Shown here: piece after piece, positions 1 to 35,623 of the stretch | Position numbering within the stretch: position 1 is the first letter of the stretch | Layout: each line of letters begins with the position of its first letter | Assembly: GCA_903889795.1 (NCBI GenBank) | Contig: CAISYW010000202.1 | Coordinates: 1-35,623, forward strand | DNA length: 35,623 nucleotides | Reading direction: 5' to 3' | From: an uncultured Chlamydiae bacterium | GTDB taxonomy: Bacteria; Chlamydiota; Chlamydiia; Chlamydiales; SM23-39 | The notes under the pieces: model-generated | The model's database searches: none | The model's input: the letters and a program-made list of their open reading frames with translations, nothing else | What the model was told of the DNA's origin: nothing | Translations under genes and position numbers: made by a program

Positions 1-213
1 GAATTGCTCAAACGACTCATGCCATCTTACGATCATATTCTTTTGTTTAATCGGTCGCCGCTACATAGTGCGGAATGCGCAGCTTTGCTTGCAATCAACC
101 AAACTGCCGCCGTCACAATTTTTGAAGAGTCAATTGAGTTGTTGACACCGTTTATCCAATGGGCGTACGATGACCAACGATGCCGTTTAACTTTTCTCAC
201 AACTAGTTGTTAA
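1..213 (+). CDS. 3' end of an unidentified CDS that begins upstream of the window
   Basis: Frame 1 is open from base 1 to TAA at 211-213; the track ORF 4..213 is only its TTG-initiated part. The stop lies 2 nt before the ATG of the next gene, suggesting co-transcription. No motif I recognise. Confidence 0.35.
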
Positions 214-215
214 TC

Positions 216-1187
216 ATGAGGAATTTAGGTAGAAAAAGAATTCTTGTCACGGGAGGCGCCGGTTTTTTAGGCTCCCACCTGTGCGAACGTCTCTTGAAAG
301 AAGGGCATGAGGTTCTCTGTGTCGATAATTTTTTTACCGGCAATCGGGAGAATATTTTTCATCTTTTATCTCAGCCGCGTTTTGAAGTGATTCGTCATGA
401 TATTTGTCTACCTTTGTACGTGGAAGTGGACGAAATTTTCAACTTCGCTTGTCCGGCTTCTCCTCTTCACTATCAGGCGGATCCCATTCAAACGATCAAG
501 ACAAGCGTTCTGGGTTCGATTCACCTGTTGGGCTTGGCAAAGCGGCTCAATGCGAAAATTTTTCAAGCTTCAACGAGCGAAGTATACGGGGATCCAGCGA
601 TGCATCCTCAGTCTGAAGATTATTGGGGGAACGTAAATCCAATTGGTTTTCGATCCTGTTATGATGAGGGAAAGCGCTGTGCTGAAACGCTTTTTGTCGA
701 TTATCATCGTAAGCATAACGTGCGGATCAAGATTGGACGCATTTTCAATACTTATGGTCCGCGCATGCATCCTAATGATGGCCGCGTAGTATCCAATTTA
801 ATTGTTCAAGCTCTTTGCAATCATCCACTGACGATCTATGGCGACGGAACCCAGACGCGTTCTTTTTGCTATGTGGACGATCTCATCGATGTTGCAATCC
901 GCATGATGGATTCATCGGATGAAGTGATTGGCCCCGTCAATATCGGTAATCCTGTTGAGTATCGGATTGTCGATTTAGCAAAACAAATCCAGCATTTGAC
1001 CGGTTCACGATCGCCGATCATTTTCAAGCCGCTTCCCTCCGATGATCCCAAGCAGCGGCGGCCTGATATTCGCAGCGCGCGCGAACTGTTAGGATGGGAG
1101 CCAAAGGTTCTTCTCGAGCAGGGTCTCAAACAGACTATTGCTTATTTCGATTCCGTTCTATCTGCCGGCAAGCAAGGACCTTTTTAA
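216..1187 (+). CDS. UDP-glucuronate decarboxylase / UDP-xylose synthase-type extended SDR
   Basis: ATG at 216 (the track ORF starts at TTG 207). Rossmann motif [18 protein letters not shown] and YDEGKR (Ser / Tyr-x3-Lys), plus IFNTYGPRM and [10 protein letters not shown] blocks typical of UXS-type decarboxylases. Confidence 0.85.
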
Positions 1188-1206
1188 TCGGGCAGGGGCA
1201 GGGAGT

Positions 1207-4200
1207 CTATTGATGCCGGTTATTAATTTCGCGCCATTTCCGAATGACCTCTGCCGCTAGTGGAGCGGCTTCCTTTCCGCCATCTCCGTAGCGAAGGTAA
1301 ACGACGACGATGAGTTCGGGTTTTTCCCATCGCTCTTTGTGCGATTTAATGGATTCGGCGGGGGGAAACGCGATCGCGCCAAACCAGATGTGCTTGTAAA
1401 TATAAGACGAAGAGGAGGGGTTGCAGTCGGGATGGCAGGAAATTTCAGCGGTACTGGTTTTTCCGATCATCTGATGCTGCAGAGCAAGAAAATCGCGAAG
1501 CTGGTTGGGATGTCCGTTGAGACCTTTGATGATACTGGGTCGTGCGCTGCCTTTCGGCCCCCAGATGACCCGGTCCATTCCCTCGCATAGCATATGGCGG
1601 ATGGAAGGAGCCAGGTTGCATTGATGTTCTGTTGGAAAAATTTTCTTTTTGATCAGTGTGGGAGTGCAAAGCCGTCCGCCGTTGGCCACTGCGGCAAGCA
1701 TTCTTGCGGCTTGTAGTGGCGTCGTTACAAGGGTGTGTTGTCCAATCGCAAAAGAGTAGAGGCCGGTACGGTTTGTATGAAGGTCTGTGGGGAGTCGTCC
1801 TTTGATTTCTCCCGGTAAATCAATCCCGGTACGCTCGCCTAAACCAAAATCGGCTGCTGTTTGTGTCAAATCGTCAGGATCTGAGAGGAAATCTCCTGCC
1901 AGAATGGCGAAATAGGGGTTGCTCGATTGTTCAAGCGCTCCAATAAGATCGACCTTTCCAATATTGGGCATATGGCTTCGGGGCAGTCTCCCTCCCTTGT
2001 AATGTCGATAGAATGGTTTATGATCGAGCGATGTTGCGACAACATCAAAGCCGGCATCATCAAATAAAACGAGAGGCGAGGAAGCAAAGCTGTCTTGATT
2101 GAGAGCGGCGGCGGCGGTGACGAGTTTAAATAAAGAGCCCATAGGGGCCGCGCTTTGATAGGCATGGCTGCGGCTAAATCCAAAGCCGCCAATCGGATAA
2201 AAAGCTGCGGCGAGATCTCGTTCGGTCTGCTCCCCCTTTTTGCCTCTCAAGTGACGATAGGATCCCCATAGAGGTCTTTCGAGTTCGCGAAACGAACGCA
2301 TGGTTTTGAGCCATTGTATAAGATCAGCTTCTTTCACATTGACGCTAGACTCTCGGAGCAGAGACCAGTCGCTCATTTGCTGGAGGGAGATATTCAGATA
2401 TTGCCGCGATTGTTCAGGTAAAATCGCCGTTTTTGGGTTTAATAGCGAAGCGAGAAGAGGAAAGCGGATTTTTTGCCAAAGCTCTTCAAATAGATCTCGT
2501 TCTTTTTGATCGAGATAATCGATATAGGGCCTTGCGTAGGTCTTTTTTTCTTTTTCCTCGCGTCGTATTTGTTGAAGAAATTCCTTTTGATTCAGGGTGC
2601 GCCAAGCGCGAAATTCCGTTTGATGGAAGATCTTTTGACATTGCAAGCGCACTTCTTGTTCCGCTCGTTGGAGCGATTGCGTAAGCGATCGATAGGTGGA
2701 AAGTTTGATGGAACCAACTCGTTCGACGAGCTCATCGGTGAAGGCGGGGCTATAGACGACGATTCGACTCATGTCGAGAGCAAACAGCTTGTCTTTGTTA
2801 TGAGGAACCTCCTTGAGAAGAGATTCGAGCCGCCGCCAAGGGGGCATGGCATCGCGGGCATTATTTTGCAGAGCTTCGAGGGCAGCATTTTTGTTTGCCT
2901 CTGTGATGTTTTGCATGCATAGGCTGCCATCGGGAAAGAGCAGATCGATCAACAGAGATGGGTCAGGGTTATTCGCATAGTAGAGCAGCGCTTCAAAATC
3001 TTCTTGCATCTGAATCGCGGTTTGAATGTTGTCGATTCGAGTCCATAGAGTAAAAAGGGGGCTGTCGGCGGGAAGAGTCTGTTGCAGATAGGTTTCCCAA
3101 ATCAGAGGTTTTTCTTCATCTTGTTTTAGGCCTTCTCGAAAGAAACAATCCTTGCCATCCCAGAGGTTGGCTATGTAGCGATCGCTTTCCAGCCAGCGAT
3201 GGATTCGATGCATTTTTTGTTCGCGGTTTGAAGTTGTGATAAAATCGTTTGGATCAAATCGAGGTATTCCGGCTAAAGCGATCACTTCTCCGTTATTGGG
3301 ATCGAGCGCGACGATGGCTCCCCCCTTGATCAGGGGTTGTTTTAAAAATTTTCGTCCTTTGGTTTGAGGATCGAGACCCGCGCTGCATCGATCTCGTGTT
3401 TTTTCATTTTGAATCAGGAGGGATTCGCAAAATTGCTGCAGTTCCGCAGAAAGAGACAGGGCGATGGTTCGTCCGGCTGTGGGCTCTTTGCCTCCCGGTA
3501 ATTCGCGAAGACAGGTCCCCTTCCGGTCAACTTCAAATATTTTTTTTCCATAAAGGCCGCGCAATTCTTGCTCGTATTGTTTTTCGATCCCGGTCTTCCC
3601 AACCAAGTCGTTCAACGTGTAAGCTTTTTCTTTTAATTCTCGGAAACGGTTTAAAAGCGCACTTTTTTCTCCGTCTTCAGCAATCATCTGCTGGAGAAGG
3701 TCGATTTCACCAGCGATATCGAGGTATTCTTTTTGGCTAATGGCTCCCAGGTGCCCGATCACGGATGCCGCCGTTTTGCCATGAGGGTAAGTGCGCTCTA
3801 AAGAGATCGCCGCATGCAACCCCAGCCATTCTCGCTCGAGTGCTCGCAGGCGATAGTACTTCTGTTCGGAGATGTTGGACTTGATGATGAATGGAACGTG
3901 AGGAAAAAGCGATGCCTTTGCGTGAATGAGATCTTCGATTCGTTCCGGGTCCATCTCGAGCTCTTGGCTCAATATGCGAGCCAGATTGCGGATATAATCT
4001 CTTCTCGTAAAAACGCGTACACGTTGTCCTGCTTCATCCGTAGACCAGGTGGTGGAGGGAATTTGCGCGAACTGTCCGTAGTAAATCGATGCATTATAAC
4101 AAATGCGGTTTGTGGCTAGCGGGATGCCAAATCGATCAACGATAGCGCCTCGTTCGGCTTGCTGAATAATTGTGCGGCGCTGTGGTTTTTGGGCCTCTTG

Positions 4201-4314
4201 AAGCTTTTCCTCGCGCTGAACGACCGTCAGATGCCAGATTCGAAAGACAATGAGCAAAAAAGCGCCCAGAAAGATTTGAAGGAGCCGATTTGATTTTTGC
4301 AGCGGAGAGGCCAT
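1207..4314 (-). CDS. pbp2: Penicillin-binding protein 2-type peptidoglycan transpeptidase (oversized chlamydial form)
   Basis: 1035-aa ORF with an N-terminal membrane anchor (LLQIFLGAFLLIVFRIW). C-terminal transpeptidase motifs are S-L-F-K (SxxK), S-S-N (SxN) and K-T-S-T (a variant of KTG). Several hundred extra residues lie between the N-terminal domain and the transpeptidase, as in chlamydial PBP2. Confidence 0.8.
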   Translation of the reverse strand: MASPLQKSNRLLQIFLGAFLLIVFRIWHLTVVQREEKLQEAQKPQRRTIIQQAERGAIVDRFGIPLATNRICYNASIYYGQFAQIPSTTWSTDEAGQRVRVFTRRDYIRNLARILSQELEMDPERIEDLIHAKASLFPHVPFIIKSNISEQKYYRLRALEREWLGLHAAISLERTYPHGKTAASVIGHLGAISQKEYLDIAGEIDLLQQMIAEDGEKSALLNRFRELKEKAYTLNDLVGKTGIEKQYEQELRGLYGKKIFEVDRKGTCLRELPGGKEPTAGRTIALSLSAELQQFCESLLIQNEKTRDRCSAGLDPQTKGRKFLKQPLIKGGAIVALDPNNGEVIALAGIPRFDPNDFITTSNREQKMHRIHRWLESDRYIANLWDGKDCFFREGLKQDEEKPLIWETYLQQTLPADSPLFTLWTRIDNIQTAIQMQEDFEALLYYANNPDPSLLIDLLFPDGSLCMQNITEANKNAALEALQNNARDAMPPWRRLESLLKEVPHNKDKLFALDMSRIVVYSPAFTDELVERVGSIKLSTYRSLTQSLQRAEQEVRLQCQKIFHQTEFRAWRTLNQKEFLQQIRREEKEKKTYARPYIDYLDQKERDLFEELWQKIRFPLLASLLNPKTAILPEQSRQYLNISLQQMSDWSLLRESSVNVKEADLIQWLKTMRSFRELERPLWGSYRHLRGKKGEQTERDLAAAFYPIGGFGFSRSHAYQSAAPMGSLFKLVTAAAALNQDSFASSPLVLFDDAGFDVVATSLDHKPFYRHYKGGRLPRSHMPNIGKVDLIGALEQSSNPYFAILAGDFLSDPDDLTQTAADFGLGERTGIDLPGEIKGRLPTDLHTNRTGLYSFAIGQHTLVTTPLQAARMLAAVANGGRLCTPTLIKKKIFPTEHQCNLAPSIRHMLCEGMDRVIWGPKGSARPSIIKGLNGHPNQLRDFLALQHQMIGKTSTAEISCHPDCNPSSSSYIYKHIWFGAIAFPPAESIKSHKERWEKPELIVVVYLRYGDGGKEAAPLAAEVIRKWREINNRHQ

Positions 4315-4534
4315 ACTACTATTGAAATCGTACAGAAATTTTTATGCGAGAAAAATGAAATGTTTTCCGTCTGAATATGCAAAAAAATAATTATAATACA
4401 GACAATACTTTAGAGAGGAGGGCAGGGGAAGATTTTCATGAGAAGGAAGGGTTGATCTTTCTTGCAATAAATCGCTTTCTCAAGTAAAACTACTATTTCT
4501 ATTTTTTTAAGAGCTCCTGTAGGAGTGTCTTAAT

Positions 4535-4605
4535 GCGCCTGTCGTACAATGGTAGTACAGTAGCCTTCCAAGCTACGAGTGTCAGTTCGATTCTGTCCAG
4601 GCGCT
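4535..4605 (+). tRNA. tRNA-Gly (anticodon UCC)
   Basis: Hand-folded cloverleaf: acceptor GCGCCTG/CAGGCGC, D arm GTAC-AATGGTA-GTAC, anticodon stem GTAGC/GCTAC with loop CTTCCAA, T loop TTCGATT (one U-U mismatch in the T stem). No encoded CCA. Confidence 0.85.
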
Positions 4606-4649
4606 AGTGTTTAACGCAGACGGGGATTGTCCCTGTCGATCATAAGAAC

Positions 4650-5480
4650 ATGAGGAGCATGGGTTTGGCTACAGCAGAGCAATACGAAGTAGCAGTAACA
4701 ATTAAGGGTTTGATCGAGTCTGGGGCCCATTTTGGCCATCAAACACGTCGCTGGAATCCAAAAATGCGTCGCTTTATTTTCGAGGAGCGCAACGGGATTT
4801 ACATCATCGATTTGGCTAAGACCTTGCAGCAAATTCGTGCAGCAGTGTCCGTGGTTCGTGAAACGGTCAGCAAGCGAAAGTCGATTTTGTTTGTTGGAAC
4901 GAAAAAACAGGCCAAGATTGTCATTAAAGATTGCGCGGAAGAGTGCGGTGAGTTTTATGTATGCGAGCGTTGGTTGGGCGGCACTTTGACCAATCTAACG
5001 ACGATTCGCCAATCTGTTAAAACGATGGAACGAATTGAAAAACGACTTGCGGCCGGTGGAGAAGGCTTGAAGAAGAAAGAGATTTCTCTTCAGACTAAAG
5101 AGCTTGTCAAACTCAACCGTAACTTGTCAGGAATTCGTGCCATGCGCAAGCCGCCCGGGCTCTTGATTGTCGTCGATCCGGGTCGTGAGCATATCGCTGT
5201 CGCGGAAGCCAATAAATTGGGCATTCCCGTGATGGCTCTGGTTGACACGAATTGCGATCCCGATCCGATTGATTATGTGATTGCATGCAATGATGACGCT
5301 CTTAAGAGCATCAAGATCATATTGAACGCATTGATGCAGGGGATTATCGACATTAAAAACGACAGGGATCTTCCTAGTTCGAAAGGCGATGAAGAGAATG
5401 TATCGTCCGATGAGGATGAAGATGATGATGAGGAAAGTGAAGAAGGAGAAGAGTCTCCTGATGACAAGGGTGGGAAATGA
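4650..5480 (+). CDS. rpsB: 30S ribosomal protein S2
   Basis: The HFGHQTRRWNPKM signature and overall S2 blocks are present. The stop overlaps the tsf start (ATGA). Carries an acidic C-terminal tail. Confidence 0.95.
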   Translation: MRSMGLATAEQYEVAVTIKGLIESGAHFGHQTRRWNPKMRRFIFEERNGIYIIDLAKTLQQIRAAVSVVRETVSKRKSILFVGTKKQAKIVIKDCAEECGEFYVCERWLGGTLTNLTTIRQSVKTMERIEKRLAAGGEGLKKKEISLQTKELVKLNRNLSGIRAMRKPPGLLIVVDPGREHIAVAEANKLGIPVMALVDTNCDPDPIDYVIACNDDALKSIKIILNALMQGIIDIKNDRDLPSSKGDEENVSSDEDEDDDEESEEGEESPDDKGGK

Positions 5481-6325
5481 GGGAAATCACATCTGACATG
5501 ATTAAGGAGCTTCGGGAACGAAGCGGCGTAGGAATGGGAAAGTGCAAAGAAGCGCTTGTCCTCGCTGAAGGCGACATGGAAAAAGCGATCGATATTTTGC
5601 GCAAGTCTGGTTTGGCTGCGGCCGTTAAAAAAGAGGGTCGCGAGACAAAAGAGGGGATGATTCAGACGGCGGATGATCGGTCTACTCTCGTGATTGCTGA
5701 AGCGAATGCGGAGACGGACTTCGTTGCGAAAAACGATCGGTTTAAGCATTTTCTTTACGACTGTGTCAAGCAGGCGCTTGAAACAAAGCCTAAATCTCTG
5801 TCGGATTTTCTTCTTCAGCCCTACTTCAAAGATAAATCAATCACTATCGATCAGTACCGAAATTTGGTTATTCAAGCTCTTGGTGAAAATATACAGCTAA
5901 AACGGCTGGAGATTGTTCACAAGCACCCCAATTGCTCGTATGGAATTTATTCCCACATGGGCGGTAAGTTAGTTGTTGTCGTCGAAATGGAAGGTGCTTC
6001 CGATCAAGAGGGGATAGCTAAAGAAATTGCGATGCATGTGGCTGCGGAAAATCCTGATTATTTGAAGCCAGAAGAGATTCCGGCGCATGTATTAGCTCGT
6101 GAAGAAGAGATTGCGCGCTCGCAAGTCCAAGACAAACCGGCTAATATTGTCGATAAGATCGTCGCCGGCAAGTTAAAAGCGTATACGGATCAGGTTTGTC
6201 TCGTTCACCAAAAATATGTGAAAGATAATAGCGTGACAATCCAGCAATTTCTCGATGTCTGTTCGAAGAAGTTAGAAAAAAAGTTCTCGATTCGCTGTTT
6301 CTGGCGTTGGAAAGTCGGTCAATAG
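5477..6325 (+). CDS. tsf: Elongation factor Ts
   Basis: N-terminal UBA-like block ITSDMIKELRERSGVGMGKCKEAL and EF-Ts core blocks (AETDFVAKN, HVAAENP). Translationally coupled to rpsB. Confidence 0.95.
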   Translation: MREITSDMIKELRERSGVGMGKCKEALVLAEGDMEKAIDILRKSGLAAAVKKEGRETKEGMIQTADDRSTLVIAEANAETDFVAKNDRFKHFLYDCVKQALETKPKSLSDFLLQPYFKDKSITIDQYRNLVIQALGENIQLKRLEIVHKHPNCSYGIYSHMGGKLVVVVEMEGASDQEGIAKEIAMHVAAENPDYLKPEEIPAHVLAREEEIARSQVQDKPANIVDKIVAGKLKAYTDQVCLVHQKYVKDNSVTIQQFLDVCSKKLEKKFSIRCFWRWKVGQ

Positions 6326-6382
6326 TGTATCCGTGTAAATTCCTCGATGTTTATCATCGGGGAATTTTCTTCAATAAATTTA

Positions 6383-6418
6383 ATACCATGAACCTTTGGC
6401 TTCATGGTATGATTTTCT
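6383..6418 (+). terminator. Rho-independent terminator candidate downstream of tsf
   Basis: Perfect 10-bp stem ATACCATGAA/TTCATGGTAT with an 8-nt loop, followed by GATTTTCT, about 57 nt after the tsf stop. Confidence 0.5.
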
Positions 6419-6521
6419 CAAGTCCATTTTCGCTGGGTTATGAATATATTTCTGATTCTTTGACTTTGTTGAGGGATTTACGGCGCGACGGACTTATTTT
6501 CAATGAACGAGTGGGTGTATT

Positions 6522-7076
6522 ATGAGCAATATCGATGCGCAAATTAAAGCCGCGATGCAGGCTGTTTTAGATCACCTCAAAGGTGAGTTAAGGAGTCTCA
6601 GGACGGGACGGGCCAATTCAGCAATGTTGGACAAAGTGCAGGTTGAGGTTTATGGCAATCATATGCCGATAAAAAATCTCGCCAGTGTGACTGTTCCTGA
6701 GTCGCGTCAAATTTTAATCTCTCCTTTTGATGCTAGTTCGATTCATGCGATTGCTAAGGCGATTGACGCTACAAATATCGGTCTGCACGCTGTTGTAGAC
6801 GGCAAGGTTGTGCGTGTACACGTCCCCCCGATGGATGAGACCATCCGCAAGCAAATTGCCAAGCAGTGCAAGGAATTGGGTGAAAAATCAAAGATCGCAA
6901 TGCGTGATGTTCGCCGTAAGTATAACGAATTGGTGCGTAAGCAAAAGGCTGACGGCGTAATTCCGGAAGATCTCATGAAAAAATATGAAAAGACTGTTCA
7001 GGATTTGACAGAACGTTTCTGTAAGGATATCGATGCGGTTTGTGCAGATAAAGAAAAAGAGATCATGACTGTTTGA
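6522..7076 (+). CDS. frr: Ribosome recycling factor
   Basis: 184 aa, with typical RRF blocks (LRTGRANSAMLD, VEVYG, IRKQIAK, RDVRRKYNE). Confidence 0.95.
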   Translation: MSNIDAQIKAAMQAVLDHLKGELRSLRTGRANSAMLDKVQVEVYGNHMPIKNLASVTVPESRQILISPFDASSIHAIAKAIDATNIGLHAVVDGKVVRVHVPPMDETIRKQIAKQCKELGEKSKIAMRDVRRKYNELVRKQKADGVIPEDLMKKYEKTVQDLTERFCKDIDAVCADKEKEIMTV

Positions 7077-7269
7077 TTTTTTGGCGAAGTTCGTATGTCA
7101 TTGTTATGTATGGACTTCAATGTTTTGCTTAGATGGTTTGGCCGGTTTTTTTCTGGGGGTTGATGATCCTGTTTTTTTTCACATTTGCGGAAAATGACAT
7201 TGATAGTTTAAGATTGATAGCGTTTTTCATAGAGCCCTGAAGATAGAATTAAGGGTAGTGTTGTTAATT

Positions 7270-7344
7270 GGCCCCATCGTCTAGTCCGGCCTAGGACACC
7301 AGATTTTCATTCTGATAACACGGGTTCGAATCCCGTTGGGGTCA
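7270..7344 (+). tRNA. tRNA-Glu (anticodon UUC)
   Basis: Acceptor GGCCCCA/TGGGGTC, D region TCGTCTAGTCCGGCCTAGGACACC (close to E. coli tRNA-Glu), anticodon loop TTTTCAT, T arm CGGG-TTCGAAT-CCCG. Confidence 0.9.
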
Positions 7345-7358
7345 AATTTTTGAGTTAC

Positions 7359-7430
7359 GAGACTTTAGCTCAGTGGTAGAGCATCTCACTTTTAATGAGA
7401 GGGTCGTTGGTTCAAATCCAACAAGTCTCA
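7359..7430 (+). tRNA. tRNA-Lys (anticodon UUU)
   Basis: Acceptor GAGACTT/AAGTCTC, D arm GCTC-AGTGGTA-GAGC, anticodon stem TCTCA/TGAGA with loop CTTTTAA, T arm GTTGG-TTCAAAT-CCAAC. Confidence 0.9.
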
Positions 7431-7619
7431 ACTTTATAAAAGAATTTAGTTTTCACGACTAGATTTTATCTAAAATTTTATTCTTAATAAATTCAGACAA
7501 GCTTTTTAAATATAATATATGTTTTCATGGATTTTAAAAAAAAAATTAAATATAACTAAAAGAAGCGGAAATTTTCTAAAAAATAAATTTACTTAATACT
7601 AAAAATTATTTGGTTTTTT

Positions 7620-8390
7620 ATGATTTATGATGTAACAATTAAGTCTCACGAGAAAGATTCATACAAATTAGACTTAGTCTTAGATTCTCTAGTCCTATTG
7701 AATCCTCAACCAAATTATATATATATAATTTCACCTAGTGGTTTTCGACCTAATCATAGCTTTTATAGAAAAAAAATTATTTGTTTAAAGGATGATGAAG
7801 TAACGCCTTTTATTGATCGCGCAAGAATTTCAGTTATGCCAAATTGGGTCTGGACTAATTTAGTGTCATTAACGCAAAATTTCACTGAAAATGATTTTTA
7901 TCTCGACGTTCAATCGGATGTGTTTTTTTTGAAACAGATTAATTTATTCGATGAACTAGGGCGGCCGAAACTATTTAAAACTACATCTAACGAAGCTAAC
8001 AACAATAATGGGGAGAGCTCATATTTCAGATTTAGCAAGGAGATGTTTAGTGTAAATAAGATTACTGATGGTGATTCGTATATCATCGATTACACGATGT
8101 ATAATAAAACGATTGCCAAAAAAATTTATAGTAAATACCGTTCAGTTGAAGATATGCTGGAAGCTGCATATAAAGTTATCGATGAAAGTCGATTTCCAGC
8201 TGATGGAGAAATTTTCGGTAACTTCGTAGAAAAGTTTTTTCCTGATTTTTATTGTATTACTAGAGAAATAAATCATTGTTTTTCGGGTGTACGAAGTGGT
8301 GAGGGAAGAAGGTCTACTGTACTTGCATATATAAACAAGTGTAAGCAATCTTCGTTTATGAATTCCTGCGCCTTTCACGATTGGAAATAA
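7620..8390 (+). CDS. Hypothetical protein, possible GT-A-like nucleotide-sugar transferase
   Basis: 256-aa AT-rich ORF starting at ATG 7620. The block NWVWTNLVSLTQNF-x6-YLDVQSDVFF weakly resembles the region around the DxD motif of GT-A-type transferases. Composition becomes GC-richer in the last ~35 codons. Confidence 0.55.
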   Translation: MIYDVTIKSHEKDSYKLDLVLDSLVLLNPQPNYIYIISPSGFRPNHSFYRKKIICLKDDEVTPFIDRARISVMPNWVWTNLVSLTQNFTENDFYLDVQSDVFFLKQINLFDELGRPKLFKTTSNEANNNNGESSYFRFSKEMFSVNKITDGDSYIIDYTMYNKTIAKKIYSKYRSVEDMLEAAYKVIDESRFPADGEIFGNFVEKFFPDFYCITREINHCFSGVRSGEGRRSTVLAYINKCKQSSFMNSCAFHDWK

Positions 8391-8391
8391 T

Positions 8392-8576
8392 ATGACGGTT
8401 TCTGAAGCCAAACGAATGAGAGTTCTGGAATCTTAAAATGCCGCTCTGCTGGAGGAAAGAGGTATGTTGAGGAGTGGCGAGAAGAATCCAATGAATATCG
8501 TCCGCACAGTTCGCTGGGAGGGAAAGAGCCTTGTGAAGTAGCCAGAAGCGAAGAAAAAAGAGCGAAAATATCCTGA
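8392..8576 (+). pseudogene. C-terminal remnant of a DDE (rve-type, IS3/IS481-like) transposase
   Basis: The frame ending at TGA 8574-8576 reads YVEEWREESNEYRPHSSLGGKEPCEVA. This is the W-x3-YN-x2-RPH-x2-LGG-x-P signature found at the C-terminus of integrase-core transposases. The upstream piece (MTVSEAKRMRVLES) is in a different frame. No catalytic or N-terminal part is present. Confidence 0.6.
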
Positions 8577-8860
8577 ACCTCTATTACTAATCCACTCGTC
8601 AATTAAGTGACAAAAGGCTTGCTGTGCCTTTGCCATATTGATCCTCCCTCGTCAGCCATAGTTCTGCTATGGCCTTCATCCTTCGGACCGCTGCACTTCA
8701 ATCTGGACAAGGCTGCGGATTCGCACGAGAAGGTCCAGTGGACCTTCGCAGTGGAGAGCAGGTGAACAAAGCGAACCGGCCCGAAGATTGTGGCAAGCCG
8801 ACTCAGTCCAAAACCGATTTCTAAAGCATGTTCGGTATAGAAAAGCTTACAATCGACTTT

Positions 8861-9736
8861 CTAACTTTTTTTGCTATCTGCCGCTTTAATAGATTTGATG
8901 ATGTTCTCAATTAAATTGTTTAAATTTTTGTCATTATAAAAAACGCAATTACATGGAATTTTTAGATTTTCTGCGTAACAGTCAGGTTTGTTATTTCCAA
9001 ATGCAATAATTACTTTTTCTTTGTCATTTAATATTTTTTTAGTTTGCATAAATGCAAATGGCCCTGTGTTTCTTGCTAAAATAAATTTGCATTTTTCAGC
9101 TAGCCAACTGATTTCATTTAAATCACAATCATTAGTCTTGATTATTTCAGATGTATTAACAATGTTTTTTGCTGTTACACGAGAATAAGAGGTTAAAATA
9201 ATTCTTATATTTGGAAATTCATTTGTTATTGCAGAAACGATCGGATCTAAATTATCTCCTAAGTTTGTTTGACCTGAATGAACAGGACCGTTAACAAAAA
9301 TTATAGAATTTAAGTAATCAACTGGATAATTTGTAGGAATATCGAAAAATTTATAGTCAATTTCAGGTATGTAATACTCAGGATCTTTTAAAATTAGTTT
9401 TTTTTTGGTTATGCTTTCAAGGAATTTATATATTAAGGAAAATAGCCGATGATATTCCGTAAGGTACATTCCTGATCTATTTGGAAGATTTGCAATCCAT
9501 GTATTAATGAAAATGTTATTATTATCAATGTGATGAGTTATTCTCGGCTGCAAAATTTTATCAAATTCGACTAATGGTAAGTATTTAGCTGGCAAATCTA
9601 ACAACAATTTTGGGCCGTGATGATGCATCAAGCTATAATTAAATTCAGGAATTTGATCAATTATATCTTTTATAAACCATTTAGATTGAAATTGATCGCC
9701 TTTGTGCCAGTTATTGAAAAAAGTTATATTATACAT
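8861..9736 (-). CDS. Hypothetical protein, possible GDP-sugar (fucosyltransferase-like) glycosyltransferase
   Basis: 291-aa Asn/Ile/Lys-rich ORF. Its ATG directly abuts the TAA of the upstream methyltransferase gene. Weak motif resemblance to GT11-type motifs (HKGDQFQ near the N-terminus; DLNEISWLAEKCKFILARNTGPFAF near the C-terminus). Confidence 0.6.
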   Translation of the reverse strand: MYNITFFNNWHKGDQFQSKWFIKDIIDQIPEFNYSLMHHHGPKLLLDLPAKYLPLVEFDKILQPRITHHIDNNNIFINTWIANLPNRSGMYLTEYHRLFSLIYKFLESITKKKLILKDPEYYIPEIDYKFFDIPTNYPVDYLNSIIFVNGPVHSGQTNLGDNLDPIVSAITNEFPNIRIILTSYSRVTAKNIVNTSEIIKTNDCDLNEISWLAEKCKFILARNTGPFAFMQTKKILNDKEKVIIAFGNNKPDCYAENLKIPCNCVFYNDKNLNNLIENIIKSIKAADSKKS

Positions 9737-10957
9737 TTAAATACTTATTATTTCAAAATTTGGACAGGGAACTATAAATTTTCCACCGTTGCGCAAATAT
9801 TCCTGTTCGCGCTCAATAAATTCATTAATAAAATGCCAGGGCAGAACTAATAAGTAATCCGGCTTTGCTTTGCGCATATCTTCTTCAGAATAGATGGGAA
9901 TATTTGTGCCAACAGTTTTTAAACCGTACTTATATGGACTTCTTTCAGCAATTCCTTCAATCAGAGTATGGTCAAGATTGAAATACTGCAATAACGTATT
10001 TCCTTTTGTTGATGCTCCATAACCCCAGATTTTTTTACCTTTTTGCTTTTCGTTATAAATAAAATCGTAGGTCTGTTTCTTTAATTTTTGAAGTTTTTCA
10101 TAAAAAGCAGCCCAAATCTCAGGGGTGTTATAATTATTGGTTTTTTCATATGCCAATATTGAATTAACCCTAAAACTACAAACGTCGCGGTTTGGCTGAG
10201 TGCTAAACTTTTTAAGATTTCCTGAGTCCTTCATCGCATATACTCTAAATGACCCGCCATTAATGTCGTTTAGTTGGCAATCTACGATTTTAAATTTGTT
10301 CTTTTCAAAAAGATTTTTTATTGATGTTAATGTATAGTAGTAAATGTGTTCGTGACAAATATTATCAAAAGCCATCTGATCAATCATCAGAGGTGAGTAA
10401 CTCATCTGAACAACCATTAACCCATCATTTTCCATGACGCTATAAACATCAGAAAGAAATTTTGAGGGATCTTCCAAGTCATAGAACATGGCAATAACAG
10501 TGACTATTTTTGCCTTCCGCGCTCCTTGTTCTGATTTTTTATATGCATCTGCAGAAAAATAATCTTGAATAATTAGATCTGCATGGCAACGTGATTCTTT
10601 GACATAACTATCCTCAACGGGATCGACTCCAATGCGAATACAATCCTTTGGCACAAAGCTAAGAAGAGTTCCGTCATTGCAGGCGATGTCGAGCCATACA
10701 TCCTTCCTTTCTAATTTGATCAAACTGCAAACTGAATTAACAATGCTTTTCAATTCAGTGCGCATTGTTTGATTAATTCCTGATCGATACCAGTACTTGC
10801 CATACATTGCATCTTTCGGGGCGGCTTTTTCAAGCCTCACTTCTGATGTTGCTTCATCAAACATCATTTTCATTTCGACTTTTCCGCATCGGGGAAATTC
10901 ATTAACATGAAGAAAATCGGAAACATATAGTTTTCCCAATGAAAAAAATTCTTTCAT
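9737..10957 (-). CDS. SAM-dependent NDP-hexose C-methyltransferase family protein (TylC3/NovU-like)
   Basis: SAM-binding block LDIACNDGTLL, YWYRSGINQTM, and C-terminal HEHIYYYT ... INGGSFRVYA blocks characteristic of this family. The N-terminal Cys4 zinc ribbon of the family appears to be lost. Confidence 0.7.
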   Translation of the reverse strand: MKEFFSLGKLYVSDFLHVNEFPRCGKVEMKMMFDEATSEVRLEKAAPKDAMYGKYWYRSGINQTMRTELKSIVNSVCSLIKLERKDVWLDIACNDGTLLSFVPKDCIRIGVDPVEDSYVKESRCHADLIIQDYFSADAYKKSEQGARKAKIVTVIAMFYDLEDPSKFLSDVYSVMENDGLMVVQMSYSPLMIDQMAFDNICHEHIYYYTLTSIKNLFEKNKFKIVDCQLNDINGGSFRVYAMKDSGNLKKFSTQPNRDVCSFRVNSILAYEKTNNYNTPEIWAAFYEKLQKLKKQTYDFIYNEKQKGKKIWGYGASTKGNTLLQYFNLDHTLIEGIAERSPYKYGLKTVGTNIPIYSEEDMRKAKPDYLLVLPWHFINEFIEREQEYLRNGGKFIVPCPNFEIISI

Positions 10958-11004
10958 ATTTTTCCTTTTATTATTTCTGATATTGTTTGTTGTGTATTAT
11001 TTAA

Positions 11005-11259
11005 CTAATTTTTTCCGTATAGTTTAGTTTTTCCTTGCTTGTATAGTTTTTGCGGTTGTTTTGTAATTATAATATTATTTATTAGTTCGTCAATTTCTTG
11101 AATGAGGTCATTCCTCTGTTGGTTACATATATTAGTTAGTCTGGTTGCTTGAGCTAACTGGGCGTCAGTGGCGGCAGGTTCTCTTTTAATGTCTTCAGCC
11201 ATCCAAATTCTTATATTTACCACAGTTAGTTTGTCGATAAGATTAGCTATTGTTTCCAT
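11005..11259 (-). CDS. Small hypothetical helical protein
   Basis: ATG at 11259 (the track ORF starts at TTG 11280). It overlaps the last 17 nt of gmd and has the same AT-rich composition, sitting inside a tightly packed operon. Motif L-x3-N-x3-W-x2-ED-x2-R (LTVVNIRIWMAEDIKR). Confidence 0.45.
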   Translation of the reverse strand: METIANLIDKLTVVNIRIWMAEDIKREPAATDAQLAQATRLTNICNQQRNDLIQEIDELINNIIITKQPQKLYKQGKTKLYGKN

Positions 11260-12277
11260 GGGTACTCTTCTTTTTTTCAAAATTACACATATCTATTATT
11301 AGTTCATCGAATGAAATTCTTGGTTTCCATCCAAGGACATGTTCAGCGCGTGAACAATTTGCTGATAAGAATCTCATTTCCAATGGCCTAAATAATTCCG
11401 ATGAAATTTTTATTATTACATTCCCCGTTTCTTTGTTTAAGCCCACTTCATTAATTTCTTCACCTTGCCACTCAAGATCAATTCCATATATTTTACAGCA
11501 TTTCTCAGCAAATTCTCTTACCGTGTGTTGAGCGCCTGTAGCGATTACGTAATCATCTGCACTATTTTGTTGGAGCATTAACCACATGGCCTCAACAAAG
11601 TCGATTGCATGCCCCCAGTCTCTTTTTGCATTTAAATTTCCTAGAACCAGTTCGCTCTCTTTATTTATAGAAATATTATATAAAGTGTTTGTTATCTTTT
11701 TTGTTACAAACTCGAGTCTGCGTCTCGGAGATTCGTGATTAAATAAAATTCCATTAACTGCATATATTCCATATTTTTCCCTATAGGTTCTTGTCATCCA
11801 ATATGCGTATACTTTTGCACAACCATAGGGGCTGAGAGGGTGAAAGGGGGTCGTTTCACTCTGAGGAATTTCTTGTGCATGACCAAACATTTCTGCTGAC
11901 CCGGCCTGATAAAATTTAATATCTTTCATTTTATTGAGAATTTTAATGGATTCTAGGATTCGTATAGGTCCAAATGCTAGGGTATTAGAGATCTCTTCGG
12001 GCTCTATAAAAGATACTTGAGCATCGCTTTCAGCGGCTAGGTTATAAATTTCCTGCGGATTTATATCGTGAATTAAATCAGTAATGTCAGTTGTTCTGTT
12101 TAAGTTGCCGCAATGAAGCTGAAAATTGTTATTGTTAATAATGTCTTGTAACCAAATTGTTTTTTGAGTATTTAGGCTTCTTATTAGTCCGTGAACTTCA
12201 TATCCTTTATTTAATAATAATTCAGCAAGGTAGGAACCATCCTGCCCTCCGACGCCAGTTATAAAAGCTCTTTTCAT
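11243..12277 (-). CDS. gmd: GDP-mannose 4,6-dehydratase
   Basis: ITGVGGQDGSYLAELLLNKGYEVHG, GSAEMFG, SPYGCAKVYAYW..YRE and ILFNHESPRR blocks are GMD hallmarks (Ser/Glu and Tyr-x3-Lys). Confidence 0.85.
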   Translation of the reverse strand: MKRAFITGVGGQDGSYLAELLLNKGYEVHGLIRSLNTQKTIWLQDIINNNNFQLHCGNLNRTTDITDLIHDINPQEIYNLAAESDAQVSFIEPEEISNTLAFGPIRILESIKILNKMKDIKFYQAGSAEMFGHAQEIPQSETTPFHPLSPYGCAKVYAYWMTRTYREKYGIYAVNGILFNHESPRRRLEFVTKKITNTLYNISINKESELVLGNLNAKRDWGHAIDFVEAMWLMLQQNSADDYVIATGAQHTVREFAEKCCKIYGIDLEWQGEEINEVGLNKETGNVIIKISSELFRPLEMRFLSANCSRAEHVLGWKPRISFDELIIDMCNFEKKKSTHGNNS

Positions 12278-12481
12278 ATAATGCTTTTTTTAATTTATGT
12301 TCAGGATCAGACGTTTGGTTGACAATATTTATTCGTAAGTATTTATCAGTTTCAAGCAATCAAACTATGCTGTTTTCTTATATAACTTCTTTTTAAAATA
12401 AATTTGCAAGTTTATTAGTATTTTTTAGAAACAATTCGATAATTTTTTCTGAGATTGAGTCGTCTTGGAAATATAGGAATA

Positions 12482-12583
12482 ATCGTCAATAGAGGTTGAC
12501 GATATACTGGGCGCGGGTGGGTTCTTAACTTTGAGGTGCAAAAGATGCCGATTAAAAAGTTAAAGACCTATCCGCGCTCAGTA
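12482..12583 (-). terminator. Two hairpins downstream of clpX (candidate terminator / island boundary structure)
   Basis: Long imperfect hairpin at 12505-12583 (arms TACTGGGCGCGG/CCGCGCTCAGTA plus inner CTTAACTTT/AAAGTTAAAG). It is followed on the - strand by ATCGTCAA-6nt-TTGACGAT (12482-12503). Only a weak U-tract. Confidence 0.35.
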
Positions 12584-12623
12584 TAGAAGATTAATAAAGC
12601 AAAGCAAGTTTCCCAGCATCGCC

Positions 12624-13853
12624 CTAAGGCTTCATATCTCGAATGATGCGAGGAGGTCGATTGTCAACGAAGCACTCTTTGTCGACCATGATTTCTCGAA
12701 TCGTCGGATCAGAGGGAACTTCAAACATCAAGTCGCGAAGCATATTTTCAGCGATCATGCGCAAGGCCCGGGCGCCAGTGCCCGTTTGTCTGGCTTTTTC
12801 AGCCATGGCAATGAGAGCTGTTTCGGAAAACTCTAACTTGACGTTTTCTTCTTGAAAAAGCGCTTGATATTGTTTGATGATTGCATTTTTAGGTTTGGTA
12901 AGAATGTTGACCAAATCTTCAACGGTTAGTTCGTTACAATTGGCCAAACTGTTAAAGCGCCCAACAAATTCGGGAATCATCCCAAATTGGATCAAATCTT
13001 CAGGCTCGACTTTCGAAAGAAGGTAGTTGGTTTCCTCTGCATCGAAACGGCGCTTGGTGGCGGCGTCAAATCCAATGGTGCTCTTCCCTAAGCGTTTGGC
13101 AACAATTTTATCGAGGTGATTAAAGGCGCCTCCCACAATAAACAAAATGTTTTGCGTATTGACCCGGATATATTCCTGGTTGGGATGTTTGCGGCCGCCT
13201 TTGGGTGGAACATTTGCTACGGTTCCTTCTACAATCTTGAGGAGAGCTTGCTGAACGCCCTCTCCGGAGACATCTCGGGTGATTGATACGTTCGAAGTGG
13301 TCTTGCGTATTTTGTCGATTTCATCGACATAAATGATCCCTTGCTCGGCTTTGCCAACATCATAATCAGCCGCTTGCAAGAGACGCAAAATGATGTTTTC
13401 TACGTCTTCGCCGACATAACCGGCCTCGGTGAGCGTTGTCGCATCGGAAATCGCAAAGGGGACATCCAAAATCATCGCTAAGGTACGGGCGAGTAGCGTT
13501 TTTCCGGAACCGGTGGGACCCATTAGCATTACATTGGATTTACTATATTCGACGCTGTTCTGCCGGGATAGTGAGCGAATTCTCTTATAATGATTGTAGA
13601 CAGCGACAGAGATTGTTTTTTTCGCAAGATCCTGACCGATTACGTATTCATCGAGATGAGCTTTAATTTCTTTTGGTTTAAGAAGCTTAATCTCATAGGT
13701 TACGGGTTTTTTTTTGATGATGTCCGCGCAAAGCGTTACGCATTTGTCGCAGATATGGACGTTGGGTCCCGAAATGAGTTTCTCAACAAGATCTTCTGTC
13801 CGTCCGCAAAATGAACAGCTTGTCGGAGCTTCGTTCGATGGTTTTTTTCCCAT
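12624..13853 (-). CDS. clpX: ATP-dependent Clp protease ATP-binding subunit ClpX
   Basis: N-terminal C4 zinc finger (CSFCG...CDKC), Walker [12 protein letters not shown], Walker [10 protein letters not shown], pore loop GYVG, IGF docking loop, GARALR sensor. Confidence 0.95.
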
Positions 13854-13858
13854 AGACC

Positions 13859-14491
13859 CTAAACTGTAGTATTAATGACTTGGTTTTTAGTCAAGGGATC
13901 AGATCCCTTTTCCGGCGGTCGCGCGATATGATCGACCAACCCGTATTGAAGTGCGGCTTCAGGATCCATGTAAAAATCACGCTCTGAATCTTCAATCACT
14001 TTCTCAATACTTTGTCCTGTAAAGCGCGAAATCAGGGAGGAGGTGATTTTTTTCAAATTCAAAATTTCGCGTGCTTGCAATGCAATGTCTTCCGATGTGC
14101 CCATAATGCCGCCGTATGGCTGATGAAGCATGATGCGGCTATGAGGCAAAGCAAAGCGCTTGCCTTTAGATCCGGCAGCCAGAAGCATTGCAGCCATGGC
14201 AACGGCTTGGCCGATGCAATAGGTGTTAATGTCGCAACCCAAAAAAAGCATCGTGTCGACAATTGCAAGCCCCGACGTGATATGGCCGCCTGATGAGTTG
14301 ATGTAGAGATTAATGTCTTTTTTGGGATCTTCCATCTTTAAAAAAAGAAGCTGCGCTACGACGACGTTCGCGACGGAGTCGCTAATGTCGGTTCCAATAA
14401 AAATAATACGATCTTTTAGAAGGCGCGAATAGATATCCATAGAGCGTTCGCCACGCCCTGTATCTTCGATTACGTATGGAGTTAAAGACAT
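13859..14491 (-). CDS. clpP: ClpP-family protease subunit with the catalytic Ser replaced by Ala
   Basis: Collinear, gap-free match to E. coli ClpP through YINSPGG...GQAASMG...MIHQP...ERD. Here the blocks read YINSSGG...GQAVAMA...MLHQP...ERD, so His and Asp are present but the nucleophile position is Ala98 (GCC, 14198-14200). Confidence 0.9.
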
Positions 14492-14549
14492 GTAAAAACC
14501 TCCGGTCTATTAAACTGGGATCCAATTATTAACTTATACCCGACTTTGT

Positions 14550-15902
14550 CTATTTTTGACCTTCGATTTCATTAGCAGGGCTGTTTTCGTCAGGAGCCGG
14601 CGCGGGGGGCGTGCCGTTTTCAAGGATATAATTTTGCGCTTTGGCTAAAAGAATTTTCGACAAAGCGAGCGCAAAAACCTCTTTTGAGAGGTGCTCGGGA
14701 TCGACTGTTTGTCCAAATGCATTTGCAGAACGAGCGGCTTCTTGCTGCACTTCTTCGTGTGTTACGGTGATTTTAGCGTCGCGCACGATCTGCCGGGTCA
14801 GATAAAACAGACGAACCGCTTGCACCGATTCATTATAAATATTTTCCTCAACCTTTTTTTTCTCTGCTTGAGACATGCGATCATACGGCTCTTTAAATTT
14901 TGGATTCGTATGAAGTTGTTTCATTCGATGATTTTTTTCTGTCTCAATAAGCGATAGGGGAAGTTCAAACGTATAGCGGTCGATGAGAAATTCATTGACT
15001 TGATCATTTAGCTTCGTTTGTATTTTTTCTTCGATGTTGCGTGCAAGCGCTGAACGGACGGCCTCGCGCATCGCAGGAATGTCTTTTACTCCCATTTTAT
15101 GGGCGAAATCCTCCATTTCGGGAAGAGTGGGTTCCTCGACCTGGTGGAGGGTTAAACGTATTTTCTTTGGCTTGAACTCTGCTTTTTCTTGTTCATTGGC
15201 ATCTGCGTCGGGTTCGCTGACTCCCTCTAAAATGTCGCCCGATTTCGCTCCGATGACGAGTTGTTTCATCCAATCGGCCATTCGCTCTTTCATCACCTGA
15301 AAGCGAACATGATCGAATACTTTTTGCGGTTCATCTTCGATCGTATGTAAATCGATCATGATATAATCGCCTTCCTGTACGCCTCGGTCGGTAATGGGAC
15401 GCCACTGAGCAAAATAAAATCGGGATTGATGGATTGCTTCATCAATCTGTTTCTCACTCACTTCATCTCTCTTTACGAGTTTGGCCTGGAATTGCTTGGG
15501 ATCGACTGTCGGGACTTCCGGTTCCGTATCGAAAGAGAAGATTAACTCCGCACCCTCTTCGAGGGAATGTTTTTTGAGATCAAACGTCACGGGTGTGTGT
15601 GGCAGCAAGGCGACTCGTACCTGCATTTGGGCCGCGTTAAATGCCGCATCGGCAATTGATTTATGCCATTCGCTTTCGATCGCTGAACCATATTTTTTTA
15701 CGACCACCTCTTCCGGCGCATGCCCTTTGCGAAAACCGGGAAACGTGACCTCTTTGCCGATCTTTTTGATCGCTTCTTTACGTGCCGCCAAAACAAGAGC
15801 GGGGGATGCCTTGACTTCGAGTTCGATATGGCAGGCCGGCTTTCGATGAACGATGGCGGTGACGCTCGTTTGCTGTTCTTCGCGTGTTAGTTGTTCTGAC
15901 AT
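14550..15902 (-). CDS. tig: Trigger factor
   Basis: 450 aa, with an N-terminal ribosome-binding block FPGFRKGHAP and FKBP-like middle and C-terminal domains. Position upstream of clpP-clpX is conserved in many bacteria. Confidence 0.9.
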   Translation of the reverse strand: MSEQLTREEQQTSVTAIVHRKPACHIELEVKASPALVLAARKEAIKKIGKEVTFPGFRKGHAPEEVVVKKYGSAIESEWHKSIADAAFNAAQMQVRVALLPHTPVTFDLKKHSLEEGAELIFSFDTEPEVPTVDPKQFQAKLVKRDEVSEKQIDEAIHQSRFYFAQWRPITDRGVQEGDYIMIDLHTIEDEPQKVFDHVRFQVMKERMADWMKQLVIGAKSGDILEGVSEPDADANEQEKAEFKPKKIRLTLHQVEEPTLPEMEDFAHKMGVKDIPAMREAVRSALARNIEEKIQTKLNDQVNEFLIDRYTFELPLSLIETEKNHRMKQLHTNPKFKEPYDRMSQAEKKKVEENIYNESVQAVRLFYLTRQIVRDAKITVTHEEVQQEAARSANAFGQTVDPEHLSKEVFALALSKILLAKAQNYILENGTPPAPAPDENSPANEIEGQK

Positions 15903-15947
15903 GTCGAAACCTCTCTTTGGCTGACGGATCCAGATATATATAAAGAT

Positions 15948-16019
15948 AGCGGGTGATGAGGCTCGAACTCACGACCCTCACGTTGGCAACGTGATGCTCT
16001 ACCACTGAGCTACACCCGC
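15948..16019 (-). tRNA. tRNA-Gly (anticodon GCC)
   Basis: The reverse complement folds as acceptor GCGGGTG/CACCCGC, D arm GCTC-AGTGGTA-GAGC, anticodon stem TCACG/CGTGA with loop TTGCCAA, T arm GTGAG-TTCGAGC-CTCAT. Confidence 0.9.
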
Positions 16020-16181
16020 AATTAGCGTATATTCTTCTTCAAAGGAAAGAATGTTAGGGTATCGGATTTTTATGATCAAGGATAGTCCGCAGAATTCTTC
16101 AGTAAAATTTTTTTTTGGTTGCAGGACTATTAAAAAATATGTAAAACGCATTCTTTGGCGTTCTCGACCTTGGAGAAAGGC

Positions 16182-19100
16182 ATGCTGAACTTCCGTAAAC
16201 TGAAGCAAGACTTTTCATCGGCTATTCTGAAGGAAGGGCGTGCTTTGCATGATAAAAATAAAATTATCTCGGCTAAAATTATTCGTCTCGATCCTGAATT
16301 GATTCGATTTAGTGCGAAGATATTGGGAAATTTCGATAACACGTATGAGAGTGAGATCGAAATCGATCGTTTTGAATCGCAAGCGGTGCATACCAATTGC
16401 GACTGCCCTAGCCGCTTTGATTGTGTTCATCTCGCTGCGCTTATCTTCCATCTTGAAGAAAAAATCGATTCTCTCATTGTCGAATTTTCGAAGGAATCGG
16501 ATATTTCAAAGAGCGACCATTTTGACAATGCGCAAAAGCAAGAACTCCTCGATACGATTAAGAAGGCAGAGTGCAAGGAAGTAGTCAAGCAAGATGCCCG
16601 CTATCAAAAGCAGGTGCTGCAAGAATACGAAATTTCTTCGGAGATCCTCTCGAATTCGCCCTTTTTTCTGCCAAAAGAAGAGTGTGAATTGGCAACGGCT
16701 GAGTTGGCGATCATTTTGAATCCTCAGTCTTTTCAAACTGACAAAAAAAATAAAATTGAATTTCAGCTTGCTTTGAGGTTGCCGCATCGCTCCAAGCCGC
16801 TCCAAATTTCTCATTTAAAAAGTTTTCTCTCTTCCGTGCGCTATGAAGAGCCTGTCTATGTCGGGGGGCGAAAGCTCTTTTTTTCAATAAAAAGTTTTGA
16901 AAAGAGCGGTTCGGATCTATTGCAGATCATTCTGGATCATGCGCGCCTCAGCGATGCTGCGGCGGGTGATCGAGCTCATCGAGCGGCTCATCTCGACGCT
17001 GAAGTTTTTGGTTTAATGCTCTCTAAAACATATGAGATTGCCACGCAAACGGCGGGACCTCGGGGTTTTCAGGACTCGGAAGAGGATCTGCCCGTTTTGC
17101 CGCATTTATTTTTGGGCTCTTTGGAAACGCCTTTGAAATATTCTCCGGCCAATGTGATCTTACGGTTTTGTTTGGAATATATTGAGCCCCCTGCTGCGAA
17201 AATCCTGCTTCGTCCTAAATTAGTCATTGAGACGAAGGTGATCAATGCTGAGGAGGCCATGCTCTTTGAATGCGCTCAGCCCGGCATGCTCTATCAAGAC
17301 ACTTATTATCGCTTTTCTTCCCAGATCAAACGCAGGCATTTGCTCAATCTATCGATGATTTCGGAAATGACGATTCCCGAGCCTCTTTTTGGCACGTTCG
17401 TAGAAAATGCTTTGCATGAGCTGCGCCGTTTTGCGGAAGTGGCGAATGCGGAGATTATCGAACAGTTTGTCACCTTGCCGTATGCAGGCAAATTGGGAGC
17501 CCGCTGTAGTTTGTCCTATCTTGATGGCGAATTGGAAGCTTCTCTCTTTTTCTCCTACGATGGACACGAAATTTCGTCGATTTCATCCAAGATCAATTAT
17601 GACGATTTAATGTCGTTTGTCTCGAAAGACGGAATTGTGGCCCGCAATCTGGTTGAAGAGCGAGCCATTGCTGAGGAGATTTTTCAGGATTTTGTCTATA
17701 ACCCCCAAACATCTGCGTTTGTTGCCAAGACGGAAAAGAAGATCGTTGATTTTATGACGGGGACGATTCCGCGCAATCAACATCGCGTTCAGTTTGAATG
17801 TCCTCAGAATTTGCTCGATCAATTTATTTATGATGAGTCAACCTTCAAAATTTGCTTGGACGTTAGCGAGACTGTCGGATATTACGATCTCGATCTCAAA
17901 GTCAATGGAACGTTAAAAGGCGTAAAAATCGATCTTTTATGGGAATGTATCGGAGCCAAGCGTTCCTATATAGAAATCGATGCTGCCCGCCAGATGTCTA
18001 AATCTCGTTTTTCCAAAATTTTGGTCGTCGATTTGGAGAAAATGAGCAAACTGGTACAGCTTTTCGATGAACTCGGTATCAAAAAAATTGATAATTTATT
18101 GGAAAAACGACCCCTTTGGAATTTGGCGACAATTGATCCCAAGGCTTTTGACGGGTTGCCTGTCGAATTTGAGATGACGCCAAAATTGCTCGAAATCCGT
18201 AGCCAGATGCTCGGGGAAACGCATTTTGAGTCTTCGCCCATTCCGAAAGAAATTATCGCCGAACTCCGTCCTTATCAAGTTGAAGGGGTTCATTGGCTTG
18301 AGCGGCTGCGCCTGATGTATCTCAATGGCATTCTCGCCGACGATATGGGGCTTGGTAAAACGCTGCAGGCGATCGTTGCAATTACTCAGCATCATAACAA
18401 GAATAAGGGCTCCCACTCTCTTATTATTTGTCCTACATCGCTTCTCTATAATTGGAAAGAAGAGCTGCATAAATTCAATCCCAAATTGAAGACGATGGTG
18501 ATTGACGGCACTCCTAATGCGCGAAAGAAGCTTTTAGCTAAAATTAACGAAAGCGATGTCATCATAACGTCCTATACTTTGCTTCAAAAAGATATCGAGA
18601 CTTACAGTCAGGGTCAGTTTGCATATTCGATCCTGGATGAAGCACAGCACATCAAAAATCGAGGAACGCGCAACGCCAAATCCGTCAAAATGATTCCCGC
18701 GGCTCACCGGTTGATTTTAACGGGAACGCCGATTGAAAATTCACTTGATGAGCTCTGGAGCTTGATGGATTTTCTGATGCCCGGGTTTTTGAGTAGCTTT
18801 GATCGATTTGTTGAAAAATATATTCGCATTGGCGGACAGCAGCATTCGCAAAATATCGAATATTTGCGCCGCAAGGTGTCTCCCTTTATTTTGCGCCGCA
18901 TGAAAATCGATGTATTGAAAGATTTGCCTGCCGTCTCTGAAATCGTCTATCACTGCCAGCTTTCTGAAGTGCAGCAGGATCTTTATAAGTCCTATGCAGA
19001 ATCCGCTCGCAATGAATTGGTGAAGATGGTTGAGCGCGACGGATTTGACAAAGTCCAGATTCATGTGCTGGCTACATTGACGCGTTTGAAGCAGATTTGC

Positions 19101-19655
19101 TGTCATCCGGCTATTTTCGCTAAGGAAAAAGCCGATCCGGGCGATTCATCGAAATATGATATGCTCCTTGAATTGCTGCAAACGCTTGTCGAAAGCAAGC
19201 ACAAGACAGTTATTTTCAGCCAATATACACGCATGCTGCACATCATGCGTGAGGATTTTGAACTGCGCGGCATCCCATTCAGTTATTTAGATGGAACGTC
19301 AAAAAATCGCCTTGAAATTGTCAAAGAATTCAATGAAAACGCCCAGATTCCTGTATTTCTTGTTTCACTGAAAGCCGGAGGCACGGGTCTTAATTTGACG
19401 GGCGCCGATACGGTCATTCATTACGATATGTGGTGGAACCCTGCTGTGGAAAATCAGGCCACAGACCGCGTTCATCGGATTGGTCAGAAAAATTCTGTCT
19501 CGGCATATAAATTGATTACTCTGGGAACAATCGAAGAAAAAATCGTCGAGATGCAAAGACGCAAAAAAGGGTTGGTCAAGAAAGTTGTCTCCTGCGATGA
19601 TGAGGCCATTTCGAAATTGACTTGGGAAGATGTTTTAGAACTTCTGCAGACTTGA
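16182..19655 (+). CDS. SWIM zinc-finger / SNF2-family DEAD-like helicase
   Basis: ATG 16182 is preceded by GGAGA (the track ORF starts at TTG 16155). SWIM CxCx5CxH ([11 protein letters not shown]), SNF2 motifs [21 protein letters not shown] and LTGTPIEN, and helicase-C blocks ([33 protein letters not shown]). Confidence 0.9.
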
Positions 19656-19663
19656 GCAAAAAT

Positions 19664-20755
19664 ATGGGTAATTCGAGTTACGTAAATGTGCAACATTGGC
19701 TGGAACAGGCAAAAGATGGCGCACTAAAAAAAATTCACAGGTTCTCCGGTTTTTTCTCGAGTGATATCGGGATCGACTTAGGAACTGCGAATACCTTGGT
19801 CTTCGTTCGCGGCAAAGGGATTGTTTTAGCGGAACCTTCCGTTGTTGCGGTGGATTCATTGACAAACGAGGTTCTCGCAGTGGGCCATAAGGCCAAAGCG
19901 ATGCTCGGTAAAACCCCGCGAAAAATTCATGCCGTGCGTCCGATGAAGGATGGCGTTATTGCCGATTTTGAGATTGCCGAGGGAATGATTAAAGCTCTTC
20001 TTAAGCGCGTTACCCCTGCCCGCAGTCTTTTTCGCCCCCGCATCCTCATTGCCGTTCCATCGGGTATTACCGGTGTAGAGAAACGCGCAGTGGAAGATTC
20101 GGCGCTTCACGCAGGCGCTCAGGAAGTAATACTCATTGAAGAACCCATGGCAGCGGCGATCGGAGTGGATCTGCCGGTCCACGAGCCATCGGGCAATATG
20201 ATCATCGACATCGGCGGCGGTACTACGGAAATCGCAATTATCTCGCTTGGTGGAATTGTCGAGTCGCGCTCTCTACGGATTGCTGGCGATGAGTTTGACG
20301 ATTGCATCATGAATTATATGCGCCGCACTTATAATTTGATGATTGGCCCACGGACAGCGGAAGAGATTAAGATAACGATTGGCTCTGCTTATCCGCTGGG
20401 CAATAACGAACTTGAAATGGAAGTGCGCGGACGCGATCAGGTGGCTGGTTTGCCGATCACCAAGCGCATCAATTCCGTTGAAATCCGCGAATGTTTGGCC
20501 GAGCCTATTCTGCAGATTATTGAAAGCGTTAAGCTCACTCTCGAAAAGTGCCCTCCGGAATTAGCGGCCGATTTGGTTGATCGAGGCATGGTTCTTGCCG
20601 GCGGCGGTGCTTTGATGAAGGGTCTTGATAAAGCCTTGATCAAGGAAACCGGTCTTCCTGTCTTTGTCGCGCCGAATCCTTTACTTGCCGTCTGTCTCGG
20701 TACCGGCAAGGCTCTGGAATATCTCGACAAATATAAGAAGAAAAAGTCTTTCTAA
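19664..20755 (+). CDS. mreB: Rod-shape / division actin homologue MreB
   Basis: The [18 protein letters not shown] and LAGGGALM actin-fold phosphate and adenosine motifs are present. ATG 19664 is chosen over the TTG 19622 that overlaps the helicase gene. Has an N-terminal extension relative to E. coli MreB. Confidence 0.9.
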
Positions 20756-22573
20756 ATGAATCTTTCTCTTTCAGAGTGGACCCAAAACAGGGAACTCCAC
20801 AGATGGATTGAAGATCAGATCTCTCTTTGTCAGCCATCGAGTGTTTATTTCTGCGATGGCAGCGAGGAAGAATTTGACCATATTGCCGCGCAGATGGCGG
20901 CGATAGGAACGCTCGTTCCTTTGAAAAAACGGCCTCACAGCTTTTGGTGTTATTCTCATCCGGACGATGTCGCTCGTGTCGAAGAGAGCACATTTATTTG
21001 TTCTCAAAGAAAAGAAGATGCAGGGCCGACAAACAATTGGCAAAATCCTGTTCTCATGAAAAAAGAGCTGCGAGCTCTTTTTGCCAACTCGATGCGGGGA
21101 AGGACGATGTATGTTATTCCCTATTGCATGGGACCTCTTGGCTCTCCTTATGCGCGTGTGGGCGTCGAGATTACCGATTCCCCTTATGTTGTTTTGAACA
21201 TGCAGATCATGACGCGCATGGGCACCGTTGCGCTGAAGCATTTGGGTTTGGGGCCATTTATTCCTTGTTTGCATTCGGTGGGCCGGCCGCTTTCTGAAGG
21301 AGAAAAAGATGTTTCGTGGCCTTGTAATCCGGCTAAGCGCGTGATTGCCCATTTTCCGGAAGAAGGGAGTATCTTCTCCTATGGCAGCGGCTATGGAGGG
21401 AATGCCTTGCTTGGTAAAAAATGTTTTGCCCTTCGCATTGCTTCGGCATTGGGGCGCAAAGAGGGGTGGCTCGCAGAACACATGTTGATTCTCGGCCTCA
21501 CTTCTCCTGAAGGCCGGAAGATCTACATTGCCGCCGCTTTTCCCAGCGCGTGCGGCAAGACCAATTTGGCCATGCTGACGCCTGCATTGGCAGGGTGGAA
21601 AGTGGAATGCGTGGGCGATGATATTGCCTGGATGCATTTTGGGTCGGACGGCCGCCTCTACGCGATCAATCCGGAGGCCGGTTTTTTTGGCGTTGCACCC
21701 GGAACTTCAATGCAAACCAATCCCATTGCCCTGAAAACGATCGAGCGAAATACGATCTTTACCAATGTCGCGCTCACCGAGTGTGGAGATGTCTGGTGGG
21801 AGAAGATGGGAACCCCGCCTCCAAAAAACATGACATCCGGTTGCGGCTCACTGTGGGATCCGGAAAGCGGAAAAAGCGCTGCCCATCCGAATTCCCGCTT
21901 TACTGTTTCTGCAAAGCAGTGCCCTATCTACAGTTCGTCTGCGGAAGATCCTCTGGGTGTTCCCATTTCGGCGATTATTTTTGGGGGGCGGCGCAGTAGC
22001 GTCATGCCTCTTGTCATGGAAGCATTCGATTGGAACCATGGTGTGTTTCTCGGCGCCGGCATCTCTTCGGAGACCACGGCCGCCGCGGCAGGAAAGACGG
22101 GACATCTGCGTCACGACCCATTTGCGATGCTGCCCTTTTGCGGCTATCACATGGGTGATTATTTTTCTCATTGGCTTGAGATGGGCCGCCGATTTCAAAA
22201 GGGGTTATCTCCCCGTATGTATGCCGTTAATTGGTTTCGCAAAGGAAGCGACGGACAATTTTTGTGGCCGGGTTTTGGCGAAAATATACGAGTTTTGAAA
22301 TGGATTTTCGAACGAGTGTCCGGTAGCGATCATACAGTTCGAACTCCCATTGGTATGATTCCTCGCCCAGGTTCGATTGACCTGTCTGGTCTCTCTTGTC
22401 CTATCGAGCCTTTGTTCGCTATTGATCGGAAGGAATGGCAGATAGAAGTTCAAGAGCTTGAATGTTATTTTCGGCTTTTTGGCCGTAATTTTCCGCCCGC
22501 TTTGCAAGAGGAGATGCTTCAACTGAAAAAACGGATTGCTTCATCCTCTAACGAGGAAACCCCGCCCTTATAG
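20756..22573 (+). CDS. pckG: GTP-dependent phosphoenolpyruvate carboxykinase
   Basis: YGGNALLGKKCFALRIAS, kinase-1a FPSACGKTNLAM, VGDDIAWM, HPNSRFT and FGGRR blocks. The ATG immediately follows the mreB TAA. Confidence 0.95.
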   Translation: MNLSLSEWTQNRELHRWIEDQISLCQPSSVYFCDGSEEEFDHIAAQMAAIGTLVPLKKRPHSFWCYSHPDDVARVEESTFICSQRKEDAGPTNNWQNPVLMKKELRALFANSMRGRTMYVIPYCMGPLGSPYARVGVEITDSPYVVLNMQIMTRMGTVALKHLGLGPFIPCLHSVGRPLSEGEKDVSWPCNPAKRVIAHFPEEGSIFSYGSGYGGNALLGKKCFALRIASALGRKEGWLAEHMLILGLTSPEGRKIYIAAAFPSACGKTNLAMLTPALAGWKVECVGDDIAWMHFGSDGRLYAINPEAGFFGVAPGTSMQTNPIALKTIERNTIFTNVALTECGDVWWEKMGTPPPKNMTSGCGSLWDPESGKSAAHPNSRFTVSAKQCPIYSSSAEDPLGVPISAIIFGGRRSSVMPLVMEAFDWNHGVFLGAGISSETTAAAAGKTGHLRHDPFAMLPFCGYHMGDYFSHWLEMGRRFQKGLSPRMYAVNWFRKGSDGQFLWPGFGENIRVLKWIFERVSGSDHTVRTPIGMIPRPGSIDLSGLSCPIEPLFAIDRKEWQIEVQELECYFRLFGRNFPPALQEEMLQLKKRIASSSNEETPPL

Positions 22574-22585
22574 GTGGGGTCTTTC
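22559..22585 (+). terminator. Weak hairpin overlapping the pckG stop codon
   Basis: ACCCCGCC / GGTGGGGT stem (one G-U) with a 6-nt loop containing part of the TAG stop, followed by CTTTC. The T-tract is poor. Confidence 0.3.
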
Positions 22586-22622
22586 AAGAGGCTTTTGATC
22601 GATTCGAACGGATTGCGCAGAA

Positions 22623-24203
22623 TTATTTCTTCAGCGATGCGTAGCTAAAGTCGAGCGCACCCAAGCTATCAAAAACAAAGCCGCTTAACTTAGGATTGTG
22701 GGCGAACATCAGCATGTCAGTGCAAATTGGAATCACCGGCATCTGTTCAAGCAATAGTTGTTCCGCTTCTCCGAGGAGCTGCGTACGTTTTTGAAATTCT
22801 TTCGAACGCATGGCACTCGTCACTTTTTCTGTATAGAGCGGATGGGTCCATTGCGAAAAATTGGTCGAACCGATGGTTGAAAAATGGTTTAATAAGTCTG
22901 CAGGATCCTTGTAATAGGGAGCCTGATAGGTAAAGCTTATATCGAACAGTCCTTTGGGGAGATTCGACCTCAAAGTCGTCCAATCTTTTGCTTCCAATAG
23001 AACGTTGATTCCAAAAGCGCTGCTCCAGGATTGTTGCATATATTCGGCAAACTGTTTGCGGTTCGCTTGTTGGGAATAACTGATGATTAATGGTGGAAAA
23101 GTCTCTTTCGTAAATCCTAATTCTGCCAGCCCTTGATCGAAACGTTTTCTTGCCTCGACGATATCTTCTTTGATTTCGATGGGATTCGTCATCGGAAGAA
23201 CGTTGAGGGGAAGGGGGGTGAAAAGAGGCTCGCCGCCAATGAAAATATGCTTCGTGATCTCTTGTCTGTGAACGGCCATGCTCAGCGCTTGGCGGATGAG
23301 GGGAGAAGATAGAGCCGGGTGGGTGGTATTGAGATGGATCCATAGAACACGGTCGAATGGTTGGGTTCGTAATGTCTTTGTTTCCTCTAGCCGGACGATT
23401 TGTTCTGCCGTAAGATTGCAAAGAGGGATGCCGATGTAATCAATTTTTCCTTCTTTAAAAAATGAATAGGCTGTCGTCGTGTCTTGAATCATATAGATGT
23501 CAATTTGAGGAATGGAAACTTGCTTGCGATTCCAAAAATAGGGATTGGGTTTCATCTGCAATAAATTTCCTTTCTCCCATTTTGTGACCATAAATGCGCC
23601 ATTGAATTCTGCGATCTCCTTTTTTTTAGGATCGATCAGCGGCAAACATACAGGCAGAGTGAGAAGCTCGAATAAATATGGGGAGGGATAGGCTAAATCA
23701 ATGACCAGAGTCTTTGCATCGGTGGCTTTCACTCCGACAAGATCGATAGAAATTTTCCCCTTTTGAGCTTCTTCACCATTTTTTAACATGTAAAGCAGGT
23801 TAGATTGTTGACAAGTCGATGTAGGAGAAAGGACCTCTTTCATGGCGTTTTCGTATTGAAACGCCGTAACCGGTGAGCCATTTGACCAGCGGTTGTCGCG
23901 TAATGTAAAGGTGTAGTGTAGCCGGTCAGGAGAAACTTCCACGGACTCTGCCCCTGAAAGCTTTGCTTGGCCTTGTTCATCAAGTCGGGTCAGGCCTTCA
24001 AAAAGAGTTTTTGCAATCGTGTACCCGCGTAAATAAATGACCAGATCATGAGGATGAAGCGAGGGTAGATCTCCCTCCTGAAAATCGAGTTTTAAGGTTT
24101 GCATTTGTGCTGTCCGTTGATTTTCAGGTTCGCAAGAGATTAAAAAAAAAGCTGAGAACAGAATAAGGACGTAAAGTTTTTTTTTCAACATTTTAGAAGC
24201 CAT
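22623..24203 (-). CDS. oppA: Periplasmic oligopeptide/dipeptide-binding lipoprotein (ABC family-5 substrate-binding protein)
   Basis: Signal peptide with lipobox FFLISC. 526 aa with family-5 SBP-like blocks. No linked permease genes in the window. Confidence 0.8.
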   Translation of the reverse strand: MASKMLKKKLYVLILFSAFFLISCEPENQRTAQMQTLKLDFQEGDLPSLHPHDLVIYLRGYTIAKTLFEGLTRLDEQGQAKLSGAESVEVSPDRLHYTFTLRDNRWSNGSPVTAFQYENAMKEVLSPTSTCQQSNLLYMLKNGEEAQKGKISIDLVGVKATDAKTLVIDLAYPSPYLFELLTLPVCLPLIDPKKKEIAEFNGAFMVTKWEKGNLLQMKPNPYFWNRKQVSIPQIDIYMIQDTTTAYSFFKEGKIDYIGIPLCNLTAEQIVRLEETKTLRTQPFDRVLWIHLNTTHPALSSPLIRQALSMAVHRQEITKHIFIGGEPLFTPLPLNVLPMTNPIEIKEDIVEARKRFDQGLAELGFTKETFPPLIISYSQQANRKQFAEYMQQSWSSAFGINVLLEAKDWTTLRSNLPKGLFDISFTYQAPYYKDPADLLNHFSTIGSTNFSQWTHPLYTEKVTSAMRSKEFQKRTQLLGEAEQLLLEQMPVIPICTDMLMFAHNPKLSGFVFDSLGALDFSYASLKK

Positions 24204-24284
24204 TGTTGTTGCGCTGCCTTTAAAAGGTTCAGGCAGCTTTTTTGTAAAGGAACGTTTTTATATTAGGATTTCTTGAGAGTCAAG

Positions 24285-26777
24285 TTAAAAATTATTAAAA
24301 TCAGCAACAAGATATTTTTTTTGAAGCTGGGGGCAGCCATTGAGGGCTAGAGATCGTATGGGGAGGTTGGCTAGATGAGAAATTCCTGCATCGGTAATGT
24401 GAGGGGTGTCGATTAGCCACAAAAGTTCAATGGGATGATGTTGAAGAAATTCGAGAGCTCGGTCGGTGAGATGGCTACATCCATTTAATACCAAGCGGCC
24501 TAAATAGGGATTGTTTTGAAAAACGCTGATCAGGGCTTCATCAGAAATTTGATGTCCTTCAAACAATTTGAAGTGAGTGAGGCGGCGGCAGAATCGCCCG
24601 ATTGCCAAGATGGCTTGATCGGTCAGATTATGGCCGTTCAAGTAGATCTCGAGTAAGTTGGGGCAGGATTGTGCTAAATGCATCACACCTCGGTCAGTGA
24701 GTTGCCGAGCGTCTGTGAGGTTGATCGACTCTAAGTTGTTTGTCGATGAAATGTTTAACAATGCTTTATCAGTGATGTCGGCAAGGCCGAATAAATTTAG
24801 CTCTTCCAGTTGCGGGCAATGAGAGAAAATAAATTCGATCGAATGGTCTGTGAGAAGGATACAATTCTTTAAGTCGATCGTTCGCAGCTGCGGATGAATC
24901 CGTTCGATCAGTTCCTCATCTCTGATTAAAGTTGAGGAACAGTCGATTTCATGAGATAAATAGAAAGTCGATTTTGGAGATCGTTTAAGTTTTTGATAAT
25001 AATCATCGATCCGGGCGAAAAATTCCCGCGTTTCTTGGCGCAATCGATCGGCAATGGTGGAGTGAGTTAGCGCAAGGTTGTTTTTCTCTTGTGGATCGAG
25101 GCTTAAATTATAGAGCTCTCCTTGTGAAGAGAGGCTGTTTTCTATCCATTTCAAGGATTCTTCCCTGCAGCCAATAAACCCTTCCGAATAGGGATTTTGC
25201 AGCATTGCTTTTCGACGAGAGTCTGATCGCATCAGAGATGAAGCGCAGGCGGGATGCGTTCCATTCAGCCGCAGAAGATCCATGACAGTTGGAAATAGAT
25301 CGATTTGGCTGCCGACTTCATGGATGGTTTTGGGGTTTTCGATTCTTCCGTCAGCAAGAATGAGAAGGGGAATGTGGACATTTTCTTCATAGAGAAAGCG
25401 ATGATTATAATAATTCTTCTCATGTTCGCCCATAGGATTGCCATGGTCGCCCAAAATAAAGAGAATCGTTTTTTTGCTGAGATTTTTTGCTCGCAGTCGA
25501 TCGACAAAAAGATTTAAAGCATAATCGGTGTAATGAACCGTCTGCAAGAAACGCTGTTGAAGCGGGGATCCTGAAAAAGCGGGGGCTTTATAATGGTCGG
25601 GAAGGATCCAAGGGTGGTGATTGGTGATAGTAAATAAGGTCAAAAAGACCGGATCTTTCTGTTCTTCCAGCCAATTTGCACTATAGCGCATAAGATATTC
25701 ATCCGGAGCGCCCCAGCCTATCGAGCCATCTGCGATCTCGCTTCGATCACGGATCTCATCGAAGTGTTTTTGTAAGAATTCTCGTTGGGAATCATAGACC
25801 AGAGAGCCGTTATGATGGAAAGCTGTTTTGTATCCGGCTTTTTTCAGTCGTTCAGGAAGTCCTGTCAGGGGAATGTCGATGTAGGGAATGAGGCCGCGTG
25901 CCGTTGTGGCCGGTGGAACGCCAAATAAACCCGAAATTAAGGCTCGATAAGTGAGTGTACCGTTCGAATAAAAATCAGAAAAAAAAATACCCTCTTTAGC
26001 CAGTCGGTTAAAATGAGGCATTGCGTTTTGATCTGAATTCACCGCATGAGAGTTAACCGACTCTAAAAAAAGGAAGAGAATGTGCGGTTTTTCTTCCGGA
26101 TCGATGTTTATCTCAAATTGTTTTTGTCCTGAAAAACGGAAAGAGGTTGAAAAGGATTGGGTAAATGTTCGCGTAGGGCTCGATTTTCTTTTCAGATATG
26201 AACAGAAGCGAAACAAAAGATCGATCTGTTCTTGAAAGAGGATGTGATTCATCGCATAAGCAGTTTGTTTGGGAAGCAGCAAAGCAGTCGTTGAAAGAGC
26301 TCCTAGCCCCAGGCACAGCAGCGTGCTCATCCATGAAAAAGAGGTGTAATCGTATAAGAAAAGATATCCGAAGAGCTGGAGCAGGAAAATGGCAGACCCA
26401 AGCCATAAAAAGCTCTTGAGGCCCAAGTGCTGGGCAGATTGAATCATCGAGCGGGCATGGCGTAAATGATACAGATAGGTTAGCCGCATTCGTAATTGCA
26501 TTTTTTGAAAAAGAAAGACGTCCACGAGCAATAGAAGATGAGTGAGAAAGCCGAGTGCCGCCGCTCCGGCAATAGATAGCGGCAAAATCAAAGAGAGCTC
26601 CATTACAATAAATAGATCTTCTGCCAATCCAATCATGTAGACATAGAAAGGTGTAGATGATTCCGAGTGGAGCGGTCTAATCAAAACAAATCGGATCAAA
26701 AGAGGGAGCGAAAGATTCAATAGAAGAAAATAGGCCAAAATTTTCATCCAATGACAGATGACAGAAACAATTGTCAC
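24285..26777 (-). CDS. Multi-pass membrane LtaS/sulfatase-family (phosphoglycerol/phosphoethanolamine-transferase-like) enzyme fused to a C-terminal cysteine-containing LRR domain
   Basis: About 5 N-terminal hydrophobic helices. Sulfatase-superfamily blocks ILFLFLESVNSH, SNGTLTYRAL and ILGDHGNPMGEH. The last 200 aa (24288-24887) form about 8 tandem 24-26-aa repeats of type LxxLxLxxCxxLTDxxLxxL. The first start is GTG 26777; an alternative ATG is at 26747. Confidence 0.8.
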   Translation of the reverse strand: MTIVSVICHWMKILAYFLLLNLSLPLLIRFVLIRPLHSESSTPFYVYMIGLAEDLFIVMELSLILPLSIAGAAALGFLTHLLLLVDVFLFQKMQLRMRLTYLYHLRHARSMIQSAQHLGLKSFLWLGSAIFLLQLFGYLFLYDYTSFSWMSTLLCLGLGALSTTALLLPKQTAYAMNHILFQEQIDLLFRFCSYLKRKSSPTRTFTQSFSTSFRFSGQKQFEINIDPEEKPHILFLFLESVNSHAVNSDQNAMPHFNRLAKEGIFFSDFYSNGTLTYRALISGLFGVPPATTARGLIPYIDIPLTGLPERLKKAGYKTAFHHNGSLVYDSQREFLQKHFDEIRDRSEIADGSIGWGAPDEYLMRYSANWLEEQKDPVFLTLFTITNHHPWILPDHYKAPAFSGSPLQQRFLQTVHYTDYALNLFVDRLRAKNLSKKTILFILGDHGNPMGEHEKNYYNHRFLYEENVHIPLLILADGRIENPKTIHEVGSQIDLFPTVMDLLRLNGTHPACASSLMRSDSRRKAMLQNPYSEGFIGCREESLKWIENSLSSQGELYNLSLDPQEKNNLALTHSTIADRLRQETREFFARIDDYYQKLKRSPKSTFYLSHEIDCSSTLIRDEELIERIHPQLRTIDLKNCILLTDHSIEFIFSHCPQLEELNLFGLADITDKALLNISSTNNLESINLTDARQLTDRGVMHLAQSCPNLLEIYLNGHNLTDQAILAIGRFCRRLTHFKLFEGHQISDEALISVFQNNPYLGRLVLNGCSHLTDRALEFLQHHPIELLWLIDTPHITDAGISHLANLPIRSLALNGCPQLQKKYLVADFNNF

Positions 26778-26868
26778 TGTAAATGAAGACGAAGATTTTT
26801 TGAAAAGAAATTGGGATTCATCAGGCTATGGCCATCGCCGACGAATTACGCTCGCAATAAACCTTCTA

Positions 26869-27315
26869 TTAAGTACGTCGGAAAATTTCGTTTGGTTTAA
26901 AAAAGAACAGGATTTCTTTTTTTGCGGCTTCCGCTGAGTCAGATCCATGAACTGCATTACGCTCGATGCTCGTGGCGAAATCACAGCGAATTGTACCTGC
27001 GTCGGCTTTAGAAGGATCGGTAGCACCCATGATTTCACGATTTCGAGTGATTGCATTTTCGCCTTCGAGAACCATAATGAGAGCAGGGCCGGATGTCATA
27101 AATTTGACGAGGTCTTCATAAAACGGTTTTTCTGCATGGACAGCATAAAAACTTTTTGCTTGTTCAGTAGAGAGATGAATCATTTTTGCGGCAACAACGT
27201 TTAACCCATCGCGCTCAAAATATTCTATGATATTCCCGATTTGATTCTGCTCAACGGCGTCGGGTTTAATGATGGATAGGGTTTGTTCTAAAGTGTGGGA
27301 TGGGGTTTGCGCCAT
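26869..27315 (-). CDS. ndk: Nucleoside diphosphate kinase
   Basis: 148 aa with [10 protein letters not shown], the NAVHGSD active-site His block and YFERDGL. Confidence 0.95.
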
Positions 27316-27422
27316 AGAATCTCCAGAATATTTTTTGAACTTTTATTCTATCTCCCCTCAGAATTAAACTCATCAATCAAAAAGAGATTTTCAGATAAAA
27401 GTTTTTTTTGGTAGGGGTTGGC

Positions 27423-28523
27423 ATGGGTGTATACGGCAATTATCCTGATCTGTCTTCAGTTCGACGGGTTCTCGTTGTAAAGTTGCGTCATTTGGGAGAC
27501 GTCTTACTGACGAGTCCGGTGTTTACTTCTCTCAAGCGGGCGCTGCCGCATGCGGTCATCGACGCTTATATCTATCGAGAATCTCTTCCGATGCTTGAGC
27601 ATCATCCTGCGATCTCTGAAATTCTTTTGTACGACCGGGAATGGAAGAAATTGGGGTGGTTCGAGCGCTTCAAACACGAGGCGGCCAATTTGTGGCAAAT
27701 CCGCAAAAACAGCTACGATCTTGTAATTAATCTCACTGAAGGAGATCGGGGCGCTTGGGCGGCTCGCTTCAGCAATGCGGGGGTGCGTGTGGGAATTGAT
27801 CGCCGCAAGATTTATACCCATGTCGTGAAAAATGGTCCCTCGCCTCGACATAATGTAGAAAAGCAACTCGATGCTCTACGGCGGATCGGCATCCGGCCTA
27901 CTTTTGAAGAGAAGAAACTTATTTTGGCGATTCCCAATGAGGCGAGAGAGTCCGTCCGTAAGAAAATGTTTTGGGAACAGTTCATTTTGATTCACCCAAC
28001 CTCGCGATGGCGTTTTAAATGTTGGCCAAGCCGCAATGTCGCTGCTCTTTCGCAGAAATTGATTGATCAGGGACAGCGGCTCGTCTTTACTTCGGGACCC
28101 GATTCGGACGAGAGGGCGATGGTCGAAGAAATTGTGCGCTTATTGCCCAATGAATCTATTTGCAATCTGGCCGGTAAAATTTCATTGCAGGAACTCGCCG
28201 CACTGATTGAGCGATGCACTTTGATGCTTTGCGTCGATTCAGTCCCTTTTCACATCGCGAGCGCCCTGATGGCTCCGGTCGTAGCGCTTTTTGGTCCGAC
28301 ATCGGACATTACTTGGGGGCCATGGATGAATCCCCGTGCTCGAGTGATTGCGGCAGAGATGAGTTGCCGTCCCTGTTATCTTGATGGCTGCGGAGGGAGT
28401 AAGATATGCGAGTGTTTGAATGCCATTTCTATCGAGAGGGTTATGTCAGAGCTTGAAATCCTCGCCAAAATAGGAGCGCCTCGCTTGGGGATCGTTGATG
28501 AGTTGATCCACAGTCCCCGATAG
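27423..28523 (+). CDS. Glycosyltransferase family 9 (heptosyltransferase RfaF/WaaC-like)
   Basis: ATG 27423 (the track ORF starts at TTG 27408). N-terminal RVLVVKLRHLGDVLLTSPV block and C-terminal LCVDSVPFHIASAL..PVVALFGPT and CRPC blocks of GT9. The 3' end overlaps lptB. Confidence 0.75.
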   Translation: MGVYGNYPDLSSVRRVLVVKLRHLGDVLLTSPVFTSLKRALPHAVIDAYIYRESLPMLEHHPAISEILLYDREWKKLGWFERFKHEAANLWQIRKNSYDLVINLTEGDRGAWAARFSNAGVRVGIDRRKIYTHVVKNGPSPRHNVEKQLDALRRIGIRPTFEEKKLILAIPNEARESVRKKMFWEQFILIHPTSRWRFKCWPSRNVAALSQKLIDQGQRLVFTSGPDSDERAMVEEIVRLLPNESICNLAGKISLQELAALIERCTLMLCVDSVPFHIASALMAPVVALFGPTSDITWGPWMNPRARVIAAEMSCRPCYLDGCGGSKICECLNAISIERVMSELEILAKIGAPRLGIVDELIHSPR

Positions 28524-29177
28524 CAATACTTTGCCTTCCTGAATCAAATAGCTCCGATGGACAATTGAGAAAATCTCTCGGGCGTTATGGTCGGTAATCA
28601 AAACGCTGATCCCCTTTTTTAGCAGGTGTCGGATCAAATTTTTTACATCCTGTACTGCCAAGGGATCGATATTTGCAAACGGTTCATCGAGCAAGAGTAA
28701 AGAGGGCTCTGTGACGAGCGAGCGGGTGATTTCGAGCCTTCTTCGCTCGCCACCCGAAAGTGACGCCGCTTTTTTGCTGCGCAGATGGTCGAGATGGAGT
28801 TCGTTGATCAGTCGATTGAGCCGCTCATTTTGTTCTTTCTTGGGAAGAGAAAGAGTCTCGAGGATGCAGAGGATGTTTTCTTCGACGGTGAGATTTCTGA
28901 ATATTGAGGGCTCCTGGGCAAGATATCCGAGACCCAGCTTGGCTCGGCTGTGAATCGGCATCCCTGAGATGTTTTCTCCTTTAAAGAACACTTCTCCCTC
29001 ATCAGGGCGAATCAGTCCGATCGTCATGTAAAATGCTGTCGTCTTGCCAGCTCCGTTAGGGCCGAGAAGGCCTACTGCTTCGCCGGTGTTAACTTGAAAG
29101 GAAAGTCCATTGACGACCGCTTTGCCGCCATATTGTTTCATGAGGTTGTGAACTTCGAGAAGAGGGGGAATTGTCAT
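28446..29177 (-). CDS. lptB: LPS export ABC transporter ATPase LptB
   Basis: Walker A GPNGAGKTT, signature LSGGERRRLEI, Walker B LLLLDEPFA, H-loop ITDHN, and an LptB-type C-terminus YFGEDFKL. Confidence 0.9.
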   Translation of the reverse strand: MTIPPLLEVHNLMKQYGGKAVVNGLSFQVNTGEAVGLLGPNGAGKTTAFYMTIGLIRPDEGEVFFKGENISGMPIHSRAKLGLGYLAQEPSIFRNLTVEENILCILETLSLPKKEQNERLNRLINELHLDHLRSKKAASLSGGERRRLEITRSLVTEPSLLLLDEPFANIDPLAVQDVKNLIRHLLKKGISVLITDHNAREIFSIVHRSYLIQEGKVLLSGTVDQLINDPQARRSYFGEDFKL

Positions 29178-30178
29178 AAGTACTTCGAAAAGAGAGTTTC
29201 AATAATGTTTTCTTCCTGCAGCGTAAAGTGGAAGTGAACGTCGCCGATGCCCTGAACGCTTTCGCGCTGGGTCGCGGGATCCATCTGAACGCGAACCTCC
29301 GGAGCGCTGAGAGAGATATCGCCGCTTGATTGCCAAAAGAGTACGCGATTGGGGGCTATGCATGATAGAATCATTGTTCGCGTCTCCGGAATATAGATAA
29401 GCTGATCGGCTAAAGCGAAGCTCTCTTGATCTTGGATAATCGAAGAAATCATGCGGACCGAACCCTCGCAATGGAGAGCTTCGGGCCGTGTGCGGCCTGT
29501 TCGTTCTTGATAGATCAATCGTCCTTGATCGGCTTCTAAATGAGTTTGTTCATCTTCAAACGAAACATTTCCTTCTAATAAGAGGTCCTGGTCCCAGATC
29601 AGCCGCTCTGCATGGAAAGAGATTGAGGAGCCTTTGTTCCATCCGGCTTCGATTTCTCCTCTGATTTCTTCGCAAATAATCTGTTTCGTTTCGAGATCTA
29701 AACGCATTTTTCGCGCTTCGAGATGATCGCATTCATGAGTCAAAAAGCAGTATTGAGATAGAGGAGAAGGAATGAGTTCAATGGAGCCCCCCCTGTTAGC
29801 CAGGGCGCTAAATCGCGCCTCGCTTCCTTTCGCGGTAAAACCGTCGCTAGTGGTGATTTCGACCCCGCCTTGGCAGCGGAGGCTTTGGAAGCCAAAGAGT
29901 GCGCCAACGTCGATTTCACCGCTTGCTCGATCAGCGAATAAATTGATTTCGCGGTTTGCTGTAACTGCGTGAACGCAAACTTGCCCGTCGAGGGAGATCT
30001 TTTGGAAAGGGGTGCGATGATCCATCTTGAAATTCTGTACAACGGCGCGATTGGCGCTGAGCCGGCCGGCCGGGTGAGTCATTTCCACGGCCTGCGTCAA
30101 TATTAAATCTCGTCCATTATAGGTTGTTTTTTCCGCTTGCAGTTGGTAAAGACTTATCAGTGAGGCAATGATGATCAT
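29174..30178 (-). CDS. Periplasmic OstA/LptA-like protein (function tentative)
   Basis: Sits between the lptC-like gene and lptB with 4-nt ATGA overlaps at both ends. Recurrent LptA-like strands (LEADQGRLIY...CEGSVRM; ALADQLIYIPE). 334 aa, roughly twice the length of E. coli LptA. Confidence 0.5.
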   Translation of the reverse strand: MIIIASLISLYQLQAEKTTYNGRDLILTQAVEMTHPAGRLSANRAVVQNFKMDHRTPFQKISLDGQVCVHAVTANREINLFADRASGEIDVGALFGFQSLRCQGGVEITTSDGFTAKGSEARFSALANRGGSIELIPSPLSQYCFLTHECDHLEARKMRLDLETKQIICEEIRGEIEAGWNKGSSISFHAERLIWDQDLLLEGNVSFEDEQTHLEADQGRLIYQERTGRTRPEALHCEGSVRMISSIIQDQESFALADQLIYIPETRTMILSCIAPNRVLFWQSSGDISLSAPEVRVQMDPATQRESVQGIGDVHFHFTLQEENIIETLFSKYL

Positions 30179-30822
30179 GGAAGACCTTTCGCAGGATCAA
30201 AAGATGCATGCAGATGCTGTGCTGTAAATGTGGGGGATTTGCCGCACGCAGAAAAATTTGCCTCTGTTGCTGTTCCGGAGAAAAAGGCGAGTTCTGAGTC
30301 GATCGCCTCCGGCAAATCGTGGCCGGGCAGACGAAAAAATTGCATATGAACGATTTGGGCAATAAAGTGATGGGAGGGGTAAAAATAGATCCCCTCTTGT
30401 GCGGTCATATGGCGTACTTGCTGTAGACAGCCGTCATCGTGATGTTCGATCGCAATCTTTTTCAAAATGGATGTAGAATTATTTCCCAGCTCTTGCATCC
30501 AACAGTCGAGTTTTTGCAGCTTTTCGACGGCTTCAATTTTTCCTTTTCGCTGGTGAACGATCAACTCTGATTCTTGACTTTGAATTCGAAGGTGTTGCCG
30601 CTGCGATCCCTGCATGATCCAGAAATCTTTTTGTACAATTTGTCGATTTTGGGTGGCAGGATGCATTTCGAGAGCATGGCGCGCTCTCTGAGAGCTGTTT
30701 TTTAAAACAAATTTTTGATAGCGCGCCCTGTCATCATGCCGCAACCGTACATGATCCCAATAAGCGATTGCGCAAGTGGCGCACAAAAAAAAGGAAAAAA
30801 AAATAAAAGTGCGTTTAAACAT
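30175..30822 (-). CDS. Membrane-anchored hypothetical protein, possible LptC analogue
   Basis: ATG 30822 (MFKRTFIFFSFFLCATCAIAYW is a single N-terminal TM helix) lies 5 nt after the kdsA stop. The longer track ORF to 30984 would overlap kdsA. The functional call rests on position between kdsA and the lptA-like/lptB genes only. Confidence 0.45.
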   Translation of the reverse strand: MFKRTFIFFSFFLCATCAIAYWDHVRLRHDDRARYQKFVLKNSSQRARHALEMHPATQNRQIVQKDFWIMQGSQRQHLRIQSQESELIVHQRKGKIEAVEKLQKLDCWMQELGNNSTSILKKIAIEHHDDGCLQQVRHMTAQEGIYFYPSHHFIAQIVHMQFFRLPGHDLPEAIDSELAFFSGTATEANFSACGKSPTFTAQHLHASFDPAKGLP

Positions 30823-30827
30823 CGCTA

Positions 30828-31667
30828 TTATTTGCCGCTCAATTGCGCCGTTGGGTGTACGGCATTGTAAATCCGTTCCAGCTCTTGCAACAAAGAGCTG
30901 AGCTCTTCCAGCGGCAGTACTGTGGCAGCGTCGCTCTTGGCTTGATTGGGGTTCGGATGGCACTCTAAAAAAAGCGCATTGCACCCCACGGCGATAGCGG
31001 CTTTGGCCAAAATGGGAATGAATTCGCGCTGCCCTCCTGAAACGTGGCCAAGCCCTCCGGGGAGCTGGACTGAATGAGTTGCGTCAAAACAGACGGGGAA
31101 GCCGAGTTTTTGCATAATTGGAATGGAACGAAAATCGCTTACCAGATTGTTATACCCAAAAGATGTTCCGCGATCTGTCAGCAAAATACGGTCGTTGCCG
31201 CAAAAGAGGAGCTTGTCAACGACATTTTTCATATCCCATGGAGCGAGAAATTGCCCTTTTTTGACGTTGACAGCGGCCTTCGTGCGCCCGACAGCTGCGA
31301 TGAGATCGGTTTGGCGGCATAAAAACGCGGGGATCTGGATCATGTCGCAAACCTCGGCGGCGGCTGTCGCTTCTTCAGGAGAGTGAACATCCGTTAGAAC
31401 AGGCAATCCGAGTTCTTTTTTTATCCGCTCCAGAATACGCAGACCTTTTTCTAATCCGGGACCGCGAAAGGAGTCGATTGAAGAGCGGTTGGCTTTGTCG
31501 TAGCTTGCTTTAAAAATTAAGGAAAAGGGACAATTACGCATTATTTTTTGAAGTGATGCTGCAATTGATAGCGTATGCTCTTCGCTTTCGATGACGCAGG
31601 GACCGGCTAAAATTGCGAGCGGCTCGCCTTCCCCGATTTTGTAATCGCCAATCAGTAATTTTTTCAT
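30828..31667 (-). CDS. kdsA: 3-deoxy-8-phosphooctulonate (KDO-8-P) synthase
   Basis: 279 aa with the blocks GPCVIES, FKASYDKANRSS, LTDVH, IPAFLCRQTDL, KKGQF and FDATHSVQLPGG. Confidence 0.95.
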   Translation of the reverse strand: MKKLLIGDYKIGEGEPLAILAGPCVIESEEHTLSIAASLQKIMRNCPFSLIFKASYDKANRSSIDSFRGPGLEKGLRILERIKKELGLPVLTDVHSPEEATAAAEVCDMIQIPAFLCRQTDLIAAVGRTKAAVNVKKGQFLAPWDMKNVVDKLLFCGNDRILLTDRGTSFGYNNLVSDFRSIPIMQKLGFPVCFDATHSVQLPGGLGHVSGGQREFIPILAKAAIAVGCNALFLECHPNPNQAKSDAATVLPLEELSSLLQELERIYNAVHPTAQLSGK

Positions 31668-31713
31668 GGTTAGGAATATACAAAAGGTATGTAAACTCTA
31701 GCAAGGTTCAATT

Positions 31714-32253
31714 ATGAAACGCACCCCGTTAATTCATTTGCTACAGGCATATTCCCCTGCGTATAGCGAGGAAAAAATCTTTCAGACGGAGATGATGGAT
31801 TTTATTGAGCGTCAAGAAAATTGTTTTGAGCGTTTTTTGGAGACAGGGCACATTACCGCCTCATCGTGGTTATTGAGCAAAGATCATACAAAAGCTCTTC
31901 TGATGCATCATACAAAACTGGATCGTTGGGTTCAGTTAGGGGGGCATTGCGATGGAGATCCCGATGTCATGCGAGTGGCTATCAAAGAAGCTCGCGAAGA
32001 ATCGGGAATTGGTCAAATCAGGCCGGTTTCGAATGAAATTTTTGATATTGATATTCACTTGATTCCTGCGAAAGATCAAATATGCGCGCACTATCATTAC
32101 GACGTGCGGTTTTTATTGGAAACTACGAGCGAGGAGCTCGTTGTTTCCAATCGCGAATCCAAAGAGCTGAGATGGGTTGGCAAAAATATTCGAGAGCTTC
32201 CGACAGACAGCCGTTCCGTTGTCCGCATGTTTATCAAATGGCTCGATCCTTAA
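31714..32253 (+). CDS. NUDIX hydrolase
   Basis: Nudix-box variant GGHCDGDPDVMRVAIKEAREESGI. 179 aa. Confidence 0.75.
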   Translation: MKRTPLIHLLQAYSPAYSEEKIFQTEMMDFIERQENCFERFLETGHITASSWLLSKDHTKALLMHHTKLDRWVQLGGHCDGDPDVMRVAIKEAREESGIGQIRPVSNEIFDIDIHLIPAKDQICAHYHYDVRFLLETTSEELVVSNRESKELRWVGKNIRELPTDSRSVVRMFIKWLDP

Positions 32254-32316
32254 GACTCTTGCTAAATAGCGGATGAGAATTTATCATTTCATAAAGTCGA
32301 TGTCATTTGTTTAAAT

Positions 32317-32389
32317 GGATTGATAGCTCAGAGGATAGAGCACCCGCCTTCTAAGCGGGCGGTCGTAGGTTCGAGTCCTACTCAATCCG
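32317..32389 (+). tRNA. tRNA-Arg (anticodon UCU)
   Basis: Acceptor GGATTGA/TCAATCC, D arm GCTC-AGAGGATA-GAGC, anticodon stem CCCGC/GCGGG with loop CTTCTAA, T arm GTAGG-TTCGAGT-CCTAC. Confidence 0.9.
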
Positions 32390-32464
32390 ATTTTTCTCGA
32401 AGAAAAAAATCTTTCAAATCAATATGATAACCTTCTTGCGCTCCTTGGTTTTCGAAAACTGTAA

Positions 32465-32634
32465 TATTAACCTGAGGGGTAAAAGGGTGACAAATTTCGT
32501 AGCGAGGCAAAGCCATATCAAAGCATCCGCGTTCCGAACGAGAAGCTCATGGTAAAACCATGGGCGACGAGAGAGGATTGATATGGTGAAGCCGCAGCCA
32601 GTAAGTTGTCACCTTTTTACCCCTCGGGTTAATA
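32465..32634 (+). repeat. Inverted-repeat-closed structured element (candidate ncRNA or MITE)
   Basis: A 29-bp closing stem pairs 32465-32493 with 32606-32634. Roughly 18-nt unpaired stretches follow on both sides, then a 10-bp inner stem (32512-32521 / 32578-32587). A 9-bp hairpin (32545-32565) and a small hairpin (32530-32540) lie inside. No ORF. Confidence 0.6.
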
Positions 32635-32722
32635 ATTATGCCGAATCCGAGCAAAGCGCTCCGAAAGCAAGAAATTTTGTTATTTATAAAATTTTTGAGA
32701 CGTGCCCAACCAGGGAGATTGC

Positions 32723-34807
32723 ATGTTTTTTAACATCTTCACACTTCTAATTTTTTGTGGATTAGCGGCTCTTGTCTATGGAGGTATCTTGATTTATAGC
32801 GTTCTTTCCGAACAGACGGGTACGGAAACAATGCAAAGAATCGCAAAGGCCATCCAAGACGGAGCATCTGCGTATCTCAATCGACAATATCGGATGATCG
32901 CCCTTGTCGGGATGATTGTCCTGATTCTTCTAACATGGCGGCTCGGTGTCTTGGTTGGAGTCGGTTTTATTATAGGAAGCGTGCTTTCAGGATTAGCCGG
33001 ATACATTGGAATGAATATTTCAGTCCGCGCCAATATTCGAACAGCGGAAGCAGCTAAAAGAGGATTGAAGCCGGCATTGGCAATCGCATTCAGATCGGGA
33101 GCTGTGACTGGATTTTTGGTCGTTGGTCTGGCTCTTCTCGGTGTCACTATTTATTATTTTTTAATGCAGCATTTTCATGTCGATCAGCGAAAGATTTTTG
33201 AAGCCCTGGTAGCTCTTAGTTTTGGCGCTTCTCTGATTTCGATTTTTGCACGTTTGGGCGGCGGAATTTTTACGAAAGGCGCCGATGTCGGAGCCGATCT
33301 GGTTGGAAAAATCGAAGCGGGCATTCCCGAAGACGATCCCCGTAATCCTGCCGTGATTAGCGATAACGTAGGTGATAACGTGGGAGATTGCGCAGGGATG
33401 GCGGCCGATCTTTTTGAAACTTATGTTGTGACCATCGTTGGGACGATGCTCTTGGGTAAGATCTTTTTTATCGATCTTGCGCAAGAAGTGATGATTCTCT
33501 TTCCCCTGGCCATTGGCGGAGTTGGAATTTTGGGCTCTATTTTAGGCTCATTGTTCGTACGCCTGGGAAAGGGAGTAAATATTATGGCGGCGCTTTATAA
33601 AGGATTTATCGCAAGCGCGATCATTTCTATTGCCGCCATTGCTTGGATGATTCACAAATGGTTCGGTTTTAGTACAACTTTTAAAATTCAGGATCAGATT
33701 TTTACTGGTTTGAATCTTTTCAACTGCGCTTTCATCGGATTGGCTGTGACGGGATTGATCATGTGGATCACGGAATATTACACGTCCACTAAATTCCGTC
33801 CTGTCAAAAATATTGCCAAAGCTTCAGCTACAGGGCACGGAACCAATATTATTCAAGGATTGGCCACTTCGTTGGAGTCAACCGTTCTTCCCGTAATTTT
33901 TATTTCCGCGGGTATTTTGGCGACCTACCTCAATGCGGGGCTCTATGGAGTCGCGATCGGCGCCACTTCGATGCTCGCATTGGCCGGGATGATCATTGCT
34001 CTCGATGCATATGGCCCTGTGACGGACAATGCGGGGGGAATTGCCGAGATGTCGAATTTGCCGCATAAAGTGAGAGAAGTCACTGATGCGCTCGACGCAG
34101 TGGGCAATACGACAAAAGCGGTAACGAAAGGATATGCAATCGCATCGGCAGCTTTTGCCGCTTTGGTTCTATTTGCTGCATTTATTGAAGATCTGGTGTT
34201 TTATTTTCCTACACTCGATATCCAATTTAAACTTCAAGATCCATTCGTTGTCGTTGGTCTTTTCATGGGCGGGCTTTTGCCTTATCTGTTCGGCGCTATG
34301 AGCATGACGTCAGTGGGACGAGCTGCAGCGGCGGTTGTCATTGAAGTGCGGCGGCAGTTCAAGGAGATACCGGGAATTATGCAGGGAACGCATCTTCCCG
34401 ATTACAAAAAAGCGGTGGACATGTTGACCCGAGCGGCGATCAAGGAGATGATCCTGCCCTCTCTGCTCCCTGTTTTTGCTCCCATCGTGCTTTTCTTTAT
34501 TATCTACTGGATTGCTGGTAATTCCGCTTTTGTTTCACTGGGAGCGATGCTTCTCGGCGTTGTTGTGACTGGCCTCTTCCAGGCTTTGTCGATGACAGGC
34601 GGCGGCGGCGCATGGGATAATGCCAAAAAGTACATTGAAATGGGTAATCTCGGCGGTAAAGGCTCGGCTGCTCATTTAGCCGCTATCACAGGGGATACCG
34701 TTGGCGATCCGTACAAAGATACGGCAGGACCTGCGATCAATCCGATGATCAAAATTGTGAATATTGTGGCCCTTCTTCTTTTGGCCATTCTTTCGCAAAT
34801 TCTGTAA
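32723..34807 (+). CDS. hppA: Membrane-bound proton-translocating pyrophosphatase (K+-independent type)
   Basis: ATG 32723 is preceded by GGGAG (the track ORF starts at GTG 32702). Many TM helices, with [50 protein letters not shown] and [11 protein letters not shown] blocks. Confidence 0.95.
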
Positions 34808-34816
34808 TTTTAATTT

Positions 34817-34854
34817 GCCCCCTTCGTTCTGATGGAGGGGGCTTTCTTTTTTTT
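34817..34854 (+). terminator. Rho-independent terminator of hppA
   Basis: GCCCCC...GGGGGC stem followed by TTTCTTTTTTTT, 10 nt after the hppA stop. Confidence 0.7.
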
Positions 34855-34955
34855 ACACAGCCGATTTTTCAAATTTTGTAAGCAAGATTTTCAAATGCGA
34901 AGATTGCCGCAAAAAATGATGGGCAACATCACAGAGAGTGGATGATTTAAATGTG

Positions 34956-34990
34956 ATAAAAGAAAAAAGGAGCAAGAGTGTTCTTGCTCC
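34956..34990 (-). terminator. Rho-independent terminator of the KH-domain gene
   Basis: On the - strand, GGAGCAAGA-ACAC-TCTTGCTCC is followed by TTTTTTCTTTTAT, 10 nt after the stop at 35000. Confidence 0.65.
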
Positions 34991-34999
34991 AGGAATAGG

Positions 35000-35239
35000 T
35001 TACTTTGGTTCTTCGAGAATCTCGAGATTCACTCGGATTCCGTTGCGACTGGCGACAGACATTAACAACGTTCGTATAGCGTTAATCGTCTTGCCTTTTT
35101 TCCCGATGATTTTTCCTATATCTGATTTTTCAACGGCCAGTTCAATGATCAAAGTGTGTGTTCCGCCGATTTCGTTGATTCGGACCTGATCCGGATGATC
35201 GACGAGGTTCTTTACGATATATTCGACAAATTCTTTCAT
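35000..35239 (-). CDS. KH-domain RNA-binding protein (YlqC/UPF0109-like)
   Basis: 79 aa with the KH GxxG loop in IGKIIGKKGKTINAIR. Typical length and layout for the family. Confidence 0.85.
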   Translation of the reverse strand: MKEFVEYIVKNLVDHPDQVRINEIGGTHTLIIELAVEKSDIGKIIGKKGKTINAIRTLLMSVASRNGIRVNLEILEEPK

Positions 35240-35354
35240 GCGCGTTCCTCATGATGATAAGTAGGTTCGGCAGCAGAAAATAAAAAAAATTATTCTCTAA
35301 TTTGAATTTTGTCACATGGGAAAATAATTTTCTAGAAGGTTTACGTAAAAAAAA

Positions 35355-35623
35355 TTATTCGAGGGTGAAAGGCTCACCTAAAATGGAGCTATCGGAGATT
35401 TGATAAATCCATTTTTTGAAATCATCAGGAATCGATGCTACGAGGGAAATAGGCACATTTGTGATGGGATGCATAAAGTTTAATTGATAGGCATGGAGCA
35501 GTTGCCTCTCCACCTCCTGCGAGGCATTAATTTTTTCACTCCCATACGTTGTGTCGCCGAGAACCGGATGGCCAATATGCTTCAAATGGACACGGATTTG
35601 ATGCGTACGCCCCGTTTTCGGAC
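35355..35623 (-). CDS. RluA/RluD-family pseudouridine synthase, C-terminal part (continues beyond the window)
   Basis: The reading frame stays open to the window edge. It reads PKTGRTHQIRVHLKHIGHPVLGDTTYG...LHAYQL, the conserved C-terminal blocks of the family. Confidence 0.8.
   Translation of the reverse strand, partial: PKTGRTHQIRVHLKHIGHPVLGDTTYGSEKINASQEVERQLLHAYQLNFMHPITNVPISLVASIPDDFKKWIYQISDSSILGEPFTLE

Follow-up and report, generated by a model that had tools for sequence, protein, structure and literature searches.

A predicted surface-glycan cassette with relatives in aquatic phages, situated between tRNA-Lys and clpX in uncultured Chlamydiae

The gtrABC serotype-conversion cassettes of Shigella and Salmonella are phage-derived and lie beside tRNA genes; gtr systems operate through lipid-linked glucose, a flippase and a periplasmic GT-C enzyme, and they retain prophage att and int traces. 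In Coxiella burnetii, the O-antigen is proposed to involve a GDP-virenose branch comprising a GDP-mannose 4,6-dehydratase (Gmd, CBU_0689) and a TylCIII-like C-3 methyltransferase (CBU_0691), a pathway that is only partly demonstrated (PMC3539893, PMC3204966). T4-like cyanophages such as S-SCSM1 carry "cell-wall synthesis and modification" clusters (PMC9602691), which comprise Gmd, an epimerase/reductase, and fucosyltransferase-type and other transferases.

An AT-rich island of an uncultured Chlamydiae bacterium, located within the 35,623-nt stretch of DNA analyzed here (the window), bears a partial likeness to all of these. We read it as a laterally acquired, still functional surface-glycan cassette, at a probability of roughly 0.7 for the proposal as a whole, its pathway and its origin in a phage gene pool included. 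Like gtrABC, it is a small, AT-rich, phage-related glycan-modifying cassette adjoining a tRNA gene, and gtr loci too often come with IS debris; in contrast to them, its nucleotide-sugar pathway is cytoplasmic, its GT-A and GT-B enzymes are soluble, and int and att are both lacking. As in Coxiella, Gmd and a TylC3-family C-methyltransferase are paired in an obligate intracellular bacterium, with a 3-C-methyl-6-deoxyhexose destined for LPS as their predicted product. However, Coxiella has a GDP-fucose-synthase-like reductase (CBU_0688) within a large O-antigen region, whereas the island has no reductase and measures only 5 kb; its transferases also differ, and its origin appears phage-like. Cyanophage-type clusters are the very contexts in which relatives of ORF1, ORF2, the C-methyltransferase and the DUF4254 protein are found, but these phage clusters, whose function is predicted, are larger (10–15 genes, with a reductase, an aminotransferase and GT10, GT11, GT25 and GT2 enzymes); the chlamydial island corresponds to a subset of five genes and lies in a cellular chromosome. 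The features, by position in the window, are:

7269–7345, plus strand: tRNA-Glu(UUC), found by ARAGORN and Rfam.
7359–7430, plus strand: tRNA-Lys(UUU), found by ARAGORN and Rfam.
7431–7619: very AT-rich spacer upstream of ORF1 (G+C 7/60 at 7501–7560).
7620–8390, plus strand: ORF1, 256 aa, of a small unclassified family, predicted to be a GT-A-like transferase of sugars or sugar phosphates.
8391–8860: non-AT spacer with an IS remnant (rve_3-like fragment at about 8463–8531, plus strand).
8600–8820: GC-rich stretch inside that spacer.
8861–9736, minus strand: ORF2, 291 aa, predicted GT-B-fold glycosyltransferase of an unclassified GT9-like family.
9737–10957, minus strand: NDP-hexose C-methyltransferase of the TylC3/TcaB9 type, 406 aa, with Pfam and PDB sequence matches.
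11005–11259, minus strand: small DUF4254 protein (Pfam PF14063), 84 aa from the ATG at 11259.
11243–12277, minus strand: Gmd, 344 aa, first gene of a four-gene operon.
12278–12476: AT-rich stretch preceding Gmd, presumably its promoter region, about 90% identical to sister lineage L081.
12477–12586: 110-nt GC-rich hairpin element, a strain-specific insert separating the island from the clpX stop.

The interval 7431–12586 has a G+C content of 0.334 (33%) versus 0.461 (46%) for the remainder of the window, this 35.6-kb stretch being the only background for all compositional statistics given here. In 500-nt windows from 7501 to 12500, G+C stays at 0.27–0.38 with one exception (0.43 at 8501–9000), compared with 0.41–0.55 in the flanks; GC3 is 0.22–0.32 in the five ORFs versus 0.477 ± 0.038 in the 21 other genes (z −4.2 to −6.7), and the tetranucleotide L1 distance of 2-kb windows is 0.35–0.52 (z 6.7–14.5) inside the island versus 0.210 ± 0.022, with a maximum of 0.266, outside it. 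All three measures confirm the AT-rich island that a preliminary description had placed directly after tRNA-Lys on the strength of hand counts (7/60, 12/60, 15/60 and, in clpX, 30/60), every one of which is exact. Its view of the interval as the sole accessory segment also holds: the island is a strong compositional outlier with accessory content, and the window contains no second one. The five ORFs that it described are real, and their proteins are enriched not only in Asn, Ile and Lys but also in Phe and Tyr. The left boundary is the 3′ end of tRNA-Lys. On the right, G+C recovers at about 12500, approximately 125 nt short of the clpX stop (12624), much as described, and the recovering stretch is the hairpin element, which is single-copy in the window, folds into two hairpins, one of 82 nt and near-perfect, the other small (−55 kcal/mol), matches no Rfam family above noise, and is missing from L081 as a clean 110-nt indel; with this element left out, AT-rich DNA extends to about 40 nt from clpX. 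A consensus promoter scan of 12278–12476 returned sites no more frequent than expected by chance. The spacer at 7431–7619 aligns poorly with that of a sister lineage; it is also the break point of several metagenome assemblies.

The expectation that the island would hold uncharacterized biology survives for the two transferases, whereas three of the five ORFs fall into named families (Gmd, sugar C-methyltransferase and DUF4254). Gmd matches TIGR01472 at 434.2 bits (cut-off 415), PF16363 at E 2e-122 and solved GMDs at E 1e-108, and its translation displays GxxGxxG, S-x-E and YGCAK (YxxxK) motifs. The C-methyltransferase matches Pfam Methyltransf_14 (E 2e-45) and Methyltransf_23 (E 3e-13) and, in the PDB, D-mycarose 3-C-methyltransferase 4rv9 (E 3e-34), TcaB9 and the sugar 3-C-methyltransferase 5t64. 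It is homologous over its full length to TylC3, TcaB9 and KijD1 (4rv9, 3ndi, 5t64; E 3e-34 to 1e-23) and shares their Methyltransf_23 plus Methyltransf_14 architecture, but has no detected N-terminal zinc ribbon (Pfam Methyltransf_13), its four cysteines being missing; these enzymes of known structure act on dTDP-sugars in antibiotic pathways, whereas we infer GDP-sugar specificity for the island enzyme only from its linkage to Gmd. The DUF4254 protein scores 40.8 bits against PF14063 (cut-off 27), is called as the same 84-aa gene in public assemblies, and is connected by jackhmmer to DUF6165. Its gene shares 17 nt with the end of Gmd, and the ORF2 start codon follows directly on the stop of the C-methyltransferase. 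Across 84 loci with an ORF2-like gene, 75 have an upstream ORF, which in 42 cases encodes a small DUF4254-type protein directly upstream. The island contains no 4-ketoreductase, manB or manC.

Judged by sequence, the two transferases appear to constitute unclassified families, as neither was matched by a Pfam model or a solved structure. For ORF1, no Pfam or NCBIfam match emerged even when family members were tested singly, nor any PDB sequence match, and its family profile matches only 303 of 1.84 billion representative clusters. Its confident AlphaFold model (pLDDT 93.7) finds its best PDB folds in the Stealth phosphotransferases CpsY and GNPTAB (TM 0.55–0.64), followed by retaining GT-A enzymes of GT6 and GT8, and the invariant D96, Q98 and D100 form a DxD-like motif in keeping with this likeness; unlike Stealth proteins, ORF1 has no sequence match to CR1–4, or to any GT family, and is far shorter than GNPTAB. 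ORF1 could be a sugar-1-phosphate transferase instead of a glycosyltransferase. ORF2 (pLDDT 93.0), likewise without Pfam or PDB sequence matches, is structurally closest to the heptosyltransferases WaaC and WaaF, which are of similar length, and to a Veillonella GT9 (TM 0.53–0.57, 11% identity). Its invariant residues are G13-D14, DLNEIS (205–210) and G225-P226; ORF2 and the window's own GT9 share an N-terminal G-D pair and a motif in the C-terminal half, L-x-E-[IL]-x-x-L...G-x-[ND]-[ST]-G-P, but hhalign aligns the two over motif residues 202–230 only, at a nonsignificant E of 0.19. Unlike GT9 enzymes, none of the 31 ORF2 family members matches Pfam PF01075, and the donor pathway linked to ORF2 is that of a GDP-6-deoxyhexose rather than ADP-heptose.

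For four of the five genes, the closest relatives beyond the clade lie outside Chlamydiae, in AT-rich aquatic phage contigs that include T4-like phages, a baseplate-bearing 118-kb phage and a 735-kb megaphage, in a sample drawn mostly from viral collections and including one unbiased scan, of metagenomes, with phage content checked in a handful of contigs. Identities reach 63–75% for the C-methyltransferase (72–75% in contigs L183–L188), 57–74% for DUF4254 and 31–55% for the transferases, and the carriers' G+C (0.27–0.40) is similar to that of the island. The flanks of L183 encode a T4-type clamp loader, RegA, CobS and Hsp20; a 4.6-kb stretch of phage contig L272, which has Baseplate_J and WhiB, holds an ORF2-like gene (39%), DUF4254 (73%) and the C-methyltransferase (69%), and the megaphage LR756501 has three island genes inside 12 kb. 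The order Gmd..DUF4254–C-methyltransferase–ORF2-like recurs in L193 and L188, and from DUF4254 onward in L194. In IMG/VR, relatives of ORF2 occur in at least 83 contigs and those of ORF1 in 10, most of them with Gmd beside ORF1 or a few kilobases from ORF2. Because these closest relatives reside in large aquatic phage genomes, we regard the island as real and laterally acquired, as the preliminary description had suggested, with the qualification that it is ancestral within a small clade. The amoebal co-resident then offered as a speculative donor finds no such backing; the evidence points instead to AT-rich aquatic phages or their hosts, and the gene pool of these phages would have supplied the cassette directly or via bacterial hosts.

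The strongest competitor, possible but in our estimate somewhat unlikely, is an AT-rich bacterial donor, for example a host of these phages or a bacterium sharing the eukaryotic host, with the phage copies being parallel captures. Phage glycan clusters such as that described in cyanophage S-SCSM1 (PMC9602691) are generally regarded as host-derived auxiliary genes, Pfam describes DUF4254 as a bacterial family, and one contig with an ORF2 relative (L271, GC 0.23) also carries SmpB and may be cellular. Gmd, moreover, is equally distant from phage copies and everything else, with a best identity of 55–57% outside the chlamydial clade, and its origin could, from its sequence affinities, differ from that of the other four genes. 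Against this, all close relatives with inspected flanks are phage-like, a neighbor-joining tree nests the chlamydial C-methyltransferases inside a phage-contig clade, and no cellular contig exceeded 60% identity among the minority of 80 metagenome loci that were classified.

The proposed pathway would begin with Gmd converting GDP-mannose to GDP-4-keto-6-deoxy-mannose, as its family assignment indicates. The TylC3/TcaB9-type enzyme would then place a methyl branch beside the keto group, most likely at C3, the family being clear and both position and GDP substrate presumptive, to give a GDP-linked 3-C-methyl-6-deoxyhexose precursor. A 4-ketoreductase would be supplied from elsewhere, or the keto-sugar used unreduced. 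ORF2, probably together with the small DUF4254 protein, and ORF1 would transfer this sugar and one further residue, a role suggested by their folds, to an envelope glycoconjugate, most plausibly, as a guess, the lipo-oligosaccharide (LOS) core. The lack of wzx, wzy, wzm and wzt in the island and the proximity, in the same window, of lptB and a GT9 heptosyltransferase of host GC fit LOS-core decoration rather than a polymer. It is less probable that the cassette acts on a different acceptor, be it a protein (an adhesin or surface protein given O- or N-linked glycans), a small molecule or peptidoglycan. The protein heptosyltransferase TibC (GT9 fold) is among the fold matches, and TylC3-type methyltransferases are best known from natural-product sugars; the absence of polyketide, non-ribosomal peptide or carrier genes nearby and the presence of LPS core and export genes in the window speak against such an acceptor, neither of them decisively.

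How the island entered is a separate matter. The preliminary description invoked the tRNA 3′ end as an integration site, and the island does begin one base past tRNA-Lys; relative to L086 and L087, the DNA is almost invariant through the final tRNA base, whereupon identity drops sharply. However, the island encodes no integrase or recombinase, no second copy of the tRNA-Lys 3′ end occurs within 3 mismatches anywhere in the window, and no flanking direct repeats were found, such that circumstantial evidence is all that favors integration at the tRNA 3′ end. Its "transposase scar" exists, yet is weak: only 23 residues match, at the end of rve_3, with an E of 7e-5 that falls under the Pfam cut-off. 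Given that this fragment is absent from L087, where the sequence at the position of 8391–8860 is unrelated, it arrived later and did not carry the island in; it is a lineage-specific IS crumb, in a spacer without Rfam matches. An integrase-mediated island or prophage remnant, inserted site-specifically at tRNA-Lys, is therefore improbable: the boundary, the transposase-type fragment and the phage-borne relatives would suit it, but the crumb stems from an IS-type DDE transposase and lies internally rather than at an edge, the island has no phage structural or replication genes, and the phages carrying the relatives are of T4-like or jumbo types. Such phages are lytic as far as is known.

Less probable still is an old resident chlamydial glycan locus, not recently acquired and, like many O-antigen loci, of inherently low G+C. 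The island does occupy the identical position in the window and in lineages L081 and L087/L268, which show species-level core divergence (dS 0.1–0.4), and the dS of Gmd, DUF4254 and the C-methyltransferase (0.23–0.47) is close to the core range (0.11–0.37). It is also fixed in all contigs seen: thirteen encode the exact ClpX, and among the 10 contexts shown, the seven that reach far enough downstream all have Gmd next, with no alternative neighbor. The same genes and composition at this locus in three sister lineages make the island ancestral to a small clade, not to the whole family as the preliminary description had weighed; beyond this clade it did not turn up, and the clpX flanks of the four next-closest Chlamydiae available (ClpX 73–82% identical) showed none of its genes. 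No true empty site was found, and in more distant relatives clpX adjoins neither frr nor tRNA-Lys. Against old residence, GC3 lies 15–25 percentage points off that of neighbors exposed to the same mutational background, phage genes are 69–75% identical and the tree placement is nested, and 5.8 billion proteins include no chlamydial relative of Gmd from beyond the clade.

Purifying selection acts on each of the five genes (dN/dS 0.07–0.19; ORF1 0.14, ORF2 0.19), which effectively rules out decaying remnants without function, a reading to which the adjoining IS scar and the missing reductase might have lent some color but which also conflicts with reading frames intact in three lineages and with confident AlphaFold models. 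As an acquired island, the cassette is of a known type. Its five ORFs are predicted to make and attach a methyl-branched deoxy-sugar, and it would have entered between tRNA-Lys and clpX in an ancestor shared by at least three sister chlamydial lineages, to be kept since by purifying selection without compositional amelioration.

The AT-rich island between tRNA-Lys and clpX is real: a glycan cassette that was acquired laterally and is kept by selection. It holds Gmd, a DUF4254 protein, a C-methyltransferase (CMT), two transferase-fold ORFs and a 23-residue fragment of an rve_3 domain, and nothing else; Gmd, DUF4254, CMT and ORF2 form a minus-strand operon, towards which ORF1 runs from the plus strand.

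Features of the island and its edges (window coordinates)
7269-7345: tRNA-Glu, found by two methods
7359-7430: tRNA-Lys, found by two methods
7620-8390, plus strand: ORF1, predicted GT-A-like transferase, converging on the minus-strand operon
9736-8861, minus strand: ORF2, predicted GT-B-fold transferase, its start adjoining the CMT stop
10957-9737, minus strand: CMT, 406 aa, Methyltransf_23 and Methyltransf_14 domains
11259-11005, minus strand: DUF4254 protein, 84 aa, overlapping the Gmd stop by 17 nt
12277-11243, minus strand: Gmd, first gene of the tight four-gene operon
12477-12586: GC-rich hairpin element, 110 nt, between the island and the clpX stop

First, the island is set apart from its surroundings by base composition, as the preliminary description had claimed from four hand counts of G+C that proved exact on recount. 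Measured in 500-nt windows, G+C is 0.41-0.47 upstream, drops to 0.27 directly past tRNA-Lys, stays at 0.27-0.38 up to position 12500 save for 0.43 at 8501-9000, and reaches 0.44-0.49 again in clpX; the overall values are 0.334 for the island and 0.461 for the remaining window. Scans of GC3 and tetranucleotides against the rest of the window agree: GC3 of the five island ORFs is 0.22-0.32 versus 0.477 ± 0.038 for 21 other window genes (z -4.2 to -6.7), and tetranucleotide distance in 2-kb windows is 0.35-0.52 in the island versus 0.210 ± 0.022 outside it (maximum 0.266, within the 35.6-kb window). Compositional deviation and tRNA adjacency, as in a tRNA-targeted integrative genomic island, are both present. 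The recovery of G+C placed about 120 nt before clpX is real and has a specific cause, since the 110-nt GC-rich element, a near-perfect 82-nt hairpin plus one small hairpin (-55 kcal/mol), sits there. This element occurs once within the window; the sister chlamydial lineage L081 lacks it, the difference being a clean indel, and it may represent an insertion of MITE/REP type or a clpX terminator that was acquired. The Rfam search of the island, at gathering and E<=1 thresholds, returned the tRNAs alone besides noise on the hairpin, and a promoter/terminator consensus scan found no more sites than in shuffles. The spacer between ORF1 and ORF2 (8391-8860) is not AT-rich. The transposase scar of the preliminary description amounts, in this spacer, to a 23-residue match to the C-terminal end of an rve_3 transposase domain (~8463-8531); both this crumb of an insertion sequence and the hairpin element occur in the window's lineage only. 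A GC-rich stretch of the spacer, at 8600-8820, contains a possible 67-aa ORF on the minus strand behind a GGAGG site. The corresponding spacer of the sister lineage L087 (4443-4908) is unrelated to that of the window and carries another palindromic piece (TATACTGAGC...).

Second, the cassette is conserved in place. The organism itself and two sister lineages are represented in public metagenome assemblies, with the five genes at the same position, in the common layout rpsB-tsf-frr-tRNAs-ORF1-ORF2-CMT-DUF4254-Gmd-clpX-clpP-tig. Here tsf and frr are separated by 197 nt (6325-6522) with no pyrH between them; in Chlamydia the gene order is tsf-pyrH-frr.

Divergence between lineages (amino-acid identity; dS)
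Core genes: 97-99.8%; 0.11-0.37
CMT: 93-94%; 0.42-0.47
DUF4254: 96% as the 84-aa form, 88-92% by tblastn; 0.23
Gmd: 84-89%; 0.36
ORF1: 82%; 0.72
ORF2: 71%; 0.92

With dN/dS at 0.07-0.19 in all five island genes, a decaying or pseudogenized island is ruled out. Together, dN/dS, dS and the identities support the view that the island genes are maintained by selection, that the island is older than the split of these sister lineages, and that ORF1 and ORF2 are either its fastest-evolving members or were partly replaced via recombination. Among 13 contigs with the exact ClpX (ten contexts shown), all seven that reach past clpX have Gmd next, and no other neighbour occurs. Exact look-ups of the Frr and ClpX proteins retrieved island-bearing contigs, contigs cut at the boundary, and one variant. 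In several assemblies the sequence breaks off in the AT-rich spacer past tRNA-Lys; contigs L262 and L263 end within or just past the tRNA and L261 in the spacer beyond. The variant, a 39-kb contig with the exact Frr (ENA ERZ1426834), bears a different 179-aa minus-strand gene 514 nt past frr, where ORF1 would be expected. Strain heterogeneity at the tRNA-Lys junction, or alternative alleles of the island there, could explain the variant and the broken contigs.

The island is foreign to Chlamydiae. In the four next-closest Chlamydiae of the genome collection, the only chlamydial relatives that a scan with ClpX returned (ClpX identity 73-82%, the best being 82% in an uncultured MAG, with 73% in a Parachlamydiaceae MAG), the neighbours of clpX are unrelated and none of the island genes was found near it in the 3-10 kb inspected. 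In the comparison with relatives envisaged in the preliminary description, the sister lineages all carry the island, and these four genomes offer no comparable site, as clpX is unlinked to frr and tRNA-Lys in all of them. As for the mode of arrival, the proposed integration at the 3′ end of tRNA-Lys finds no backing, for the island contains no integrase and no phage backbone genes, no other copy of the tRNA-Lys 3′ end was found at up to 3 mismatches, and neither were flanking repeats, direct or inverted. Identity between the lineages does break sharply at the end of tRNA-Lys; the break shows the limit of the conserved core and says nothing of how the DNA came in. Recombination into the intergenic spacer, illegitimate or flank-mediated, is as likely as integrase-mediated insertion, and the direct donor may have been either a phage or a phage host.

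Third, the genes can be read at the level of enzyme families. Gmd scores 434.2 bits against the equivalog TIGR01472 (cut-off 415), matches PF16363 at E 1.6e-122 and the solved GMD 2z1m at E 1.6e-108, and its translation displays GVGGQDG (GxxGxxG), GSAEMFG (the catalytic Ser/Thr-x-Glu, with Ser in place of the usual Thr) and YGCAK (YxxxK); it is a bona fide GDP-mannose 4,6-dehydratase. No relative outside the clade exceeded 55-57% identity among 5.8 billion proteins. CMT carries two full-length domains, the class I SAM-binding PF13489 (E 3e-13) followed by the C-terminal PF08484 (E 2.3e-45), and shows full-length homology to the solved sugar 3-C-methyltransferases 4rv9 (aligned over residues 47-403), TcaB9 and 5t64. 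It thus shares the SAM-binding and C-terminal domains of TylC3/TcaB9-type enzymes but not their N-terminal zinc domain: the four-cysteine Methyltransf_13 model had no match at E<=0.1, and the first 60 residues contain one Cys only. That it is linked to Gmd both in this island and in the clusters of phages points to a GDP-sugar as the probable substrate.

ORF1 and ORF2 appear to represent two unclassified transferase families, with neither a Pfam model nor a structural relative at the sequence level. ORF1 had no match in Pfam or NCBIfam for any family member scanned, including none to Stealth_CR1-4 in 19 members, and for ORF2 neither database gave a match, with no Pfam hit at E<=1 in any of 31 family members. 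Profiles of both against PDB sequences returned nothing real; matches to TATA-binding protein and eS7 were rejected as composition noise. Neither ORF has a long hydrophobic run. The AlphaFold model of ORF1 from its family alignment (pLDDT 93.7) is GT-A-like (Foldseek E 1.3e-8, TM 0.60/0.64 to 8j2n) and lies nearest the Stealth hexose-1-phosphate transferases CpsY/GNPTAB (TM 0.55-0.64), with retaining GT6/GT8 slightly lower; an invariant D-x-Q-x-D motif is present. The predicted fold therefore resembles the CpsY/GNPTAB catalytic domain but comes without CR1-CR4, and GT6/GT8 are nearly as close. With 303 representative clusters among 1.84 billion, the ORF1 family is genuinely small, and ORF1 had no match in cultured or deposited phage genomes. 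The ORF2 model, obtained in the same way (pLDDT 93.0), is a GT-B fold nearest the GT9 heptosyltransferases WaaC/WaaF (TM 0.57 to 6dfe, Foldseek E 1.7e-7, 11% identity), nearly all of its best 10 Foldseek matches being GT9. Its invariant G13-D14 and DLNEIS...GRNSGP segment look like GT9 signature motifs, and in hhalign precisely this segment (29 columns) aligned with the window's own heptosyltransferase, at a non-significant E of 0.19. ORF2 thus shares the GT-B fold of GT9 glycosyltransferases but lacks a Glyco_transf_9 or other significant profile match.

The small protein encoded between Gmd and CMT scores 40.8 bits against PF14063 (gathering threshold 27) and covers profile positions 3-62 of 144, making it a short form of DUF4254, a family that jackhmmer links to DUF6165. 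A DUF4254/DUF6165 protein lies directly upstream of an ORF2-like gene in 42 of the 75 loci that have an upstream ORF (84 ORF2-like loci in total), statistics that are approximate given the small search space; examples are the viral loci L083, L088, L164, L149, L157 and L158, among others, with the small protein and the GT-B gene meeting at ~9640-10000 in each. Because the pairing is conserved across loci, it suggests that the small protein may work with the ORF2-type GT-B enzyme as a two-protein unit. In the literature, DUF4254 received two incidental mentions only, and no link was found between Chlamydiae and Gmd or C-methyl sugars.

The pedigree of the cassette is phage-associated. The best matches of ORF1, ORF2, CMT and DUF4254 outside the clade, whose taxonomy the preliminary description had left to database searches, lie outside Chlamydiae in AT-rich environmental contigs that are phage-like wherever flanks were examined and whose G+C (0.27-0.40) is like that of the island. 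IMG/VR holds relatives of ORF2 in at least 83 contigs and of ORF1 in 10; among 13 non-chlamydial loci with an ORF1 relative, 11 have Gmd directly beside it, and in most ORF2-relative loci Gmd lies 2.5-3.5 kb upstream. An unbiased metagenome scan with CMT gave 436 relatives, the best of them 72-75% identical (L183-L188), and in a neighbour-joining tree of 82 CMTs the chlamydial sequences are sister to L183-L187, nested in a clade of phage contigs. L183 is flanked by a T4-type clamp loader, RegA, CobS and Hsp20, and L088, L188 and L190 represent a type of phage that encodes DnaE, a recombinase of the UvsX/RecA family and a Cas4-like nuclease. The gene order Gmd..DUF4254-CMT-ORF2-like recurs in L188 and L193, and from DUF4254 onward in L194. 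The 735-kb megaphage LR756501 holds the ORF2-relative/DUF4254/CMT trio inside 12 kb of 29%-GC DNA, and L272, with Baseplate_J and WhiB, has an ORF2 relative (39%), DUF4254 (73%) and CMT (69%) inside 4.6 kb. L189, briefly considered a giant virus for its Anp1 and GT15-type genes, is syntenic with L272 and hence a tailed phage. Both are 118-kb contigs with GroES (Cpn10) and ThyX besides Baseplate_J and WhiB, and both bear eukaryote-type Anp1 mannosyltransferase-like genes beside the trio; a Glyco_transf_15 match came from the pooled scan of contigs, without contig assignment. A 62-kb groundwater contig (L271, G+C 0.23) has an ORF2 relative (35%) in a large glycan cluster that adjoins SmpB, transketolase halves and a fused double-SDR gene, and may be a cellular (CPR-like) carrier, not a phage. 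Since an AT-rich carrier with a 63% identical CMT (L236, Ga0209777_10027446) and a sister chlamydial contig (L081/L181, Ga0209777_10005401) come from one metagenome, cassette carriers and the chlamydia share a habitat.

From these families and predicted folds, a pathway may be inferred in which Gmd would produce GDP-4-keto-6-deoxy-mannose, the TylC3-type enzyme would methylate the carbon beside the keto group, most likely C3, a reduction step encoded outside the island would follow, and ORF2 and/or ORF1 would transfer the sugar to an envelope acceptor. The reductase could be an enzyme elsewhere, for example the SDR at 207-1187, or Gmd itself might be bifunctional, as has been reported for a chlorovirus enzyme. 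The gene at 207-1187, of the SDR epimerase/dehydratase family, is host-like in composition, is separated from the island by 6 kb and scores below every NCBIfam cut-off; it is possibly the missing 4-ketoreductase, or else unrelated (e.g., UDP-xylose-synthase-like). The closest pathway analogue is the GDP-virenose route proposed for Coxiella, with Gmd plus a TylCIII-like enzyme (PMC3539893).

Because the island encodes two transferases but neither a flippase nor a polymerase nor an ABC exporter, and because a heptosyltransferase and lptB of host composition lie near it, decoration of the LOS core is the most economical reading. The former is a heptosyltransferase III-like GT9 gene at 27408-28523 (TIGR02201, 248 bits) and lptB lies at 28446-29177, both with host-like G+C, and the window's chlamydia would probably have a heptose-containing LPS core; Chlamydia LOS is Kdo-only. 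Protein glycosylation by the cassette is a possible alternative, TibC-type GT9 folds being among the structure matches of ORF2.

Finally, it is worth considering what the cassette means beyond LOS core decoration. The island is a familiar kind of accessory element with an unusual host and an unusual, phage-associated pedigree, not a new category of system. A broader reading, to which we would give a probability of about 0.3, is that the ORF2-type GT-B enzyme acts with the DUF4254/DUF6165 protein as a conserved glycosyltransferase system of two parts, found mainly in large aquatic phages (alongside Gmd and, in many cases, CMT and an ORF1-type GT-A enzyme), that builds C-branched 6-deoxyhexose glycans on virions or infected cells, and that a minimal version was captured by an obligate intracellular chlamydial lineage, which now displays a phage-type sugar on its envelope. 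If true, this would document rare gene flow from large, apparently lytic phages to Chlamydiae and define two new glycosyltransferase families. The two transferase families and the repeated occurrence of a small protein next to a GT-B enzyme, which the island brings to notice, are concrete and cheap targets for enzymology and bear on why phages carry GDP-sugar clusters. For the organism itself, the island connects a bacterium that lives obligately inside cells with the gene pool of large aquatic phages; gene flow by this route is unusual. The usual description of chlamydial lipo-oligosaccharide is that of a minimal Kdo-lipid A structure that is conserved; given a core-genome heptosyltransferase and an acquired methyl-branched deoxy-sugar module, the surface of this chlamydia is probably more elaborate and variable, and that the transferase genes evolve fastest in the island is as expected for surface-exposed specificity.

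Follow-up and report, generated by a model that had tools for sequence, protein, structure and literature searches.

The window, by which we mean the whole 35,623-nt stretch of contig analysed from an uncultured Chlamydiae bacterium, carries a low-GC island at 7431..12504, located between a tRNA-Lys gene (7359-7430) and clpX, whose GC content of 0.29-0.37 lies below the 0.44-0.52 of the flanks. The island contains a cassette of four genes on the minus strand: gmd (11243..12277), a gene for a short-form DUF4254 protein of 84 aa (11005..11259), a gene for a SAM-dependent NDP-4-keto-sugar C-methyltransferase of 406 aa (9737..10957) and a gene for a GT-B fold protein of 291 aa (8861..9736). All four ORFs are present and closely packed as the initial annotation had described: in the sequence itself, gmd ends 17 nt inside the DUF4254 gene (ATG at 11259), a 47-nt gap separates the DUF4254 stop from the methyltransferase ATG, and the methyltransferase stop abuts the start of the last gene (TAA-ATG, 9737/9736). 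The motif AAAGGA lies 5′ of the methyltransferase ATG. The same island arrangement is found in L015/L016. Inside the island, outside the four-gene operon, lies a plus-strand gene (7620..8390) for a protein of 256 aa, 81% conserved in L015. This protein has no direct Pfam match itself and is classed as DUF6492-type through its homologues, which match PF20102 (DUF6492) in 31/43 cases and Stealth_CR2 in 4/43; it is a putative sugar or phospho-sugar transferase.

The assignment of the first gene to Gmd is borne out by a score of 434.2 bits on TIGR01472, above the curated equivalog cut-off of 415, by a PF16363 match (E 1.6e-122) and by a full-length alignment with PDB entry 2z1m (residues 2-336, E 1.6e-108). 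The protein contains the motifs GSAE, with Ser replacing the catalytic Thr, SPYGCAK (Y-x3-K) and the cofactor loop GILFNHESPRR, and the catalytic Glu is kept. Judged by sequence, the genome has in the island gmd a second, divergent copy, whose product scores 434 bits where the Gmd encoded on contig C144 scores 585; the two are 49% identical to each other.

The methyltransferase contains PF13489 (E 3e-13) and PF08484 (C-methyltransferase C-terminal domain; E 2.3e-45), and matches the solved sugar 3-C-methyltransferases 4rv9, TcaB9 and 5t64 with E values from 3e-34 to 1e-23, the best being 4rv9 (3e-34) and TcaB9 (1.6e-28). Hence the TylC3/NovU-type blocks noticed initially are those of a true homologue of the NDP-4-keto-sugar C-methyltransferases. 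With TylC3, TcaB9 and KijD1 (4rv9, 3ndi, 5t64) the enzyme shares the Rossmann methyltransferase domain and PF08484 along a full-length alignment, and TcaB9 residues Tyr76, Glu224 and His225 are conserved as Tyr55, Glu203 and His204. It differs from them in that TcaB9 His181 and Tyr222 are replaced by Asp160 and Cys201, both changes being present in 39/39 sampled clade members, and in that the neighbouring gene is gmd, not rmlB. It differs also in the zinc domain: the N-terminal four-Cys zinc-binding domain PF08421 has no match in the protein or among its 120 homologues listed, and residues 1-60 contain one Cys only. In the phylogeny the clade is split from the dTDP enzymes (TylC3/TcaB9) with 100/100 support. 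The first homologue search returned at least 8000 proteins, and in IMG/VR the clade occurs on 274 viral contigs. On these sequence comparisons the methyltransferase is a member of a zinc-less, Gmd-linked, uncharacterised clade related to TylC3/TcaB9.

Genes of this clade adjoin gmd across bacteria, archaea and actinomycetes, and on many viral contigs. Gmd is encoded within 5 kb of the methyltransferase in 9/13 independent close-family loci, 18-95 nt downstream of it in 13/15 actinomycete loci and in 38 of the 61 viral loci counted, each of at least 15 kb. The dehydratase type follows the methyltransferase tree, needing 2 changes where shuffling gives a mean of 6.8, and in the window's own subclade, of 17 entries, 13 are Gmd-linked and none RmlB-linked. 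The rmlA/rmlB linkage typical of the TylC3/TcaB9 type is replaced, in the operon and in the clade, by linkage to gmd. The adjacency of gmd supports GDP-4-keto-6-deoxymannose as the predicted substrate of the methyltransferase. Since this linkage holds both clade-wide and in its own subclade, a GDP-linked C-methyl-6-deoxyhexose route, as suggested initially, is the best reading of the locus, although it is neither unprecedented nor devoid of a reductase beyond the immediate neighbourhood.

No SDR-type reductase or epimerase is encoded within the island (7431-12504), and to that extent the proposal of a pathway without a reductase stands. It does not extend to the genome, in which a search for an unlinked GDP-4-keto-sugar reductase found a GDP-L-fucose synthase on C144, as part of a canonical gmd-fcl pair (585 and 454 bits). 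This Fcl contains the motifs GSSCIYP, Y-x3-K and H-V-L-P, and several further SDR-family enzymes are also encoded in the genome. Fcl normally epimerises C3, which is impossible on a C3-methylated substrate and counts against the C144 enzyme as the reducer; C5 epimerisation and C4 reduction would still be feasible. Alternatively, the island Gmd would be bifunctional, acting as dehydratase and 4-reductase, and the four genes alone would give a D-rhamno C-methyl sugar similar to GDP-D-evalose. In 20/61 viral loci, no SDR-family enzyme other than Gmd is encoded within 10 kb of the methyltransferase, and three of the 20 have precisely the set of Gmd, DUF4254, methyltransferase and glycosyltransferase; the divergence of the island copy speaks for the same reading. 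Bifunctional GMDs have been cited from Klebsiella, Aneurinibacillus and Pseudomonas, and Ser at the position of the catalytic Thr is found in other active GMDs too (PMC3539893). However, an Fcl-like or other SDR enzyme adjoins the methyltransferase in many related loci (L004, L022, L057, L058), and a canonical Fcl is available in the genome. Moreover, we know of no sequence feature that predicts bifunctionality of Gmd. A bifunctional Gmd is therefore possible but doubtful.

The substrate could also be a dTDP-4-keto-6-deoxyhexose made by RmlA/RmlB, gmd then supplying the same glycan with a different product such as GDP-rhamnose or GDP-fucose. All solved homologues of the methyltransferase use dTDP-sugars, no member of its clade has been characterised, and rmlA, rmlB and rmlD are present in this genome. 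Another subclade of the same family directly adjoins RmlB-like genes; because of it, nucleotide specificity is not uniform across the family. Against a dTDP substrate stand the tight operon shared with gmd, the absence of RmlB linkage in the window's subclade, the location of gmd within 100 nt in the actinomycete relatives and an active-site signature that differs from that of TylC3/TcaB9, and we regard it as improbable.

Two products had been left without a nameable family at the outset. One of them, the small protein, matches PF14063 (DUF4254; E 2.4e-10) with 40.9 bits against a gathering threshold of 27, over profile positions 3-62 of 144, and is hence a short form. It has more than 1352 homologues at 70-78% identity, and 32 of its 84 residues are invariant in 33 sequences. 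The AlphaFold2 model (pLDDT 89, two helices) shows a helical hairpin, followed by a tail that is conserved; a fold search gave no informative match. In 14 viral loci, at most 37 nt separate its gene from that of the methyltransferase. DUF4254 has been linked to RfaF-type heptosyltransferases in Flavobacteria (PMC9425974). By linkage alone, the protein is a putative accessory co-inherited with the methyltransferase and the glycosyltransferase. Orphan-like glycosyltransferases occur in 11/61 viral methyltransferase loci, always with a DUF4254/DUF6165-like gene (Fisher p 1.8e-5). In L057 the order DUF4254, methyltransferase, glycosyltransferase is as in the window, and L020 has a single 906-aa ORF in which the glycosyltransferase and the C-methyltransferase are fused together with an FkbM-type methyltransferase domain; DUF4254 follows directly downstream.

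Outside this environmental chlamydia the cassette is known mostly from aquatic viruses, and close relatives of it are found in T4-like, actinophage-like, huge-phage and giant-virus contigs. Taking into account that: (i) the island is of low GC; (ii) a copy in a T4-like phage contig shares 75% identity with the methyltransferase, whose best chlamydial homologues reach 42-45%, and (iii) DUF4254 occurs in only 1/301 sampled Chlamydiota genomes, horizontal acquisition is indicated. C-methyltransferase homologues are present in 67/301 of these genomes and a related route has been proposed for Coxiella, so the initial view that the pathway would be unusual for Chlamydiae applies to the clade and its partners, and not to sugar C-methylation as such. 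Among the sampled chlamydiae, this virus-associated clade together with its DUF4254 and glycosyltransferase partners is unique to this lineage.

The acquired genes might be an incomplete passenger of the transfer, yielding no finished product for want of a reductase and of GDP-mannose supply. The island lacks a reductase, and mannose-1-phosphate guanylyltransferase (ManC) was not found in the assembly. On the other hand, completeness of the assembly is only 83%, the congeneric genome G173 does encode ManC, and an Fcl is available in trans. Moreover, two diverged lineages both retain the four genes as intact ORFs, with a dN/dS of 0.07-0.22 (DUF4254 protein 0.07; methyltransferase 0.075; Gmd, 89% identical to the copy of sister lineage L015, 0.15; 291-aa protein 0.215) and dS of 0.23-0.78, comparable to that of clpX, clpP and tig. 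From these rates the cassette is under purifying selection with its function retained, it is real and probably functional, and a passenger without a product is an unlikely explanation.

The 291-aa protein has no Pfam, NCBIfam or PHROG match, and in this respect the initial description of an orphan was right for its sequence. Its AlphaFold2 model (pLDDT 93, pTM 0.90), however, folds confidently as a GT-B glycosyltransferase, which fits the dedicated transferase envisaged initially. Foldseek against the PDB gave WaaC, WaaF and TibC (6dfe, 2gt1, 2h1h, 1psw, 3tov, 4rap; probability 1.0, E 2e-7 to 1e-4), and against BFVD a Solumvirus protein (E 6e-21) as well as phage 'GT9/RfaF/TibC' proteins. The best structural matches are thus GT9 enzymes (WaaC, WaaF, TibC/Aah), from which the protein differs in being shorter, in lacking a Pfam PF01075 match or significant similarity to the WaaC/WaaF profiles (hhalign with E. 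coli WaaC, E 0.53, and WaaF, E 0.32, both non-significant) and in its predicted donor, a GDP-6-deoxyhexose instead of ADP-heptose. Its GT9-like character is hence one of structure. Residues G13-D14, D47, N78, LNEIS206-210 and G225-P226 are invariant. The N-terminal G-D and the C-terminal 'DLNEIS...GRNSGP' presumably occupy the positions of the GT9 catalytic Asp and donor loop, as judged from WaaC and a non-significant alignment. From the model, it is probably this protein that transfers the modified sugar. It might instead be a nucleotide-sugar epimerase or hydrolase finishing the stereochemistry, with transfer done elsewhere: GT-B-fold 2-epimerases (5xvs, 1f6d, 5enz) are among the Foldseek matches at E about 1e-3, and the D-virenose proposal for Coxiella requires an unidentified 2-epimerase (PMC3539893). 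This reading is very improbable, since GT9 transferases rank above the epimerases by three to four orders of magnitude, the top matches include viral proteins named GT9, RfaF or TibC, and the two motifs point the same way.

The cassette resembles virus-encoded GDP-sugar modules in that gmd-based sugar modules are carried by viruses. The Gmd of chlorovirus PBCV-1 also reduces its own product to GDP-D-rhamnose. For such modules, no C-methyltransferase, DUF4254 or GT9-like partner was found described in the literature. The closest chemical parallel is the GDP-virenose route proposed for Coxiella burnetii, with CBU0689 as gmd, CBU0688 as fcl-like gene and CBU0691/CBU0683 as methyltransferase, in which GDP-mannose is converted to GDP-4-keto-6-deoxymannose, C-methylated and reduced by a GMER-type enzyme to a 6-deoxy-3-C-methylhexose for LPS (PMC3539893, PMC3204966). 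Both organisms are intracellular bacteria. The Coxiella route is unproven and still uncharacterised in 2026, and it differs from the present case at several points. CBU0691 is 44% identical to TylCIII (PMC3539893), whereas the window enzyme belongs to the separate zinc-less clade (100/100); the Coxiella fcl lies in the cluster, while here it is on another contig and only gmd and the methyltransferase are together; and descriptions of the Coxiella cluster mention neither a DUF4254 nor a GT9-like partner. A further precedent for the chemistry is 3-C-methylrhamnose in LPS (PMC7203242).

Overall, we propose, with a probability of about 0.58, that the four genes form a module, acquired horizontally, for tailoring and transferring a sugar, which leads from GDP-mannose to a C-methyl-6-deoxy sugar on a surface molecule. 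In the model, Gmd, on its family membership and intact catalytic residues, would convert GDP-D-mannose to GDP-4-keto-6-deoxy-D-mannose. The methyltransferase would then use SAM and Glu203/His204 to place a methyl group on the carbon beside the 4-keto group, most likely C3 by homology to TylC3/TcaB9, with C5 possible. Reduction of the 4-keto group would be accomplished by an enzyme outside the island, the likeliest candidate being the C144 GDP-fucose synthase, or else by a bifunctional island Gmd. This would give a GDP-6-deoxy-C-methylhexose of virenose or evalose type, whose sugar the GT9-like GT-B enzyme would move onto the LPS core, another envelope glycan or a protein. The DUF4254 protein may act as a conserved accessory to methyltransferase and transferase, either as a subunit or as a small enzyme. 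The module would come from a gene pool common to freshwater phages and giant viruses, and selection would have kept it in this chlamydial lineage. A bolder version, which we put forward only tentatively, is that methyltransferase and DUF4254 form a new two-component system for C-branched GDP-6-deoxyhexoses dispensing with a dedicated reductase. The microprotein would supply a missing catalytic or substrate-channelling function towards a new GT9-like transferase family. Phages and giant viruses would be the main carriers of the system, using it to put a C-methyl sugar on virions or host envelopes, and this chlamydia would have captured it.

As surface components, C-branched deoxysugars are both rare and immunologically distinctive, as exemplified by virenose in the Coxiella O-antigen, and to our knowledge their biosynthesis by a GDP-linked route has yet to be demonstrated biochemically. 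With its four genes, the cassette represents in compact form a very large unstudied clade of sugar C-methyltransferases that is marked by an active-site signature of its own and accompanied by two partners lacking annotation. Its characterisation would directly test the GDP route and would give functions for DUF4254 and for a new GT-B family. Moreover, it would show what glycans aquatic phages and giant viruses make and, for chlamydial biology, would add a case of gene flow between viruses and an intracellular bacterium.

As initially annotated, inspection of the sequence confirmed four minus-strand ORFs: gmd (12277-11243); an 84-aa ORF (11259-11005) sharing 17 nt with the stop end of gmd; a methyltransferase (MT) gene for 406 aa (10957-9737), located behind a 47-nt spacer that carries AAAGGA; and the 291-aa orphan (9736-8861), which begins with an ATG immediately after the MT stop codon TAA. 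The island containing them has a GC content of 0.29-0.37 versus 0.44-0.52 in the flanks, and is bounded by a tRNA-Lys gene on one side and by clpX on the other. A terminator scan found no site of note between the four genes, and the matches given by promoter and terminator scans of the cassette were no commoner than in shuffled sequence. The island also harbours a 256-aa ORF on the plus strand (7620-8390), with 81% conservation in the sister contig L015; its homologues mostly match DUF6492, a few of them Stealth_CR2, and it too is probably a sugar or phospho-sugar transferase.

The island Gmd scores 434 bits, above the NCBIfam equivalog cut-off of 415, and can be aligned over its full length to solved Gmd structures. 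It keeps the Glu, the Y-x3-K and the GILFNHESP loop, and its catalytic motif is GSAE, with Ser replacing Thr, as recorded for other GMDs (PMC3539893). It was the sole cassette protein to give a match in a PHROGs search. The MT carries domains PF13489 and PF08484 and matches solved dTDP-sugar 3-C-methyltransferases with E values of 3e-34 to 1e-23; the zinc-binding N-terminal domain of the latter was not detected in it.

Three lines of evidence bear on the nucleotide sugar used by the MT. In the tree, a 39-row clade comprising the close family of the MT, a chlamydial 40% group and an actinomycete group is split, with support of 100/100, from TylC3, TcaB9 and an RmlB-linked chlamydial homologue. 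In a sample chosen for similarity to the query, 9 of the 13 independent loci of the close family have Gmd no more than 5 kb from the MT, gmd is found 18-95 nt downstream of the MT in 13 of 15 actinomycete loci, and 38 of the 61 viral loci that offer 15 kb of context or more carry a Gmd. For the dehydratase type, two changes suffice on a 95-row tree, against a shuffled mean of 6.8 (none of 500 shuffles was as low), and the 17-row subclade of the cassette MT contains 13 Gmd-linked rows and no RmlB-linked one. Finally, the equivalents of TcaB9 Tyr76, Glu224 and His225 are retained across the whole clade, and in 39 of 39 clade sequences Asp stands in for His181 and Cys for Tyr222. With tree, gmd linkage and active-site pattern considered jointly, the best-supported reading of this comparison is that the MT would methylate GDP-4-keto-6-deoxymannose. 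Methylation may take place at C3 or C5, the sequence giving no choice between them.

A gene for an RmlB-like dTDP-glucose dehydratase replaces Gmd downstream of the MT in six viral loci of one well-supported subclade (L143, L150, L152, L162, L165 and L166) and in L106, which sits elsewhere in the tree. In the loci other than L143, it directly adjoins the MT in five and lies about 1.5 kb away in L106, and the encoded proteins are 43-47% identical to the RmlB of the genome. The RmlB-linked subclade suggests a switch of nucleotide-sugar substrate inside the MT family. The actinomycete homologues, 33-37% identical to the MT (L024-L035 and L040, from Micromonospora, Actinomadura, Spirillospora, Dactylosporangium, Nonomuraea and Amycolatopsis), are candidate producers of GDP-derived C-methyl sugars, for example evalose.

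The initial annotation had noted the lack of a reductase. This holds for the island, which contains no 4-ketoreductase or epimerase, but not for the genome: the 1.57-Mb, 83%-complete assembly gives 15 matches to the reductase-containing SDR family, and on another contig, C144, a canonical gmd (585 bits) lies beside a GDP-L-fucose synthase (454 bits) having the Ser-Cys, Tyr-Lys and His residues listed for GMER (PMC3539893). An Fcl-like SDR often adjoins the MT in related loci (L004, L022 and L057). A bifunctional island Gmd that needs no separate reductase is a live alternative, because Gmd is the lone SDR within 10 kb in 20 of the 61 viral loci. As to the supply of GDP-mannose, the mannose-1-phosphate guanylyltransferase ManC was not found in the genome despite its two gmd genes; the congeneric genome has it, as do 16 of 26 relatives. 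Its absence is likely due to the missing 17% of the assembly, and GDP-mannose supplied by the host is a possible alternative cause. The canonical gmd of C144 belongs to a second fucose-type glycan locus (C144:314-13585, outside the window), which comprises a rfbF-like cytidylyltransferase, paralogous pairs of 387/391-aa and 519/520-aa proteins, two GT25-like genes, a GT11-like gene and fcl.

The orphan has about 30 detectable homologues, with invariant G13-D14, D47, N78, LNEIS and G-P motifs. Its AlphaFold2 model (pLDDT 93, pTM 0.90) matched in Foldseek the GT9 heptosyltransferases WaaC, WaaF and TibC (E 2e-7 to 1e-4, probability 1.0) and, among viral models, a Solumvirus protein (E 6e-21, TMq 0.86) as well as phage proteins labelled RfaF, GT9 or Aah/TibC. 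The orphan is thus a predicted GT-B, GT9-like glycosyltransferase, a label restricted to the fold because the protein has no Pfam match and hhalign gave no significant alignment of the family profile to either WaaC or WaaF of E. coli. GT11-type motifs were also considered and rejected, GT11-like proteins appearing only far down the fold lists. In a Methylococcaceae MAG (JAUGSS010000044.1, L020:8501-11546) a single 906-aa ORF joins an orphan-like GT, a FkbM-type Methyltransf_21 domain and a C-methyltransferase, with a DUF4254 gene beginning 5 nt past it; this fusion links the orphan-like GT to the pathway of the C-methyltransferase.

The 84-aa product, initially regarded as lacking a nameable family, turned out in a domain search to be a short form of DUF4254. 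It has more than 1352 homologues at 70-78% identity, 32 of its 84 residues, mostly polar ones, are invariant, and its predicted model shows a helical hairpin followed by a conserved tail. Foldseek returned generic helical hairpins only (best E 0.37), with nothing informative on function; a MazG-like or ferritin-like four-helix dimer, prompted by the conserved acidic residues, found no support and was dropped. The MT is present at every short-DUF4254 locus examined, and in 14 viral loci the two genes lie at most 37 nt apart and invariably share a strand. Of the 61 viral loci, 11 have the orphan-like GT, each time accompanied by a DUF4254/DUF6165-like gene (Fisher p 1.8e-5). The short-DUF4254 profile also picks up, in phage contigs, DUF6165 genes directly upstream of the orphan-like GT. 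Three DUF6165 proteins detected by this profile (L004:1723-2085, L004:9212-9595 and L041:7636-7998; E 2e-8 to 6e-5) are encoded in phage contigs directly beside an orphan-like GT or MT, and DUF4254 and DUF6165 appear to be related. A literature search on DUF6165 found nothing, and the only functional remark found for DUF4254, its linkage to the heptosyltransferase RfaF in Flavobacteria (PMC9425974), fits a GT9-like partner. DUF4254 might act as an accessory subunit or small enzyme between methylation and transfer.

Among described systems, the GDP route to virenose proposed in silico for Coxiella comes closest. It has gmd, a fcl-like gene and a TylCIII-like methyltransferase (PMC3539893) and, according to a 2026 preprint, is still not fully characterised. 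The logic is the same, but the cassette differs in the MT clade, in the unlinked reductase and in its DUF4254 and GT9-like partners, of which our literature search found no description; that for a characterised GDP-sugar C-methyltransferase gave only the in-silico Coxiella work. The methylated sugar 3-C-methylrhamnose (evalose) is known from the Burkholderia andropogonis O-antigen (PMC7203242) and from orthosomycin antibiotics (PMC12961483).

Among 301 sampled Chlamydiota genomes, DUF4254 occurs in one and a TylC3-type gene of some kind in 67; the best of these homologues, the copy of the congeneric genome included, are only 42-45% identical to the MT. The cassette occupies the same place after clpX in the sister lineage (L015/L016). 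Between the two lineages dN/dS is 0.15 for gmd, 0.07 for DUF4254, 0.075 for the MT and 0.215 for the GT, and dS is 0.23-0.78, resembling that of clpX, clpP and tig. Hence, the island already existed in the ancestor shared by both lineages and is under purifying selection. No clean empty site could be defined in the congeneric genome, where clpX is not beside frr or the tRNAs.

A database search with the MT matched at least 8000 proteins, the best 120 of which have 404-413 aa and 66-75% identity; an additional match, with 94% identity, lies on the sister chlamydial contig. Relatives are spread over Alphaproteobacteria, Methylococcaceae, Victivallaceae, Saccharimonadia and Woesearchaeota MAGs, and the nearest among the matches listed are viral. 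Viral carriers comprise a T4-like phage contig that also encodes clamp, clamp loader and RegA, actinophage-like contigs bearing WhiB, a deposited phage genome of 735 kb, and 274 IMG/VR contigs, among them some that are labelled giant-virus MAGs. The 735-kb uncultured phage (LR756501.1:300000-335000) carries within 25 kb two orphan-like GTs, DUF4254, an MT 63% identical to that of the cassette and a second, distant C-methyltransferase. The main value of the cassette is as a compact entry to a large, virus-associated and unstudied methyltransferase clade.

Follow-up and report, generated by a model that had tools for sequence, protein, structure and literature searches.

The locus studied here raises the question of whether a ClpP protein encoded next to ClpX can lack the catalytic serine by nature and, if so, which function is left to it. 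The window, i.e. the whole stretch of 35,623 nucleotides that we analysed, comes from an uncultured Chlamydiae bacterium. In both Chlamydia and Mycobacterium, Clp proteases composed of two different rings serve as drug targets, and it is actively debated which of the rings does the cutting.

Identity and neighbourhood of the clpP gene

The gene of interest is an ORF of the minus strand (13859-14491) that codes for a ClpP protein of 210 residues. All the genes, codons and motifs of the tig-clpP2-clpX region whose coordinates are given below are likewise on the minus strand. A Shine-Dalgarno sequence, GGAGG (14499-14503), is found 7 nt before the ATG. The ClpP protein matches the family profiles PF00574 (238 bits for a cut-off of 20.2; residues 13-191) and NCBIfam NF001368 (286.9 bits for a cut-off of 249), as well as 110 ClpP entries of the PDB. 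Its best solved relative is ClpP2 of Chlamydia trachomatis (6x60; E 7.9e-87), with which it aligns without gaps over residues 1-194. The identity with this protein, hereafter ctClpP2, is 66%, versus just 34% with C. trachomatis ClpP1 (ctClpP1). The window protein also has a full-length N-terminal axial loop that corresponds residue-for-residue to that of ctClpP2, whereas ClpP1 has no such loop. The closest 120 database homologues are all chlamydial ClpP2 proteins of uncultured environmental chlamydiae.

A preliminary description of this DNA, made from the letters alone, had proposed that the protein aligns without gaps to Escherichia coli ClpP and lacks the nucleophile. The gapless alignment holds, with residues 3-189 of the window protein facing residues 2-188 of the 1tyf chain. 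In this alignment as in that with 6x60, Ala98 faces the nucleophilic serine, whose counterpart in C. trachomatis is Ser98. The protein is thus a ClpP by its profile match, but its Ser-His-Asp triad is incomplete, with His123 and Asp172 kept and Ala98 in place of the serine. MEROPS (S14) would class such a protein as a non-peptidase homologue. Annotation pipelines label such serine-less ClpP2 proteins 'proteolytic subunit', although they would not be expected to be proteolytic alone.

The trigger factor gene tig (14550-15902; Pfam Trigger_N and Trigger_C) is located upstream in the tig-clpP2-clpX unit, and it is itself preceded by a tRNA-Gly(GCC) gene (15948-16019) predicted with ARAGORN and Rfam. 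On the other side, clpX (12624-13853) is found 5 nt downstream of clpP2. It codes for a full-length, canonical ClpX (Pfam zf-C4_ClpX and AAA_2) that matches E. coli ClpX (8e91) at 2e-145 and has the zinc finger, Walker A and B motifs, GYVG pore loop, RKH motif and IGF motif. The latter (residues 260-262; 13068-13076) forms the loop that docks into the hydrophobic pockets of ClpP, and its presence in the neighbouring ClpX had been correctly noted from the outset. The wider neighbourhood consists of rpsB-tsf-frr, a gene for a large penicillin-binding protein (PBP), tig-clpP-clpX, and then genes for an SNF2 helicase, MreB and PckA. The order tig-clpP2-clpX recurs in the related loci for which gene tables are available, and it is shared with C. 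trachomatis, including SNF2-mreB-pckA on the other side. We take these two groups of genes to be equivalent to CT707-CT705 and CT708-CT710 of C. trachomatis, respectively. Together, this neighbourhood and the 66% versus 34% identities identify the window gene as the chlamydial clpP2 (CT706) orthologue.

Other parts of the window have features of their own. The block that separates clpX from the tRNA-Glu, tRNA-Lys and frr genes (7620-12277) codes for a GDP-mannose 4,6-dehydratase, a DUF4254 protein, a C-methyltransferase and two proteins without Pfam match (291 and 256 residues). As two serine-less relatives (L114 and L115) have other genes at this place, the block looks like a variable sugar-modification island. 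The rpsB, tsf and frr genes are adjacent (4650-7076), with a gap of ~200 nt between tsf and frr. The pyrH gene, which bacteria usually have between these two, is absent here. The PBP gene (1207-4314) codes for 1035 residues, with a PBP-dimer domain (residues 51-271) and a transpeptidase domain (residues 714-981) separated by ~440 residues without Pfam match.

Comparison with ctClpP2 (6x60, 8dla) shows that the N-terminal loops, His123, Asp172, the Glu170/Arg171 pair and the IGF motif of the adjacent ClpX are shared. In contrast, the window protein has Ala98 where C. trachomatis has Ser98, which makes it a natural counterpart of the laboratory S98A variant. Its oxyanion loop reads NSSGG instead of NSPGG, and the residue two positions after the nucleophile (hereafter +2) is Ala instead of Gly. 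The two proteins also differ at residue 190 (codon at 13922-13924), which is Ala in the window protein and in 120/120 of the close ClpP2 homologues. In ctClpP2, Ile190 is a residue of the hydrophobic pocket, and the I190T substitution impairs the action of both ClpX and ADEP (PMC6773864). The chemistry of the docking pocket in the ClpP2 clade of the window may differ from that of C. trachomatis.

The alanine at the nucleophile position

The active-site motif of the window ClpP2 (14192-14212) reads G94-Q-A-V-A98-M-A100, as initially claimed, in place of the canonical G-x-A-A-S-M-G found by alignment to 6x60, 1tyf and 2zl0. Direct reading gave GCC for codon 98 (14198-14200; ggc on the plus strand), GTT for codon 97 and GCT for codon 100 (14192-14194). 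The reading of the codon and the gapless alignments to the solved ClpPs 6x60 and 1tyf agree in placing an alanine at the nucleophile position. The other two residues of the triad are present as described before, namely His123 (CAT; 14123-14125) and Asp172 (GAT; 13976-13978), the latter beside the Glu170/Arg171 oligomerisation sensor. The oxyanion-hole loop (14285-14299) reads N65-S-S67-G-G69, with Ser replacing the Pro of the canonical N-S-P-G-G.

A sequencing or assembly error, in which GCC is a miscalled base of a true TCC codon, would take a single base, the two states being one nucleotide apart. In a codon comparison, all 74 Ser-bearing relatives have a TCN codon at this position, and the nucleophile change thus amounts to a single T>G step. 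The preliminary description had argued that replacement of the following Gly by Ala made the change more than one base call. This argument does not stand, since Ala at +2 is the norm of the clade, being found in 79 of its 86 Ser-bearing members; it is therefore no evidence for a multi-base change. The S-M-A sequence is also carried by a solved ClpP, 6hwm ('aasmaa').

What speaks against an error is the recurrence of the alanine. Independent assemblies from many samples and different projects gave 19-20 contigs that encode the identical protein; the longest of these contigs is that of the window, and re-reading of four of them confirmed GCC at codon 98. The 90% cluster of the window protein comprises six distinct full-length alleles, all with V-A-M-A, and the protein belongs to a clade of 10 sequences that is purely Ala. 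More broadly, Ala98 is present in 34 of the closest 120 database homologues. It is also found in 5 of 41 genes (12%) in a scan of the metagenome collection, for which we used a DNA pattern with T or G permitted at the first base of codon 98. The Ala-bearing relatives use four codons, GCC, GCG, GCA and GCT. An error is thus practically inconceivable as the explanation. Ala98 is real and heritable, and the proposal that the protein is naturally serine-less was right.

Two of the related contigs have peculiarities. L004 (ERZ18627720 scaffold_22080, 1436-2074) is a short contig with the identical serine-less clpP2. The ClpX-like fragment beyond this gene, separated from it by a longer gap, is just 75% identical to the window ClpX and reads MGF instead of IGF; the scaffold may be chimeric or derive from a second strain. 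On L114 (ERZ25039519 contig_78700, 57.6 kb), the tig, clpX, SNF2 helicase and PBP genes are each split into several ORFs, and the serine-less clpP2 is intact. The split ORFs look like indel errors of a long-read assembly rather than biology.

Substitution patterns bear on whether the serine-less genes are maintained. Between serine-less lineages (the window, L088, L007, L031, L037 and L098), pN is 0.06-0.10 and pS is 0.72-0.87; as pS is saturated, these values place dN/dS below ~0.04. Two haplotypes of one serine-less allele differ at 4 nucleotides, and all 4 differences are synonymous. His123, Asp172, Glu170, Arg171, Gly68, Gly69 and Met99 are invariant in 34/34 serine-less proteins, and Asp172 is invariant in the 86/86 Ser-bearing homologues as well. 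The N-terminal 31 residues (14399-14491), which form the axial loops for ATPase contact and pore gating, are almost identical across all 120 homologues, Ser-bearing or serine-less. The mean column entropy is 0.31 for the serine-less sequences and 0.35 for the Ser-bearing ones. The IGF motif is present in the ClpX encoded beside clpP2 in 15 of the 16 loci classed as Ala by our script, the exception being L004, and this count includes two loci (L023 and L024) that are actually Ser-bearing once a one-residue offset is corrected. Taken together, these patterns of conservation indicate that serine-less clpP2 genes are under strong purifying selection.

An alternative is that the gene is decaying, ClpP2 having become superfluous and the loss of the serine being the first step towards a pseudogene. 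The relaxed constraint on the catalytic apparatus, in which Ser98, Pro67 and Gly100 are all variable, would fit this idea. However, decay is difficult to reconcile with an intact ORF that has its Shine-Dalgarno site and is closely followed by clpX, with the low pN at saturated pS, with an entropy that is no higher in the serine-less sequences, or with the invariance of the N-terminus and of the sensor residues. We regard it as extremely improbable.

Constraint on the active sites of ClpP2 and ClpP1

We determined how often the serine has been exchanged among the 120 homologues using a neighbour-joining tree from which site 98 was left out. Parsimony gave 13 Ser/Ala changes (bootstrap range 9-18), as compared with ~30 when the states were shuffled; as the tree is based on ~190 columns and is poorly resolved, the count of independent switches is approximate. 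The two states can be found in very similar proteins. The closest Ser/Ala pair (P0095 and P0113) differs at 7 of 192 residues, and the Ser and Ala forms P0017 and P0349 are within one 90% cluster.

In contrast with ClpP2, the serine is kept in 219/219 chlamydial ClpP1 sequences (Fisher p = 1.4e-17). The same holds, at 219/219 each, for the catalytic His, the oxyanion-loop Pro and the +2 Gly of ClpP1, whereas Pro67 is kept in 30 of 76 chlamydial ClpP2 loci of the genome collection (GTDB) and the +2 Gly in 30 of 79 environmental ClpP2 proteins. The fate of the oxyanion-loop Pro suggests that the active site of ClpP2 has been eroded beyond the serine. As judged from these residue counts, the relaxation of constraint is specific to the catalytic apparatus of ClpP2 and spares that of ClpP1. 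On evolutionary evidence alone, the serine would thus be dispensable in ClpP2 and indispensable in ClpP1, as in a two-ring core that is asymmetric. The residues that replace the oxyanion-loop Pro in most environmental ClpP2 proteins are Ala, Gly, Asn, Ser, Leu, Met and Val, with Ser67 in the window protein.

A further difference between the two forms of ClpP2 concerns position +2. A Ser at this position (A-M-S in the serine-less proteins) is present in 15 of 34 serine-less and 7 of 86 Ser-bearing homologues (Fisher p = 1.8e-5, a value that ignores shared ancestry); in the window protein, the residue is Ala. The homologues listed for the A-M-S motif are P0002-P0009, P0021, P0022, L007, L031, L131 and L137. 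This enrichment, together with the strict conservation of the His and Asp, could mean that a substitute nucleophile keeps ClpP2 active, either the Ser at +2 or a nearby Ser, Thr or Cys such as Ser67. However, the enrichment could be traced to two or three clades, and Ser67 is present in just 2 of 34 serine-less sequences. Judging by the helix geometry of ClpP structures, a side chain at +2 faces away from the His, which also counts against it. In addition, two engineered variants, ctClpP2 S98A and S99A of Helicobacter pylori ClpP (2zl3), are both regarded as inactive (PMC6773864). A substitute nucleophile is therefore very unlikely. For the window ClpP2 itself, a nucleophile relocated to +2 was rejected, its motif being A-M-A.

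Possible roles of ClpP2 without its serine

We consider it probable that ClpP2(A98) forms a dead ring that serves for docking, gating and allostery and is stacked on a catalytic ClpP1 ring. In this model, the serine-less ClpP2 would still fold and assemble, and its N-terminal loops and docking pockets would still be offered to ClpX and, by analogy, to ClpC. In the absence of Ser98, no acyl-enzyme intermediate could form, which would leave the ClpP2 ring devoid of peptidase sites. Cutting would be performed by the ClpP1 ring of the ClpP1P2 hetero-tetradecamer, with its perfect Ser-His-Asp site, and the adaptor role of ClpP2 would comprise docking of the ATPase, gating of the pore and allosteric activation. 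The strong purifying selection on the serine-less copies and the invariant active site of ClpP1 fit such a non-catalytic, ClpR-like subunit.

That chlamydial ClpP1 and ClpP2 work as a mixed complex, as stated in the preliminary description, is established for C. trachomatis. There, each protein is inactive alone, the active core is a ClpP1P2 hetero-tetradecamer, and ClpX docks on ClpP2 (PMC6773864). ClpC likewise docks via ClpP2 (PMC10128030). The ctClpP1P2(S98A) complex has ~40% of its peptidase activity left and still degrades GFP-ssrA with ClpX; nevertheless, ClpX-dependent degradation is more impaired in ClpXP1P2(S98A) than in ClpXP1(S92A)P2 (PMC6773864). In overexpression experiments in C. 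trachomatis, ClpP1 S92A does more harm than ClpP2 S98A (bioRxiv 10.1101/379487), and the developmental cycle is blocked when ClpP2 S98A is overexpressed for a prolonged time (PMC7468207). This block and the greater impairment of ClpXP1P2(S98A) imply that the ClpP2 site is not simply dispensable in C. trachomatis.

The environmental sequences provide a natural experiment, in which a sizeable group of uncultured chlamydiae has long had a ClpX-linked ClpP2 without nucleophile and ClpP1 never loses its own. They support a division of essential tasks, with ClpP2 as the ring for ATPase docking and gating and ClpP1 as the peptidase, and they are in tension with the developmental block reported for ClpP2 S98A. 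The dead-ring model leaves unexplained both the enrichment of Ser at +2 and the retention of the His and Asp. For a site left without chemistry, the strict conservation of His123 and Asp172 (34/34) is unexpected, unless the two serve structure or allostery.

Those same features would be accounted for if the switching between Ser and Ala were adaptive. Lineages would then tune the output of the ClpX/ClpC-coupled protease by turning off the sites of the docking ring, and possibly turning them on again by a GCN to TCN change, which takes one step. The target of such tuning would be the docking ring's seven active sites, in the sole protease coupled to ClpX and ClpC. Processivity, the length of the peptide products or the partial release of unfolded substrates could change as a result, and the retained His and Asp and the +2 Ser would denote a remodelled site rather than a dead one. 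We hold this scenario to be quite unlikely.

The comparison with ClpR, made at the outset for the protein, is valid in part. Like the ClpR proteins of cyanobacteria, plastids and the apicoplast, the window ClpP2 has the ClpP fold, belongs to the ClpP family, would lack catalytic competence and is presumed to form a mixed core with a catalytic ClpP. In contrast, it is outside the ClpR lineage, its closest homologues all being chlamydial ClpP2, and its gene is flanked by tig and clpX instead of forming a clpP3-clpR pair. In cyanobacterial ClpR, a ring partner of ClpP3, more of the triad is missing, whereas the serine-less ClpP2 proteins have lost only the Ser. In addition, Ser and Ala are polymorphic among the close relatives of the window protein, while the ClpR state is fixed in an old family. 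The window ClpP2 is probably a functional analogue of ClpR, in line with the purifying selection and the invariant ClpP1 site, and not a member of the ClpR family, given that it is the CT706 orthologue, adjoins clpX and has lost only the serine.

A further parallel is ClpP1P2 of Mycobacterium tuberculosis, which also has two rings, with the ATPases docking on ClpP2 only (PMC9067928). The M. tuberculosis ClpP2 S110A mutant is viable in culture and in mice, whereas the ClpP1 serine cannot be removed, and in the authors' proposal ClpP2 acts as the scaffold and ClpP1 as the protease (PMC9067928). The dead ClpP2 was engineered in that case and is natural and recurrent in the chlamydiae. The two systems also belong to different phyla, and that of the chlamydiae has no propeptides and has clpP1 and clpP2 at separate loci. 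Systems of this kind, in which one of two bacterial ClpP paralogues is inactive by nature and the core is asymmetric in function, are already known, and defective clpP alleles of natural origin have been noted in Nocardia, Streptomyces and Leptospira (PMC9067928). A literature search of incomplete coverage yielded no published report of a naturally serine-less chlamydial ClpP2.

The dead-ring model requires a ClpP1 partner. No second clpP gene was found within the 35.6-kb window and no clpP1 in the flanks of the long serine-less contigs. We searched for ClpP1 with two queries, a C. trachomatis ClpP1 sequence (99% identical to a database entry) and one environmental ClpP1; none of the contigs and clusters that we then compared came from a sample or an assembly with a serine-less clpP2. 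In the scan of the genome collection, the best match to the window ClpP2 is 90% identical. The sole ClpP1/ClpP2 pair that we could tentatively assign to one genome (P0301 with L068) comes from a Ser-bearing genome. We assume a partner ClpP1 for the window genome because ClpP1 is present across chlamydiae; we infer that this genome has a ClpP1 that forms a mixed complex with ClpP2, and that ClpP2 has no residual activity.

Another possibility is that the serine-less ClpP2 acts independently of ClpP1, as a dead homo-tetradecamer or heptamer that caps ClpX without degradation and modulates unfolding or traps substrates. ctClpP2 does crystallise as a homo-tetradecamer (PMC9823225), and inactive ClpXP traps unfolded GFP-ssrA (PMC6773864). 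The presence of clpP2 and clpX in one operon, as well as the outcome of our searches, which linked no ClpP1 to the window genome, would also be consistent with such a cap. However, ClpP1 is found throughout the sampled chlamydiae, and the invariance of its active site indicates that it is in constant use. Moreover, C. trachomatis ClpP1 is active only together with ClpP2, and ClpP2 shows no variation at the ring-ring sensor residues E170, R171 and D172. A role independent of ClpP1 is thus unlikely, and we favour the dead ring stacked on ClpP1.

In environmental chlamydiae, the order glyA-clpP1-dapF is conserved around clpP1, and an alanine-dehydrogenase-like gene often comes next (L085, L099, L100, L104-L106 and L116). 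In L116, four ORFs without Pfam match are located between glyA and clpP1.
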